In this document: piece after piece, positions 1-40,638 of the stretch
Layout: the number at the start of each line of letters is the position of its first letter
How positions within the stretch are numbered: the stretch's first letter is position 1
Source of the DNA: a virus
Lineage: Duplodnaviria; Heunggongvirae; Uroviricota; Caudoviricetes
Virus record (IMG/VR): IMGVR_UViG_2778261641_000011
DNA length: 40,638 bases
Direction: 5' to 3' (one strand)
Made by a program: the position numbers and the translations under genes
The notes under the pieces: generated by a model
Database searches by the model: none
What the model saw: the letters and a program-made list of their open reading frames with translations, nothing else
What the model was told of the DNA's origin: nothing

Positions 1-165
1 AAGAAATAGGGCTTCCACCTGGGAAGCCCTTTCTTTTTATAGTTCGGCTGTATGTAGGGTACAGCACGATGAATCTGTTAGAGGCGCAATAGTGACAGAT
101 TTGATTATCAATTCCTATTTTGTTCTAAGGATAAAACCTTAGGTTGTGATCATCCGCACAATCCC

Positions 166-408
166 TTAGTAACGCCAGCGGTCATAACGCTGATATTTCG
201 GCACTTTTGGTGCTTTAATCGCCTTAATAACCCACACCACCGCAATCGCCAGTAGTAACCACGGCAGCAACTTAATCATCAATGCCAGCATACCGCCGAG
301 GAACATAATGGCCGTCGCCACAACCAGCGCGGCGATAATGCCCAGCAACGAAACGCCGGTGACCATCAGCATGACAAAAAAGCCAATCACAAAAAGTAGT
401 TCCAGCAT
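166..408 (-). CDS. pspG: Phage shock protein G (small inner-membrane protein)
   Basis: The 80-aa translation MLELLFVIGFFVMLMVTGVSLLG...KYQRYDRWRY matches PspG. The longer track ORF 166..618 is an upstream in-frame extension that overlaps the dusA 3' end. Host flank, not prophage. Confidence 0.8.
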   Translation of the reverse strand: MLELLFVIGFFVMLMVTGVSLLGIIAALVVATAIMFLGGMLALMIKLLPWLLLAIAVVWVIKAIKAPKVPKYQRYDRWRY

Positions 409-541
409 GATGCTCTCCCAAATATGAAATCTCTTGCTGGCATTACAAGAATCATGCCAAAAATAATCTATTGATTTAACAGCAAAACGCCCCGCGACGG
501 TGCGCAGGGCGTGGTGAATTTGACTACTTTTTGGTGAAAAG

Positions 542-1579
542 TTAACGCTTATCCGCCACCAGTTTGAGCGCGTGTTCCAGCACATTAATGTCTGCACCCG
601 CTTTATGGGCATTTTCACTTAAATAACGCCGCCACTGCCGCGCGCCAGGAATACCCTGGAACAAGCCCAACATATGCCGGGTAATATGGCCGAGATACGT
701 CCCCTGGCTGAGTTCACGCTCAATGTACGGATACATGGCGCGCACTACCGCCACCGGATCGGCATCGGTATCCGAGGAACCAAAGATCTCCCGGTCTACT
801 GCCGCCAGAATACCCGGATTCTGATACGCCTCGCGCCCGACCATCACGCCATCCATATGTTGCAGGTGTGCTTTGGCCTCTTCCAGCGACTTGATACCAC
901 CGTTAATCGACATTGTCAGATGCGGAAAGTCACGCTTCAGTTGATACACACGCGGATAATCGAGCGGCGGGATTTCACGGTTTTCTTTCGGGCTTAACCC
1001 CGAAAGCCAGGCTTTACGTGCGTGGATGATAAACATCTCACACTCGCCTTTGCCGGAAACAGTGTTGATGAAATCGCAGAGAAATTCATAGCTGTCCTGG
1101 TCATCGATGCCAATACGCGTTTTCACCGTCACTGGAATCGACACCACATCGCGCATCGCTTTCACACAGTCGGCAACCAGCTGCGCATTACCCATCAGAC
1201 ACGCACCAAACATGCCGTTCTGCACCCGGTCAGACGGGCAGCCGACATTCAGGTTGATCTCATCATATCCACGCGCTTCTGCCAGCTTCGCACACTGTGC
1301 CAGCGCCGCCGGATCGCTACCGCCGAGTTGCAACGCTACCGGATGTTCTTCTTCACTGTACGCCAGGTAATCACCTTTACCGTGAATAATCGCCCCTGTG
1401 GTCACCATTTCGGTATACAGCAACGTATTGCGGGAAAGCAGACGCAAGAAATAGCGGCAATGTCTGTCCGTCCAGTCGAGCATAGGAGCAATGCTAAACC
1501 GAGAATTCCAGTAAACACCAGTTTTTTCAGGCATCACGCTGGTTTGATTAATTTTTTGTGTTTCATGATTATCGTGCAT
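542..1579 (-). CDS. dusA: tRNA-dihydrouridine synthase A; N-terminal ~32 codons are prophage-supplied
   Basis: 345-aa ORF with TIM-barrel Dus motifs ([13 protein letters not shown], catalytic Cys region). The 5' end (1484-1579) lies inside the prophage-derived att repeat. Alternative start at the downstream MPEKTG Met is possible. Confidence 0.88.
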
Positions 1580-1585
1580 TTTTGA
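1476..1585. repeat. attL: phage-derived copy of the dusA 5' end, with the putative crossover core tcgagcat at 1476-1483
   Basis: Aligns with 39149-39258 at roughly 75-80% identity by eye. An identical 8-bp block (tcgagcat) marks the junction between the host dusA body and phage sequence. Confidence 0.7.
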
Positions 1586-1610
1586 ACATTTCAGGCTATT
1601 TTTCTCGCAT

Positions 1611-1648
1611 TAGGTTCCCGCACAGGTTCCCACGTTTTATGGGAACCC
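1611..1648. promoter_or_regulatory. Clustered GGTTCCC repeats (two direct, one inverted) upstream of int; candidate integrase arm-type binding sites
   Basis: ggttccc at 1613-1619 and 1625-1631, inverted gggaacc at 1641-1647. The same motif recurs beside attR at 39088-39094. Confidence 0.4.
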
Positions 1649-1667
1649 GAAATAACGAGGTCGTGTA

Positions 1668-2765
1668 ATGGCGTACTATAACATAGAGAAACGACTAAAA
1701 TCCGATGGCACACCACGCTATCGCTGTAATGTGATTATCAAAGAAAAAGGTGTTATCACTTACAGGGAAAGCAAAACATTCCCTAAACATGCTCATGCCA
1801 AAACATGGGGCACACAGAAAGTGATGGAATTAGATCTATATGGCATTCCATCATCAAATGCAGTTGACGGACTTACAGTCCGTGACTTACTACACAAATA
1901 TTTAAATGACCCAAATGCCGGAGGTAAAGCAGGCCGTACTAAAAGATATGTGCTGGAACTGCTTATGGATAGTGACATCTCCGCGATCAAACTATCTGAA
2001 CTGACAGAAAATGACGTAATTGAACATTGCAGGCTAAGAAACAACGCTGGCGCAGGTCCAGCAACAGTCAGCCACGATGTTAGTTATCTTGGCAGTGTTC
2101 TGGATGCGGCCAAACCTGTATACGGAATTAATTACACATCAAACCCGGCGAAAAGTGCTCGTCCATATCTACTTAAACTTGGTTTGATTGGTAAATCAAA
2201 CCGTCGTAATCGTAGACCAGCATCTGATGAACTGGACATGCTCATTGAAGGCCTTCAACAACGATCTACTCATAAATGCTCAAAAATTCCGTTCGTTGAT
2301 ATCCTCAAATTTTCTGTGTGGTCCTGTATGCGAATCGGAGAAGTATGCCGGTTACGATGGGAAGATCTCGACCAGGAACAAAAATCTATACTCGTAAGAG
2401 ACAGGAAAGATCCACGCAAAAAGGAAGGCAACCACATGAAAGTAGCCTTGCTTGGGGAAGCCTGGGATATCGTCCAACGACAGCCCAAAAAATCGGAATT
2501 CATTTTTCCATATAACAGCACTTCTATTACTGCGGGATTTCAGAGGGTAAGAAGCAAATTAGGTATTAAGGATCTGCGATACCATGATTTGCGTAGAGAA
2601 GGGGCAAGTCGCTTATTTGAGGCTGGTTTTAGTATTGAGGAAGTAGCCCAGGTTACAGGGCATCGTTCATTAAACGTGCTATGGCAGGTATATACCGAAC
2701 TGTATCCGAAATCTTTACATAATCGTTTTGAAGAGCTCCAAAGGAGCAGAAATAAGACCCCTTGA
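1668..2765 (+). CDS. Tyrosine recombinase / site-specific integrase of the dusA-targeting type
   Basis: 365-aa ORF directly adjacent to attL. C-terminal catalytic region has the HxxR ... Y signature (HDLRREGASRLFEAG...LWQVYTELY). SD acgagg lies upstream of the ATG. Confidence 0.9.
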   Translation: MAYYNIEKRLKSDGTPRYRCNVIIKEKGVITYRESKTFPKHAHAKTWGTQKVMELDLYGIPSSNAVDGLTVRDLLHKYLNDPNAGGKAGRTKRYVLELLMDSDISAIKLSELTENDVIEHCRLRNNAGAGPATVSHDVSYLGSVLDAAKPVYGINYTSNPAKSARPYLLKLGLIGKSNRRNRRPASDELDMLIEGLQQRSTHKCSKIPFVDILKFSVWSCMRIGEVCRLRWEDLDQEQKSILVRDRKDPRKKEGNHMKVALLGEAWDIVQRQPKKSEFIFPYNSTSITAGFQRVRSKLGIKDLRYHDLRREGASRLFEAGFSIEEVAQVTGHRSLNVLWQVYTELYPKSLHNRFEELQRSRNKTP

Positions 2766-2813
2766 CACTGTTTATCCATACAGTTAAAAATAATACTGTA
2801 TACAAACACAGTA
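2766..2813 (+). promoter_or_regulatory. Two tandem LexA (SOS) boxes over a sigma70-like promoter for the dinI-like gene
   Basis: CTGT-N8-ACAG motifs at 2768-2783 (CTGTttatccatACAG) and 2796-2811 (tACTGTatacaaacACAGta). A perfect -35 TTGACA sits at 2762-2767. Confidence 0.6.
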
Positions 2814-2826
2814 TAGAGGGACTTTT

Positions 2827-3075
2827 ATGCGTATTGAAATCTGCATAGCCAAAGAAAAAATGACTAAAATGCCAACCGGTGCTGTGGATGCGTTAAAGGA
2901 AGAATTAACCCGACGCATCAGTAAACGTTATGACGATGTAGAGGTGATCGTAAAAGCCACCAGCAACGATGGCCTTTCTGTTACACGCACCGCAGATAAG
3001 GATTCTGCAAAAACTTTTGTTCAGGAGACTCTGAAAGATACCTGGGAATCTGCTGACGAGTGGTTTGTTCACTAA
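2827..3075 (+). CDS. dinI: DinI-family damage-inducible protein
   Basis: 82-aa product [11 protein letters not shown]...[16 protein letters not shown] closely resembles E. coli DinI (MRIEVTIAK ... QETWESADDWFV). LexA boxes lie upstream. Confidence 0.85.
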
Positions 3076-3140
3076 TTAACACGTAAAATCGGTAACGGCT
3101 GGAAATCATTCAATAATCGCACTATCGAAAGTTCGCCAGC

Positions 3141-3180
3141 CAGCCGCAGCACGTTCTTGCATACGACGTGGCTGCGGCTT
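3141..3180. terminator. Hairpin between convergent dinI-like and invertase genes (putative bidirectional terminator)
   Basis: Imperfect inverted repeat cagccgcagcacgt ... acgtggctgcggct. No strong U-tract, so weak. Confidence 0.3.
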
Positions 3181-3218
3181 CCAACATTAGACAAATAACT
3201 CTTTAAATTGCTTTTAAA

Positions 3219-3782
3219 TTATTTCGTTTGAATGCCAGTAACAGGAAATCGTTTATATAGGGTTGATAGCCCAACGTTATAGATACGTGCAACATAACGC
3301 CGTGATTTCCCTGCCGCTATGAGCGCTCCCATCTGTTGCCACTGCTCGTCGCTAAACTTCGGTCTACGCCCACCAATCCGGCCTTTGGATCTGGCAATAG
3401 CCAAACCAGCTAAAGTTCGCTCGCTATTCAAATCAGATTCATACTGCGCAGCAGAAAGAATATTACGGAAATTATAGCGACCACTTGCTGTTTTCAGGTC
3501 TACGCCATCTGTAATACTCCGAAAATTAACACCTTTTTCGTGCAGATTTTGAAACATCAATAGCGCATGCAGCACATTTCTCCCTATCCGATCTAACTTC
3601 CAGACAATCAACTCATCTCCACTTTTCATCACCGTAATTAATTCCTTTAACACAGGGCGATTAGCTGTTCTGCCACTGGCATATTCTTCATAAATTCGCT
3701 CACAGCCAGCTGACTCAAGTGCAAGACGTTGCAACTCTGTATCCTGATGATTTGTTGATACACGAACATACCCGTAAATCAT
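3219..3782 (-). CDS. Serine recombinase, DNA invertase of the Gin/Hin/Pin/Cin family
   Basis: 187 aa, MIYGYVRVSTNHQDTELQR...VWKLDRIGRN...GRIGGRRPK...STLYKRF, near colinear with Hin/Gin. Catalytic Ser in the RVST motif; C-terminal HTH. Confidence 0.9.
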   Translation of the reverse strand: MIYGYVRVSTNHQDTELQRLALESAGCERIYEEYASGRTANRPVLKELITVMKSGDELIVWKLDRIGRNVLHALLMFQNLHEKGVNFRSITDGVDLKTASGRYNFRNILSAAQYESDLNSERTLAGLAIARSKGRIGGRRPKFSDEQWQQMGALIAAGKSRRYVARIYNVGLSTLYKRFPVTGIQTK

Positions 3783-4203
3783 GAGTGCTTCTCCTGTTGT
3801 AAAAACAGGAGAAGAGGCGAAATATCACCTGATTCAGAAAAATATTTCAAAGGTTGGTTTGGGAGAAGCGGCAAAACGGAATGTGGGAACAGGGGAAAAT
3901 CAGATACCAGATATGTCTGCATTTCCATCTGGCAAAAACTGGTTTCAGTTACCAAGTGGTCATATTGTCCAAATGTTTTCGATGAATGTTTATGGGGCGG
4001 ACACTAACGGAACTACAGGTAATTTCCCTATTGCATTTCCTTCAGGCGCACTGGCTGTTAGTGCCTTATGGTCAGATGGCACATTAACGGCTGCTCCGAC
4101 CTTTAAACTTATGGGGTACACGACAACAAGGACATCAGTAACCTTAAAAGTATCAACCGGAAATGGTTTGTATGGAACTATGATTATCGCAATAGGAAGA
4201 TAA
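3781..4203 (+). CDS. Alternative tail-fibre C-terminal variable segment (Sv'-like); silent in this orientation
   Basis: ORF in frame across the crossover site, sharing the GLGE codons with the expressed tail fibre. No independent RBS; only the part from ~3857 would be expressed after inversion. Confidence 0.5.
   Translation: MSASPVVKTGEEAKYHLIQKNISKVGLGEAAKRNVGTGENQIPDMSAFPSGKNWFQLPSGHIVQMFSMNVYGADTNGTTGNFPIAFPSGALAVSALWSDGTLTAAPTFKLMGYTTTRTSVTLKVSTGNGLYGTMIIAIGR
3843..3868. other. hix/gix-like 26-bp inversion crossover site (invertase-proximal)
   Basis: atatttcaaaggTTggtttgggagaa. Its reverse complement begins ttctcccaaaccaa, identical over 14-15 bp to the site at 5704-5718. Confidence 0.6.
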
Positions 4204-4204
4204 T

Positions 4205-4648
4205 ATGAATCAATATATTTATTCCCCTTCGGAAAATGCTTTTTATGCTGTTAATTTAAAAAATACTTATGAAGCAAATGGAACATGGCCCGCTGATGCA
4301 TTAGATATTCCTGATGACATTTCTGTAAAATATATGGCGGAACCGCCACAAGGGAAAATCCGAGTTGCAGGGGAACATGGTTTTCCCACATGGGCTGAAA
4401 TACCTCCACCATCACATGAGGAACTTATTGAACAGGCCGAATCAGAGAGGCAATTATTGATTAACCATGCCAACGAATACATGAACAGTAAACAATGGCC
4501 CGGTAAAGCAGCTATTGGTCGTCTGAAAGGTGAGGAACTGGTGCAATATAATTTGTGGCTGGATTATCTGGACGCACTGGAACTGGTCGATATTTCCAGT
4601 GCTCCAGATATTGAATGGCCTACGCCTCCGGCAGTTCAGGCCAGATGA
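4205..4648 (+). CDS. Alternative tail fibre assembly chaperone (U'-like)
   Basis: 147 aa with the typical Tfa N-terminus MNQYIYSPSENAFY and C-terminal region. Convergent with the active Tfa gene, as in the Mu G segment. Confidence 0.7.
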   Translation: MNQYIYSPSENAFYAVNLKNTYEANGTWPADALDIPDDISVKYMAEPPQGKIRVAGEHGFPTWAEIPPPSHEELIEQAESERQLLINHANEYMNSKQWPGKAAIGRLKGEELVQYNLWLDYLDALELVDISSAPDIEWPTPPAVQAR

Positions 4649-5225
4649 CATCCGGTGCGGTGCTGGTATCTGTTGCCGTCACCGCGTCAATGTAATCCAG
4701 CGCAGCGTTAAGTTGGGCGGTTTCTGCCTGCGTCAGATTCCGTCCGGCCTGCAATTTCAGTTGAATCAGACTGATGGAAGCCATTGCTGCATCAATCAGT
4801 GACTGGCGCTGTGCTTCTGCCGCTTCTACTGCGGCACCGTGTTGTGCCTCAGTATCGGTCACCCATTTCTCACCATCCCATTTATCGTATGGCGTTAATG
4901 GGGCGATAATGGTTGTATTTTCAGGGTAATCACCCGGAGCTGTGATTTCTTTGGTATCTCCCGTTTCGGTACTATAGACAACTTCACCGCGATGGTCTGG
5001 CACATATTCCCATGAGTTTAAATCTACAGAACGACAAATTGCATAACCAGCTTTGTTTGAGCCCGGAGCATCTAAACAAGAACATGCCGGGATACCGACG
5101 CCGACAGCGAGATATTCAGTTGATGTAGAAATATATTCCCGCGTTTCACCATCATAATTATAAATGATAATGTCTCCCGCTTTTATGGCAATGAGTTTGC
5201 TATTTAATACAGCTTTATTCATCAT
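4620..5225 (-). CDS. Tail fibre assembly chaperone (U-like, active orientation)
   Basis: 201 aa; ATGA overlap with the tail-fibre stop. C-terminal Tfa-type sequence (DYIDAV...WPELP). Confidence 0.75.
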
Positions 5226-6007
5226 GCGGCCCTCACAATATAATTAAAGGCGATGTTACGTGGACGATTTTCATTTGCTGTTGGAACAACATTTGCCGCC
5301 GAGAAGTGAACATCTTGTCGGATTTTTCGGTCATTAGCGTATGTCATAGACACATTGATGTTATTCCGGACTGAGGTACCTCCGTAAAAAGCTCCACTCA
5401 CACTTTGAACATCGACAATTGCATTAATTTCGCTGTTTACGCGCAACTGACCAAAACCGCCAGTAATGTTTCGAATAGCATCTCCTTGCGATGAAAGCAG
5501 AGTTCGCCCACTATCCACACCACGTTCATCATCCCAGCCACGAATAAACTCACCGCGTAAATCAGGCAATTTATTTGTCGGGTAAGACTTTGCCAGTTCC
5601 GGGTATTCTTCAGCAGAAAAAGCCGCACCATTGCATTTCAGCCAGCCTGTTGGTGGAGTGGCTGAAGGCCACGGAACAGGCACACCAACGGGTAATGCCG
5701 AACCTTCTCCCAAACCAAGGTTTTCGAGAGCCGTTTTCACCGTGCCATCCGATTTGATATCGCCAAACGGATTCTTGCGGCTTAACAGCAGCGCACGAAG
5801 CGCGGTAAGCAGTTGGTCGTGCCGCGCCTTCTCCAGACTGGCACCGGATGCCTCCACCACGCTGCAGAGTTCTTCCTGCAACATGTCAAAGTAGTCATCA
5901 TCCAGATCGGTGGCAGGCGTGCCTGTCTGGGGGTTACCACGGGTAAAACCGTTCTTACCCGCGCCGAACTTATCCTTCTGCGCGGTTTTCGTGTCTATAC
6001 GATGCAT
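5222..6007 (-). CDS. Tail fibre protein: constant N-terminal part fused to the currently selected variable C-terminus
   Basis: 261 aa with N-terminus [21 protein letters not shown] typical of phage side tail fibres. The crossover site lies in frame at codons ~93-101. Confidence 0.8.
5705..5730. other. hix/gix-like 26-bp inversion crossover site inside the tail fibre gene
   Basis: ttctcccaaaccAAggttttcgagag; compare hixL TTCTTGAAAACCAAGGTTTTTGATAA. Encodes LENLGLGEG in the tail-fibre frame. Confidence 0.65.
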
Positions 6008-6010
6008 GGA

Positions 6011-6595
6011 TTACTCCGGATATTTAAAAATTACGTAGGTATGCGACGGGCAGAGTTTGTTAAGCACACACTCGACAACGGTGTCGCCCCAGATACGCAG
6101 CGCGGAATCACAGGGATCGCCACATGTCATCCAGGTGGTGTTGGTGGCGGCTGGCATGTTGACCTGCCAGTAATACCGCCATTCCGGCGCATTCACAGCG
6201 TCAGTACAGGCCGATGAGCAGGTGAACGTGCTTTTGTCGTATCGCGTGATGGTGGCATCTGGTCTGCCCAGGGCAGCAAGCTGTGCAAGATAAAAATCCT
6301 CGTTGATGCCGCCCGCCAGGTTAACCTTCGCATCCAGCCGTTGCTGACGCTGGCGAAGGGTCTGTGTCCCTGCGGGAATACATTCATCCGGCAGGCCACA
6401 CAGACGCTCCCAGCGATTTATCAGCTCGGTGGTGGTGCGCGGATCAAGCTCCCGCATCAGGGCATCCGCACGCTGATGAACACGGGTTAATGAAGGTGCC
6501 GCACCGGCAATCGCCGGATCGCTGGCTGACCATGCAGGACCGGGCGGCAACAGTGCCGATAACAGGCGGATGTAATCATCGTTTGTCACGTCCAT
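6011..6595 (-). CDS. Tail protein, Mu gp48-like (DUF2313)
   Basis: 194 aa; Cys-rich C-terminus. Position between baseplate J and tail fibre matches Mu gene order. Confidence 0.7.
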
Positions 6596-7644
6596 GAAAT
6601 CGTCCCCAGAACCGCCAGCTCATTTTTCGCAATGGAGATATTGTCCACCGGTGCAAGCAACTGATGGCTGTATTCCCCGTTCGCACCGGAAATCGCCTCA
6701 CTGATACGCGATACCTTCAGTTCTCCCTGCGGATAACCATCACGCAGCAGGAACGAACGCAACTCCGCGGTAATGGCAGCCCGTATTTCTGGTGTGTCCG
6801 GCGTCACGCGGATATGAAAATCCACCGTATGTGCCACCGGCCTGAATACATACAAATCAGAGCCTGCCACCGGGGCCAGTGGCTCAATGTGTTGTCTTGC
6901 CGCCGTTTCCGTTGATTCTTCCGGAATGGGATTAATCAGGTCGCTGCTGGCAATCATCACACCGACAGTTCCCGTTCCCATCCAGTGACGGTATGTCCAT
7001 GCGCGGGTAATGCCGGGCACTTCTTTAGCCCAGACGACATAGTCCCCGTCAGCCCCGCCCTGCGGCGTCCAGTAATACCGCTCAATGACGCGGGCGCGCC
7101 ACGTTTCCAGATCTTCTGTATCAAATCCGCCTGTCATGGTGTCAGTCACACCGGAAGACGGCAGACCATTCACCGGCGTGACCAGGATTAATGCCGTACC
7201 ATCGTCAGCGTTACCGACCGCGCCTGTAGTTGAGCAAGTGATCGGCACACGCAGGACACCACCGGAGCTGGTTGCATCGGCAGTTGCCGTGTACTGAACC
7301 AGGTCATCGCGCTGAATCACGCTCCCGGCAGTCACCTTCAGGCCATCGCTGACACCTTCCCAGCGCATATACCCGCTGGCAGCCGTGGCCCCCTTGCGCG
7401 GACACCGTTTCATCGCAGCATGTCGCGCCAGCCAGGACTCATCGCACAGGTCAGGCAGCATATTCATTGCCAGATAATCGATGTACCCGTAAACCGTATG
7501 CAGCGCCGCCGCATACACCTTTGCCCGCACGTCTTCATCCATGCGCCGGAGCGTGTCGCTGACGTCCAGCCTGGCAAATAAATCGTTACGGAGCATACTG
7601 ATATTTTCTGCCAGCGTCGGGCGCTGAAATTCACTGTCCGCCAT
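6586..7644 (-). CDS. Baseplate J-like protein (Mu gp47-like)
   Basis: 352 aa; synteny within the baseplate module; overlaps both neighbours. Confidence 0.75.
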
Positions 7645-8059
7645 GCGTTATCGCACTCCACAGATCATCAAAAGAAATCATTACCGGTCCGTCACGACGC
7701 CAGAGAGTGATACTGTTACCCAGCTCATTAATCCCGGTGCGGCGGATATCCAGATCAATACGGGACACCACGCCATCATCAATCATCCATTGCAGGCATT
7801 CGCGGATATACCCCCTTACCGTCTGCACCAGCTGATTGGTCAGTTTGCTGCGCTGAAGCAGCCACAGTCGGGAGCCGTAACGGTCATTCTGTACCGCAGG
7901 CCAGGTATCCCCCCACCATCCCATCGGGACGTCGGCGTTGTCATCAGGCTCCGCCCGCCGCCAGGTAAACAGGGAAATCACCACGGCGCGGGTCAGCGGA
8001 TCCAGCGGTGCGCTGGCGCAGGTGCGTTTACCGTTCACCGTCAGCCACAGTTCCATCAT
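7631..8059 (-). CDS. Baseplate protein, Mu gp46-like
   Basis: 142 aa; overlaps neighbours; Mu-like gene order. Confidence 0.65.
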   Translation of the reverse strand: MMELWLTVNGKRTCASAPLDPLTRAVVISLFTWRRAEPDDNADVPMGWWGDTWPAVQNDRYGSRLWLLQRSKLTNQLVQTVRGYIRECLQWMIDDGVVSRIDLDIRRTGINELGNSITLWRRDGPVMISFDDLWSAITHGGQ

Positions 8060-8604
8060 GCCTCCATCGCTTTATCAGGTTTGTCGGTGTTACTACCCTG
8101 ACCGTTCTCTCTGTGACGATGCCCGTTATAGGCAAGCCGCATCGCTGACATGGTGGTGCCGGTGGAGTCGCACAGGTCTTTCACCTGTCCGGTCACTTCC
8201 AGGTCCATTTCAAAACGTGCCTTAGGCGCATTGCGAAACGTGATCGTTTTACCTGCACCGTCCACCACGATCCCCTCCCGGGTCAGCGTCACGGACTGCC
8301 CCTGATCGTCATAGACAGCCACCTCACCCGTCTGCAGCCCTTTCAGGCGGTAGCGCCGGTCCGACACCGTAACAACCACCGCATGAGAACGGTCGCCATC
8401 CGGAAACAACACCACCGCTTCCGCACCGCTGTTTGCCCTTGCGGTAAAACCGTAGGGTTCAAGATGTTCAACCCCGGCTTTGGGTTCACCGGCAATCAGG
8501 GACACATCCACGGTCTGACATTTCGTGGCGGCACTGATGCTTTTCACCACTGCCCGCCCAATCAGGCCGAGGAGTTGTCGCTGCATGGCTTCAATCGTCC
8601 TCAT
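8056..8604 (-). CDS. Baseplate assembly / spike protein V (Mu gp45-like)
   Basis: 182 aa; ATGA-type overlap with the upstream gene; gpV-like size and position. Confidence 0.7.
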   Translation of the reverse strand: MRTIEAMQRQLLGLIGRAVVKSISAATKCQTVDVSLIAGEPKAGVEHLEPYGFTARANSGAEAVVLFPDGDRSHAVVVTVSDRRYRLKGLQTGEVAVYDDQGQSVTLTREGIVVDGAGKTITFRNAPKARFEMDLEVTGQVKDLCDSTGTTMSAMRLAYNGHRHRENGQGSNTDKPDKAMEA

Positions 8605-9683
8605 CAGAACGGGTCCTCCTGTACTCTGGCTTTTTTCTTTTTCCGCGCGCCGGGGGCTTCGGGTTCAGGCAGATAAGCATCAGGTGGGCCGACACGGATT
8701 TCCGTCAGGGTGCCGTTCTGGTCCTGAGTAAACGTGACTTCCGAAACAAGCAGTTCGGTATTGTCGAAACCACAGACCGGATCAAAGACAATCACCCGCT
8801 GGTTGGGCTGCCACAGCGTACCGTTACCCTGTCGCCAGCCCTGCACCACATAGGTGGTTTCATCCGTCCGCGCCGCCCGTTGCCGGGCTTCAAAGTCAGC
8901 ACGCGCAATACAGCCTGCCCCCGTAGCCTGCCCTGTCTGCCTGATATACATCGGACGGTAACGGGCAATAAATGCGTCCTCTGTGCGGGCCCGCAGCGCG
9001 GTGGTGGTGGCCTCACCGAAATCATCGTCGTTTCCGGCACGCTGCCCCGCCACCTGGTAAACAGAAAACCGCTCCCGTATACTCTTCTCCGTATCGCAGG
9101 AAAGGATGTTTTCCCCGAGTACCAGCGCGGTATGTGCCCGCGTTGAGCCAATACCGCCAATCACCAGCCTGCCGTGCGGGTCGTCGTAAGCCAGTGCCTG
9201 CTGCTGACCGAGTATTTTGTTGATTACCTCAATCACCGTTTCACCGTGATCAGGCTGAACATCAGGAATAACACCCGACGGCGCACCGCTGTTCACCACC
9301 TCAATGCCGAAAGGCGCAGCAAGCGCCTGCGCAATCTGCACCAGCGAGCGTCCGTTAAACTGTGTCGGTTCGGCTGCACAGTCAATCAGGTCAGCCGTCA
9401 GACTACGTCCGGCAATACCGGTGCTGACCGAACGGGAATCGTAACGAACGGGGGTCGCCTCCACCCAGCCGGTGATCACCAGCTCATCACCAATCAGCAC
9501 TTCCACTTTTGAACCGTTTTTAATGCGCGGCTGAAGCGTGGTGATACCCTCATCTCCCGGCCACTGGCGGGTGATCTCCACACTGAAATCCCGCGCCAGC
9601 CGTTCAATACCGGCACCGATGCGCACCGATGTCCAGCCATTCCACTCCCGGCCATTTACCCGTAGCGTGACATTGTCGTTCAT
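8604..9683 (-). CDS. Baseplate hub / late control D-like protein (Mu gp44-like)
   Basis: 359 aa; position downstream of the DNA circulation protein. Confidence 0.7.
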   Translation of the reverse strand: MNDNVTLRVNGREWNGWTSVRIGAGIERLARDFSVEITRQWPGDEGITTLQPRIKNGSKVEVLIGDELVITGWVEATPVRYDSRSVSTGIAGRSLTADLIDCAAEPTQFNGRSLVQIAQALAAPFGIEVVNSGAPSGVIPDVQPDHGETVIEVINKILGQQQALAYDDPHGRLVIGGIGSTRAHTALVLGENILSCDTEKSIRERFSVYQVAGQRAGNDDDFGEATTTALRARTEDAFIARYRPMYIRQTGQATGAGCIARADFEARQRAARTDETTYVVQGWRQGNGTLWQPNQRVIVFDPVCGFDNTELLVSEVTFTQDQNGTLTEIRVGPPDAYLPEPEAPGARKKKKARVQEDPF

Positions 9684-11008
9684 TGCACTGGCACCTTCAG
9701 AGGGATCACCGGCACAAAGCCGGGATGCGTAATGGCATTACGCCGGATAATGTCCGCGTCACGCGCCGCGTTATCAAACCAGGTCGCCGCCAGCACCAGC
9801 GCGGGTAAAACCTCATCCGGTGTGCGCTGAATGATCCGTGCAGACTGTTCAAGGCGCGTGTTGATATCCGCATTCAGATCTGCTTTCACCCGGCGCAGCG
9901 CCAGAAACAGCGCATCGCTGGTTGTACGGGACAACTCCTTATCAATTGCCGTATTCAGTGTGTCGCGAATGTCAGTCAGTTCTTCCCACGTCGGCAGGTC
10001 AACCGTGTTTTTCACCGCCGGTGCATTGTTCAGTGCCGGATGCGTGACGGAAGGCCAGCCAGTGCTCTGCGCGGGTGTTGTTGCCTGCCCCACTGCGGAA
10101 TTCTGCATCACCGCGGAAGTTGTTGGCGCAGGCAATCGGGTGACGGCATACGCCGCTTCGCTGATTGCGGTCGTACGAAGGGTGCTGGCAACCACGTTAC
10201 GCTGCTGCGTCGCCGTGGCGGTGGTTTTACTGTCCGTTTTCCAGACGCCGCGCGGTTGCAGATCGCTGCCGAGGCTGACACCGGAAAGCGTTTTGATCAT
10301 GGTGACCAGGTCGCTGGCGTTACCATAAAGGCGTTTCCCGGTACGCCACATTTTCTGCACCTGCTCAACGAAATTTTTGCCTGACGATGGCGGCGGCAGA
10401 AGTACCGAGATATCCCCCTGCAACAGCCTGGCGGCATCCGATACGGCAGAATCCACCACTTTCATCGCATCAGAAACATACCCCAGCATTATGCTGGCAT
10501 TACCGATAACGTCGTTCTGCACGAAATCCGCCACACCATCGATACTGAAACCGCTGAAGCTGTCACTGATGCAGTCATCCAGTGCAGAACAGGATGACAT
10601 CAGCGTCTGCGCCGTCGCCGCACCTGATGTGGGGTAAGAGATTTCTCCTGCTTCGACAAACTTCAGGTCAAAGCGGACAATACGCCCTTCACTTTTCGAT
10701 GTGCTGACCCGAACTTCCCCGTCAACACAGACTTTCAGCTCACCATATGTCGGGTGGACAAGCGTGCCGGGACCGGGTTTATTCAGCGCTTCAATCAGGC
10801 GATCGCGCTGGTCAAAGCAGTCATCTCCCACCACATAAGCTGTGATGGACGGGCGGAAAGTGACTTTTCCCAGATCTTCGGTATAGGGCTTGTCGCGGTT
10901 CGGATATTCGTGTGTTTCCACACGGCGACCGGTTCCCGCACTTTCTTCTTCAACCTTAAACGGTACGCCGCGAAATGACGCATCCTGAAGCCTGTTTTTC
11001 CACGTCAT
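9680..11008 (-). CDS. DNA circulation-like tail protein (Mu gp43 / N-like)
   Basis: 442 aa; immediately downstream of tape measure in the Mu order; overlaps the next gene. Confidence 0.65.
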   Translation of the reverse strand: MTWKNRLQDASFRGVPFKVEEESAGTGRRVETHEYPNRDKPYTEDLGKVTFRPSITAYVVGDDCFDQRDRLIEALNKPGPGTLVHPTYGELKVCVDGEVRVSTSKSEGRIVRFDLKFVEAGEISYPTSGAATAQTLMSSCSALDDCISDSFSGFSIDGVADFVQNDVIGNASIMLGYVSDAMKVVDSAVSDAARLLQGDISVLLPPPSSGKNFVEQVQKMWRTGKRLYGNASDLVTMIKTLSGVSLGSDLQPRGVWKTDSKTTATATQQRNVVASTLRTTAISEAAYAVTRLPAPTTSAVMQNSAVGQATTPAQSTGWPSVTHPALNNAPAVKNTVDLPTWEELTDIRDTLNTAIDKELSRTTSDALFLALRRVKADLNADINTRLEQSARIIQRTPDEVLPALVLAATWFDNAARDADIIRRNAITHPGFVPVIPLKVPVQ

Positions 11009-11029
11009 ATAAACTCCGGATACAAAAAA

Positions 11030-11094
11030 CCCGCCAAATCTGCTTTGTCAGTTATTTACATCGCAGAAGATGTGGCGGGAACCTAATATTTTTA
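11030..11094 (-). terminator. Intrinsic terminator downstream of the moron gene
   Basis: On the minus strand, hairpin cccgccacatcttctgc ... gcagatttggcggg followed by TTTTTTG. Confidence 0.5.
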
Positions 11095-11098
11095 ATTA

Positions 11099-11593
11099 CT
11101 ATCTGAGTTGAACATCAATGGAATAAATATTACCACTCTTTATAAATTTAGAATCTGTCCTTTCATCAAAAGATTCAAATGACTGTACCTTTAAAAACTT
11201 TTTCATTTTATTTTCAAAAATACTTTCATTAACACCAGTTAAATACTTGAACGCTCTACCAGCAAGGACCTCATTACTTAAATCCATTGTGTTTTTATTG
11301 TCTTTGAAAAACCAAACAATAACCTTTTGTGGGCATGATGGATTATAAACAGATATATAAAACTGCGGCTCATATTTTTCATCAGCGTCATCACTAAGCA
11401 TTTCTTCAGAAGATAATTCTCTTCTGAATTCATATTGCCGCTTAGTTATTCCTTCATCCTTTATTATCTCTTGCTTAACTGGTGCAATACCTATAGAAGA
11501 GATTAATTCTGACTCATTAAAGCTGAACTTACACTCTTCCGCAGCCAAGTTAAAAGATAAAAGTGCAGATATAAAAAAAACAAAGATACGCAT
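11099..11593 (-). CDS. Moron: secreted or periplasmic protein of unknown function
   Basis: AT-rich island inside a GC-rich tail operon. Likely start is the internal Met (MRIFVFFISALLSFNLA-AEE, signal peptide with an AXA-type site). Promoter-like TATAAT upstream and a terminator downstream. Confidence 0.6.
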   Translation of the reverse strand: MRIFVFFISALLSFNLAAEECKFSFNESELISSIGIAPVKQEIIKDEGITKRQYEFRRELSSEEMLSDDADEKYEPQFYISVYNPSCPQKVIVWFFKDNKNTMDLSNEVLAGRAFKYLTGVNESIFENKMKKFLKVQSFESFDERTDSKFIKSGNIYSIDVQLR

Positions 11594-11692
11594 AATCATC
11601 CCTTCAATCATTTGTAAGGAATGATTATATTAACTACTTAAAGCTGAAAACCCAAATTATGCCAGACAAAAACACATTAATCATTTTGTACA

Positions 11693-13525
11693 CTACCTGA
11701 ACCGCGTATAGCCAACATCATGGCTGACATCAAAACCGCTGGATCGCGTTTCCATAACCCGCATACCCGGAGGCGAATTCACAAAAGAGACCTTGATCTC
11801 ACCATCAACTTTTGGCACAGAAGCTTTGTTAATCATGAAGGGATTCGAGCCTGTGGCATCGGAGGCGTTGTTTGACTGAGCCGGATCCACCGCCGGATAA
11901 GGTGTGTATCCCCGCGCCGGTATTCCCGTCCCATAAGCATCATAAGCACCCGCGCCCCACTGCGCAGAGTTAATGGCATCGACCGTGTCACCGGAACTGT
12001 CGGTAAACCACTCAATAATTGGCTTCAGCTTGTCCCACATATCCTGAAACCACTTAACAACCGGTCCCCAGTTATTGATCACCATCCCCAGCGGCGACCA
12101 GGCAAAAACCTTCTTCAGAAGTTCCCAACCTGCCTCAAAATAAGGACCAATGGTTTCCCAGAGCTTCTTGAAATAAGGTCCGACAACATCCCAGTTAGTG
12201 ATAATTAATCCCGCAGCCAGAGCAATCGCCGTCGCAATCATGCCAATCGGCGTCATCGACATAATCCTGCTGACAATACTGATGGCACTGCCCACGCCCA
12301 TCAATCCCAGTTTCAGAATCGCAAGACCGGCAGCAAGCCCGACGACGCCGCGAATAACCCGGGGATTTTCATCCGCAAACTTCGTGAATTTCTCCCCCAA
12401 CTCCCCCAGCCATTGTGTGATATTTTTAGCGTCACCAGAAAATGCGCCGCCAATAGCCGCAAGGCCGTTAGTTGCGGTCCCTGTCATTGCCTCCCACAGG
12501 TTGGACAGCGTACCAAGCTGTGCCTGAACACGTTTATTCAGGCTGGCCTGTTTATTCATCTTCTGCTGGATCTGATCGTAGCCATCCTTTCCTTTATCGA
12601 TTAGTGCATTGACCACCTGAAGGGTTTCGGCATCATCACCAAATATTGCCTTAAGTACACCTGTTCGCTTAACGTCGGTCAGTTTTCGCAGCTTTGCCAG
12701 TTGCCTGAACATGTTATCAAGACCGCCAAAACTCCCTTTGCCGTCAGTAAAATCGAGCTGTACCCCGAGTCTCTGGCGGGCCATGACTTTATTGACGTCC
12801 CTGATTTTCTTAACGCTTAATCCGGACTGGATAACTTTTCGCAGGGCATTACCTGCCGACTCCCCGTTCATCCCCATCTGATCCATCATGACACTGATGG
12901 GGGCAAGACTCTGTGCAGCCTGAAGACCGTCCTTATTCACCATCTTCAGAACAGAGCTGGTTTTAGTGAAGAATGACAGCATGTTGGTGTCGTCAACGCC
13001 CAGATAAAACGCCTTCTGAATTGTGTCGAACAGCCCCATCATGTCTTCTGAGGCCGTTCCGGTAGCATCCTGCATCTTTGCGGCAAACTCGGCAGCCGCT
13101 TCCGGTGTTTTTTTCAGTTGTACCGCAAGATAAGCTGTCGCTTTACCCACACCACCCAGAATGTTTTCTGCCGGGATCCCCTGACGCACCAGCATCTGCA
13201 TCATGTTCTGGAAATCAGCCGTTGTACCGGGTAGCTGGTTACCCAGGCCAATAGCCAGTTTATTGATGTCCTGAAAGCTCTTTCCAACCTCGCCGTTCGC
13301 ATCCATCATGGCGACTTTCAGCCCGGTGGCGGCGTTTTCCTGATCGGCATAAGATTTCAGGGAAAGCGTCAGACCCGCTGCCAGTCCGCCACCAAGCGCC
13401 AGCCCACCCTGTGACGCTTCTTCCGCCTGGCGTTTAAATCCCCGGATTTTCTTTTGCATTTTCGACAGCGCGGGAGAAAGCCTGTCGACACCGGTGATCA
13501 ACGCCTTAAGCTCAAATTCAGCCAT
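11693..13525 (-). CDS. Tail tape measure protein
   Basis: 610 aa, Ala/Gly-rich coiled-coil-like with hydrophobic segments; lies between the chaperone and baseplate genes. Confidence 0.85.
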   Translation of the reverse strand: MAEFELKALITGVDRLSPALSKMQKKIRGFKRQAEEASQGGLALGGGLAAGLTLSLKSYADQENAATGLKVAMMDANGEVGKSFQDINKLAIGLGNQLPGTTADFQNMMQMLVRQGIPAENILGGVGKATAYLAVQLKKTPEAAAEFAAKMQDATGTASEDMMGLFDTIQKAFYLGVDDTNMLSFFTKTSSVLKMVNKDGLQAAQSLAPISVMMDQMGMNGESAGNALRKVIQSGLSVKKIRDVNKVMARQRLGVQLDFTDGKGSFGGLDNMFRQLAKLRKLTDVKRTGVLKAIFGDDAETLQVVNALIDKGKDGYDQIQQKMNKQASLNKRVQAQLGTLSNLWEAMTGTATNGLAAIGGAFSGDAKNITQWLGELGEKFTKFADENPRVIRGVVGLAAGLAILKLGLMGVGSAISIVSRIMSMTPIGMIATAIALAAGLIITNWDVVGPYFKKLWETIGPYFEAGWELLKKVFAWSPLGMVINNWGPVVKWFQDMWDKLKPIIEWFTDSSGDTVDAINSAQWGAGAYDAYGTGIPARGYTPYPAVDPAQSNNASDATGSNPFMINKASVPKVDGEIKVSFVNSPPGMRVMETRSSGFDVSHDVGYTRFR

Positions 13526-13936
13526 GTGTGCGTTTCTCCTGCTCTATCCTGTTTGCCTGACTGACCAGCAAGGGAATTTCACTGATCGGCATACTCAGCA
13601 ATTCGAAGGGATTAATGCGCCAGTAGCTGGCGCAGTCAAAGAAGCGATCAGTGAGGTATTCAGCCGTCAGGCCTGGAGGAAAAAACCAGCCACAAGCCAC
13701 GCCGCTGCATTCAGGTCTGCCGGAGACATCTGGTCGACAGAGCTTTGCGGCACTTTCGCCAGCCGCACAATGTATTTCGACACCACATGCGCCAGAAGTC
13801 TGACGGACTCATCCTGATTCATCTGGTAGGGATACCCCAGCTCGCGGACATCCTTCCCGGTGGGCTCATCAAACTCCAGTACGGAGAGTGTCTCGCCATG
13901 AGCAGTAATCGGTTTCTTTAACTCAAGCTCTTTCAT
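13518..13936 (-). CDS. Tail assembly chaperone with a programmed -1 frameshift extension (G/GT-like)
   Basis: Zero-frame ORF 13667-13936 ends ...LVAGFFLQA. Slippery heptamer T-TTT-TTC (plus-strand 13679-13685) lets the -1 frame continue as PPGLTAEYL... to 13518. Confidence 0.6.
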
Positions 13937-14292
13937 TACTGGTAATCCCCTTCTTCACCGTGGAACTCAAGATCAACCGTGCCTTCTTCGGCATTATGGT
14001 TCGCTTCGCCGTGCAGCCAGGCAGACGACAGTACATAGACCTGACCGTTCGCCAGCTCGGCAGTGATAGTCATCTCATCAGACGAGGTGATTTTGTTCAC
14101 CGGAAAATTCTTCGGCACCTTGAAAGTCCCTTTGACATAAGGCGCACGGTGAGTTTCCTTGCGGTCCACTGAACCGTCCAGGCCGATGATGTCATCATTG
14201 ACCGTCCTGTTCATGGGCACCTCAATGCCGCCGGTCAGCGATAGCTGTTGACCGTCAATTTTGAAATAACAGGTTCCCCCGATACGGGCCAT
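13936..14292 (-). CDS. Tail tube protein
   Basis: 118 aa immediately downstream of the sheath gene; ATGA overlap. Confidence 0.7.
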   Translation of the reverse strand: MARIGGTCYFKIDGQQLSLTGGIEVPMNRTVNDDIIGLDGSVDRKETHRAPYVKGTFKVPKNFPVNKITSSDEMTITAELANGQVYVLSSAWLHGEANHNAEEGTVDLEFHGEEGDYQ

Positions 14293-15788
14293 TATGCAGA
14301 CTCCTCTGAATACTGAAGACGGAACTGGTTAACCACGGCAAAGACACGCAGCTGGTTAACATAGTCAGGCGGGAACAGCGTGTTCAGGCGGTTCGGATCG
14401 CTGGCATCACGCTCCACAACCAGGTACTGCTTAAACAGTTCGTAGTTTTCCACGATCCCCGCACGCTCAAGCTGACGGTAGGTTGCCAGCAGTTCCCCTT
14501 TGATCACCGCCGGGGTGACAATCGCCTGACCGGAACCAAAGCGGGTACCGTCGCTGGCAAGCTTGTGACGCCCGTACTTACTGGTAATGACGGATTTCAG
14601 TTTGCGCAGCACATACGCGCTGGTATGCAGCGTCTCGCTGTCGAGGTAGCTGTTATCCGCAACACCGTAAGCGTTTTTCCTGTACGTGGTGACATCACGC
14701 TGAATGCGCAGTACCCCGCTTTCGACATACGCCGTTGCCACACCATGAGACAGCAGGGTCTGTTGTTCGGTCATCGTGAACCGTTTCCCCTTCGGCGCAG
14801 GCAGCATACCCACCAGCTCACCGGTCTGCGTGGGACGTGCCGGATCGTTGCGGATAAACACCGCTGCGCGGGCGGTACGGCTTGCCGCCAGCTCGTCGGC
14901 AGGCGTCTGGGTGTCTTTTTCGTACCCCGCCAGGGTAATGTGCTGCTGGTTAAACTGGTCACCTGCGGTCACCAGTTCTGACAGCGTGCCGATCTTTGCC
15001 GTATACACATGACCATACAGCTGACGCGCATAGCTCCAGCGACCGCTGGTATCGTTCATCTCGGTCACCAGCGTGTTAACGGAGGCCGTGTCGTTGAACG
15101 GCAGGCCGATATAATCAAACGGCTCATCCGCCATTGCAGCCACCGCGCCGGTGAGAACCGGAGCACCCGTTCCGGCGGTACCCGTCGCCACGGCAATCTG
15201 TACGCCCGCTGGCAGCACTTCGCCCCCACCAAAGCCGTAGTAATTGAGGCTGACAGGAATTTCATTCCCGCAAAGCCCCTTATGACGTGCGGTCAGCGTG
15301 ACAACACCAGCCGAAGATGAAGCTGTAAACGGCAGGGTCGGAACGGCATTGATGGCATCTTTGATACTGCTGGCAATCGTCGCGACGTTATCGCCGTTAG
15401 TCACCGGTGCCTGCACGCGGGTACGTCCCACATACACATTCACCGTGCCGGTTTCGGTTGCTTGCCCGGTCACCGTCAGCGTAACCGTTGCCGCCGCGCC
15501 TGTGGCTTCCGGAACGGCAATCACATACAGCTCGCCAAACGGGTCAGTCTGGCGATAAGCCTCGACCATACGCGCCAGCTGACTTCCCGCACCACAAATC
15601 TGGCGTGCATAGTCTGCCGACGGCATCAGTACCAGACTGTTGGCAACAATCTCTGCACCGTTATTGGCATGACCAATCAGCAGCGATGCTCCGCTGTCCT
15701 GTGCAGTATTCGCCGCCTGATTATCCATTTCCGCATAAAACAGCGGAACCAGCGTATTCGACGGAATGGTGTTAAAGCTTATCGTCAT
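14292..15788 (-). CDS. Contractile tail sheath protein
   Basis: 498 aa; position and size match Mu gpL / P2 FI-type sheath proteins. Confidence 0.85.
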   Translation of the reverse strand: MTISFNTIPSNTLVPLFYAEMDNQAANTAQDSGASLLIGHANNGAEIVANSLVLMPSADYARQICGAGSQLARMVEAYRQTDPFGELYVIAVPEATGAAATVTLTVTGQATETGTVNVYVGRTRVQAPVTNGDNVATIASSIKDAINAVPTLPFTASSSAGVVTLTARHKGLCGNEIPVSLNYYGFGGGEVLPAGVQIAVATGTAGTGAPVLTGAVAAMADEPFDYIGLPFNDTASVNTLVTEMNDTSGRWSYARQLYGHVYTAKIGTLSELVTAGDQFNQQHITLAGYEKDTQTPADELAASRTARAAVFIRNDPARPTQTGELVGMLPAPKGKRFTMTEQQTLLSHGVATAYVESGVLRIQRDVTTYRKNAYGVADNSYLDSETLHTSAYVLRKLKSVITSKYGRHKLASDGTRFGSGQAIVTPAVIKGELLATYRQLERAGIVENYELFKQYLVVERDASDPNRLNTLFPPDYVNQLRVFAVVNQFRLQYSEESA

Positions 15789-15942
15789 CGGTGTTCACCT
15801 TTTTATTCACGCGCCGGATATCACCCGCTACTTCACGGCGCAGCCAGTAGTTGTTCTCGTCAACATTTCGCCCTTCGGCGGGCAAAAGGTCGCCGCGGGC
15901 AGGGTCAGGAACTGACCGCCCTTTAACAGGTTTGACAAACAT
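15772..15942 (-). CDS. Small conserved-position ORF (56 aa) upstream of the sheath gene
   Basis: ATG with a GAGGA RBS; product MFVKPVKGRSVPDPARGDLLPAEG...; overlaps the sheath start by 17 nt. Below the 60-aa track cutoff. Confidence 0.4.
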   Translation of the reverse strand: MFVKPVKGRSVPDPARGDLLPAEGRNVDENNYWLRREVAGDIRRVNKKVNTDDDKL

Positions 15943-15950
15943 GAGGATCC

Positions 15951-16511
15951 TCAGGAAGGAAGGGTTATTTCGGTGTGATGTTCGATATCGCCGTCAGGCC
16001 CGTTACCGGGCTCGAGATAATCAACATCAATCGCCAGCGTTTGCAGTTCATCCAGACTGTTCAGGTCATCCTGCTGGCGGGTATCGTCTTCAGTCAGCTC
16101 GCTGATGACCGAAAAATCGAACTGATAAATCAGCTCATGACGATTCAGATCCAGCAGCGTGCCGCCGTCATAGGTAATCGGGTTACCGCACGCTTCCGGG
16201 TTCCAGCCCAGCAGGGCCTTAAAGAGCATCTGCCGGACATCGTCCACCACATCATACGAGGCAAACTGACCGCGCTCATCACGCCCATTACTCAGTATGA
16301 CAACCACGGAGAAGCCCTCTTTCAGCTCCTGCCAGTAGTCGGTCTGGCTTTTGTTTTCTCCCGGAGAATCATCACCCGGTACCACATACGCCGCCGGGAG
16401 TCTCAGCTTTCCGACCTCCGGCAGATTTTTGAACTGTGCCGCGCCTGCCACCCGGTTTTCAAAATACGGGCAGCGGGCACGCAGCGCAGCAATAACAGGC
16501 GTCAGTTTCAT
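15951..16511 (-). CDS. Tail-associated protein (Mu gp37/gp38-like position)
   Basis: 186 aa; acidic; lies between the head-completion genes and the sheath. Confidence 0.55.
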   Translation of the reverse strand: MKLTPVIAALRARCPYFENRVAGAAQFKNLPEVGKLRLPAAYVVPGDDSPGENKSQTDYWQELKEGFSVVVILSNGRDERGQFASYDVVDDVRQMLFKALLGWNPEACGNPITYDGGTLLDLNRHELIYQFDFSVISELTEDDTRQQDDLNSLDELQTLAIDVDYLEPGNGPDGDIEHHTEITLPS

Positions 16512-17014
16512 CTGTGTCGTCGCTCCGGCTTCAGTGATTTACGCAATTCCCGCGCCAGAAAATAGCGTGTCCAGCTGCGGTTCTTTTCAAGCGTTTCCAC
16601 CATGAAGTTATTACGTGGAGCCAGTCGCCAGCCGCTGCCACCGGATGCACCACGATGATGGCTGCGACGACGCTTTGCCCCTCGCCTCACGCCATAGAAC
16701 AAAAAAGCCGGATAAAAATCACCGGTGATACGGCGGTTTCCCTCTCCATTACGCTGGTTAGGGGCTATACGTGCCATAAAACCAGGGCGATGTTTACTGG
16801 CTCTGGGTACCATGTAACCAATCGAACGAGCCAGGCGTCCGATCTGATAACCGGGGTTTTCACCCGGTGCCGACCGCGCACGGCGCATCACCAGCCGACG
16901 GGCATCACGCATATGACGCTGACCAATCGTGACAAACGCCCGCCGGACACGGGCGCGGTTAAAGCGCATCTCCGCGGGCTGCTGAAAATCAACGTGCAAA
17001 AAGGAAGTCGTCAT
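16508..17014 (-). CDS. Virion morphogenesis / tail-component protein (HK97 gp10-like)
   Basis: 168 aa, Arg-rich; synteny between head-tail adaptor and tail genes; overlaps neighbours. Confidence 0.45.
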   Translation of the reverse strand: MTTSFLHVDFQQPAEMRFNRARVRRAFVTIGQRHMRDARRLVMRRARSAPGENPGYQIGRLARSIGYMVPRASKHRPGFMARIAPNQRNGEGNRRITGDFYPAFLFYGVRRGAKRRRSHHRGASGGSGWRLAPRNNFMVETLEKNRSWTRYFLARELRKSLKPERRHR

Positions 17015-17399
17015 TGTTGCCTCCGTGACTCTGCCTACATTCGCCCAGCTCCGTACACTCCAGCAGCAGAAAGCGCCGCGCCCCGTTCAGATCGCGCTGA
17101 CGTTTCACCCGGTACACACTGTCACCGCAGACCACCTCATAATCAGCGGTGATCCCCCGGCGGTAACGAATGGTGATGTAATGGGTGATGGCGTCCCCGG
17201 TCTGCGCGGTTTCCTGCCAGGTGGTGGCACTGGTCTGGACAACCTTCGCCCATGTCCGGAACGTAACCGGGTATTGAGGCTCCACGCCAAAGTTATCCGC
17301 GGGCATATCCACCCGCTGGCGGATCAGGACGCGTTTATTCAGTTCACCGGGGTCCGGCAGAATGTAGGTTGCGCTGGTCTGCGCCTGACGAATTTTCAT
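16989..17399 (-). CDS. Head-tail adaptor / head closure protein
   Basis: 136 aa; position downstream of connector and capsid genes. Confidence 0.55.
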   Translation of the reverse strand: MKIRQAQTSATYILPDPGELNKRVLIRQRVDMPADNFGVEPQYPVTFRTWAKVVQTSATTWQETAQTGDAITHYITIRYRRGITADYEVVCGDSVYRVKRQRDLNGARRFLLLECTELGECRQSHGGNNDDFLFAR

Positions 17400-17764
17400 A
17401 GTGGTATAAGGCGATAAGGAACAACCAACCAGTTAAAACTCATTGGCAACTCCATTTTCTCAACGTCTGTAACCGTTGAGCGGTTTTCGTAGAAATGGCT
17501 GACAAGTAGCAGAAGCGCCAGCTTCACATCATCAGATATCACAAGCCCATCAGGATCATCCGCAGGCCTGTCATCTGCGGTTGCATACAACTTACGGTTA
17601 AGGAAGTTTTCCGTACGACTCTGAGCGGCCTTACCAAGCAGTTCAAGCAACTCATCTTCATCAGAGAAATCATCATCCAGACGGAGCTGAAGCTTAATCT
17701 CTTCCATTTTTAACAGCATAAAACCTCCTGTGCCCGCCAGAACGCGGGCACAAAAAAACCGCAT
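17396..17764 (-). CDS. Head-tail connector (gp6-like) protein
   Basis: 122 aa; true start probably the internal Met (MLLKMEEIKLQL...); immediately downstream of the major capsid gene. Confidence 0.55.
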   Translation of the reverse strand: MRFFCARVLAGTGGFMLLKMEEIKLQLRLDDDFSDEDELLELLGKAAQSRTENFLNRKLYATADDRPADDPDGLVISDDVKLALLLLVSHFYENRSTVTDVEKMELPMSFNWLVVPYRLIPL

Positions 17765-17797
17765 TACGCGGCGTGCTGTATTACGTAAAAAGACTAA

Positions 17798-19027
17798 TCA
17801 ACCACCAACGCTACCTTTCCCCACCAGCGCTTTAATGGCAGAGGTGTCTTCCAGGATACAGTCAAAACGATGGAAGGCCAGAAAACCGGTCTGATCATAT
17901 TCCGCGTAACGCTCAACCAGACGTTTAAGAATCATGTATCGCACACGACGGATAATGAAGCGATCAAAGTCACCACAGAACATGAATTTTTTACCCGCCC
18001 CGATATCATCAATTTCCTGATCAATGACATACGGTACATTCAACACTGAAGCAGGTGCCACACCAACAATATCCGGCAACCATAAAGGGCGTCCCTGACC
18101 GTCTTCCATCTCACTGATCAGTTTCAGCGTATTATCGTTAAACGCCAGGCGGAATTTCGGCCCGCGACGATATGCAGGATCAATGCTGTGTTTCAGAGCC
18201 AGAATTTCCTGCCACTTCACCGTATTTGCCGCGGCAGTCTGTGTTGTGCCGGTCACAGATGCGACCAGCCCTTTGGGTTGTTTAGGCGTACCAGCACCAG
18301 TTCCCTGAATCAGATAACGGGCTTCACCACGACCAATACGTTCAGCAATGCGACGGGCAAGATAAGCTTCCATATCGATCGCGCTGTCCTGCAGCAACTC
18401 ATTAGACACACGAATGATTTTCGATGTCATTTTGAGCGCCCCAAGACTTCCCATACCGAAATCGGTGTCTTCTTCACCGGCTTCTTCATTTTCGCCCAGC
18501 AGAACACCAACTTCGGAAGTACCATCAGCTGTTGCCCACTCCATAGTGCGACCGTCAGAAGTGGTCAGAATCTGCGCCACACTGGCGATGCCACCGTAGG
18601 ATTTCATCTTCTCAACAACTTTCGCCAGGAATGTTTCTGGTACGGTATATCCGCCCTTTTCATCCTGAGCTACACCCTGGGCACGAAGTTCACGCAACGC
18701 CTTTCGTTCTTCTGATGTCAGCTCACTGGCACCGTGACGCATCCACTTATCAAAAACCTGAGCTCGTTTCTCATCCTGTTGCGGATTGTTTTCCGGATCA
18801 AGATTCTGACGCTGCTCTTCCTCATTGCTTTCAATGTACGCCTGATCCTGACGACGCAGTTCTTCTTCGCGTGCAATTCGTTCATCAAGCGCTTCCAGTT
18901 CGGATTTTGCTTTGTTCCACTCAGTGCGCTGCTCTTCCGTCCATGCGTTATCACCAATTTTTTCATTCAGGGCGCGCATGTCAGTTGCGATAGTATTACG
19001 TTTCTGTTTCAGTTCATGCAGTTTCAT
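17798..19027 (-). CDS. Major capsid protein, HK97 fold
   Basis: 409 aa with an N-terminal coiled-coil delta-domain-like region (MKLHELKQKRNTIATDMRALNEK...) followed by the capsid body. Confidence 0.85.
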   Translation of the reverse strand: MKLHELKQKRNTIATDMRALNEKIGDNAWTEEQRTEWNKAKSELEALDERIAREEELRRQDQAYIESNEEEQRQNLDPENNPQQDEKRAQVFDKWMRHGASELTSEERKALRELRAQGVAQDEKGGYTVPETFLAKVVEKMKSYGGIASVAQILTTSDGRTMEWATADGTSEVGVLLGENEEAGEEDTDFGMGSLGALKMTSKIIRVSNELLQDSAIDMEAYLARRIAERIGRGEARYLIQGTGAGTPKQPKGLVASVTGTTQTAAANTVKWQEILALKHSIDPAYRRGPKFRLAFNDNTLKLISEMEDGQGRPLWLPDIVGVAPASVLNVPYVIDQEIDDIGAGKKFMFCGDFDRFIIRRVRYMILKRLVERYAEYDQTGFLAFHRFDCILEDTSAIKALVGKGSVGG

Positions 19028-19037
19028 GATGTTTCCT

Positions 19038-19640
19038 TTACGCGTTAAGAAGGGTCAGGACGCGTTCACGCGCCATACGTTGATTAATGGCTTTCTGTAG
19101 CGCGCCACTGTTGCGCGCCTCCTTCCATGCTTTCATGGAGCGAACAGCCGAGTCAGCCTCCTGATAGGCAGGATATGTCACAGGACTGACATCCAGCAGA
19201 CGGGAAAAGCGGGTTATCTCGCGAATAACAACCCCGTCCTCATCCTGATACCACTCCTCACCGTCACGGGCGACACGGAAAGCGAAAGATGACTGGTTAA
19301 TATCTCCACGTTGCATCGGGGCCAGCACCAGATCACGAATGGTCTGTGTCTCCGGAGCCTGGATGTCATAGCGTAATCCGCGCTCATCAACTGAAAGATT
19401 CAGCGTGCCTGCTGCACTACGCCCAAGAATAAAATTAGGATCGTGGTTAAACAGTGCGCGTACATCATCACCAAGCACATCGTCAAAAGCGCCGGGCCGG
19501 ATGATTTCGCGGAATGAACCGAATATCAGCTCAGAACGACAGTCAAACACCGATCCATAACCGATAATGTGCGCCGGGTTATCGTCATGCCGCTCAGCAC
19601 GCACCTCACCGCTGTAACAACGGATTTCACGGTCATTCAT
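19038..19640 (-). CDS. Prohead maturation protease (HK97 family)
   Basis: Start placed at MNDREIR, which has a GAGGGA RBS; the track ORF extends to 19697. Lies between portal and capsid. Confidence 0.75.
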   Translation of the reverse strand: MNDREIRCYSGEVRAERHDDNPAHIIGYGSVFDCRSELIFGSFREIIRPGAFDDVLGDDVRALFNHDPNFILGRSAAGTLNLSVDERGLRYDIQAPETQTIRDLVLAPMQRGDINQSSFAFRVARDGEEWYQDEDGVVIREITRFSRLLDVSPVTYPAYQEADSAVRSMKAWKEARNSGALQKAINQRMARERVLTLLNA

Positions 19641-20859
19641 TGGTTTTTCCCTCATCGTTTTTTGGGGGCTTAAAATCTCCTGCCGGGTTAGCAGCATTCA
19701 CGCTTACCAGCATCTCGTCCAGCCCTTCAACCGGATTCATATCCTCAAATGCGCGGGCCTCATTACGGCTCATCCATCCATCGGTAATAGCGAAGTGATA
19801 GAATTGCGCGCGCTCCTGCGGAGTTCCGCGTAAAAGCCCCGTCAGATTGAACCTGACGTAATACCCGGCGGCTAACTCAGCGCGGGTAAACAAGCGACGG
19901 TTAAGCTCCTGCTCCCAGTTCGTCACCCACGGCATCATCGTGTAGCGGACAAACTGAATCGCCTGCGCAGAAATATTGGAGAAGGTGGCTTTTTCGAGGT
20001 CATTAATCATGTGCGCAGGAATATTGAAAATACCGGCGATCATTGAACGGTTCAGCTTCATCATGTCAATGATCTGAGCGTCAACTGGCGACACAGTCAG
20101 TGCCTTGTAATCCAGATCGGCTGGCAGCAGCATGGTTTTGTTTTCCTGGCGGCGTAACGCCTGCGATGCCTTCTGCCACTGATCTTTAAGCCAGCCCCAG
20201 CTTTCCTTATTGAGTCCGCTTTTAACGGATACTATCCCCGCCGGACGGGCATTACCGCTGAAGAAGCTTTCTGTGTATTTCTGACCGCTCATCCCCATGC
20301 CTATTGTTTCGGCATGTTGCATAATCGGACTCAGCCCCATCTTCTGATTATTACCCAGCGCTCGGATGTGGATCATATCGTCGGGGCTGATCGCAAACGC
20401 CCCATATTCGTTGTACAAACCGTAGGTGTATCGGCCACCAGTATTCATAAGCGTCGTTTCCCACGGCATACAGCAATCCAGGGATATGACTTCACCGCGA
20501 CGATTACGTTTCACCCAGGTATACCCATTCCCCCAGCCAAGGATGTGACGTTGCTTCAGTTCGCGCCATTTGTAGCTGGTTTGCCAGGTATTGGGCTCAT
20601 CATGAACCAGATAAAACGCAGGATGATCGCGTGCGGGTTCAACCTTCCCCTTGTACCTGCGCATAACATGCAACGGCATCTGGGCAAGGCTGGAAGACAG
20701 GACATAGATACAGGAATACACCGCAGCCAGTTTCATCGCAGTCTCAGGACTGACATAAACGTCTGCCCGGAACAGCCCATCAGTATCAACGGCATCCCCG
20801 GTTATCGGGGTGGAAGGATTCTCCAGTGATTTACTTCTGAACAGAGCATCAAGCAGCAC
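19633..20859 (-). CDS. Portal protein (HK97 family)
   Basis: Track ORF is 19633-20907 but both candidate starts are GTG. GTG at 20859 has an AGGGGGA RBS and gives the N-terminus [16 protein letters not shown]. Confidence 0.75.
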   Translation of the reverse strand: MLLDALFRSKSLENPSTPITGDAVDTDGLFRADVYVSPETAMKLAAVYSCIYVLSSSLAQMPLHVMRRYKGKVEPARDHPAFYLVHDEPNTWQTSYKWRELKQRHILGWGNGYTWVKRNRRGEVISLDCCMPWETTLMNTGGRYTYGLYNEYGAFAISPDDMIHIRALGNNQKMGLSPIMQHAETIGMGMSGQKYTESFFSGNARPAGIVSVKSGLNKESWGWLKDQWQKASQALRRQENKTMLLPADLDYKALTVSPVDAQIIDMMKLNRSMIAGIFNIPAHMINDLEKATFSNISAQAIQFVRYTMMPWVTNWEQELNRRLFTRAELAAGYYVRFNLTGLLRGTPQERAQFYHFAITDGWMSRNEARAFEDMNPVEGLDEMLVSVNAANPAGDFKPPKNDEGKTNE

Positions 20860-21010
20860 GCGTCCCCCTTCTGGCCATAGCCAGTGCGCCCACCAGCAGT
20901 AAAGCACCGGACAAAATCAGAGCCGGAGCCATACCAAACTGCAGGTAAATCCCGCACGTAAGCAGGCCAAAACCAGCCAGCCCGATAACATCAGCAATTA
21001 GTGATTTCAT
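20846..21010 (-). CDS. Small hydrophobic protein (54 aa, two predicted TM helices) translationally coupled to terminase
   Basis: ATGA overlap with the terminase large-subunit stop; product [53 protein letters not shown]. Below the 60-aa track cutoff. Confidence 0.4.
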
Positions 21011-22740
21011 AGAATTAAGAGATCATCGTCCGGATCAAGAGATGAGAGGAAATCGTCAGGTTCTTTGAGCATTGCCCGACCGATCGTCATAATCAGTGCA
21101 ACCGCACCATCGATTTTGTTTTCCGCCTGCTCCTTGACGGGCTTCACTAAATCATCGTTACCTGGCATGTTTTTGCCGACCACATTGCCGATACACCAGG
21201 TCATGATGGGATTGCCGTCATGATGAAAGCGTCCCGATTCAATCGCTGCTTCCAGCTCTTTCATAGGATCGGACATATTGGCGAAGTTCTGGACGATAGT
21301 GACGGGATTCAGATCTTCATCAGCAAGGTCATGTGACAGCCCGGTCGCCCCGAAGGGGTCGATGGGTGACTCACTGACCGGGCTGATTTTGTTCGCCGCT
21401 TTGGCCTCTTCGAGGATGTAGCGATAATCCACCTCTGCACCATCGGTAACGGTCAGGACGCCCATTTCCACCCATTTCTGAAAGCGTTCGGCTGTCCGTC
21501 TATCTTCATTTTTCTCGACGCTGTACACCGTGTCATACGGTACCCAGAAGCGCGGGGCCACACTGTAGTAATGCGTTTTACCGTCAATCTCGCGGGTATA
21601 AAGTCGCGCCATGCTGTTCATATCCAGCTTACGCGCCAGGTCAAAGGCCAGAATGCACGGCTGCCCCTCGAACTGCTCAAGGGTCAGTGATTTATCCTCG
21701 CAGCTCTGCCAGCTCACCAGGTTGAAATACGCCGAACGTGCCGACACCCAGATATTGAGGTGTTTTGTCTTAAAGACGTTTGCCAGACGGGCGTTATTTT
21801 TCGCACGCTGCTGCTGACTTAACAAAAATTCGCGATAAACCGACACGCCAATATTTGGATTGGCTTTTTCCAGCACCTGCGGGTCGGTCCAGTCGTCACC
21901 TTCATCAACGGTATAGATGATCCCGAACAGTTCATCGTTGGGTACCGAACCGTTGAGCATCTCGATAACTTCCCGCCGCTTGTCGTAGCACGGCCCCTCA
22001 ATGTTGTACCCGGCGGTGGTGATGGCCCACATCAGTGGCTGACGTCGCGCCCCCATCCCGGTAAGCATCGTGGTATAAAGCGCATCGGTGGCGTGCTCGT
22101 GATATTCATCCACCACCGCACAGTGGGGTGATGAACCATCACCGGGGTTACCGATCAGCGGTTCAAAACGCGCACCATCCTCCGGACGGTTCATGTTTGA
22201 GGCGTTAACCTCAATCCCGAACGCTTCCGTCAGCATGGGTGTGCGTTTACACATCAGTCTTGCCGGACGAAAGACTTCCCATGCCTGTTTCTCCGTCGTG
22301 GCACCGGAATACACTTCCGCGCCGAACTCGTTATCACAGGCAAAACAATACAGGGCGACACCGGCAGAGATTGCCGATTTGCCGTTCTTACGGGGGATTT
22401 CGGTATACACCTCACGGAAGCGGCGCAGCCGGGAGCCTTTATTGACCCAGCCAAACGCGCAGCAGATCACAAAGAGCTGCCACGGCTCCAGCGTGATGGG
22501 CATCCTCTTGAATGCCCACTCACCCTTGGTGTGCGGCAACAGCTGAATAAATTTGGCGGCCCGTTCAGCCAGATCCTTGTCGAAGCGGTAACGAAACGAC
22601 TTACTTTTTTCCGCCATCAGGTCATCAAGATGGCGCTGGCAGGCCTGAATCACAAACTGGCAGGCCACAATCTTTCCGCGCACGACATCCCGGGCATACT
22701 GATTGGCAGCATTTACGTTGGGGTAAGATTTCCGGCTCAT
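21007..22740 (-). CDS. Terminase large subunit
   Basis: 577 aa with an ATPase N-domain and nuclease C-domain architecture; preceded by the small-subunit gene. Confidence 0.9.
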
Positions 22741-22753
22741 GATTCGATGATTT

Positions 22754-23248
22754 TCAGATTGTCAGAAACGGGTTAGTGGCTTTCTTCTTCCCCGCCAGGC
22801 CAATCAGACGCTGGCGGCTGCTGGGGTCGAGTCCGAGCATTGCACCCGTGCTGCTCATCTCGGACTCCTGTTCTTTTTTGGCGGTCAGCTCCGGATTTTT
22901 GACCATGCCGCCCATTGCACCGGTGATGGTGTTGCCCTGTATGGCAATATTTTTCACGGCACGTCGCCAGAACTCATAGGCCACGCACCACCGCTCAAGT
23001 ACCGCCAGGTCAGTCACGCACAGCAGGCCCTGACCGCAGAGTTCTTTGGTTGTCAGTTGCCACATGATCGTGGCGAGAGGGAGATCTTCTTCAGCGAACC
23101 ACTCCGGTGGCTCAACACCTTTGATGGGCGTAAAAACAGGTTCATCTTTGTTCAGGGCTCGCTTGCCGGGGTTTCCGGCCAGCGCCTTGCGCGCCGTTGG
23201 CTTGGGGCGACGCCCGGAACGCCCCGCCGTTCCAGCCATATGCGGCAC
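22754..23248 (-). CDS. Terminase small subunit (P27-family-like)
   Basis: 164 aa with a basic N-terminus ([22 protein letters not shown]) typical of small terminases. Confidence 0.7.
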
Positions 23249-23347
23249 TCCTGGTTAAATTTCATTTTTCGCGGGTATAAAAAAACGATGGGGCGGGCAG
23301 TCCGGAAGACGTCAGGCTGCAGGGATTTGACCCGCCCCTCCCCTCAT

Positions 23348-23393
23348 GCAGTTGAGAATTATTATCACTAGGCAGTTGAGAATTATTATCACT
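23348..23393. repeat. Two tandem 22-bp direct repeats (gcagttgagaattattatcact) between the HNH and terminase genes; candidate cos/terminase recognition element
   Basis: Exact copies at 23348-23369 and 23372-23393; a flanking GC-rich inverted repeat lies at 23291-23340. Confidence 0.5.
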
Positions 23394-23739
23394 TTAGCCG
23401 TTCACGGGCCGTCTTCGCCTTATGGCACGGCCAGCACAGGCTCTGCAGATTACTGTCTGCATCGGTGCCGCCATGCACTTTAGGGATGATGTGGTCAACG
23501 GTTTTAGCTTCACGCACCACACCGGCACGCAGACATAACTGACACAGGCCTTTGTCACGTTTCAGCACACGCGCACGGATAACGTCCCACTTCGAACCGT
23601 AGCCGCGCTGATGACGGGATTGTCCTGGCTTGTATTGCTTCCAGCCTTCGCTTTTGTGGCTTTCGCAGTAGCCTGACGGGTCTGTCGTGGTATTACGGCA
23701 GCCGCGAACGCGGCAGGCTTTTGGAGTTCGAGGGGGCAT
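23389..23739 (-). CDS. HNH homing-type endonuclease associated with the packaging module
   Basis: 116 aa with Cys-rich zinc motifs and a DHIIPKVHGG...N HNH core. Confidence 0.8.
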   Translation of the reverse strand: MPPRTPKACRVRGCRNTTTDPSGYCESHKSEGWKQYKPGQSRHQRGYGSKWDVIRARVLKRDKGLCQLCLRAGVVREAKTVDHIIPKVHGGTDADSNLQSLCWPCHKAKTARERLK

Positions 23740-23765
23740 AAATATATTCCTGTTCTTTGTTCGGA

Positions 23766-24038
23766 CTATTTGACTGCTGCCAGCAAAGCGTTACGGCGCA
23801 TCTCGATACTTCGAATCCCCGCTTTGTCAATATTGCATTGTCCCAACGCCGAAAGCAGGCTCACATTCAGATCCAGACTGGCCCCATAGGTCAGCGGCTC
23901 GGGAATGACTGGCTGGGGAGTTTCAGTAGTCAGGCTTGCTGGCAACGGTACCGCCGGAATCGGTACGTAAACTGTTCGCGTACTTCCGCAACCGGTCAGC
24001 AGCGGCAGCAGGCACAGGGCGTACAGCACAATCATCAT
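23766..24038 (-). CDS. o-spanin (Rz1-like outer-membrane lipoprotein), overlapping the Rz frame
   Basis: Starts at MMIVLYALCLLPLLTGC (lipobox LTGC); Pro-rich mature part. Out of frame within and beyond the Rz 3' end. Confidence 0.6.
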   Translation of the reverse strand: MMIVLYALCLLPLLTGCGSTRTVYVPIPAVPLPASLTTETPQPVIPEPLTYGASLDLNVSLLSALGQCNIDKAGIRSIEMRRNALLAAVK

Positions 24039-24348
24039 CCGCAACAGCCACTTTGATATCAGCCTGGGTTCTCTGTGACTCCAGTGCGATCTGCTGTTTT
24101 GCATGCTGGTTAGCCTCCAGAACTGTATTGACGATTTGCAGTGATTGCAGGACGTTATTGGTAATAGCGGTTGCCGATTCGGCATTTTGTACAGCCTCAT
24201 CAGCACGTTTCTTTTCGCGCTGGTATTTGCTGTGGTAGTGGTTAGCTGACCAGACGAGAGAACCGAATAAAGTCAGGAGGAAAGCAGAAATAACCAGCTT
24301 ATAGCGAAGTTTCATTAACCACCCCGCCAGCTTCTTTGAATTTGGCAA
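23923..24348 (-). CDS. i-spanin (Rz-like)
   Basis: 141 aa; N-terminal TM segment (LVISAFLLTLFGSLVW) then a coiled-coil periplasmic domain; follows the endolysin. Confidence 0.7.
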   Translation of the reverse strand: MPNSKKLAGWLMKLRYKLVISAFLLTLFGSLVWSANHYHSKYQREKKRADEAVQNAESATAITNNVLQSLQIVNTVLEANQHAKQQIALESQRTQADIKVAVADDDCAVRPVPAAAADRLRKYANSLRTDSGGTVASKPDY

Positions 24349-24775
24349 TCAGACTATCGATCTTGTGTTCATACTGACCGTAGCCAGCACCGGGCAATGA
24401 AGCCCAAATATTGCTGCAACGGTCGATTGCCTGACGAATATTGCCACGGTCAATCATCGGTAAAGCGCCACGCTCTTTAATCTGCTGCAGAGCTACAGCG
24501 TCCTGGCTTTCTGGAGAAAAATCTTTCAGGCCAAGCTGTTTACGGTAAGCATCCCACCAGCGTGAAAGAAGCTGGTAACGTCCGGCGGCTGTTGACTTGA
24601 GTTTCGGGTTTAGCGTGACAAGTTTGCGAGGGTGATCGGAGTAATCAGTGAAGAGTTCACCACCGACAATAACGTCATAACCGTGGTTACGTGTCGGTTG
24701 TCGTCCGTTATCCGTTCCTTCTGACCAAGCCACCATATCAAGGAAAGCTTTACGCTGGGAATTTAGTACCTGCAT
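24299..24775 (-). CDS. Endolysin, lambda R-type lytic transglycosylase
   Basis: 158 aa, near identical in motif content to lambda R (NSQRKAFLDMVAWSEGTDNGRQPTRNHGYDVIVGGELFTDYSDHPR...). Confidence 0.9.
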   Translation of the reverse strand: MQVLNSQRKAFLDMVAWSEGTDNGRQPTRNHGYDVIVGGELFTDYSDHPRKLVTLNPKLKSTAAGRYQLLSRWWDAYRKQLGLKDFSPESQDAVALQQIKERGALPMIDRGNIRQAIDRCSNIWASLPGAGYGQYEHKIDSLIAKFKEAGGVVNETSL

Positions 24776-24778
24776 AAA

Positions 24779-25114
24779 TTACTCCTTAGAGCCACCAAAT
24801 TTGTTACCGATTACTCGCATTGCAGCCCCACGAATAGCATCGACACCGATCAGCCCCACCCCACCACCAATGGCAACAGAAAGTGATTTAGGCCATCCGA
24901 CATACTCAAGCGCGGATGCAAAGGTCAACGTCAGAGCGCCACATAGCAAAATCTCGAGCGTTTTTCGCTTCCAGCCACCACCACCGCCAAAATAGGCGAT
25001 GCGCAAACCAGCCATAACAATCGACATAATCACTGCGCCCAGCGGCGTATCTCCACGCCACCAGCTCTGAAACAACTCCAGCCAGTCCGGCCAGGTATTT
25101 GGGTTATGAGGCAT
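24779..25114 (-). CDS. Holin
   Basis: About 111 aa from the internal Met (MPHNPNTW..., AGGTGAG RBS); three hydrophobic segments and a charged C-terminus; immediately upstream of the endolysin. Confidence 0.6.
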   Translation of the reverse strand: MPHNPNTWPDWLELFQSWWRGDTPLGAVIMSIVMAGLRIAYFGGGGGWKRKTLEILLCGALTLTFASALEYVGWPKSLSVAIGGGVGLIGVDAIRGAAMRVIGNKFGGSKE

Positions 25115-25158
25115 TTCGTCATCTCTCACCTCGCGATATTTGCGGGTGCTGTGTTGGA

Positions 25159-25185
25159 AATAAAAAGGCCACGCAACGTGGCCAC
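25159..25185 (-). terminator. Intrinsic terminator between the methyltransferase and holin genes
   Basis: Minus-strand hairpin ggccacg-ttg-cgtggcc followed by TTTTTATTT. Confidence 0.55.
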
Positions 25186-25190
25186 CAGAA

Positions 25191-26243
25191 TTATTTCCCC
25201 ACCAGTTCACTTACCTCTTTCACCGTCTGATTAAACCGCTCTGACTCAAGTTCAACACCTAACGCCCGACGCCCCAGCGCCATTGCCGCTTTTATTGTGG
25301 AACCGGATCCCATAAAGAAATCAGCAACCAGATCGCCTTGTCGACTACTGGCACTGATTATTTGCCGGAGCATATCCGCAGGCTTCTCACACGGATGTTT
25401 ACCCGGGTAGAACTGAACGGGTTTATGCGTCCAGACGTCGGTATAAGGCACGGAGACTGATACGGAGAAATAGCGCCGGAGAGATTTAAACTCATCCAGC
25501 AATTCAGAATATTTGCGATTCAGTGAATCATAAGATGCCACCAGCTGGTGGTGTGGTTGTTCCAGTTGTTGTTCCTGAAACTTCTCTGCCGCTATACGGG
25601 AAAACAGTGCCTGTAACTTCCGATAGTCAGCCTCATTCGGCAACTGCCACTGACTGGCACCAAACCAGTGGGAAACCATATTTTTCTTACCTGTGGCTTC
25701 GGCAATTTGTTTTGCCGTTATACCCAGTTCGGCACGAGCATCCCTGAAATACGATATCAGCGGTGCCATTATGTGCTGTTTGAGTTCCCTTTCTTTTGCC
25801 GCATAGCCGTCACTTTTGCCGCGATATGGCCCCTGGTAATGTTCAGCAAACAGAACGCGCTCTGTGGCAGGAAAATATGCGCGCAGACTTTCTTTATTAC
25901 ACCCATTCCAACGTCCGGACGGCTTCGCCCAGATGATATGGTTAAGCACGTTGAAACGTTCACGCATCATGATCTCAATATCAGATGCCAGGCGATGCCC
26001 ACAGAACAGGTAAAGGCTTCCGTCAGGTTTTAACACCCGCCAGAACTGGGCCAGACAGTGGTCCAGCCACTTAAGGTAATCTTCGTCCCCTTTCCACTGA
26101 TTGTCCCAACCGTTAGGTTTCACCTTGAAGTAAGGCGGATCGGTAACAATCAGGTCAATGGAATCATCAGGCAGGGACTGAATAAAATGCAGGCAATCAG
26201 CGTTGATTAAATCAACACTGTTTATTTTTACAGTATTTTTCAT
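25191..26243 (-). CDS. Orphan DNA methyltransferase (N6-adenine or N4-cytosine, beta class)
   Basis: 350 aa with motif IV TDPPY near the N-terminus and AdoMet motif I FFMGSGST near the C-terminus. No restriction endonuclease gene nearby. Confidence 0.85.
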   Translation of the reverse strand: MKNTVKINSVDLINADCLHFIQSLPDDSIDLIVTDPPYFKVKPNGWDNQWKGDEDYLKWLDHCLAQFWRVLKPDGSLYLFCGHRLASDIEIMMRERFNVLNHIIWAKPSGRWNGCNKESLRAYFPATERVLFAEHYQGPYRGKSDGYAAKERELKQHIMAPLISYFRDARAELGITAKQIAEATGKKNMVSHWFGASQWQLPNEADYRKLQALFSRIAAEKFQEQQLEQPHHQLVASYDSLNRKYSELLDEFKSLRRYFSVSVSVPYTDVWTHKPVQFYPGKHPCEKPADMLRQIISASSRQGDLVADFFMGSGSTIKAAMALGRRALGVELESERFNQTVKEVSELVGK

Positions 26244-26393
26244 GGATCAGTAAGCGTAACTCTGGTAGGCTCACTCTGCTTTTGCGCTAAAGCAGTGGGC
26301 CGTGGTTCGCTTGTGACCAGTAAGCATGAGCGAATGGCTGGCAGGTGCTACCAACACCCACCAGCCGCCCATTTTCACAGCAGGAAACCGCTA

Positions 26394-26597
26394 TTACTGG
26401 CAGCGTCTGAATTTATTCCCGTACCCGCCGTTATCCTTCGCCAGACCCGCCAGAACTAACTGAGTCAGTATTAACTGGCACCGGGCTTCGCTTACTCCGG
26501 TAGTTCTCGTCATCATGCGTGGCGTTACCCACTTGTCAGCAGGTAAGAAATGAAGGACTGCGGCGGCGGTTTCTGTCATATCTTGCTGTTTTAGCAT
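26394..26597 (-). CDS. Small putative winged-helix DNA-binding protein
   Basis: 67 aa from the Met with an AAGGGA RBS (track ORF 26394-26621); C-terminal helix-rich region; sits directly upstream of the methyltransferase. Confidence 0.45.
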   Translation of the reverse strand: MLKQQDMTETAAAVLHFLPADKWVTPRMMTRTTGVSEARCQLILTQLVLAGLAKDNGGYGNKFRRCQ

Positions 26598-26723
26598 GTC
26601 TTTTTCCCTTCTGGTTAACATGACATACCAATAACTCTTGTCTAAAAATCCAGCAAGATAAAAAGTCAGTATTCACGACCACCAGCGTGTTTACTGTACT
26701 GCACCAAGTTTACAGGTACAAAA

Positions 26724-26750
26724 AACCCGCTCAGTGGCGGGTTCCTAAAT
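26724..26750 (-). terminator. Intrinsic terminator just downstream of the Q-like gene (tR'-like)
   Basis: Minus-strand hairpin aacccgc-cactga-gcgggtt followed by TTTTTTG. Confidence 0.6.
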
Positions 26751-26789
26751 CTTATCAACGGTAGACATACAAAGCCCATCGTTGGGAAA

Positions 26790-26818
26790 ATCTTATCCAT
26801 ATTTTTTGAAAAATGCAA
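26790..26818 (-). promoter_or_regulatory. Candidate late promoter (PR'-like) between Q and the terminator
   Basis: Minus strand TTGCAT - 17 nt - TAAGAT, about 40 nt upstream of the terminator hairpin. Confidence 0.3.
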
Positions 26819-26849
26819 GCATCATGTCGACATCTTCGGCGAAAACCAT

Positions 26850-27632
26850 TTATCTTGTCACCTTTCTCAATTGTATCTCTGCATATGCTTCTTCCTGCCA
26901 GCACTTTGTAACCAGTTTATCAATGACATCTGCATATCCTTTGTACCACTGATAATCCGTCAGGTCTGGTACCAGCTTCTGGACATGATGCCGCGCCAGT
27001 GTGGTTGGTAAACGGCTAAACCGGTTTCCATTGCAACGCCCACAAATCTTATAAACAGGCGTGCCATGAAGCCGGGTCCTTTTTTCATCCAGGACAATAC
27101 CTTTACCCTTACACCCTCTGCACGCTGTGCTGACTTCTCCCTTACCATGACAATGCTGACATAGTTCCTTCACCCACTCTTCCTTGATAACAGATTCCCC
27201 GCTTCTGGAGTGTTTCACCACTTCGCGCAATACATTATGAAATCCAGTACCAGCACAATGCTCACAGCGAGCCTTACTTGCCGCAGACCTGGAATAATCA
27301 GCAAAGGCAAAATTCACAAGGTAAGGGATGATCTGTAACCGGGTTTCTTCACTCAATTTGTTCAATGTCGGGTTATCCAGTGCCATCGCGTAATTGAGCA
27401 GACCTTCAATCGCAAATTGAGGATCCTGAACACCAACTTTTGCCAGGAATAAGGCAAACCCAAGCGGTGCTTTCGACTGCACCATCCCCTGCGCAGCCAT
27501 CACATCCGTAATCGTTAAACCACCTGAGCCTGTCGCCGGTGCGTCATCGCTCAATTTTGGAGATTTTGGGGAGTAATATTTTGGTAAGGCTTCAAGGTTC
27601 ATGCTCGTTCTCCACTTACGCCAATACGCCAA
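26850..27632 (-). CDS. Putative late-gene antiterminator (Q-like), multi-zinc-ribbon
   Basis: 260 aa with four CxxC pairs (CEHCAGTG, CQHCHGKG, CRGCKGKG, CGRC); located immediately upstream of a promoter-plus-terminator unit preceding the lysis genes. Confidence 0.55.
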   Translation of the reverse strand: MAYWRKWRTSMNLEALPKYYSPKSPKLSDDAPATGSGGLTITDVMAAQGMVQSKAPLGFALFLAKVGVQDPQFAIEGLLNYAMALDNPTLNKLSEETRLQIIPYLVNFAFADYSRSAASKARCEHCAGTGFHNVLREVVKHSRSGESVIKEEWVKELCQHCHGKGEVSTACRGCKGKGIVLDEKRTRLHGTPVYKICGRCNGNRFSRLPTTLARHHVQKLVPDLTDYQWYKGYADVIDKLVTKCWQEEAYAEIQLRKVTR

Positions 27633-28611
27633 TTGCCAGCGCGCGATCGATAAAACGAAATATCAGCTCCAGCTGAGAGCCATACTTCTCTTCAAATGCC
27701 ACGGTATCCGCATGCAGCTCGTCGTGATGCTTTCTGCACAAAGGCAACACAAAGAGGTCATGCGCTTTTGTACCCATTCCACCCTGACCGTGGCCTATCA
27801 GGTGGTGGGGATCATCAGCAGGCTTTCCACAACATGCACACGGCTGCGTCTTAACCCAGCGCGTGTACTTTTCATTAACCCAGCGGCGACGTTTTGGGCG
27901 TAACATAAAAGACTCCGGCGACTCCGGATCCACTTTCAGCGCCAGCACCTTTTTCGCTTTATCCTGGATAATGCTGGTGGCAGGAACCGAAGGCACAAGG
28001 TCACTTTCCCGTGTGACAGACGGCACAACAGGCTTCGGTAATCTCAGTGCCTTACGGGCTGCACTTTCCGGTAAGGCATCCGCCAGGTCATTACGAATCA
28101 GCCACCAGCACAGTTCCGGCATTGTCACAACGTGACTATCATCAAAACCGAGATCCCGACGCACAACAGACAACACCCAACGGGCACAGTTATCCGTTGC
28201 CATTGATTCCAGCCGTTCCGTGAACTGATCGCGCAGCTGGTTATCGCAGTGCCAGCACAGACGGATTGCGCCCGGAGCGTGTCGCATTGTGGTCATGTTC
28301 TCGCTGTGCCAGTCGGAATGAGGCCACTGGCAGCCTTTTTCACGAAGTAACCAGCTTTCAAGACATTCCACGCCACCAGCACGACGGATCACTGCCTCAT
28401 TGCGGAACACGGCCCGAACGGCAGGATCATCCGCCAGCGGTTGTGATGCCGCCGGAACGGCACCACTGGCGAAAGATGAATAACGTTCCGGCTCAGGCTC
28501 CAGCAGGACACGCCCCTGCATAAACAGGGGCATCAGCTCTGAACCTGGCCTGAACAATACGATCCCCATACGCGGGGCAATTTCAGGGGTCAGTAGTGCT
28601 CTCACGGTCAC
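27616..28611 (-). CDS. DUF968-like phage protein with an HNH-like motif
   Basis: 331 aa; C-terminal CACCGKPADDPHHLIGHGQGG...CRKHHDELH; lambdoid nin-region position. Confidence 0.5.
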   Translation of the reverse strand: MTVRALLTPEIAPRMGIVLFRPGSELMPLFMQGRVLLEPEPERYSSFASGAVPAASQPLADDPAVRAVFRNEAVIRRAGGVECLESWLLREKGCQWPHSDWHSENMTTMRHAPGAIRLCWHCDNQLRDQFTERLESMATDNCARWVLSVVRRDLGFDDSHVVTMPELCWWLIRNDLADALPESAARKALRLPKPVVPSVTRESDLVPSVPATSIIQDKAKKVLALKVDPESPESFMLRPKRRRWVNEKYTRWVKTQPCACCGKPADDPHHLIGHGQGGMGTKAHDLFVLPLCRKHHDELHADTVAFEEKYGSQLELIFRFIDRALAIGVLA

Positions 28612-28612
28612 C

Positions 28613-29422
28613 TCAATGAACGGTATCGAGCAGCTTTAACAGCTCAGGGAATCGGGATTCGAAGAAATGCGGCTGCGTCTCGCGCGGATTTGCGGGACTG
28701 GTGATGTTCTTGCCGAACATGCAGCCTTTCGCTGTCAGCGACCAGAATTTTTTGATGTTGTTAATCGCGGTACGGCTGTATCGTTCGCGCTGCTCGACGA
28801 TCCCCAGCTTCACCATCTGGTGATATGCCTGATTAGCCGTCAGGCGGATACCATACTGTTTCAGCAGTGCACTCAGTGACAGTGTCGGGCGACTTGAGCC
28901 ATCGTGTGCATCAGCAGGAGCATCAATGGCATAGCGCGGTGCCAGATTCGGTAAGCCAACAGCCTCCTGGAGTTTCTGACAGGCACCAAGCACAGATGAG
29001 TTAGACAGGTTTAACTCCCGACGCATAAAGTCCAGCAGAATCACACCAGCCTGCATCTTGTCAGCAGCCTGTCCGGATAATTTTTCCGGTGCGCTGGTTA
29101 CCATGTCGAAAGTACGGATCACCTTCAGATGGAATGACGGGCTGATCCACATTGCATAGGCATACACCAGTTCCTTGCAGACATAAGTTCCCCGTTCATT
29201 TCCCCCATGAATCACACTCACCGGGTCAACACCCAAATTCTGGGTGTTGGTCAATTCATGAACAAGTTCAACAGTTTGTTGGCTGGAAAGAAACTTTCCT
29301 GGCTCCTTGGTTCTGGCATTTGCACCAGATGCTACTGCTGCGCGATGCAGATCGTTCAGGCTGTAACGCCCATAAGCATCACGACGAACTTCAATACCAT
29401 CAATGACCATCAGATTATTCAT
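28613..29422 (-). CDS. KilA-N domain protein
   Basis: 269 aa; N-terminal KilA-N-like region (IDGIEVRRDAYGRYSLNDLHRA...YVCKELVYAYAMWISPSFHLKV). Confidence 0.65.
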   Translation of the reverse strand: MNNLMVIDGIEVRRDAYGRYSLNDLHRAAVASGANARTKEPGKFLSSQQTVELVHELTNTQNLGVDPVSVIHGGNERGTYVCKELVYAYAMWISPSFHLKVIRTFDMVTSAPEKLSGQAADKMQAGVILLDFMRRELNLSNSSVLGACQKLQEAVGLPNLAPRYAIDAPADAHDGSSRPTLSLSALLKQYGIRLTANQAYHQMVKLGIVEQRERYSRTAINNIKKFWSLTAKGCMFGKNITSPANPRETQPHFFESRFPELLKLLDTVH

Positions 29423-29441
29423 ACTTCGTTTCTCCTCTTAA

Positions 29442-29831
29442 TCAGGCGGCTGCACCCGCCGTTTTCTCGTACTTACTGATAGTGATCTCGACCTTCCCTT
29501 CCGGGATAACCGGTCCCCACTCCACCAGCATTCTTTTCACCTGACTGTCGTCTTCCCACACACCCGCGTGGGTCAGGGCGTCAAACAGCGCCTTGTTATA
29601 GTTGTCCAGATCGCGGATCCGGTTATCCGGAGGAAACAACACGATCTCCACTGAAGCAGGTGCCGACGTTGGTTTCGGCAGACGACGTAACTGCTCAACT
29701 ATTGCTGCGCACGCCGCGCTCTGGAATTTTCGCCCCGCCGCGCTTATCAGGCTCTTACCAGCAAACGCCCCTTTGTTGGGGTGTCGCCAGTACGTGTTCA
29801 CGCTGGGCGGAAAAGGCAGGATCAGCTTCAT
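29442..29831 (-). CDS. rusA: Holliday junction resolvase RusA
   Basis: 129 aa; RusA motifs (PPSVNTYWRH, RDLDNYNKALFDALTHAGVWEDDSQV). Confidence 0.85.
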   Translation of the reverse strand: MKLILPFPPSVNTYWRHPNKGAFAGKSLISAAGRKFQSAACAAIVEQLRRLPKPTSAPASVEIVLFPPDNRIRDLDNYNKALFDALTHAGVWEDDSQVKRMLVEWGPVIPEGKVEITISKYEKTAGAAA

Positions 29832-30154
29832 ACTTTCAGGTCCCTCTCATGTAACCAGTGGGTTGCACGCAGCCTTGCGTTTTCCTCACCGGCAAGCAGT
29901 GCGCGGATAATCCCGACCGCCTCGCTGTCGTCGTCCTTCACCGCGGTATGAAGCGTTATCCCCCGGGCCACGCCACGCTTTATCGTGATGACGCCTTTTT
30001 TCTCCAGTGCGCGAAGATGCTCCACCGCTGCATTCACTGAACGGTATCCCAGCATGGTTGCCACCTCCTGATTGGTTGGCGGGAAGCCACGTTCTTTCTG
30101 GTAAGAAATCAGCATATCCAGCACCTGCTGCTGGCATTGAGTTAACGTCGTCAT
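29828..30154 (-). CDS. LexA N-terminal DNA-binding-domain-only protein (no S24 peptidase domain)
   Basis: 108 aa; aligns with the LexA N-terminus (LTxxQQxVxDxI...PPTxxEvAxxLGyRSxNAAxEHLxALxKKGVIxIxxGxxRGIxL). Lacks the Ala-Gly site and Ser/Lys catalytic domain. Confidence 0.65.
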   Translation of the reverse strand: MTTLTQCQQQVLDMLISYQKERGFPPTNQEVATMLGYRSVNAAVEHLRALEKKGVITIKRGVARGITLHTAVKDDDSEAVGIIRALLAGEENARLRATHWLHERDLKV

Positions 30155-30804
30155 GCCGCCATCTCCCTGACCAGTTTTTCCGCCTGCTGGCGAACCTGCA
30201 CCAGAAAGGCTTCACCACATGCCTCAAGTTCATCGCGCCCGATGTAGCTGATTGCCGGTCCCTTCCAGGTCTTGTCGAAAACAGCAATAGCACCAGCGAA
30301 GAAAGCTCCTGTCGGCACCTGCTTCTCATCCTTCGGGATAAACCAGGCAGGCAGTTCAAAACCAATACGCCCGCGAATAAAAGCAATATGGTCCGCATCT
30401 TCCGGCCACCACACTTCGCTGGTGGCAGCTTTGATCAGGAAAACATAGCGCCCGCCCTTATCACGCATGGCACTGGCATGTTTCATGATGTAACGCATGC
30501 CGGTGATGTATTGCCCCTCATGCTGACTGGCGCGGCTGTATGGGGGATTACCAAAGGCAGCACCTTTAAGCTCCGCAAGACGTTCTGACCAGTCATGTGC
30601 CAGCGCATTGTCTTCCGCCGTGTAATACGCGGCACATTTGGCGTTATCACCGTCGGTGAACAGATCCAGAACAAACGGGCCAAACAGGGTGTTAATTCCC
30701 CAGAAAATGTTGTCCGGCGTGCGCCACTGATCGCCCACTTCCTTCAGTTCATGGGCTGGTTTGTTCCGCAGTTCCACCAGCGCCTGGCAATATTTATTAC
30801 TCAT
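30151..30804 (-). CDS. Phage Dam-type N6-adenine DNA methyltransferase
   Basis: Start at MSNKYCQ (TAATG coupling with the upstream stop; track ORF extends to 30837). Catalytic GNPPYS motif. Confidence 0.75.
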   Translation of the reverse strand: MSNKYCQALVELRNKPAHELKEVGDQWRTPDNIFWGINTLFGPFVLDLFTDGDNAKCAAYYTAEDNALAHDWSERLAELKGAAFGNPPYSRASQHEGQYITGMRYIMKHASAMRDKGGRYVFLIKAATSEVWWPEDADHIAFIRGRIGFELPAWFIPKDEKQVPTGAFFAGAIAVFDKTWKGPAISYIGRDELEACGEAFLVQVRQQAEKLVREMAA

Positions 30805-31298
30805 TAAGCCCCCACGTAATTCCCTGACAGATACCACTCTTCACCCGATGCAGCGCGCTTGCTGCTTTTCCGTAAGCACCGCTCACGACGCGCCAGAAAA
30901 TTGTTTCGTTCTGGCTGGAAGTGGCTTTCACGGAATGCCGCCATCCACACGGTTGCAGCACGACGGTATAAGCCCCTGGACTCCAGTTCTTCAGCCTGGC
31001 GGGTCAGGCACAAAATCACCCGGGGATCGTTAGTGCCGACATAGAAATTGCGCACAGGTCTGGTTTCACGAACTGGTTGTGGTTCCGGCTCCTGCGCTCT
31101 CTCAGTCAGGCGTGGGAAATGTCTGCGTGTATCTCCTTCACAACGGTGAGCCACACGCCCACTCTGACGTAACTTGCTTGCTGACTGCAGAACGCGCTGC
31201 CGTGAGTAACCTGCAAAAGCATCCGCAATGTCTCCGGAAGTACAGCCCGGATGGGCTTCAATGAATTTCTGAACGTCATTCAAAAGACTCATAATCAC
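30804..31298 (-). CDS. Hypothetical early-region protein
   Basis: 164 aa; ATGA overlap with the replication-gene stop; basic C-terminal half. Confidence 0.5.
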   Translation of the reverse strand: MIMSLLNDVQKFIEAHPGCTSGDIADAFAGYSRQRVLQSASKLRQSGRVAHRCEGDTRRHFPRLTERAQEPEPQPVRETRPVRNFYVGTNDPRVILCLTRQAEELESRGLYRRAATVWMAAFRESHFQPERNNFLARRERCLRKSSKRAASGEEWYLSGNYVGA

Positions 31299-32221
31299 CC
31301 CCTGAATCCTGCCGGGATCTGGCTGTAGTCCACGTTGTCGTAACTGGATTTGAAGTACGGGTCTTCGCGTTTTTCGGTGTACGTGCTTACGGACGGCGAT
31401 AAGCGCAGGGAAAGCTCATCCCATTTTTCCCGCAGCTTCGACGGGCTGAGCACGTTACGGCACCAGAACGGATCGCGGCTGACGCGGCTGTACATCTCGC
31501 AGATTTGTTTGTGAGTACGACCATCCTGCACACACATCAGGCGAATTTCGTTTGCCCAGGCTGTCCAGTTCGGTTCTTTGGGACGAACCACCTCGCCGTC
31601 ACATTCGGCAGCCTGCTCGTACAGGGCGATGATTTTTTTCCAGAGCCACTGTGCGCAGGTCAAATCATCCTGCGTTCCCCACTGGCGCTTTTTAGGGCTG
31701 AATACAACCGCATCAGGATGGCGAGTTAAAAAATCATGTTCATCCGTCTGCGTGTCCGGTTGCGAAGCGTCCGGACGAGAAGGTTTTTTATCTGACGGAT
31801 CATGTTTTGATTTTACTGACGGATCCCCGCCAGATTCTGACGGGTGAAAACCCGATTTTTTGCCAGATTTCGACGCATCAAATTTTGACGGGTCAGATTT
31901 TGACGGGTCAGAATCTGACAGTTGAGAAAATGCCGCTGCCTGAAGCTTCGCAACGTTAAGCTGATAAACATTCGACGCATTGCGGTTACCCTGGCGACGC
32001 GCCTTACGCGTTAACCAGCCTTCTGCTTCCAGCCGTGCGATAGCCGTTCTGACGGTGCTCATCCCCGCGCCAATCTGGCGGGCAATGGTTTCAATTGATG
32101 GCCAGCACACACCTTCGTCATTACTGAAATCAGCCAGGCGGGCCATAATTGCCACGCTGGATAACTTCATGCCTGACGCAGCGCAACCATCCCATACATA
32201 GCCGGTTAATTTAGTGCTCAT
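31295..32221 (-). CDS. Replication initiation protein (winged-helix N-terminal domain, O-like role)
   Basis: 308 aa; N-terminal wHTH region (VAIMARLADFSNDEGVCWPSIETIARQIGAGMSTVRTAIARLEAEGWL); low-complexity linker encoded by internal iterons. Confidence 0.6.
   Translation of the reverse strand: MSTKLTGYVWDGCAASGMKLSSVAIMARLADFSNDEGVCWPSIETIARQIGAGMSTVRTAIARLEAEGWLTRKARRQGNRNASNVYQLNVAKLQAAAFSQLSDSDPSKSDPSKFDASKSGKKSGFHPSESGGDPSVKSKHDPSDKKPSRPDASQPDTQTDEHDFLTRHPDAVVFSPKKRQWGTQDDLTCAQWLWKKIIALYEQAAECDGEVVRPKEPNWTAWANEIRLMCVQDGRTHKQICEMYSRVSRDPFWCRNVLSPSKLREKWDELSLRLSPSVSTYTEKREDPYFKSSYDNVDYSQIPAGFRG
31790..31920. repeat. Iteron-like direct repeats (TGACGG-containing) inside the replication gene; candidate ori
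   Basis: At least five copies of (c/t)TGACGG(g/a)tc at 31793, 31817, 31838, 31884 and 31900, including the tandem ttgacgggtcagattttgacgggtcaga. Confidence 0.5.
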
Positions 32222-32230
32222 GACCGACCT

Positions 32231-32569
32231 CTATTTCCCTGAATTTACGACGAAACTGTTCGAGCGGACTGAAGCATTCATGCTCATAGCCTTCGCGGAG
32301 GTAGATAACCCGTTGTGTTTCCGGTTCCCAACGAATGACTCTGACGGGCACTCCGTAGTGATCTTTGAACCAGCGGTTAACTTGTCGCAAAGGACTGTCT
32401 CCTTCTGCCGGTTGAAATCACCCACAGCCCACTCAGCAAAGCTGTGGGTTACAATTTCCCTGTCACCTGGTACATTCACTGCATAGCAATATTCCACCTT
32501 CGCTTTTCCACCCGGTACAGGAAGCGCAATCAGTTGCGAGCGACGGTAGTGTGTTGTTAAACTGTTCAT
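32231..32569 (-). CDS. Hypothetical early-operon protein
   Basis: 112 aa; ATGA overlap with the upstream gene's stop and 9-nt spacing to the replication gene support translation on this strand. Confidence 0.45.
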
Positions 32570-33195
32570 GCGTTAGTTTCTCCACAACCAGAAGCAATCG
32601 ACGCCACGACGCCCGGAGCTGCACACTCGCGGGCGTTACTCTTTTCCGGCGCACAAAAAACACGAAATAACAGTGTTAAATGCTCCTGCCACTTCGCCAT
32701 TACTTGGTAGCTGTTCTCTTCGATTTGCTCACGCTCAGCCTGGTCAATAACTCCATCAGCAGTTGCCTTGCGTAAGTACTGGGAATGCTTGCCAATCCAT
32801 TCTATTGACTCCATCAGCCGCTGATTAATGTCACCATTGTCAATGTCATCAATGACCACCAGCGGCACAAACACCCCATTACTACGACGGGCTATCGCAT
32901 CCGTTACATGCCTGGTACCACTGGCATCCTGTAAAACCATGGCCCACTCAAGTGGAAAAATTTGATCCCCACCGCTACGCAGTCTGTTATGCAATTGATC
33001 TTTTGCTGGGGTGATATCATCAGATTTATACAAACCAAGAATTTCTGCTGCTTCCTCATAGCCATGAGGTAAATCAGCAATCGTTCTTCGTATTGCTGCC
33101 ACCAGCCATGCTGGCTGTTTATCAACTTTCCATTCAGGTTCTTTACCCACGTTTAAGTCCTCATATCTGTGGTTTCTGTAAATCGATTTATCCAT
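32566..33195 (-). CDS. Putative cII-like early regulator (function uncertain)
   Basis: Position immediately after cro. Start placed at the internal Met (MDKSIY; alternative MKNLMDKS at 33207); the track ORF reaches 33264 and would overlap cro. Confidence 0.4.
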
Positions 33196-33388
33196 TAGAT
33201 TTTTCATAAAGCTCAGGTTTAAATGGCAACCGTCCGCAAGTTCTATATGCAGCCTCTGCTGCACGTCCTTTTGGAATTAACTGGCCAGGACGGTTTCGCC
33301 ACTGATAAACGGCTTCAGTTGTTATGCCGAAAAAAGCAGCAACTTTCTCAATGCTGCCGAAGTAGCTTTCGATATCGTCAGTCGTCAT
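33188..33388 (-). CDS. Cro-like HTH regulator
   Basis: 66 aa; HTH (KVAAFFGITTEAVYQWRNR); divergent from the cI-like repressor. Confidence 0.7.
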   Translation of the reverse strand: MTTDDIESYFGSIEKVAAFFGITTEAVYQWRNRPGQLIPKGRAAEAAYRTCGRLPFKPELYEKSNG

Positions 33389-33394
33389 ATGCCC

Positions 33395-33465
33395 TCCAAA
33401 CTAAGTTTTATTAGATGTTAATTATCAATCTATCTTAGGTCAATAAAAACTAAGATTACTTAGTA
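33395..33465. promoter_or_regulatory. Divergent promoter/operator region (OR-like) with repeated AACTAAG half-sites
   Basis: aaactaag at 33398-33405; inverted repeat CTAAG-atta-CTTAG at 33450-33463; cttag at 33434-33438. Confidence 0.4.
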
Positions 33466-33485
33466 ATTAAAGAAATGGTGCTCCT

Positions 33486-34112
33486 ATGGAAACGGTTGGT
33501 CAGCGTATAAAAGCTCTGAGAAGGGTTACCAGAACGTCCCAGAAAGAATTGGGTAAATTTTGTGGAGTAAGTGACGTTGCTGTGGGGTACTGGGAGAAAG
33601 ACATCAATGTCCCTGGTGGGGAAGCACTTTCAAAATTAGCGAAGTTCTTCAATACGTCAATAGATTACATTCTTTATGGTGCTGAGTTTGAAGGCAAACT
33701 CGTCACAAACATGCGCAGAGTTCCTGTAATCTCGTGGGTGCAGGCTGGGCAGTTTACTGAGTGCAGGACAGCAGAAGTGTTTAGTGAAGTAGACAAGTGG
33801 GTAGATACATCATTAAAGATTGGTGATAACTCATTTGCATTGGAGGTTAAAGGCGACTCCATGACTAACCCTAATGGCCTCCCAACAATACCAGAAGGCG
33901 CAACAGTGATTGTAGATCCTGATGCAGAACCCCGGCATGGAAAAATAGTCATCGCTAGACTTGATGGAACAAACGAAGCCACAGTAAAAAAATTAGTTAT
34001 CGATGGCCCTCAAAAGTTTTTAGTGCCATTAAATCCCCGGTACCCCAACATCCCGATCAATGGTAATTGCCTCATCATTGGTGTAGTCAAAGGAGTTCAA
34101 TACGAACTCTAG
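33486..34112 (+). CDS. CI-type prophage repressor (HTH plus S24 LexA-like peptidase domain)
   Basis: 208 aa; N-terminal HTH (TSQKELGKFCGVSDVAVGYWE); Ala-Gly site (VQAGQF); Ser in GDSM and Lys in TVKKL. Confidence 0.85.
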   Translation: METVGQRIKALRRVTRTSQKELGKFCGVSDVAVGYWEKDINVPGGEALSKLAKFFNTSIDYILYGAEFEGKLVTNMRRVPVISWVQAGQFTECRTAEVFSEVDKWVDTSLKIGDNSFALEVKGDSMTNPNGLPTIPEGATVIVDPDAEPRHGKIVIARLDGTNEATVKKLVIDGPQKFLVPLNPRYPNIPINGNCLIIGVVKGVQYEL

Positions 34113-34131
34113 CCCCCCCTTTTCTCTAACC

Positions 34132-34166
34132 AAAACACCGAACTAAGAAAAGTTTGGTGTTTTCTC
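34132..34166 (+). terminator. Hairpin terminator downstream of the repressor gene
   Basis: 13-bp stem (aaaacaccgaact / agtttggtgtttt, one mismatch) ending in a U-run. Confidence 0.5.
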
Positions 34167-34170
34167 TTGC

Positions 34171-34196
34171 CATTAAAACTAAGTTAAGTTAGATTT
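34171..34196. promoter_or_regulatory. Candidate OL-like operator with the same AACTAAG motif
   Basis: aaaaCTAAgttaagTTAGatttt, partially palindromic and sharing aaactaag with the OR region. Confidence 0.35.
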
Positions 34197-34297
34197 TATA
34201 TCAAAGATAACGAACAGGCAGGACGCCCACGAAGTAGCCGCCGGTGGCGTATGAATGACCGGATGATTCGTTAAATACTATGTGTAAGAGAGCGCAA

Positions 34298-34501
34298 ATG
34301 AACCGTTATTTCACATGCTCGTTTTGTGGCGCAAACGAGCTGCAGGCAAAAAAAATCATCGCCAAAGGCGGAAAAGATGAAGTTGCTATCTGCTCTGAGT
34401 GCGTAGTCTTGTGTGTCGGGGCATTAATCAATATCAGCACAACTATTCAGTTCACACCAAATGAGAATGCGCCTTTAGATGCGCGGAAATCTGGAGGTTA
34501 A
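34298..34501 (+). CDS. Small protein with a ClpX-type C4 zinc-finger (ZBD-like) N-terminus
   Basis: 67 aa from the Met with a GAGAG RBS (track ORF from 34280). CSFCG...ICSECV matches the ClpX N-domain pattern CSFCGK...YICDECV. Confidence 0.55.
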   Translation: MNRYFTCSFCGANELQAKKIIAKGGKDEVAICSECVVLCVGALINISTTIQFTPNENAPLDARKSGG

Positions 34502-34509
34502 AGAACAAA

Positions 34510-34785
34510 ATGAAAGTCCAGATTTTAAACAATAGTGGTGAAGTCGTTTGGTCATACGACATAGCCGCTCCTGTAGATCAGAGCGGCGATAGCTGGACCA
34601 ATGGGAAACATCAGATTATGGCTGGAGTTGTATTCTCTTTACGCCGTGCTTTGGAACAGGCTGAAGTATTTCCATCAGACCCTGAATGGAAATGGCCTTT
34701 TTCTATTTGTCCAAATTCGGAGAGCACATTTCAGAAAATTGGTCAGAAAGTCGCACTCGAAGAGCATCAGCCAACTGTTTCCTGA
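34510..34785 (+). CDS. Hypothetical protein, co-oriented with the ClpX-ZBD-like gene
   Basis: 91 aa; strong RBS (ggaggttaaagaacaaaATG); 8-nt spacing from the upstream gene. Confidence 0.5.
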   Translation: MKVQILNNSGEVVWSYDIAAPVDQSGDSWTNGKHQIMAGVVFSLRRALEQAEVFPSDPEWKWPFSICPNSESTFQKIGQKVALEEHQPTVS

Positions 34786-34948
34786 TTTTTTCAGGTAACT
34801 CGTCGGCATCGCAGAAACAACAACGCTCGATCATGTTGAAAGCCGATTCGTAGAACTGTTTCTGCTGAGTGTCGCTGAGACAGGAAAAGAGCGACGTTAC
34901 GATGATTTTATTAATTGCATTATCAAGTTCTTTTTCATCAAAAGTCAT
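34703..34948 (-). CDS. Hypothetical small protein, convergent with 34510-34785
   Basis: 81 aa; AAGGA RBS; the 3' ends overlap by 83 nt, so one of the two calls may be wrong or shorter. Confidence 0.35.
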   Translation of the reverse strand: MTFDEKELDNAINKIIVTSLFSCLSDTQQKQFYESAFNMIERCCFCDADELPEKIRKQLADALRVRLSDQFSEMCSPNLDK

Positions 34949-35189
34949 TTGATTTTCCTTTTATGTATACGGGCTTAAAAGGATACCACCGAGCCTGAAG
35001 TGGTGAAAAGACAGGCACATAACAGCTAAGTATTTTCAACCAGAGAGAATCCTTAGCGTTGTGGTGAATGCGGCTCAGCGCACGCGGGTTAAGGTTGAGG
35101 CTGACAGTCGACCTTCTGTGGATACCCACCCGCCTGGTGTGCAACCTTCGCCAGGCACCGGGAGGCACCCGGCACCACAACTTTATGCT

Positions 35190-35248
35190 GTGTGTAGTCT
35201 TGGCGGTACCAGCTTGTATCCTTGCTTCCGGCTGGTACCGCTCTTTTT
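35190..35248 (+). ncRNA. Candidate small RNA or attenuator: 10-bp hairpin plus U-tract inside a ~400-bp structured non-coding leader
   Basis: cggtaccagc (35204-35213) pairs with gctggtaccg (35231-35240), followed by ctcttttt. The surrounding 35040-35434 has no credible ORF. Confidence 0.25.
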
Positions 35249-35249
35249 A

Positions 35250-35336
35250 CAAAACAGAGAAGAGCATCACCGGACGACGGGCTCATAACCCAATCCATCC
35301 GGGCGGCAGTCACCGCAGGTGTTCTTCTCTGTTTTG
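35250..35336. repeat. 16-bp inverted repeat enclosing ~55 nt of GC-rich sequence
   Basis: caaaacagagaagagc (35250-35265) versus gttcttctctgttttg (35321-35336), 15/16 complementary. Confidence 0.5.
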
Positions 35337-35461
35337 TGGAGAAACTAACCGCCCCTACGGGGGCATTCATGGAAATGTAATTGACTCAATAATCGCCGGA
35401 CGGTGAGGGCTTCCTTTTACCCGAATTCAGCGCGGTGCAGCGCATATACGTGGAGAACAAA

Positions 35462-35998
35462 ATGTCATTTATTAAAACTTTTTCCGGGAAGCATTTTTAT
35501 TATGACAGGATAAATAAAGACGACATCGTTATTAACGATATCGCGGTTTCCCTTTCAAATATCTGTCGCTTTGCAGGACATCTTTCACACTTCTACAGTG
35601 TCGCCCAACATGCGGTGCTTTGCAGCCAGCTGGTGCCGCAGGAATTTGCTTTTGAAGCTTTAATGCATGATGCAACAGAAGCATATTGCCAGGACATCCC
35701 CGCACCACTGAAACGACTTCTTCCTGACTATAAACGTATGGAAGAAAAAATAGACGCCGTAATCCGTGAGAAATACGGGTTACCTCCTGTTATGAGCACG
35801 CCAGTGAAATATGCCGATCTCATTATGCTGGCAACCGAACGCCGCGATCTCGGGCTTGATGATGGCTCTTTCTGGCCTGTACTGGAAGGTATCCCGGCAA
35901 CAGAGATGTTCAAAGTGATTCCACAGGCACCGGGCCATGCCTATGGGATGTTTATGGAACGTTTTAACGAGTTATCGGAGTTACGCAAATGCGCATGA
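35462..35998 (+). CDS. HD-domain phosphohydrolase (YfbR/YfdR-like 5'-deoxynucleotidase)
   Basis: Start at ATG with a GGAGAA RBS (track ORF from GTG 35435). Metal-binding pattern H...H ... HD ... D (HLSHFYSVAQH, LMHDATEAY). Confidence 0.7.
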   Translation: MSFIKTFSGKHFYYDRINKDDIVINDIAVSLSNICRFAGHLSHFYSVAQHAVLCSQLVPQEFAFEALMHDATEAYCQDIPAPLKRLLPDYKRMEEKIDAVIREKYGLPPVMSTPVKYADLIMLATERRDLGLDDGSFWPVLEGIPATEMFKVIPQAPGHAYGMFMERFNELSELRKCA

Positions 35999-36351
35999 AT
36001 GTTTTCGAAATGGAAGGGTTTCTTCGTGGGAGATGTGTACCGCGAGATCTGAAAGTGAATGAAACAGATGCTGAATACCTGGTACGTAAATTCGATGCGC
36101 TTGAAGCTAAATGTACAGCACTGGAAAACAAAGTAATACCAGTGTCAGCTGAACTGCCGCCAGCGAATGAAAGTGTTCTGTTATTTGATGCTAATGGAGA
36201 AGGCTGGCTAATTGGCTGGCGTTCTCTCTGGTATACATGGGGGCAAAAAGAAACCGGAGAATGGCAGTGGACATTTCAGGTCGGGGACCTTGAAAACGTC
36301 AATATCACTCACTGGGCAGTAATGCCAAAAGCACCGGAGGCTGGAGCATAA
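35989..36351 (+). CDS. DUF551-like phage protein
   Basis: 120 aa; characteristic C-terminal ...THWAVMPKAPE. Confidence 0.55.
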   Translation: MRMNVFEMEGFLRGRCVPRDLKVNETDAEYLVRKFDALEAKCTALENKVIPVSAELPPANESVLLFDANGEGWLIGWRSLWYTWGQKETGEWQWTFQVGDLENVNITHWAVMPKAPEAGA

Positions 36352-37160
36352 TGACCACATTTACCGATAAAGAACTGATTAAAGAAATCAAAGAACGAAT
36401 CAGCAGCATGGACGTGCGAGACAATGTTGAGCGCCGTGCTTATGAAATTGCTCTGGCATCGCTGGAAGAGGATCCGGTGGCATGGCTGCATTCAGACAAT
36501 GGCTTAGGTATTCCGGCAATAACCAGGAGTAAAAACATTGCTGACAGTTGGTTATCAAAGGGCTGGTATGTTCAGCCGCTATATATAGCCAAGCCAGTGC
36601 CGGTGGTGCCAGATGCTCGTCCATCTTTAAATAATGGCATAGTCGGTTTTGATGAAGGCTGGAACGCCTGCCGAGCTGCCATGCTCTATGGTGCCGTACC
36701 TGCAAGCCAGGCTTACAAGTTGCCACAAACGCAGTTTAAACAGGTTGCTGACCTCTACGAAATGCAATTTGATGACGGTCGCACTTGTACCTTTCACACT
36801 GATGCGCAAAAGGCTGTGCAATGGCTTCAGGCGTGCGACGGAAACAGGGTTCAGGAATACGTTAAGCTGGAACGATTGCAGAACGCACTGTCTGGCAACT
36901 CTCCGGTAACTCCGGATGGTTGGGTTATGGTGCCGAAGAGACTAACAGCCGAGAACGGCGCTAAGGGGGCGCTATCCGGTGAATTTTCAGAAACTACGTT
37001 TATAAGCTGCCTGGAATGCTTTGGCGATGATGATTGCGATACCTGTGACGGGAGCGGGCGTATTGAAATTAAAGTGCCAGTCACGTGGTCGACCATAAAA
37101 TCTATCTGGGATAAAGGTATCGAGTATTTTGCAGCAAAACCATCACAAGAGGTGAAGTGA
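36351..37160 (+). CDS. Hypothetical phage early protein (Cys-rich C-terminal CxxC motifs)
   Basis: 269 aa; ATGA coupling on both sides; CLECFGDDDCDTCDGSG near the C-terminus. Confidence 0.55.
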   Translation: MTTFTDKELIKEIKERISSMDVRDNVERRAYEIALASLEEDPVAWLHSDNGLGIPAITRSKNIADSWLSKGWYVQPLYIAKPVPVVPDARPSLNNGIVGFDEGWNACRAAMLYGAVPASQAYKLPQTQFKQVADLYEMQFDDGRTCTFHTDAQKAVQWLQACDGNRVQEYVKLERLQNALSGNSPVTPDGWVMVPKRLTAENGAKGALSGEFSETTFISCLECFGDDDCDTCDGSGRIEIKVPVTWSTIKSIWDKGIEYFAAKPSQEVK

Positions 37161-37732
37161 TGAACAACTTAATGATCGACCTTGAGACGATGGGGAAAAA
37201 TAAGGATGCACCGATCGTTTCCATTGGCGCGGTGTTCTTCACCCCAGAAACAGGAGACATCGGACAAGAATTCTATACGGTTGTTAGCCTGGAAAGTGCT
37301 ATGGGGCAAGGAGCTACACCTGACGGCGATACCATCCTGTGGTGGTTGAAACAAAGCCCTGAAGCACGAGCTGCAATCTGTATTGATGATACTTTGTCGA
37401 TCAGCGATGCACTCTCTGAACTGAGCCATTTCATTAATCAGCATGCAGACAATACAAAATATTTAAAAGTCTGGGGTAACGGGGCCACCTTCGACAACGT
37501 AATTTTACGTGGAGCTTATGAGCGAGCAGGACAAATCTGCCCGTGGGCATACTGGAATGACCACGATGTACGCACGATCGTTACGCTTGGGCGTTCCATC
37601 GGATTCGACCCCAAAATGGACATGCCTTTCGATGGCGAACGGCACAACGCCCTGGCCGATGCCCGTCATCAGGCAAAATATGTTTCCGCTATCTGGCAGA
37701 AATTAATTCCTGCCACCAGCACAGAATTATAA
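37157..37732 (+). CDS. DEDDh-type 3'-5' exonuclease
   Basis: 191 aa; motifs IDLETMG (Exo I), WGNGATFDNVIL (Exo II), HNALADARH (Exo III). Confidence 0.75.
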   Translation: MMNNLMIDLETMGKNKDAPIVSIGAVFFTPETGDIGQEFYTVVSLESAMGQGATPDGDTILWWLKQSPEARAAICIDDTLSISDALSELSHFINQHADNTKYLKVWGNGATFDNVILRGAYERAGQICPWAYWNDHDVRTIVTLGRSIGFDPKMDMPFDGERHNALADARHQAKYVSAIWQKLIPATSTEL

Positions 37733-37768
37733 TTTTCCCGGGTGCAGCCGGTTTTGATGGAGAAAATT

Positions 37769-38050
37769 ATGAACACCTTGTTTTTACTGATGGCTGAATT
37801 CAATACCCCAAACATTGAACTCTCAGCAGTTAGCCAAAAGTACTTTGGTATGAGTCCAGCCACGGCAGAAGCAAAAGCAAACGCTTGTAAGTTGCCCGTT
37901 CCAACATATCGCATCGGCACATCACAAAAAGCAAAACGTTGCATCAATATTCAGGATCTTGCGGAATACATAGACAAAAGGCGAGAAGAAGGACGTATCG
38001 AGTGGGAACAGGTCAGAACAGTCAAACAGAAGGACAAAGAACATCACTAA
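37769..38050 (+). CDS. PrtN-like small transcriptional regulator
   Basis: Start at ATG with a GGAG RBS (track ORF from GTG 37742). MNTLFLLMAEFNTPNIELSAVSQKYFGMSPATAEAKANACKLPVPTYRIG resembles PrtN-family proteins. Confidence 0.5.
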   Translation: MNTLFLLMAEFNTPNIELSAVSQKYFGMSPATAEAKANACKLPVPTYRIGTSQKAKRCINIQDLAEYIDKRREEGRIEWEQVRTVKQKDKEHH

Positions 38051-38054
38051 AGAA

Positions 38055-38080
38055 AAAACCCGCCTGAAGGCGGGTTTTCA
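38055..38080. terminator. Strong bidirectional intrinsic terminator
   Basis: aaaaaacccgcc-tgaa-ggcgggtttt, with A/T runs on both sides. Confidence 0.7.
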
Positions 38081-38097
38081 AAAAGCACCAGCTATGA

Positions 38098-38271
38098 TCA
38101 TGCTGCTTTGCGACGACGAAGCTTACCCTGCTGCTCTTTACCAGAGACAGTAGCGTGAGTGAACGCATTAGGAGCAGCCTTCATCAGAACTTCAACAGCA
38201 GCACCCATACCTGCGAATGCTTTCATTGTGTCGAACTTAACCTGTGGCTTGGTTGCTTTTTGATCTTTCAT
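38098..38271 (-). CDS. Small basic protein (57 aa), unknown function
   Basis: ATG with a GGGAG RBS; product MKDQKATKPQVKFDTMKAFAGMGAAVEVLMKAAPNAFTHATVSGKEQQGKLRRRKAA; ends at the bidirectional terminator. Below the 60-aa track cutoff. Confidence 0.45.
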   Translation of the reverse strand: MKDQKATKPQVKFDTMKAFAGMGAAVEVLMKAAPNAFTHATVSGKEQQGKLRRRKAA

Positions 38272-38341
38272 AGAAAACTCCCGAGACAGTAAAGGCGTCT
38301 CTAACCCTTTCTTTAAAGCTAGCTTGTTTCGCTAACTTATG

Positions 38342-38362
38342 CCAATCGATCATGTCGATTGG
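38342..38362. promoter_or_regulatory. Perfect 8-bp inverted repeat (ccaatcga-tcatg-tcgattgg) upstream of the small ORF
   Basis: Palindrome in the intergenic region between the GNAT-like gene and the small ORF. Confidence 0.3.
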
Positions 38363-38467
38363 TGACATCGTTTCTTAGTAGTTTAAGCACAAAACGACTG
38401 CCATAGATGTACCTTTAAGGTAATCTGGACGGGTATCCTACAATTTGTAGACCCTTCTCGTCTATAC

Positions 38468-39004
38468 CTACTGAGCAAATTTAAGAAAGATATCCTGCAG
38501 CTCATCAATGACTGCCGACATCACATAACCGCACTGTTCCATGCGGAAACCAAAAGACTCGTAATACTGCACCAGTTCTGGTACTGGCTCTACAATGTGG
38601 ACAACTTTACATTCAACAGCTTTACAAAATATAAAAGCACTCATAAGAGTGAGTAAAACCATGCGCCCTTTCAATGGGTGAGATTCATCTTCTCTAGAAA
38701 ACCTTTCGATCATATGGATACGAAAGATGTTTTCTTCAACCCCATAAACACAAATTGCTGCTCCTGATGGTATTCCCTGAACCCGACCTTGCTGAACAAG
38801 TTTTATGCAGAACTCATACTTTTCTCTGGAGTTGCCATAGGTACTTAACGCATAGTCCCATTCAAGCTCACCATAGCCACCACACAGAATCTTGTAATCA
38901 TCATTACTGAGCGGACCAACAGCAAGAGGTAAGCCGACATGATCAATAATCAACTGGATATTGTTACGTACTGATTGACCTATCTCGTCCAGGGTAAGCA
39001 TCAT
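38468..39004 (-). CDS. Moron near attR: putative GNAT-fold acyltransferase-like protein
   Basis: 178 aa; AT-richer than the phage core; TATAAT-like -10 upstream; GNAT-like segments (QQGRVQGIPSGAA, VLLTLMSAFIFCKAVECKVVHIV). Fold assignment is tentative. Confidence 0.5.
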   Translation of the reverse strand: MMLTLDEIGQSVRNNIQLIIDHVGLPLAVGPLSNDDYKILCGGYGELEWDYALSTYGNSREKYEFCIKLVQQGRVQGIPSGAAICVYGVEENIFRIHMIERFSREDESHPLKGRMVLLTLMSAFIFCKAVECKVVHIVEPVPELVQYYESFGFRMEQCGYVMSAVIDELQDIFLKFAQ

Positions 39005-39085
39005 GGCCTCTCAAGCGGAACACTAAAAGTCGCATTATATCTCATTCTTAAGCCGCGTATGGATTACACCTTGAAATGAAAACGC

Positions 39086-39107
39086 CGGGTTCCCAATAGG
39101 CTCCCAC
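39086..39107. promoter_or_regulatory. GGTTCCC-type repeats next to attR (candidate integrase arm sites)
   Basis: ggttccc at 39088-39094 and ggctcccac at 39099-39107 match the motifs at 1613-1647. Confidence 0.35.
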
Positions 39108-39129
39108 AGAGTGTATAACTACTTGTTTT

Positions 39130-39252
39130 TCAACAACGGTACATCCTATCGAGCATTGGTGCAACGCTAAACCGACCACTCCAGTGAACGTCAGTTTTTT
39201 CAGGCATTGCGCTGGTTTGGTTGATTTTTTGCATTTCAGAATTACCGTGCAT
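39130..39252 (-). pseudogene. dusA: Displaced original 5' end of host dusA (attR), fused to phage sequence
   Basis: Encodes MHGNSEMQKINQTSAMPEKTDVHWSGRFSVAPMLD, about 75% identical to the N-terminus of the intact dusA, then diverges into RMYRC-stop at the crossover core. Confidence 0.7.
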
Positions 39253-39258
39253 TTTCAA
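39149..39258. repeat. attR: host-derived copy of the dusA 5' end
   Basis: Imperfect direct repeat of 1476-1585 sharing the tcgagcat core at 39149-39156. Confidence 0.7.
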
Positions 39259-39550
39259 ATGTAGAGATTATTTTATCGATATATCATTGGGTTATGTTAT
39301 TCAGCATCACTGTTCAGGAGGCTCAATAGCGGGGTACTATACCATAACAACAGGAAGCGCCTGTCTCATTGCAAAAGAAAATTGAGATCAAATCAAGGCA
39401 TGAAGCTCTCACGAAGTGATGGAAATAATCTTATTAGCCGTTAGCCTTGTTAAGGACAATGATAAACAATCCAGGTTCGACGATAAATAAAAAATCACAC
39501 ATTAAACTCCGGTGATATCTCTTCCTGCTAATGGCACTGATAGAAGAAAA

Positions 39551-39576
39551 AAGAACCCAATAAGTATTAGGTTCTT
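39551..39576. terminator. Hairpin terminator downstream of the flanking host ORF
   Basis: aagaacc-caataagtatta-ggttctt flanked by A/T runs. Confidence 0.4.
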
Positions 39577-39615
39577 TTATGTAATGCCTTCCATACCATC
39601 GAAGAACTTCACATA

Positions 39616-40638
39616 TTATTTCGCCGATTTAACCCCGAATAAATCATAAATTAAATTAGAAGTATCTGTAAGTATTTTAATCTTTTCCTTTGAGTTTGGG
39701 TCAAACGACTTAGCAAAGTCAATTAATTTCGGTGCAGCATCTCGCATTTTGCTTAAAATATCAGGTTCGAGCTTTCCTTCATTCACCAGAAGTGACATTT
39801 TATCCAGATAGTCATCAAATTTCATCCCCCCCCGGTCCGCCAGATGCTTCATCTCTCCCAGGTACTTCTTCATATCACGTTGAGATAATTCTTCAAACTG
39901 AGCTGTCAGATAGTTCTCATTATATTCATTAATATTCACTTTTTCTGCTCCGGCTAAATCTGTGTAGGCACTAGAATATGAAAGTGAAATTAACAGCGAA
40001 GCAAATAATTTTAAGCTGTTGTCATCATGTTCCTGGCAGGCATTAACAAACGTTAAAAAACCAGAACCTATTGCTTGAAAATGTATATTCGCTAAAGGTT
40101 CATTATCCTTAGATTCCTCATAAAATAGCTGAACCGTGGAGGGAAGGCCATTCTTAGTTTCTACATCAAAAGTACATCGTTCAATGGGAGTCGCATCTTT
40201 ATTATCCCCAGGATTACATATACTATTAATCGCGAAATGAAAAATAGCCCGGTCAACAACTGATGCAATAAAGTCACGATCGTTTAAATCCTCATCAGTG
40301 CAATCGTCAATATACTTATTGACCCACACTTTGAGATTAGTTATTTGCTCAATTAAAAACACATTTTTTTTACGTGCATGCCATAAATTATGAGTGATTC
40401 TTTGAATAAACAAATCTATTTTTGCAATAATTATATCCCGATGACGCAGCGCTGAATAATCAATAGACTTACCATATATATTATTTAATTTACCTTTGAT
40501 TGTACCTCTATTATCTAATTTATCTTTGGTTGCATCTATATTATCTAATTTATCTTTGTTTGCATCTTTATTATCGAATTGATTTGAATTGAGTGTTTTA
40601 TTAAAGTATCCAGTTGCACCGGGTATTATCTTCAACAT
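39616..40638 (-). CDS. Host-flank hypothetical protein with a KD-rich tandem-repeat N-terminal region (possibly 5'-truncated by the window edge)
   Basis: 340-aa ORF reaching the last base of the window; AT-rich; N-terminal region repeats KDKLDN-type units. Confidence 0.5.
40481..40593. repeat. Tandem ~30-bp direct repeats (about 3.5 copies) within the host ORF
   Basis: ttatctaatttatctttggttgcatctata-like units at 40481, 40511, 40541 and 40571. Confidence 0.55.

Follow-up and report, generated by a model that had tools for sequence, protein, structure and literature searches.

A probable iteron-type replication origin inside the lambda-O-like initiator gene of an SfII-related prophage

Results

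An O-like initiator gene in a lambdoid-type prophage

The window, i.e., the whole 40,638-nt stretch of DNA that was analysed (IMG/VR record IMGVR_UViG_2778261641_000011), is a lambdoid-type prophage, about 97% identical to Shigella phage SfII over most of its length. A cI-like repressor gene on the plus strand (33486-34112) is divergent from a cro-like gene, after which the minus strand carries a YmfL/cII-like gene, a small gene, the initiator gene, a PerC-like winged-helix (wHTH) regulator and a Dam methylase, and, further on, a LexA-like protein, RusA, a KilA-N-type regulator, an HNH protein, and Q. The coding features that concern us are the following, with the evidence for each in brackets.

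31295-32221, minus strand: replication initiator gene, 308 aa including the stop codon (ORF list, megablast, PHROG 391)
31931-32221, minus strand: N-terminal winged-helix (HTH_36) domain, residues 1-97 (Pfam, PDB sequence matches)
31403-31741, minus strand: C-terminal helical domain, residues about 161-273 (tblastn, AF2 model)
31298-31330, minus strand: C-terminal tail DYSQIPAGFRG (BLASTP and hhalign against E. coli DnaT)
30804-31298, minus strand: wHTH/PerC-family regulator, the next gene (Pfam PerC, E 4e-8; PHROG 1324, 'transcriptional activator')

At the DNA level (megablast, phages), the initiator gene is 97% identical to SfII_41 and SfIV gp41, which are annotated as 'primosomal protein' or 'replication protein O'. 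An earlier reading of the window, made from the sequence only, had taken this gene for a replication initiator, an assignment borne out by its full-length match to PHROG 391 'replication initiation O-like' (E 3e-134), the likeness of its C-domain to that of lambda O, and its HTH_36 N-terminus. PHROGs 277 and 9773 are matched as well and are likewise 'O-like'; PHROG 2514 'DnaD-like helicase loader' (E 3e-29) scores below these families, and Pfam DnaD_N reaches 19.4 bits, under its 27-bit cut-off. Pfam HTH_36 is matched with E 4e-11 at residues 23-70, together with GntR/MarR-like families, the winged helix as a whole taking up residues 23-90, and a PDB sequence search with the whole protein returned, for the N-domain, weak MarR-family winged-helix matches only. 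The Pfam scan of the initiator gave no Phage_rep_O match at E <= 0.01. We presume the winged-helix domain to be the iteron-binding domain.

By sequence comparison, the C-domain is homologous to the P-binding C-terminal domain of lambda O (112 aa aligned at 39% identity, E 6e-20, tblastn), and it also matches the O proteins of 933W and 434. For the C-terminal 155 residues, AF2 predicts with confidence a helical bundle that ends in a disordered tail (pLDDT 79); the underlying alignment is shallow, as the homologues of the C-domain in it are mostly partial, closely related sequences. In a Foldseek search of the C-domain model against the PDB, no fold match with E < 1 was found, and no DnaT.

The start of the PerC-family gene overlaps the initiator stop codon. 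Such a stop/start overlap, which reads GTGA in the window (31295-31298) and otherwise ATGA, is present in most of 40 related loci, although the gene that follows is not always the same: its product may be a cytosine methylase, a Dam-like methylase or a wHTH protein of the PerC-like kind. The translational coupling thus withstands module shuffling. Just upstream of the initiator, two minus-strand ORFs (32211-32390 and 32231-32569) overlap in different frames: the 59-aa ORF is a DUF4222 protein (Pfam E 9e-19), and the 112-aa ORF matches PHROG 1170 over its full length and PHROG 20047 with its first 63 residues only. This arrangement could reflect a frameshift, a fusion or a mis-annotation.

A repeat array in the linker-coding part of the gene

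The sequence-only reading had also pointed to at least five TGACGG direct repeats between 31780 and 31925. Five exact copies are present on the plus strand (31793, 31817, 31838, 31886 and 31901), where 0.06 are expected in 146 nt (Poisson P(>=5) ~7e-9), accompanied by two degenerate copies at 31871 (CGACGC) and 31916 (TGACAG); every other 146-nt stretch of the window holds at most two copies. The tandem quoted at that time, ttgacgggtcagattttgacgggtcaga, is found at 31884-31911, and Tandem Repeats Finder (TRF) reports a period of 15 nt with 3.3 copies at 31864-31912. Matches to TGACGGRTCA with at most one mismatch number 12 in the window, five of them inside 118 nt, and there is no second cluster of the motif elsewhere in the 40.6 kb. 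As proposed, all copies are inside the minus-strand ORF 31295-32221 and encode a low-complexity linker, SDSDPSKSDPSKFDASKSGKKSGFHPSESGGDPSVKSKHDPSDKK, which spans residues about 102-146 of 308. Read in gene orientation, the array consists of the following elements.

31863-31918: four tandem 15-bp units (repeat finding, TRF, core search, logo of 376 units)
31918-31908: tandem core 1, TCAGATTCTGA
31903-31893: tandem core 2, TCAAAATCTGA
31888-31878: tandem core 3, TCAAAATTTGA
31873-31863: tandem core 4, TCGAAATCTGG
31785-31840: three dispersed iteron-like copies (repeat searches; codons nearly invariant among 67 relatives)
31843-31830: dispersed copy, CCGTCAGAATCTGG
31822-31809: dispersed copy, CCGTCAGTAAAATC
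31798-31784: dispersed copy, CCGTCAGATAAAAAA

With four direct repeats taken as the minimum for an array, the linker-coding part of the initiator gene holds seven copies in total. The dispersed copies follow at start-to-start spacings of 33, 21 and 24 bp, so that all repeat spacings (24, 21, 33, 15, 15 and 15) are multiples of 3. The 15-bp unit occurs in 2 to 7 copies among relatives, and SfII and SfIV have one unit more than the window (a gene of 942 nt vs 927 nt). The in-frame spacings, the variable copy number and the low complexity of the linker are all compatible with repeats that are a feature of the peptide only, in which a disordered S-D-x-S-K linker grows by replication slippage and its uniform codons reflect recent duplication (concerted evolution).

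Selection on the linker DNA

We fetched 80 loci encoding relatives of the N-domain, one genome per species, of which 67, from more than 25 Enterobacterales genera and with N-domains 70-100% identical, were usable. Synonymous-codon identity, defined as how often two loci that agree in a residue also agree in its codon, is 0.83 in the linker (residues 98-157) vs 0.435 in the N-domain (residues 1-97; Mann-Whitney p = 4e-19; 67 relatives), whereas amino-acid identity is lower in the linker (0.60 vs 0.79). Columns with a conserved residue use four to six codons in the N-domain and mostly one or two in the linker, and the non-tandem part of the linker is as frozen in its codons as the tandem part. 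Because synonymous sites are frozen in a linker whose amino acids are more variable, selection acts on the DNA. The resulting element can be delimited as follows.

about 31754-31930: DNA-level conserved element, linker residues 98-156, proposed origin region (codon conservation)

The repeat region first delimited as 31780-31925 is real, and the element conserved at the DNA level is somewhat wider.

The same signal is seen in the individual S-D-x-S-K units (n = 376), when compared with codon usage elsewhere in these genes. Ser4 is TCA in 88% (16% elsewhere), Ser1 is TCT in 78% (9.5%), Asp is GAC in 80% (46%), and Lys is AAA in 285 of 286 (62%), while the amino acid at position 3 varies between A, P, T, G, V and R. 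In gene orientation, the unit consensus TCTGACnCrTCAAAA resolves into one contiguous conserved block, TCAAAATCTGA, and one contiguous variable 4-nt block, CnCr, with no three-periodicity. What is conserved in the unit is therefore an uninterrupted near-palindrome of 11 bp, TCArAATCTGA, which recurs every 15 bp in the tandem part; its form TCAGAaTCTGA is an 11-bp palindrome with an A-tract. This modifies the original definition of the repeat: the TGACGG copies are real, but their CGG/CCG triplet belongs to the variable part, and the core is TCArAATCTGA. A contiguous block without three-periodicity is the pattern of a protein-binding site rather than of coding constraint in any frame, and a near-palindrome with A-tracts is what would be expected of such a site.

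These data leave little room for the peptide-only explanation. Codon choice is uniform among genera whose N-domains have reached synonymous saturation; the residue at unit position 3 varies, but Ser, Lys and Asp keep their synonymous third bases; and the non-tandem linker is equally frozen. Since the variable block shows that mutations do accumulate in the array, recent common descent or homogenisation fails to account for the frozen positions. Together with the out-of-frame repeats of a sister N-domain type (see below), this makes a purely peptide-level origin of the array very improbable, and supports the view that the repeats are a cis-acting DNA element, not a peptide repeat.

The repeats travel with the N-domain across module swaps

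Initiators in which one of the two domains has been exchanged allow the association of the repeats to be traced. In Citrobacter phage phiNP and many other loci, the same N-domain and repeat linker are joined to an unrelated, DnaD-like C-domain. Conversely, mEp460_4F5 and PhiR42_1 share the C-domain (97% and 60% identity) but have an unrelated N-domain, and their linker carries, at the same position, 5-6 copies of another, 23-bp repeat (..GGTCAAAATG..), spaced by 23/24 bp and hence in no fixed reading frame. Across the C-domain swaps, in the linkers of 70 loci, the repeats always occur with the N-domain and never with the C-domain. The repeats therefore travel with the DNA-binding domain, as the origin does with the N-domain of O in lambdoid phages.

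The 3' edge of the conserved element requires separate consideration.

31754-31783: junction segment encoding PSRPDASQPD, common to both N-domain types and both C-domain types

Homology with mEp460_4F5 stops at about 31794. The domain-swap junctions thus fall at this edge, and a PSCPVAAQPD-coding segment is common to different C-domains and to the other N-domain type, as would be the case if the linker DNA were a module-boundary sequence homogenised by frequent homologous exchange, with no binding function. Homogenisation, however, would keep all positions alike, whereas here the 4-nt block varies and the 11-nt core is fixed, and a mere boundary does not account for repeats that are always with the N-domain and never with the C-domain. 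For the array as a whole, we regard this as the least probable of the accounts that we weighed; it may hold for 31754-31783 only, a segment that may mark a module boundary (recombination) and lie outside the origin proper.

Other signals in the repeat region

We also searched the region for other cis features. The most AT-rich part of the gene abuts the array:

31778-31819: most AT-rich 40-mers of the gene, 30% GC, candidate unwinding region (composition profile)

In gene orientation, this stretch follows closely on the tandem units, a place that the A/T-rich region also takes in lambda. It includes two repeat copies and is the lowest-GC 40-mer of the gene, yet it ranks only at the 3.8th percentile of the window, and it is thus a weak candidate for an unwinding element. 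DnaA boxes are not enriched, with none in or beside the array (the closest one-mismatch match is at 32578), and promoter and terminator scans of 31200-32400 gave chance-level matches only.

Conservation at the DNA level could in principle serve another purpose: autoregulation or handcuffing sites with the origin elsewhere, a hairpin in mRNA or ssDNA, or a small overlapping gene. The sense strand of the repeat region folds unusually well (z = -4.64), and all of 63 loci have an uninterrupted +1 frame through the linker. The fold, however, goes back to the opposite orientation of the first and fifth copies, which form a long-range inverted repeat with 80% complementarity between 31831-31855 and 31893-31917 (the fifth copy vs the first tandem copies). 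The distance between its arms changes with the repeat copy number in relatives, and we regard the hairpin as a probable by-product of near-palindromic sites, although it may have a function of its own. The overlapping gene was rejected, as its ORF lacks an ATG in 19 of 66 loci and begins and ends at varying positions, and the conservation is not three-periodic. Finally, the lack of a second motif cluster in the 40.6-kb window speaks against a separate origin with the present sites as mere operators. Taken together, we judge such alternative signals quite improbable.

A DnaT-like tail and no phage-encoded helicase loader

The statement of the sequence-only reading that no helicase-loader or helicase gene lies nearby holds for the prophage as a whole. 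In tblastn searches, lambda P and the E. coli proteins DnaC and DnaB had no match in either the window or the complete SfII genome (41.5 kb), PHROG scans of the early-region ORFs revealed no helicase, loader or primase, and the SfII annotation lists no helicase or loader. The PerC-family gene at 30804-31298, which matches Pfam PerC and the 'transcriptional activator' PHROG 1324, is not a helicase loader. The replication module thus consists of a single gene.

The initiator ends in SQIPAGFRG, which aligns end to end with the extreme C-terminus of E. coli DnaT, SQIPPGFRG (..SEPDSQIPPGFRG; 8 of 9 identities, BLASTP; DnaT sequence taken from MG1655, dnaT at L088:2979-3518). The significant BLASTP alignment between the two proteins comprises these 9 residues only, and hhalign aligns the last 20 columns only (probability 90.7%). 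The tail of PhiR42_1 matches the DnaT PDB chains 2ru8, 6aep and 9zbt (E ~3e-4). Neither the N-domain of DnaT, nor its acidic linker, nor its three-helix ssDNA-binding C-domain was found in the initiator by hhalign, BLASTP or fold search. An identification of the C-domain with that of DnaT was accordingly ruled out, as the hhalign match is the tail alone and Foldseek against the PDB gave nothing with E < 1, and the 'primosomal protein I' annotations in SfII and SfIV are due to the DnaT-like tail alone.

The tail is selected as protein, with five codons in use for its Arg and four for its Gly; its final codon, which is GGA, TCA or ACA, builds the ATGA overlap with the next gene together with the TGA that follows. 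A GFR[G/S/T/C] tail ends the initiator in 42 of 74 loci of the N-domain family. Within the about 1.9 kb past the initiator gene that this check covers, a P, DnaC or DnaB homologue is encoded in none of the 42 loci with the tail vs 7 of the 32 without it; in the remaining 25 tail-less loci, the C-terminus is different and longer, and no partner was detected over the same distance. That the tail stands in for a phage loader is a hypothesis.

A third initiator class (L014, L015, L024, L041, L043, L055, L058-L067 and others) combines the same N-domain and iterons with a longer C-terminus (..WNAIWKE.AQR..) without the DnaT-like tail, and no P, DnaC or DnaB gene was detected downstream of it.

Discussion

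An origin inside the initiator gene is a well-known arrangement, and the present case would be one that was unannotated until now. We consider it probable that the repeats are the iterons of the phage replication origin, embedded in a lambda-O-like initiator gene. The likeness to lambda, in which ori lies inside gene O, had been suggested by the sequence-only reading and finds support in the linker position of the repeats and in the homologous C-domain. What is unusual here is the short 15-bp in-frame unit, the missing loader or helicase gene, and the DnaT-like tail. Several features count against the origin reading: the in-frame spacings, unlike those of lambda (20, 24 and 23), which could stem from growth of the array by in-frame slippage; a 15-bp spacing that is shorter than in classic iterons; the modest AT-rich flank; the strong folding of the sense strand, which may point to a hairpin role in RNA or ssDNA; and the sharing of 31754-31783 among module types, a segment that recombination rather than origin function may have conserved.

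In the mechanism that we propose, the iterons would sit in the disordered linker between the two domains of the initiator, which would be made in cis after transcription from pR. Its N-terminal winged helix would bind the TCArAATCTGA array, with four sites at 15 bp and three more at 21-33 bp, and the nucleoprotein complex would strain the adjacent A/T-rich DNA at about 31778-31819. The lambda-O-like C-domain and the DnaT-like tail would then bring in the host DnaB helicase through host factors. In this scheme we infer that the N-domain binds the repeats, that replication fires here and that the tail plays some part. With no P, DnaC-type or DnaB-type phage gene, this would be an 'initiator-solo' module, a term said to stem from Weigel and Seitz in 2006.

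How DnaT recruits DnaB/DnaC is called open in a 2026 preprimosome structure paper (PMC13377028), and our literature search found no partner assigned to the last residues of DnaT. A speculative extension of our model, which we put forward as a possibility and hold to be doubtful, is that ..IPxGFRG is a linear motif by which both DnaT and 'initiator-solo' initiators pass DNA to host helicase loading, either DnaB-DnaC or PriA/PriB. Phages without a P/DnaC-type loader would then mimic the end of DnaT, and the near-palindromic iterons might also extrude a hairpin as a primosome assembly site.

Comparison with lambda shows how much of the architecture is shared. In both, the iterons fall where the gene encodes the linker that joins a DNA-binding N-domain to a C-domain (in lambda, the annotated iterons 39034-39118 correspond to residues 117-145 of the 299-aa O; here, residues about 99-147 of 308), the C-domains are homologous (39% identical), the coding strand is A-rich downstream of the iterons, and the gene follows a cII-like gene in the pR operon. 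The N-domain, however, is HTH_36 rather than Pfam Phage_rep_O; the 18-bp iterons of lambda at 20-24 bp are replaced by 11-bp cores at an in-frame spacing of 15 bp; the P gene is missing; and lambda O has no DnaT-like tail. The initiators of lambda, P22 and L each bind their own distinct iterons inside their own coding region, and gene 18 of phage L contains six imprecise 11-bp repeats (PMC8022706). Gene 18 of P22 and of phage L thus resembles the present gene in being an initiator with its own iterons in the coding region, but these phages have a DnaB-type helicase, gp12, and this phage has none.

Among tailed proteins, the mEp460_4F5/PhiR42_1 module has the same C-domain, DnaT-like tail and position of the repeats in the linker, and differs in its unrelated N-domain and its 23-bp repeats without a constant frame. 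E. coli DnaT shares the last nine residues, SQIP(A/P)GFRG, at the very C-terminus, whereas its N-domain, acidic linker and three-helix C-domain have no counterpart here. The domesticated DopC combines HTH_36 with a DnaT C-terminal motif, as does this initiator, but it is reported without iterons and paired with the P-like DopE (Brezellec et al. 2017; PMC5509034), whereas the initiator here has iterons and no P.

From our analysis, a likely position can be given for the origin of the SfII/SfIV/SfV-type serotype-converting phages of Shigella and E. coli, as well as for that of a large family of Enterobacterales prophages. In the public records of the SfII whole genome and of the SfIV and phiNP early regions, no origin is annotated at the initiator, the gene being named 'primosomal protein' or 'replication protein O'; a literature search for the SfII, SfIV or SfV origin yielded no paper, and that on the SfIV genome goes no further than naming a 'replication module'. 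A variable linker with frozen synonymous sites is a clean signature by which gene-embedded origins can be found. The single-gene module, an O-like initiator with a DnaT tail and no phage loader or helicase, suggests a testable route to host helicase loading and offers a probe for what the DnaT tail does; the shared-tail reading, if true, would give a handle on how DnaT recruits DnaB/DnaC.

Additional observations

Several initiators of the Enterobacterales type were found in assemblies labelled as unrelated phyla. Those of L013 (Vagococcus sp.), L037 (Chryseobacterium sp.) and L042 (Martelella alba) have N-domains 82-89% identical, and a Nitrososphaerota MAG (L084) contains a more distant relative, 37% identical; contamination or mis-binning is the likely cause.

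The window contains two further repeats. Within the minus-strand ORF 39616-40638, positions 40473-40580 form a 30-bp tandem repeat (3.6 copies, 83% matches); the 340-aa protein encoded there, at the window edge, has a KDKLDN-type peptide repeat at its N-terminus. At 23348-23393, there is a perfect 24-bp direct repeat, GCAGTTGAGAATTATTATCACTAG (1.9 copies), and the ends of the linear SfII record map at 23364 and 23389, exactly at this repeat, which probably has to do with the terminus of the genome or the boundary of the record.

Follow-up and report, generated by a model that had tools for sequence, protein, structure and literature searches.

The interval studied here lies within the window (the whole stretch of 40,638 nucleotides that was analysed) in the repressor-controlled early operon of a lambdoid phage of the SfV/ST64B/e14 type. 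It is preceded by the genes for Cro (33191-33388) and a cI-like S24 repressor (33486-34109) and followed by an HD/YfbR-like gene, with an exonuclease gene and a PrtN/Xis-like gene downstream. A sequence-only reading of the same DNA had placed the interval ahead of a rightward early operon. The early and repressor-controlled nature of the operon stands, but it is the repressor-distal operon on the recombination/excision side, the equivalent of that of lambda pL, and it is rightward merely in the coordinates of the window. The transcript that carries the interval likely starts at a candidate pL detected by promoter scanning on the + strand (34136..34198), where the hexamers TTGCCA (34167-72) and TAGATT (34190-95) are separated by 17 nt and accompanied by operator-like ACTAAG repeats that repeat the cI/cro operator region. 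The same operators and hexamers are found directly after the repressor gene in phage LLS. Downstream of the candidate promoter there is a conserved pL-proximal leader segment, GAACAGGCAGGACGCCCACGAAGUAGCCGCCGGUGGC...GGAUGAUUCG (34205..34275, + strand), which is common to ST64B and phiNP although the operators of those phages differ, and which does not fold better than shuffled sequences. Homology to LLS and e14 resumes at the hairpin ACCACCGAGCCUGAAGUGGU (34985..35004, + strand), the LLS homologue of which is the first structure after pL. The promoter scan revealed no promoter-like site on the + strand between 34950 and 35060.

The earlier reading described positions 35040-35434 as a single structured, non-coding leader of about 400 nt. 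The interval is indeed structured. The predicted fold of 35028-35255 has an energy of -90.1 kcal/mol, compared to -74.0 +/- 4.8 for dinucleotide shuffles (z -3.4; none of 200 as good), and that of 35245-35440 reaches -74.4 as compared to -54.7 +/- 4.6 (z -4.3; again 0/200). The location also holds, but both bounds shift: structured RNA begins upstream of 35040, at around 35025-35055, and since the downstream gene most likely starts at the ATG at 35462 (Shine-Dalgarno sequence GGAGAA, 35452-57) the untranslated stretch extends to 35461. The interval is not a single leader but a mosaic in which three RNA modules are joined, A (35055-35248), B (35245-35341) and C (35346..35461), all on the + strand transcript. 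We consider this identification of the parts very likely to be correct.

The claim that no credible open reading frame spans the interval was borne out. None of the four overlapping ORFs gave a Pfam match and no frame is kept in homologues: those of mEp460, LLS and phiNP have at least two stops in every frame, and the frames that are open in the window and in e14 are different ones. The interval might nevertheless encode a small protein, YmfH-like, from the ORF at 35068-35406. This frame of 112 aa is open in the window, a RefSeq CDS covers the match in most genomes (ymfH in K-12), and the NCBI pipeline labels the product 'hypothetical protein' or 'protein YmfH'. However, besides the missing Pfam family and the lack of frame conservation, the predicted product is rich in Arg, Pro and Gly, and substitutions across the interval preserve RNA pairing instead of the frame. 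A coding function is therefore extremely unlikely.

Module A is a relative of the Rfam family STnc100/PasD, of which it represents a pL-operon variant. The Rfam/Infernal scan proposed in the earlier reading gave no match in the window at curated thresholds; the STnc100 and DicF models emerged only in a permissive scan, both below threshold. The full STnc100 model (RF02076, model positions 1-206) aligns with 35028-35250 at 45.2 bits (E 1.6e-8). Because this narrowly misses the gathering threshold of 47 bits, module A is regarded here as a sub-threshold relative. STnc100 is likewise not called in ST64B, LLS and phiNP at the Rfam gathering threshold. The core forms a five-way junction (35055..35189, + strand; Rfam alignment and MFE fold) preceded by a small hairpin, GCUAAGUAUUUUC / GAGAAUCCUUAGC (35025..35057, + strand), which is evident as an inverted repeat and in the MFE fold. 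The closing helix is formed by GUUGUGGUG (35058-66) and CACCACAAC (35173-81), and the core further contains a conserved GGUGAAUGC motif and a CCGGGAGGCACCCGG hairpin (35158-72). The model alignment thus recovers the architecture of STnc100, with a closing helix UGGUG/CACCA, a GAAU motif, an invariant CCGGGAGGCACCCGG hairpin and a 3' terminator, and an independent MFE fold reproduces the junction. The architecture is kept with different helices in mEp460, LLS, phiNP and Qin, and in the Qin core a U-A pair of the closing helix is swapped to A-U.

The 3' end of module A is an intrinsic terminator, T2 (35203..35248, + strand). The earlier reading had noted a hairpin with a U-tract at 35204-35248, and this is accurate: the perfect 11-bp stem (35203-35213 with 35231-35241) encloses a 17-nt loop and is followed by UCUUUUU, with the T-run at 35244-35248. 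The long loop and the interrupted U-tract of T2 count against the explanation that we favour. Just 5' of the terminator lies a conserved single-stranded stretch, UGCUGUGUGUAGUC (35186..35199, + strand), as a candidate seed of an sRNA. It is present in 64 of 133 related loci, and LLS, ST64B and phiNP have kept it even when their terminator hairpin is a different one. The best targets for this stretch within the phage, at about -23 kcal/mol, were not beyond chance for the 8,120 windows scanned. The scan detected no promoter belonging to module A itself, and inspection of homologues revealed no conserved -10 or -35 elements.

Of 5,426 complete E. coli genomes, 3,051 carry the module A element, which is multi-copy in E. 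coli genomes and in the e14 prophage of K-12 underlies the "ymfH" CDS. Expression has been demonstrated for members of the STnc100 family and for their relative PasD, with confirmation by Northern blotting (PMC5331693, PMC8550237, bioRxiv 10.64898/2026.05.13.724894); in EDL933 the family comprises 11 expressed copies, one of which was confirmed in this way (PMC5331693). PasD is a structural relative of STnc100 and is Hfq-dependent (PMC8550237; bioRxiv 10.64898/2026.05.13.724894). The earlier suggestion that the interval encodes an sRNA or a processed RNA is supported for module A by its full-model match, just under threshold, to this prophage sRNA family. Like module A, the STnc100/PasD RNAs of Salmonella and pathogenic E. 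coli are encoded by prophages. There are differences as well. PasD and a reported STnc100 copy of an Stx2 phage are located in the late region near Q, lysis genes or stx (bioRxiv 10.64898/2026.05.13.724894; PMC12370729), whereas module A belongs to an early pL-type operon adjoining the repressor, and its seed-like stretch and terminator depart from the STnc100 consensus.

The hairpin of T2 had also been compared to the DicF sRNA of Qin. The similarity of ttGGCGGTAcCAG, in the 5' arm of T2, to K-12 dicF was confirmed (12/13 nt identical), and both RNAs have a terminator hairpin with a 5' arm UUGGCGGUA(U/C)CAG. The suggested correspondence with the position of DicF in Qin is valid in a positional and modular sense. 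Both early operons are under an immunity repressor, the window hairpin ends at an intrinsic terminator in such an operon, and an STnc100-like core (34.4 bits) is found in Qin directly after dicF, as the dicB leader. The core adjoins the hairpin in both, but the order is reversed, with the core first in the window and the hairpin first in Qin. The hairpin at 35189-35248 could accordingly be viewed as a DicF orthologue, namely an sRNA of ~55 nt that is excised from the transcript of the operon and, upon induction, prevents ftsZ from being translated and the cell from dividing, and both an identity of ~65-70% over a gapped alignment and the E value of 0.029 with the DicF model would agree with this. 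The family assignment itself is not supported, since the score is 21.8 bits where the DicF model (RF00039) has a threshold of 48 and K-12 dicF itself reaches 76.7. Furthermore, the single-stranded 5' part is unlike DicF, with about 5 of 12 nt of the seed region matching in a comparison by eye, and LLS and ST64B carry an unrelated terminator hairpin at this position while the flanking conserved stretch stays. DicF-type targeting of ftsZ was rejected: in a crude test the duplex with the ftsZ initiation region (-28.7 kcal/mol) was weaker than the shuffle mean of -36.5 and worse than 97% of shuffles, as compared to -38.5 for DicF. We regard orthology, and with it the effect on cell division, as distinctly improbable. 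DicF is reportedly generated by termination as well as by processing through RNase III/E. In the ban operon of phage P1, a 'dicF-like region' and tRNAs are found together with an STnc100-like core and elements resembling module B.

The inverted repeat at 35250-35336, which the earlier reading correctly recognized (25-nt arms at 35249-35273 and 35313-35337, 84% complementary) but took for a part of the leader, is a separate, conserved and apparently undescribed tRNA-like RNA. Module B folds as a three-way junction (35245..35341, + strand), as indicated by its predicted structure and by covariation. Helix P1 pairs 35249-68 with 35318-37 and can be extended by UUUU (35245-48) with GGAG (35338-41), which gives a closing stem of 20 bp, extendable to 24 bp, that starts in the U-tract of the terminator. 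It encloses the P2 arm (35270-35302) and the P3 hairpin (35303-35316). Covariation analysis, another check proposed earlier, supports this structure. Among 33 distinct sequences 96.4% of cells are paired, as compared to at most 50% when the alignment is slid, 10 pairs are changed on both sides, and 0 of 500 shuffles reach the score. Helix P1 is paired in 95% of cells across the 33 homologues. All but one of the 33 sequences have a U.G wobble at columns 19/96, and most copies have a mismatch in P1 at columns 11/104. Only one strand shows conserved G.U wobbles, and with model R1, the alignment of which includes the window, the + strand of the window reaches 105 bits and the - strand 39.6.

The most conspicuous part of module B is CGGGCUCAUAACCC (35278..35291, + strand), a copy of the anticodon stem-loop of initiator tRNA. 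All 14 positions are identical to nt 29-42 of E. coli K-12 metZ (tRNA-fMet), the three G-C pairs among them, and when the flanks are counted the identity is 16 of 17. The motif has the loop CUCAUAA (35282-88) with CAU as the 'anticodon' (35284-86). The motif is invariant in all 33 aligned homologues, an invariance that is partly built in because most sequences were collected with patterns that themselves required most of CGGGCUCAUAACCC. The relatives in phage P1, found by the model alone and the only independent copies, keep CAU; in the K-12 e14 copy the loop is mutated from CAU to AAU. In other respects module B differs from a tRNA. It has neither a D arm nor a T-loop consensus, and in place of a 7-bp acceptor stem with 3' NCCA the window has the 20-24-bp helix followed by GGAGAAAC. 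ARAGORN found no tRNA genes in the window. With E values of up to 10 allowed, the tRNA model RF00005 matched neither module B nor its Klebsiella relative, and no Rfam model matched module B. Elements with tRNA mimicry to which it can be compared are the thrS operator and the tRNA-like domains of tmRNA and Y RNA. Searches of the literature gave nothing relevant on the core of module B or on phage mimics of initiator tRNA.

Module B was found in more than 120 viral contigs, in about 15 Enterobacterales genera and in 24 species-level genomes, all Enterobacterales. Nine matches of the search pattern in genomes outside this order were discarded as chance hits without the flanking structure. The position of the element is nearly fixed: it directly follows a T-tract in 132 of 133 copies, and an STnc100-like motif is located 127-235 nt upstream in 115 of 133. 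A model built from the pL-type copies also detects relatives in tRNA arrays, in PA-1 and in phage P1 (two copies), with E values of ~1e-7 to 1e-10. The relatives in Klebsiella phages lie within tRNA arrays and have NCCA ends. These array relatives fold into an acceptor-like stem, two arms and the NCCA end, with compensatory changes in the third arm. A standard cloverleaf was rejected for them after folding by hand, as the D arm and the anticodon arm are mutually exclusive, in agreement with ARAGORN and Rfam.

The array relatives raise the question whether module B is a decayed tRNA gene, a functionless relic of a phage tRNA cluster, with the long inverted repeat as a recombination scar at the DNA level. 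The NCCA ends of these relatives, the rejection of all of them by ARAGORN and the Rfam tRNA model, and the loss of CAU in e14 would be consistent with decay. However, module B is maintained with compensatory changes in about 15 genera and two operon contexts, and the core and loop are invariant where a relic would drift. The wobble pairs conserved on one strand only and the fixed position directly after the terminator also argue against a relic, and we consider this explanation unlikely.

Module C is of a simpler kind (+ strand). The GC hairpin GCCCC-UAC-GGGGC at 35351-63, noted in the earlier reading and indeed present, is an intergenic hairpin and also a mosaic or recombination joint, and the sequence that follows is the ordinary 5' UTR of the HD/YfbR-like gene. 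In SfV and mEp460 two additional genes precede the segment, which is located ~1.3 kb further along, and it is 90% identical to a region of the CPS-53 prophage of K-12. The match of the downstream ORF to the Pfam YfbR-like family is weak (24.5 bits, below the cutoff of 25.9).

A structured RNA near terminators in the early operon of a lambdoid phage is reminiscent of HK022 put. The interval could in that case be a cis-acting processive antiterminator, the folded nascent RNA of which would bind RNA polymerase, as put does at the zinc-binding domain of beta', let it read through the leader terminators and replace the N protein. The leaders of ST64B, LLS and phiNP are long (600-900 nt) and non-coding, those of ST64B and LLS have two intrinsic terminators ahead of the first gene, and the structured RNAs adjoin terminators. 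For LLS no N homologue was found by the authors, who suggested a put-type mechanism (PMC12315714). We extracted HK022 putL and putR and rebuilt the numbering of putL from the cryo-EM paper. The characteristic features of put, a ~70-nt two-stem RNA with an A9-G35 platform and non-canonical pairs in stem II, were not found in modules A and B, and neither sequence nor fold resembles the reconstructed elements. The leader segment at 34205..34275 has only short motifs (CGAAC.GGC, GGAUGA) in common with putL/putR. The arrangement differs too: put follows both early promoters, with putL immediately after pL, whereas the window has a single copy, none on the pR side, and ~850-1050 nt separate modules A and B from the candidate pL. 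The two modules are downstream of the first terminator in ST64B and LLS. Moreover, copies of the STnc100 family also occur in Q-bearing late operons, one of them downstream of stx2 (PMC12370729), and the same modules are present in the P1 ban operon. An antiterminator of the put type is therefore an improbable reading of the interval.

In view of the above, a mechanism can be proposed that we put forward tentatively and with less than even confidence. Upon derepression, transcripts from pL that stop at T2 would yield an sRNA of ~200 nt from module A, which may act in trans on mRNAs through Hfq, by analogy with PasD. T2 would also attenuate transcription into the recombination/excision genes that follow. 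In transcripts that pass T2, the long helix of module B could serve as a processing site for a double-strand-specific enzyme of the RNase III type; the 20 pairs of P1, extendable to 24, correspond to the ~20 bp of near-continuous double-stranded RNA expected of such a site, although the mismatch that most copies have in P1 counts against it. Cleavage there would trim the 3' end of the sRNA and yield both a freed downstream mRNA and a small tRNA-like RNA. Like the phage RNase III sites in the lambda N leader and T7 early mRNA and like rRNA stems, module B has a helix of at least 20 bp around a structured domain, and like the phage sites it lies between segments of transcription units in an early operon. 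Unlike them, it encloses a conserved tRNA-like junction and not a simple internal loop. The Klebsiella-phage relatives are apparently released as the last 'tRNA' of the array, in which case the long helix of pL-type copies and the placement in tRNA arrays would be two release routes for the same small RNA. The three-module explanation with this mechanism included is, on balance, the probable one.

A bolder proposal, which we consider doubtful, is that module B and its relatives in tRNA arrays and P1 form a new class of phage tRNA-like RNA presenting the initiator anticodon arm. One possible role would be to act as a decoy for, or a competitive inhibitor of, nucleases that cleave tRNA-fMet in the anticodon stem-loop, as do VapC toxins of Shigella and Salmonella (PMC7180214). 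Such toxins are found in hosts of these phages. Alternatively, the RNA may bind MetRS, IF3 or the 30S P site as a ligand and re-tune translation initiation early in infection. If true, such functional mimicry would give phages a new means to act against translation initiation or tRNA-cleaving defences; if module B is a processing signal only, it would be a tidy addition to phage RNA biology. In either case it is a conserved RNA supported by covariation, absent from Rfam and the searched literature, which links early-operon leaders with the odd 'tRNA genes' that end phage tRNA arrays.

Module A is a very common prophage RNA, being present in more than half of the complete E. coli genomes, and ties the K-12 'ymfH' locus to the STnc100/PasD family, the Qin DicF cassette and the P1 ban operon. 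Its placement under the immunity repressor provides a testable reason for silence of the sRNA until induction. According to the literature on 'ymfH', the intE-xisE-ymfH unit of e14 is normally silent. The CDS calls ymfH in e14 and mEp460_036 and mEp460_037 are probably spurious, and those of plp and upl in P1 possibly so.

The interval holds three conserved + strand RNA modules, with a terminator between the first two, in a repressor-controlled operon: an STnc100/PasD-like RNA (module A, 35055-35248), a tRNA-like RNA (module B, 35245-35341) and a GC hairpin with a 5′ UTR (module C, 35346-35461). The hairpin with a U-tract, the inverted repeat and the GC hairpin lie where the sequence-only reading had placed them, as a perfect 11-bp stem (35203-35213 with 35231-35241) followed by UCUUUUU, a 25-nt repeat (35249-35273 with 35313-35337) and a hairpin at 35351-35363. 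Both halves of the interval fold better than dinucleotide shuffles (z −3.4 and −4.3; 0 of 200 shuffles equalled either). The absence of a credible ORF, also proposed in that reading, is borne out: none of the overlapping ORFs matches a Pfam family, and their frames are not conserved. The open frame differs between the window and the K-12 prophage e14, and the mEp460, LLS and phiNP homologues have at least two stops in every frame. The e14 copy of module A lies beneath a CDS named ymfH, and the region might be taken to encode a YmfH protein; the missing Pfam match and the unconserved frames among homologues argue against this. Translation of the downstream gene probably begins at ATG 35462, preceded by GGAGAA, so the untranslated stretch extends to 35461.

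The region is identical in Escherichia phage SKA5 (100%) and closely similar in Shigella phages SfII (97%) and SfV (about 96.6%). An S24/HTH repressor gene (33486-34109, + strand), a cro gene (33191-33388, − strand) and the genes 3′ of the interval, which encode a YfbR-like HD hydrolase (weak Pfam match), a DUF551 protein, an Rv2179c-like exonuclease and a PrtN/Xis-like protein, are laid out such that the operon is equivalent to that of lambda pL, running rightward in window coordinates. Operator-like ACTAAG repeats flank the repressor gene (33390-33470 and 34136-34198), and the right-hand set, which repeats the cI/cro operator sequence, overlaps a candidate pL promoter (34167-34195; TTGCCA, 17 nt, TAGATT). 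LLS has identical operators and hexamers immediately 3′ of its repressor gene and thus probably shares the immunity of the window. Directly after pL, a 73-aa ORF encodes a ClpX-type zinc finger (Pfam E 1.4e-10), and beyond it two ORFs that match no family converge and overlap (34510-34785, +; 34703-34948, −). These small ORFs (34280-34948) separate pL from the RNA elements; in LLS and ST64B no gene is annotated from the repressor gene to those elements. In ST64B, phiNP and LLS the same RNA elements occupy a gene-free stretch of 600-900 nt 3′ of the repressor gene and 5′ of the first gene, yfdP. A promoter scan found no promoter-like site immediately 5′ of the interval, which would be transcribed from the candidate pL.

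Such a leader could be an antiterminator like the put RNA of HK022, but the interval has no similarity to put, lies in the wrong position and is present in one copy only, and its elements are also found in Q-dependent operons. The first ~70 nt past the candidate pL (34205-34275) are kept in ST64B and phiNP despite their different operators. They have only the short motifs CGAAC.GGC and GGAUGA in common with HK022 putL/putR, and may be a candidate for a put-like role.

Module A adds a sub-threshold member to the known STnc100 family. At curated thresholds an Rfam scan, as suggested in the sequence-only reading, returned nothing in the window; a permissive scan returned STnc100 and DicF, both sub-threshold. 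The STnc100 match (RF02076, 35028-35250) aligns all 206 model positions at 45.2 bits (E 1.6e-8), below the Rfam threshold of 47 bits. Copies in ST64B, LLS and phiNP also score below threshold, which makes the pL-operon lineage a sub-threshold branch overlooked by routine annotation. Module A folds as a five-way junction closed by a helix of GUUGUGGUG with CACCACAAC, and contains the family hairpin CCGGGAGGCACCCGG. The element occurs in 3,051 of 5,426 complete E. coli genomes, and its architecture is retained with different helices in the diverged versions of mEp460, LLS, phiNP and the Qin dicB leader (34.4 bits in Qin). Single-stranded UGCUGUGUGUAGUC (35186-35199) is retained even where the terminator hairpin has been swapped (LLS, ST64B), as would be expected of an sRNA seed. 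In EHEC, 11 STnc100 copies are transcribed, one of them confirmed by Northern blot (PMC5331693), and Hfq-dependent PasD is a reported structural relative of STnc100 copies (PMC8550237; bioRxiv 10.64898/2026.05.13.724894).

The resemblance of the U-tract hairpin to DicF holds for its 5′ arm, identical to K-12 dicF at 12 of 13 nt, but not as family homology. An orthologue was ruled against by the model score of 21.8 bits versus a threshold of 48, a single-stranded 5′ part that differs from that of DicF, and complementarity to the ftsZ initiation region that was worse than that of shuffles. A cassette relation is real: Qin has an STnc100-like core directly 3′ of dicF, and the phage P1 ban operon combines a ‘dicF-like region’, three tRNAs, two module-B-like elements and an STnc100-like core. 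In phage P1 the two elements (35-40 bits) are fused to the core (33.4 bits) on the + strand, beneath the minus-strand genes annotated as plp and upl (L010, 2151-2250, 2428-2510 and 2504-2623).

The inverted repeat is predicted to fold as an RNA three-way junction, module B. Its closing helix P1 spans 20 bp and would reach 24 bp with the terminator U-tract paired to GGAG; at the tip of the P2 arm, CGGGCUCAUAACCC reproduces nt 29-42 of E. coli tRNA-fMet without a mismatch, the CAU anticodon and the three G-C pairs among them, and P3 is a short hairpin. Covariation across homologues, proposed in the sequence-only reading, revealed a conserved paired structure: among 33 distinct sequences 96.4% of cells are paired, versus at most 50% with slid partners, 10 pairs are altered on both sides, and no shuffle reached the covariation score. 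A U.G wobble in 32 of the 33 marks the + strand.

Pattern scans found module B in more than 120 viral contigs and in 24 species-representative genomes, all Enterobacterales, of about 15 genera; nine genome matches outside this order were rejected as chance matches. All but one of 133 copies begin directly after a T-tract, and 115 of the 133 have an STnc100-like motif 127-235 nt upstream. In Klebsiella-type phages a second lineage closes the tRNA arrays that lie 3′ of Q; it has a covarying third arm, and NCCA follows its acceptor-like stem of 6-7 bp. This gene-like element (L008 3007-3076, L009, L020, L022 and others) reads GGCCUG...CAGGCC then NCCA, starts 6 nt past the CCA of the preceding tRNA, has no D arm and was called by neither ARAGORN nor Rfam. 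A covariance model whose input was pL-type copies alone recovers the tRNA-array relatives, Pantoea phage PA-1 and the two phage P1 copies. Part of the invariance of the anticodon-like core among the collected sequences follows from the search patterns, which demanded it; the phage P1 copies are an independent check, and their loops GUCAUAU and UUCAUAU retain CAU. In e14 (L003, 4042-4353 and 4228-4318), where the CDS ‘ymfH’ covers the STnc100-like RNA in a frame that relatives do not conserve, the module B loop is UUAAUAA; this loss of CAU fits decay within a defective prophage.

The conservation, covariation and fixed placement of module B speak against a decayed tRNA relic. ARAGORN made no call on it, Rfam 15 has no matching family even at E of 10, and the literature searched does not contain it. 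Module B fits best as a new form of tRNA mimicry. The initiator anticodon arm that it copies might be functional, for example as a decoy for VapC-type toxins, which in Shigella and Salmonella cut tRNA-fMet (PMC7180214).

We propose that derepression would yield pL transcripts stopping at 35248, giving an STnc100-type sRNA that, by analogy with PasD, would act through Hfq, while the terminator between modules A and B would attenuate the downstream genes. In transcripts that read through, the 20-24-bp P1 helix is probably an RNase III-type site, where a cut would trim the sRNA and free both the mRNA and a small tRNA-like domain. In the tRNA-array relatives tRNA processing would release this domain instead.

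In SfV and mEp460 the module C segment lies 3′ of two extra genes, yfdP-like and yfdQ-like, which separate module B from the HD-hydrolase gene. The window lacks both, with the joint at the GC hairpin (35346-35363; compared with SfV, L001 3913-5315), and SfV has a hairpin of similar sequence at each of the two gene boundaries; the joint looks like a mosaic recombination point. The remainder of module C forms the HD-hydrolase gene's 5′ UTR. In Pantoea phage PA-1 (L134, 2997-3110) the order is reversed, and the closing helix of the module-B-like element continues on its 3′ side directly into GUUGUGGUGAAU, the motif that opens the STnc100-like core; GUUGUGG(U/A)GAA thus recurs at module boundaries (also at window 35332-35344 and 35058-35070).

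In mEp460 the annotated minus-strand CDSs mEp460_036 and mEp460_037 (L006, 4561-5114) overlap the pL leader, the STnc100-like core in its diverged form and some of module B, and are probably not genes. ST64B carries, on its minus strand (L132, 188-376), a C4 antisense RNA (79.7 bits, Rfam) beside isrK (64.3 bits), within and just past sb41 as annotated; the two mark an immI-like region of antirepressor control, unrelated to the leader RNAs. Three tandem 30-bp AT-rich repeats lie near the right end of the window (40479-40568), and its two ends share a 117-nt direct repeat of 81% identity (1466-1582 and 39139-39255); both may be related to attachment or replication sites.

What the first reader, a model, noticed from the sequence alone, without database searches (positions are those of the whole stretch)
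38098..39004. att-proximal cargo: GNAT-like moron, palindromic operator candidate and a 57-aa basic ORF
The last ~1 kb before attR carries a 178-aa AT-richer protein with GNAT-like segments, a perfect 8-bp inverted repeat (38342-38362) and an unannotated 57-aa ORF with a good RBS, ending at a strong bidirectional terminator. att-adjacent cargo is a common site for toxin-antitoxin, exclusion or defence genes. The GNAT assignment is tentative.
Basis: inference. Interest (0 to 1): 0.55.

Follow-up and report, generated by a model that had tools for sequence, protein, structure and literature searches.

The report
Mobile GNAT-fold enzyme plus small partner
The last kilobase of this dusA prophage is a self-contained, horizontally mobile two-gene cassette, an acidic and very divergent GNAT-fold acyltransferase always followed by a small basic protein, whose function is unknown but which is carried by about 7% of complete E. 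coli genomes.

Summary

The 57-aa ORF is a real gene under purifying selection. It is mEp460 gp24 and is annotated in RefSeq.

The two genes form a unit. All 103 GNAT loci examined carry the small gene downstream, in at least four unrelated phage positions. So do relatives at 22-31% identity. The GNAT is always acidic (pI 4.3-4.9) and its partner always basic (pI 9.6-10.8).

The reverse does not hold. About 36% of E. coli carriers of the small gene have a Panacea-type toxin-antitoxin pair in place of the GNAT.

The 8-bp palindrome is better read as an RNA stem than as an operator. It is stem P2 of a leader with four conserved hairpins (P1-P4) upstream of the small gene. The leader shows compensatory changes and a G-U bias on the sense strand (73 cells against 14).

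My best guess, at 0.35, is a toxin-antitoxin-like pair in which the small labile protein neutralises the GNAT. An enzyme-substrate pair is nearly as likely. The function is untested.

The parts
38468..39004 (-). Gene for an acidic, divergent GNAT-fold acyltransferase. It is mEp460 gp23 and PHROG 4350, RefSeq WP_000956557.1-like. The likely true start is the second ATG at 39001 (177 aa).
39007..39039 (-). 5' control region of the GNAT gene: TATAAT (-10-like) at 39034-39039 and Shine-Dalgarno GAGAGG at 39007-12. No -35 element is recognisable.
   Evidence: A TATAAT, TACAAT or TAAAAT element about 30-40 nt upstream of the ATG recurs in most loci from different genomic contexts, while the sequence further upstream is unrelated. 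Promoter function is inferred.
38435..38464 (-). Promoter-like pair TAGACG (38459-38464) - N18 - TAGGAT (38435-38440), at the start of the spacer and overlapping the end of the GNAT gene region.
   Evidence: TAGACG is invariant in 29 distinct spacers; TAGGAT is invariant at five of its six positions (G or C at the third). It matches 8 of 12 consensus positions, below the scan threshold, so one search did not flag it. Function is inferred.
38283..38423 (-). Structured leader RNA for the small gene. A variable hairpin lies between P1 and P2.
   Evidence: RNAalifold consensus and pair counts. 92.2% of cells paired against 88.2% in shuffles (0/500); slid controls give 19-44%. G-U on the sense strand 73 against 14. 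Minimum free energy -46.9 kcal/mol, z -3.29.
38098..38271 (-). Gene for a 57-aa basic partner protein. It is mEp460 gp24, PHROG 2741 and WP_000654815.1. It has one predicted helix, disordered Lys-rich ends, and the C-terminus RRRKAA.
   Evidence: Homologues at 68-98% identity in Enterobacterales. dN/dS about 0.04-0.20, and variable sites by codon position 13/13/32. CAI 0.56, the highest of 153 ORFs in the window. AF2 predicts a helix at 15-32 with pLDDT 60. pI 10.5.
38055..38078 (.). Intrinsic terminator that closes the cassette. It also serves the convergent excisionase gene at 37769..38050(+).
   Evidence: 11-bp perfect stem and a terminator call on the minus strand. The same terminator and its lead-in (AGCTGGTGCTTTTTGAAAACCCGCC..) follow the small gene in most of the enterobacterial loci shown, from other genomic contexts.
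39139..39255 (-). attR: the displaced original 5' end of dusA. Its native promoter would read into the cassette in the lysogen.
   Evidence: 117-nt direct repeat with 1466-1582 at 81% identity. RefSeq annotates a 'tRNA-dihydrouridine synthase, partial' here. No terminator is predicted between it and the GNAT gene. Read-through is inferred.

Best explanation
The region is a mobile two-gene moron. It consists of a weak promoter, a gene for an acidic GNAT-fold acyltransferase, a second promoter-like element with a hairpin-rich leader, a gene for a small basic protein made in large amounts, and a terminator.

I propose that the two proteins bind each other. The single helix and the conserved E-x-x-G-basic tail of the small protein would occupy the acidic substrate groove of the GNAT and keep it inactive.

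The small protein is disordered and ends in a ClpX-degron-like RRRKAA, so it must be made continuously. When its synthesis stops, for example on shut-off by an infecting phage or on loss of the prophage, the GNAT would be freed. It would then acylate a polycationic cellular target and stop growth. This is toxin-antitoxin or abortive-infection logic.

Shown here: the fold, the obligatory gene pairing, the charge complementarity, the mobility, the RNA hairpins, and purifying selection on the small gene. Inferred: binding, toxicity, the target, the degron, both promoters, and any defence role.
For: **Fold.** The model is confident. All listed structural neighbours with a meaningful description are GNATs and include the tRNA-acetylating toxins TacT3, TacT2, AtaT and KacT. 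The best PDB profile matches are GNATs aligned at the beta5-alpha4 motif, placing the near-invariant Y148 (conserved in at least 90% of the 45 family sequences) on their conserved Tyr.

**Pairing.** 103 of 103 GNAT loci carry the small gene 90-250 nt downstream. The same holds in Salmonella and E. hormaechei. Four of five distant relatives examined at 22-31% identity also have it.

**One-way dependence.** The small gene occurs in 562 E. coli genomes and the GNAT in 358. The small gene can therefore stand alone and the GNAT apparently cannot, as expected if the GNAT is the harmful partner.

**Charge.** The GNAT carries net -8 to -18 and the partner +5.5 to +8.7 in every pair.

**Neighbourhood.** The alternative allele at the same slot is a SocA/Panacea antitoxin gene plus a 139-aa gene. 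A distant relative lies between PemK and CcdA genes.

**Small protein.** It is disordered apart from one helix. Its C-terminus RRRKAA resembles the MuA C-motif-2 ClpX degron RRKKAI (PMC12723719).

**High expression design.** Strong SD, stable leader and the highest CAI in the window.
Against: - The small protein has no RHH/DUF1778 domain, and no family hit at all.
- The gene order and the roughly 190-nt spacer differ from known GNAT toxin-antitoxin operons.
- The GNAT is strongly acidic, which argues against tRNA as a target. That the known GNAT toxins are basic is my own knowledge and was not checked here.
- The small protein is far more conserved than the GNAT (for example 95% against 68% amino-acid identity; nucleotide identity 84-99% against 61-81%). 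That is the reverse of the usual toxin/antitoxin pattern and suggests a constraint from a conserved host target.
- The pyrophosphate-loop motif is HPLKGRM, not the canonical Q/R-x-x-G-x-G/A.
- The GNAT-less allele probably arose once, so the asymmetry rests on few events.
- PADLOC gives no hit.
Confidence: 0.35

Rival explanations
1. Writer-substrate pair. The small, abundant basic protein is the effector, binding a conserved host component such as the nucleoid, ribosome or RNA polymerase. The GNAT acetylates its Lys-rich N-terminal tail or its alpha-amine to tune that activity. Neither protein is toxic.
For: The small protein is much more conserved than the GNAT and has the highest CAI in the window. 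This fits an abundant protein constrained by a conserved host target. An acidic GNAT fits a polycationic protein substrate. The top structural neighbours are enzymes acting on N-termini or basic tails: NatD, Naa20, RimI/J, Gcn5 and SpeG. The small gene persists intact without the GNAT. Every partner has Lys within its first 7 residues.
Against: No Lys is invariant across the partners. The residue after the invariant Gly is Arg, Pro or Glu in half of them. Nothing shows what the small protein would bind. The context among toxin-antitoxin genes is not explained.
Confidence: 0.3
2. Two functionally independent morons that merely travel together. The GNAT modifies a cationic small molecule (aminoglycoside, polyamine, streptothricin-like or peptide antibiotic) or a host or phage protein. 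The small protein does something unrelated.
For: Structural neighbours include SpeG, aminoglycoside and streptothricin-type acetyltransferases. The two genes appear to have separate promoter-like elements. The small gene occurs without the GNAT.
Against: Pairing in 103 of 103 loci across at least four genomic contexts, and down to 22% identity, is hard to explain without functional coupling. So is the charge complementarity in every pair.
Confidence: 0.15
3. Counter-defence or lysogenic-conversion enzyme. The GNAT acetylates and disables a host immune or surface-related protein, as AcrVA5 does to Cas12a, with the small protein as cofactor or specificity subunit.
For: The cassette lies in phage accessory slots, including the late-region position upstream of the holin, where read-through of late transcripts would be expected. 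GNAT anti-CRISPRs exist; that is my own knowledge and was not tested here.
Against: There is no similarity to any described anti-defence protein. The module also occurs outside recognisable phages, among toxin-antitoxin and transposase genes.
Confidence: 0.1
4. One reading: 38342-38362 is a DNA operator bound by a dimeric regulator that controls the small gene.
For: It is a perfect 8-bp inverted repeat. It lies downstream of a promoter-like element. Most of its sequence is conserved (ACCAATCG...CGATTGGT) in Enterobacteriaceae.
Against: One arm changes without the other in ways that keep G-U pairing only on the sense strand: P2 shows 24 G-U cells against 3 A-C cells. Two pairs change on both sides. 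It is flanked by further hairpins with compensatory changes, with P3 having 4 such pairs. No DNA-binding protein is encoded in the cassette. Clades such as Edwardsiella and Eeyore lack it.
Confidence: 0.08

Closest known systems
GNAT/RHH type II toxin-antitoxin systems (TacAT, AtaRT, KacAT, ItaRT)
   Different: There is no RHH/DUF1778 domain. The small gene lies downstream, not upstream, and is separated by about 190 nt with its own promoter-like element and leader. The GNAT is acidic rather than suited to binding tRNA. The small protein is more conserved than the GNAT. No sequence-level relation was found.
N-terminal and basic-tail acetyltransferases (NatD/Naa40, Naa20, RimI/RimJ, Gcn5, SpeG)
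   Different: Identity is only 7-14%. The acetyl-CoA loop motif is non-canonical (HPLKGRM). There is no Pfam Acetyltransf hit, even for distant family members. No substrate is known.
Phage mEp460 gp23/gp24 (PHROG 4350 / PHROG 2741)
   Same: These are the same genes, at 99.4% and 100% identity, in the same order between attP and the excisionase gene.
   Different: Nothing differs. Both are annotated as hypothetical, and both PHROGs are listed as of unknown function.
PanA-PanT (Panacea/SocA antitoxin) modules
   Same: They occupy exactly the same slot, between attP and the 57-aa gene, in sister dusA prophages: phages SKA5 and Lys8385Vzw, and 21 of 92 loci fetched by searching with the small gene.
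   Different: The proteins are unrelated. They are absent from this window, and that allele lacks the structured leader.
Moron (promoter-gene-terminator accessory unit of temperate phages)
   Same: The cassette is AT-richer than the backbone, has its own terminator and promoter-like elements, and is inserted at different places in different phages.
   Different: It holds two genes with two separate control regions rather than one gene.

Membership tests
GNAT (Gcn5-related N-acetyltransferase) superfamily | Mixed alpha/beta GNAT fold (beta1-alpha1-alpha2-beta2-4-alpha3-beta5-alpha4-beta6) | tested here: met
GNAT (Gcn5-related N-acetyltransferase) superfamily | Motif A pyrophosphate-binding loop Q/R-x-x-G-x-G/A between beta4 and alpha3 | tested here: inconclusive
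   The loop is present and is the most conserved segment of the family, but it reads H-P-L-K-G-R-M. Only the central Gly matches the canonical motif.
GNAT (Gcn5-related N-acetyltransferase) superfamily | Conserved Tyr/Phe-Gly-Phe segment in alpha4-beta6 (motif B), with Tyr as the usual general acid | tested here: met
   Y148, F153 and G152 are invariant or nearly so across the 45-sequence family alignment. The profile aligns YYESFGF onto FYERFGF of the N-acetyltransferase 9ilr, though at E 0.11, which is not significant.
GNAT (Gcn5-related N-acetyltransferase) superfamily | Detection by a curated sequence model (Pfam Acetyltransf_*, NCBIfam) | tested here: not met
   No Pfam or NCBIfam hit at E<=1 for the window protein. 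Ten distant family members also give none. Some UniRef entries carry the automatic name 'N-acetyltransferase domain-containing protein'.
GNAT (Gcn5-related N-acetyltransferase) superfamily | Acyl-CoA-dependent acyl transfer | not testable with these tools
   This needs an enzyme assay or ligand-binding data.
GNAT/RHH type II toxin-antitoxin (TacAT/AtaRT/KacAT) | Antitoxin with an RHH (DUF1778) DNA-binding domain, encoded upstream in a tight operon | tested here: not met
   The small protein has no Pfam, NCBIfam or PDB match. It has one helix only. It lies downstream after a 196-nt spacer.
GNAT/RHH type II toxin-antitoxin (TacAT/AtaRT/KacAT) | Toxin acetylates aminoacyl-tRNA (needs a tRNA-binding, positively charged surface) | tested here: not met
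   Net charge is -8 to -18 and pI 4.3-4.9 in all 37 pairs. The activity itself is not testable.
GNAT/RHH type II toxin-antitoxin (TacAT/AtaRT/KacAT) | Growth arrest by the GNAT, relieved by the partner | not testable with these tools
   This needs expression experiments.
Known anti-phage defence systems (PADLOC-DB v2) | Match to a model of a described or candidate defence protein | tested here: not met
   No hit for either protein at E<=1.
Palindromic operator | Two-fold symmetric conservation of half-sites, and a cognate DNA-binding protein nearby | tested here: not met
   Arms diverge asymmetrically and keep G-U pairing on the sense strand only. No HTH or RHH protein is encoded in the cassette.
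Structured cis-acting leader RNA | Conserved helices with compensatory changes, and stability above shuffled controls | tested here: met
   6 pairs show changes on both sides. The covariation score is 0.241 against 0.168 (0/500). 92% of cells are paired against 19-44% in slid controls. Folding z-scores are -3.3, -2.95 and -4.8. Caveats: the structure was derived from these same sequences, only 29 related sequences were used, and there is no Rfam family.
ClpX C-motif-2 degron (MuA-like) | Basic C-terminal tail resembling RRKKAI that confers ClpXP degradation | not testable with these tools
   This is a resemblance only: RRRKAA-COOH against the MuA tag CILEQNRRKKAI (PMC12723719). The terminal Ala-Ala or Ala is kept in most homologues.

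The most novel reading that the evidence does not exclude
The pair is a previously undescribed kind of two-protein module. An acidic GNAT-fold enzyme is held in check by, or writes marks on, a histone-tail-like mini-protein encoded next to it. Either it is a new class of GNAT toxin-antitoxin/abortive-infection system with a domain-less pseudo-substrate antitoxin, or it is a phage-borne 'writer plus substrate' pair that reprogrammes an abundant host machine. It would be present in roughly one in fifteen complete E. coli genomes and across Enterobacterales, Shewanella and beyond.
Probability: 0.3. Interest if true: 0.7.

Novelty: new variant of a known kind. Interest (0 to 1): 0.5.

Why it matters
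The cassette is common: 358 of 5426 complete E. coli genomes carry it, including O157, O111 and O103 STEC, as do Salmonella and Enterobacter hormaechei. It moves between unrelated phage positions, yet no family database covers it and no paper I could find addresses it.

If the two proteins are a toxin-antitoxin or defence pair, this adds a GNAT system with a new target class and a minimal antitoxin. If they are enzyme and substrate, it is a rare bacterial case of a dedicated acetyltransferase for a co-encoded mini-protein.

Either way the hypothesis can be tested directly with two plasmids and a mass spectrometer. The leader with four conserved hairpins is also a candidate new cis-regulatory RNA with no Rfam family.

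Tried and rejected
**Sequence-family and RNA-family searches.**
- Both proteins were searched against Pfam, NCBIfam, PADLOC and PDB. Nothing was found. Only PHROGs of unknown function matched.
- Rfam on the region gave only sub-threshold matches to the terminator hairpin.

**Literature.**
- The sRNA-17 lead came from a paper that mentions mEp460. That RNA maps to window 35221-35241(-), about 3 kb away, and is not part of this cassette. The RS218 record is not in the collection.
- Searches by accession, by peptide strings and by topic found nothing on these genes.

**Structure.**
- The afdb50 library was unavailable.
- The small protein alone gave a low-confidence model (pLDDT 60), not worth a fold search.

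**Readings rejected.**
- A leader peptide in the spacer. The 9-codon ORF in the E. coli leader is not conserved (read).
- An intrinsic terminator between the two genes. None is predicted in the spacer; its hairpins were read as lacking U-runs.
- A universal role of the structured leader in the module. The Edwardsiella, Eeyore and distant-relative spacers are not unusually structured.
Full report
**Observation.** The minus strand of 38098-39004 carries a 178-aa ORF (38468..39004) and a 57-aa ORF (38098..38271), separated by 196 nt. The spacer holds the perfect inverted repeat CCAATCGA-N5-TCGATTGG at 38342-38362. The 57-aa ORF has GGGAG six nt before its ATG. It is followed by an 11-bp G+C-rich hairpin (38055-38078) that the scan calls a terminator on the minus strand. 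That hairpin also faces the convergent excisionase gene, which matches Pfam PyocinActivator and PHROG 'excisionase'. The GNAT gene is AT-richer than the prophage, at 0.417 against 0.508. A 117-nt direct repeat of the dusA 5' end (1466-1582 and 39139-39255) marks attL and attR. This agrees with RefSeq annotation of identical E. coli loci and with the dusA-specific integrase family described in PMC4482086. The palindrome alone is weak evidence: 1.9% of shuffles of the spacer contain one, and the window holds 22.

**Identity.** The window is an mEp460-like lambdoid prophage. The two ORFs are mEp460 gp23 (99.4% identity) and gp24 (100%). In the free phage they lie between attP and the excisionase gene, divergent from int. 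Both are hypothetical proteins in RefSeq and belong to PHROGs 4350 and 2741, both listed as of unknown function. Homologues and RefSeq use the second ATG, at 39001, which the Shine-Dalgarno spacing also favours.

**The large protein.** No Pfam, NCBIfam, PADLOC or PDB sequence match was found, with either a single sequence or a profile.
- An AlphaFold2 model built from 32 homologues is confident, at pLDDT 92.6 and pTM 0.89.
- Foldseek against PDB gives 323 hits at E<=1e-3: Gcn5, SpeG, RimJ/I, NatD, AtaT, TacT3 and KacT, with TM 0.5-0.6. Against BFVD it gives viral GNATs at E about 1e-6.
- The protein is roughly equidistant from all GNAT subfamilies.

A full HMMER scan of 1.84 billion representatives finds only 93 relatives at E<=1e-3. 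Ten distant ones also lack Pfam hits, so this is a small GNAT-fold family not represented in Pfam. Family-wide conserved positions are L47, W49, Y148 and F153, together with the segments IE-F, HPL-GRM and EP. A 45-sequence profile aligns the alpha3-beta5-alpha4 part onto three PDB GNATs, at non-significant E of 0.1-0.4. That alignment places Y148 on their conserved Tyr. The pyrophosphate loop reads HPLKGRM rather than Q/R-x-x-G-x-G/A.

**The small protein.** Forty-eight clusters of 68-98% identity occur in Escherichia, Salmonella, Enterobacter, Atlantibacter, Cronobacter, Franconibacter and Hafnia.
- It is a coding gene. Variable sites by codon position are 13/13/32, and dN/dS is about 0.04-0.20.
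- AlphaFold2 predicts a single helix (15-32) with disordered ends at pLDDT 60.
- Its nucleotide sequence is much more conserved (84-99%) than the GNAT gene (61-81%), the spacer (41-84%) or the terminator region (69-80%) in the same locus pairs.
- Its codon adaptation index of 0.56 is the highest of 153 ORFs in the window, above the putative capsid gene at 0.41. The GNAT gene scores 0.28. The weights used are the Sharp and Li E. coli table as I remember it from Biopython.
- It ends in RRRKAA, which resembles the MuA C-motif-2 ClpX degron RRKKAI (PMC12723719). This is a lead only.

**The two genes are a unit.** In all 103 loci recovered with the GNAT (phage records, GTDB genomes, IMG/VR), the small gene lies 90-250 nt downstream on the same strand. 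The cassette occupies unrelated positions:
- the dusA attR end in E. coli and Salmonella;
- just upstream of the holin, after the antiterminator or other late-region genes, in Atlantibacter, Edwardsiella, E. hormaechei and phage Eeyore, where the small ORF is unannotated;
- the middle of a myovirus tail cluster in Photorhabdus;
- a Shewanella prophage end.

The terminator and its lead-in travel with the cassette. A TATAAT or TACAAT element about 35 nt upstream of the GNAT start recurs in most contexts, while sequence further upstream is unrelated.

Four of five relatives examined at 22-31% identity also have a small basic ORF immediately downstream. One lies in a P2-like prophage next to int, and one lies between PemK and CcdA genes. 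The fifth has an acidic 92-aa ORF instead. Ten partners align with an invariant E-x-x-G followed by basic residues, after the helix. In every pair the GNAT is acidic (pI 4.3-4.9, net -8 to -18) and the partner basic (pI 9.6-10.8, net +5.5 to +8.7).

**The reverse dependence does not hold.** Among 5426 complete E. coli genomes, 562 carry the small gene and 358 the GNAT. At least 337 of the GNAT carriers have the whole attR arrangement. In the GNAT-less allele (phages SKA5 and Lys8385Vzw, and 21 of 92 small-gene loci), the GNAT and leader are replaced. The replacement is a SocA/Panacea-domain gene (PF13274, E 2e-19) overlapping a 139-aa gene. The junction lies just upstream of the small gene's Shine-Dalgarno. 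All such loci share that junction, so this is probably one replacement event.

**The spacer.** Twenty-nine distinct enterobacterial spacers align well. Invariant blocks are TAGACG-N18-TA(G/C)GAT, which is promoter-like with 8 of 12 consensus positions and was not flagged by the scan. The arms of four hairpins are also conserved. P1 is TTACC/GGTAA. P3 follows it. P4 is GAGAC/GTCTC and abuts the Shine-Dalgarno.
- RNAalifold recovers P1-P3.
- For the four-helix structure, 92.2% of cells pair against 88.2% in column shuffles (0/500) and 19-44% in slid controls. Six pairs change on both sides, four of them in P3.
- Non-Watson-Crick cells are G-U on the sense strand 73 times, against 14 that would be G-U on the antisense strand. 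A symmetric DNA operator predicts no such bias; a sense-strand RNA does.
- The E. coli leader folds at -46.9 kcal/mol with z -3.29. Atlantibacter and Franconibacter leaders give z -2.95 and -4.8. Edwardsiella, Eeyore and the distant relatives are not unusually structured. The leader is therefore a clade-specific expression element, not a core part of the module.
- Rfam has no matching family.
- Caveats: the structure was derived from the same sequences, and the cells counted are not independent events.

**Interpretation.** Shown here:
- a divergent GNAT fold;
- an obligatory downstream small basic partner;
- charge complementarity in every pair;
- mobility as a terminator-bounded cassette;
- a structured sense-strand leader;
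- purifying selection and expression-type codon usage in the small gene.

Inferred: that the proteins interact. I favour a toxin-antitoxin-like arrangement at 0.35, in which the abundant, probably labile small protein blocks the acidic groove of the GNAT. The reasons are that the GNAT is never found alone, that the same slot otherwise holds a Panacea toxin-antitoxin pair, that a distant relative sits among toxin-antitoxin genes, and that the partner is disordered with a degron-like end.

The nearly equal rival, at 0.30, is a writer-substrate pair with the small protein as effector. It explains better why the small protein is far more conserved and more highly expressed than the GNAT. Independent morons (0.15) and a counter-defence enzyme (0.10) are less likely. 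In the lysogen the displaced dusA promoter could read into the cassette, since no terminator is predicted in between; this is inference.

**Comparison and novelty.** The protein belongs to the GNAT superfamily by fold. It fails the defining features of the GNAT/RHH toxin-antitoxin family: there is no RHH antitoxin, the gene order is reversed, and the surface is acidic. It matches no described defence system. The genes are already deposited as hypothetical proteins, but neither the family, the pairing nor the leader is described in the databases and papers I could search. I rate it a new variant of a known kind, of moderate interest.

Noticed in passing
window 35221-35241 (-), RNA about 35050-35247 (-): The 5' end of sRNA-17 maps here, antisense to or overlapping the 112-aa ORF 35068..35406(+). 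sRNA-17 is a 193-nt ArcA-modulated small RNA of E. coli K1 RS218, reported to lie in an mEp460-like prophage (PMC7719688). That study removed hypothetical genes before defining 'intergenic' regions.
   Followed up: partly
L104 1973-2961 (phage Lys8385Vzw); L103 (phage SKA5); L168, L171-L193: Sister dusA prophages carry a SocA/Panacea-domain gene (190 aa) overlapping a 139-aa gene of unknown family in place of the GNAT and leader. This is presumably a PanA-PanT toxin-antitoxin pair. The 57-aa gene follows 39 nt downstream.
   Followed up: partly
L003 4798-4959 (+) (phage Eeyore); L197 3606-3791 (+): Homologues of the small partner protein are present but not annotated or called in these records. 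In Eeyore four short, probably spurious ORFs are annotated in the same stretch instead.
   Followed up: yes
window 40479-40568: Three tandem 30-nt repeats at about 80% identity lie inside the 5' part of the chromosomal DUF2713 gene (39616..40638, minus strand). They encode the repeated (K)DKLDN motif. The same gene is frameshifted in the closest RefSeq genome.
   Followed up: no
window 23348-23393: A perfect 22-nt direct repeat GCAGTTGAGAATTATTATCACT occurs twice, 24 nt apart start to start, between the ORFs ending near 23248 and 23389. It could be a regulatory or packaging-related site.
   Followed up: no
window 38999-39004: The GNAT gene has tandem ATG ATG. The first-stage 178-aa call uses the upstream one, but homologues and RefSeq start at the second, giving 177 aa.
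   Followed up: yes
L198 3143-3421 (+): The most distant GNAT-family member examined (21% identity, next to phage lysis genes) is followed by an acidic 92-aa ORF rather than the basic partner. This may be a second partner type.
   Followed up: no
window 38098-38271 versus flanks: Synonymous divergence of the small gene (dS 0.08-0.55) is several-fold lower than that of the adjacent GNAT gene, which is saturated at dS > 1.7, in the same locus pairs. Codon bias for high expression is my explanation. Recombinational homogenisation or an overlapping RNA function is not excluded.
   Followed up: partly
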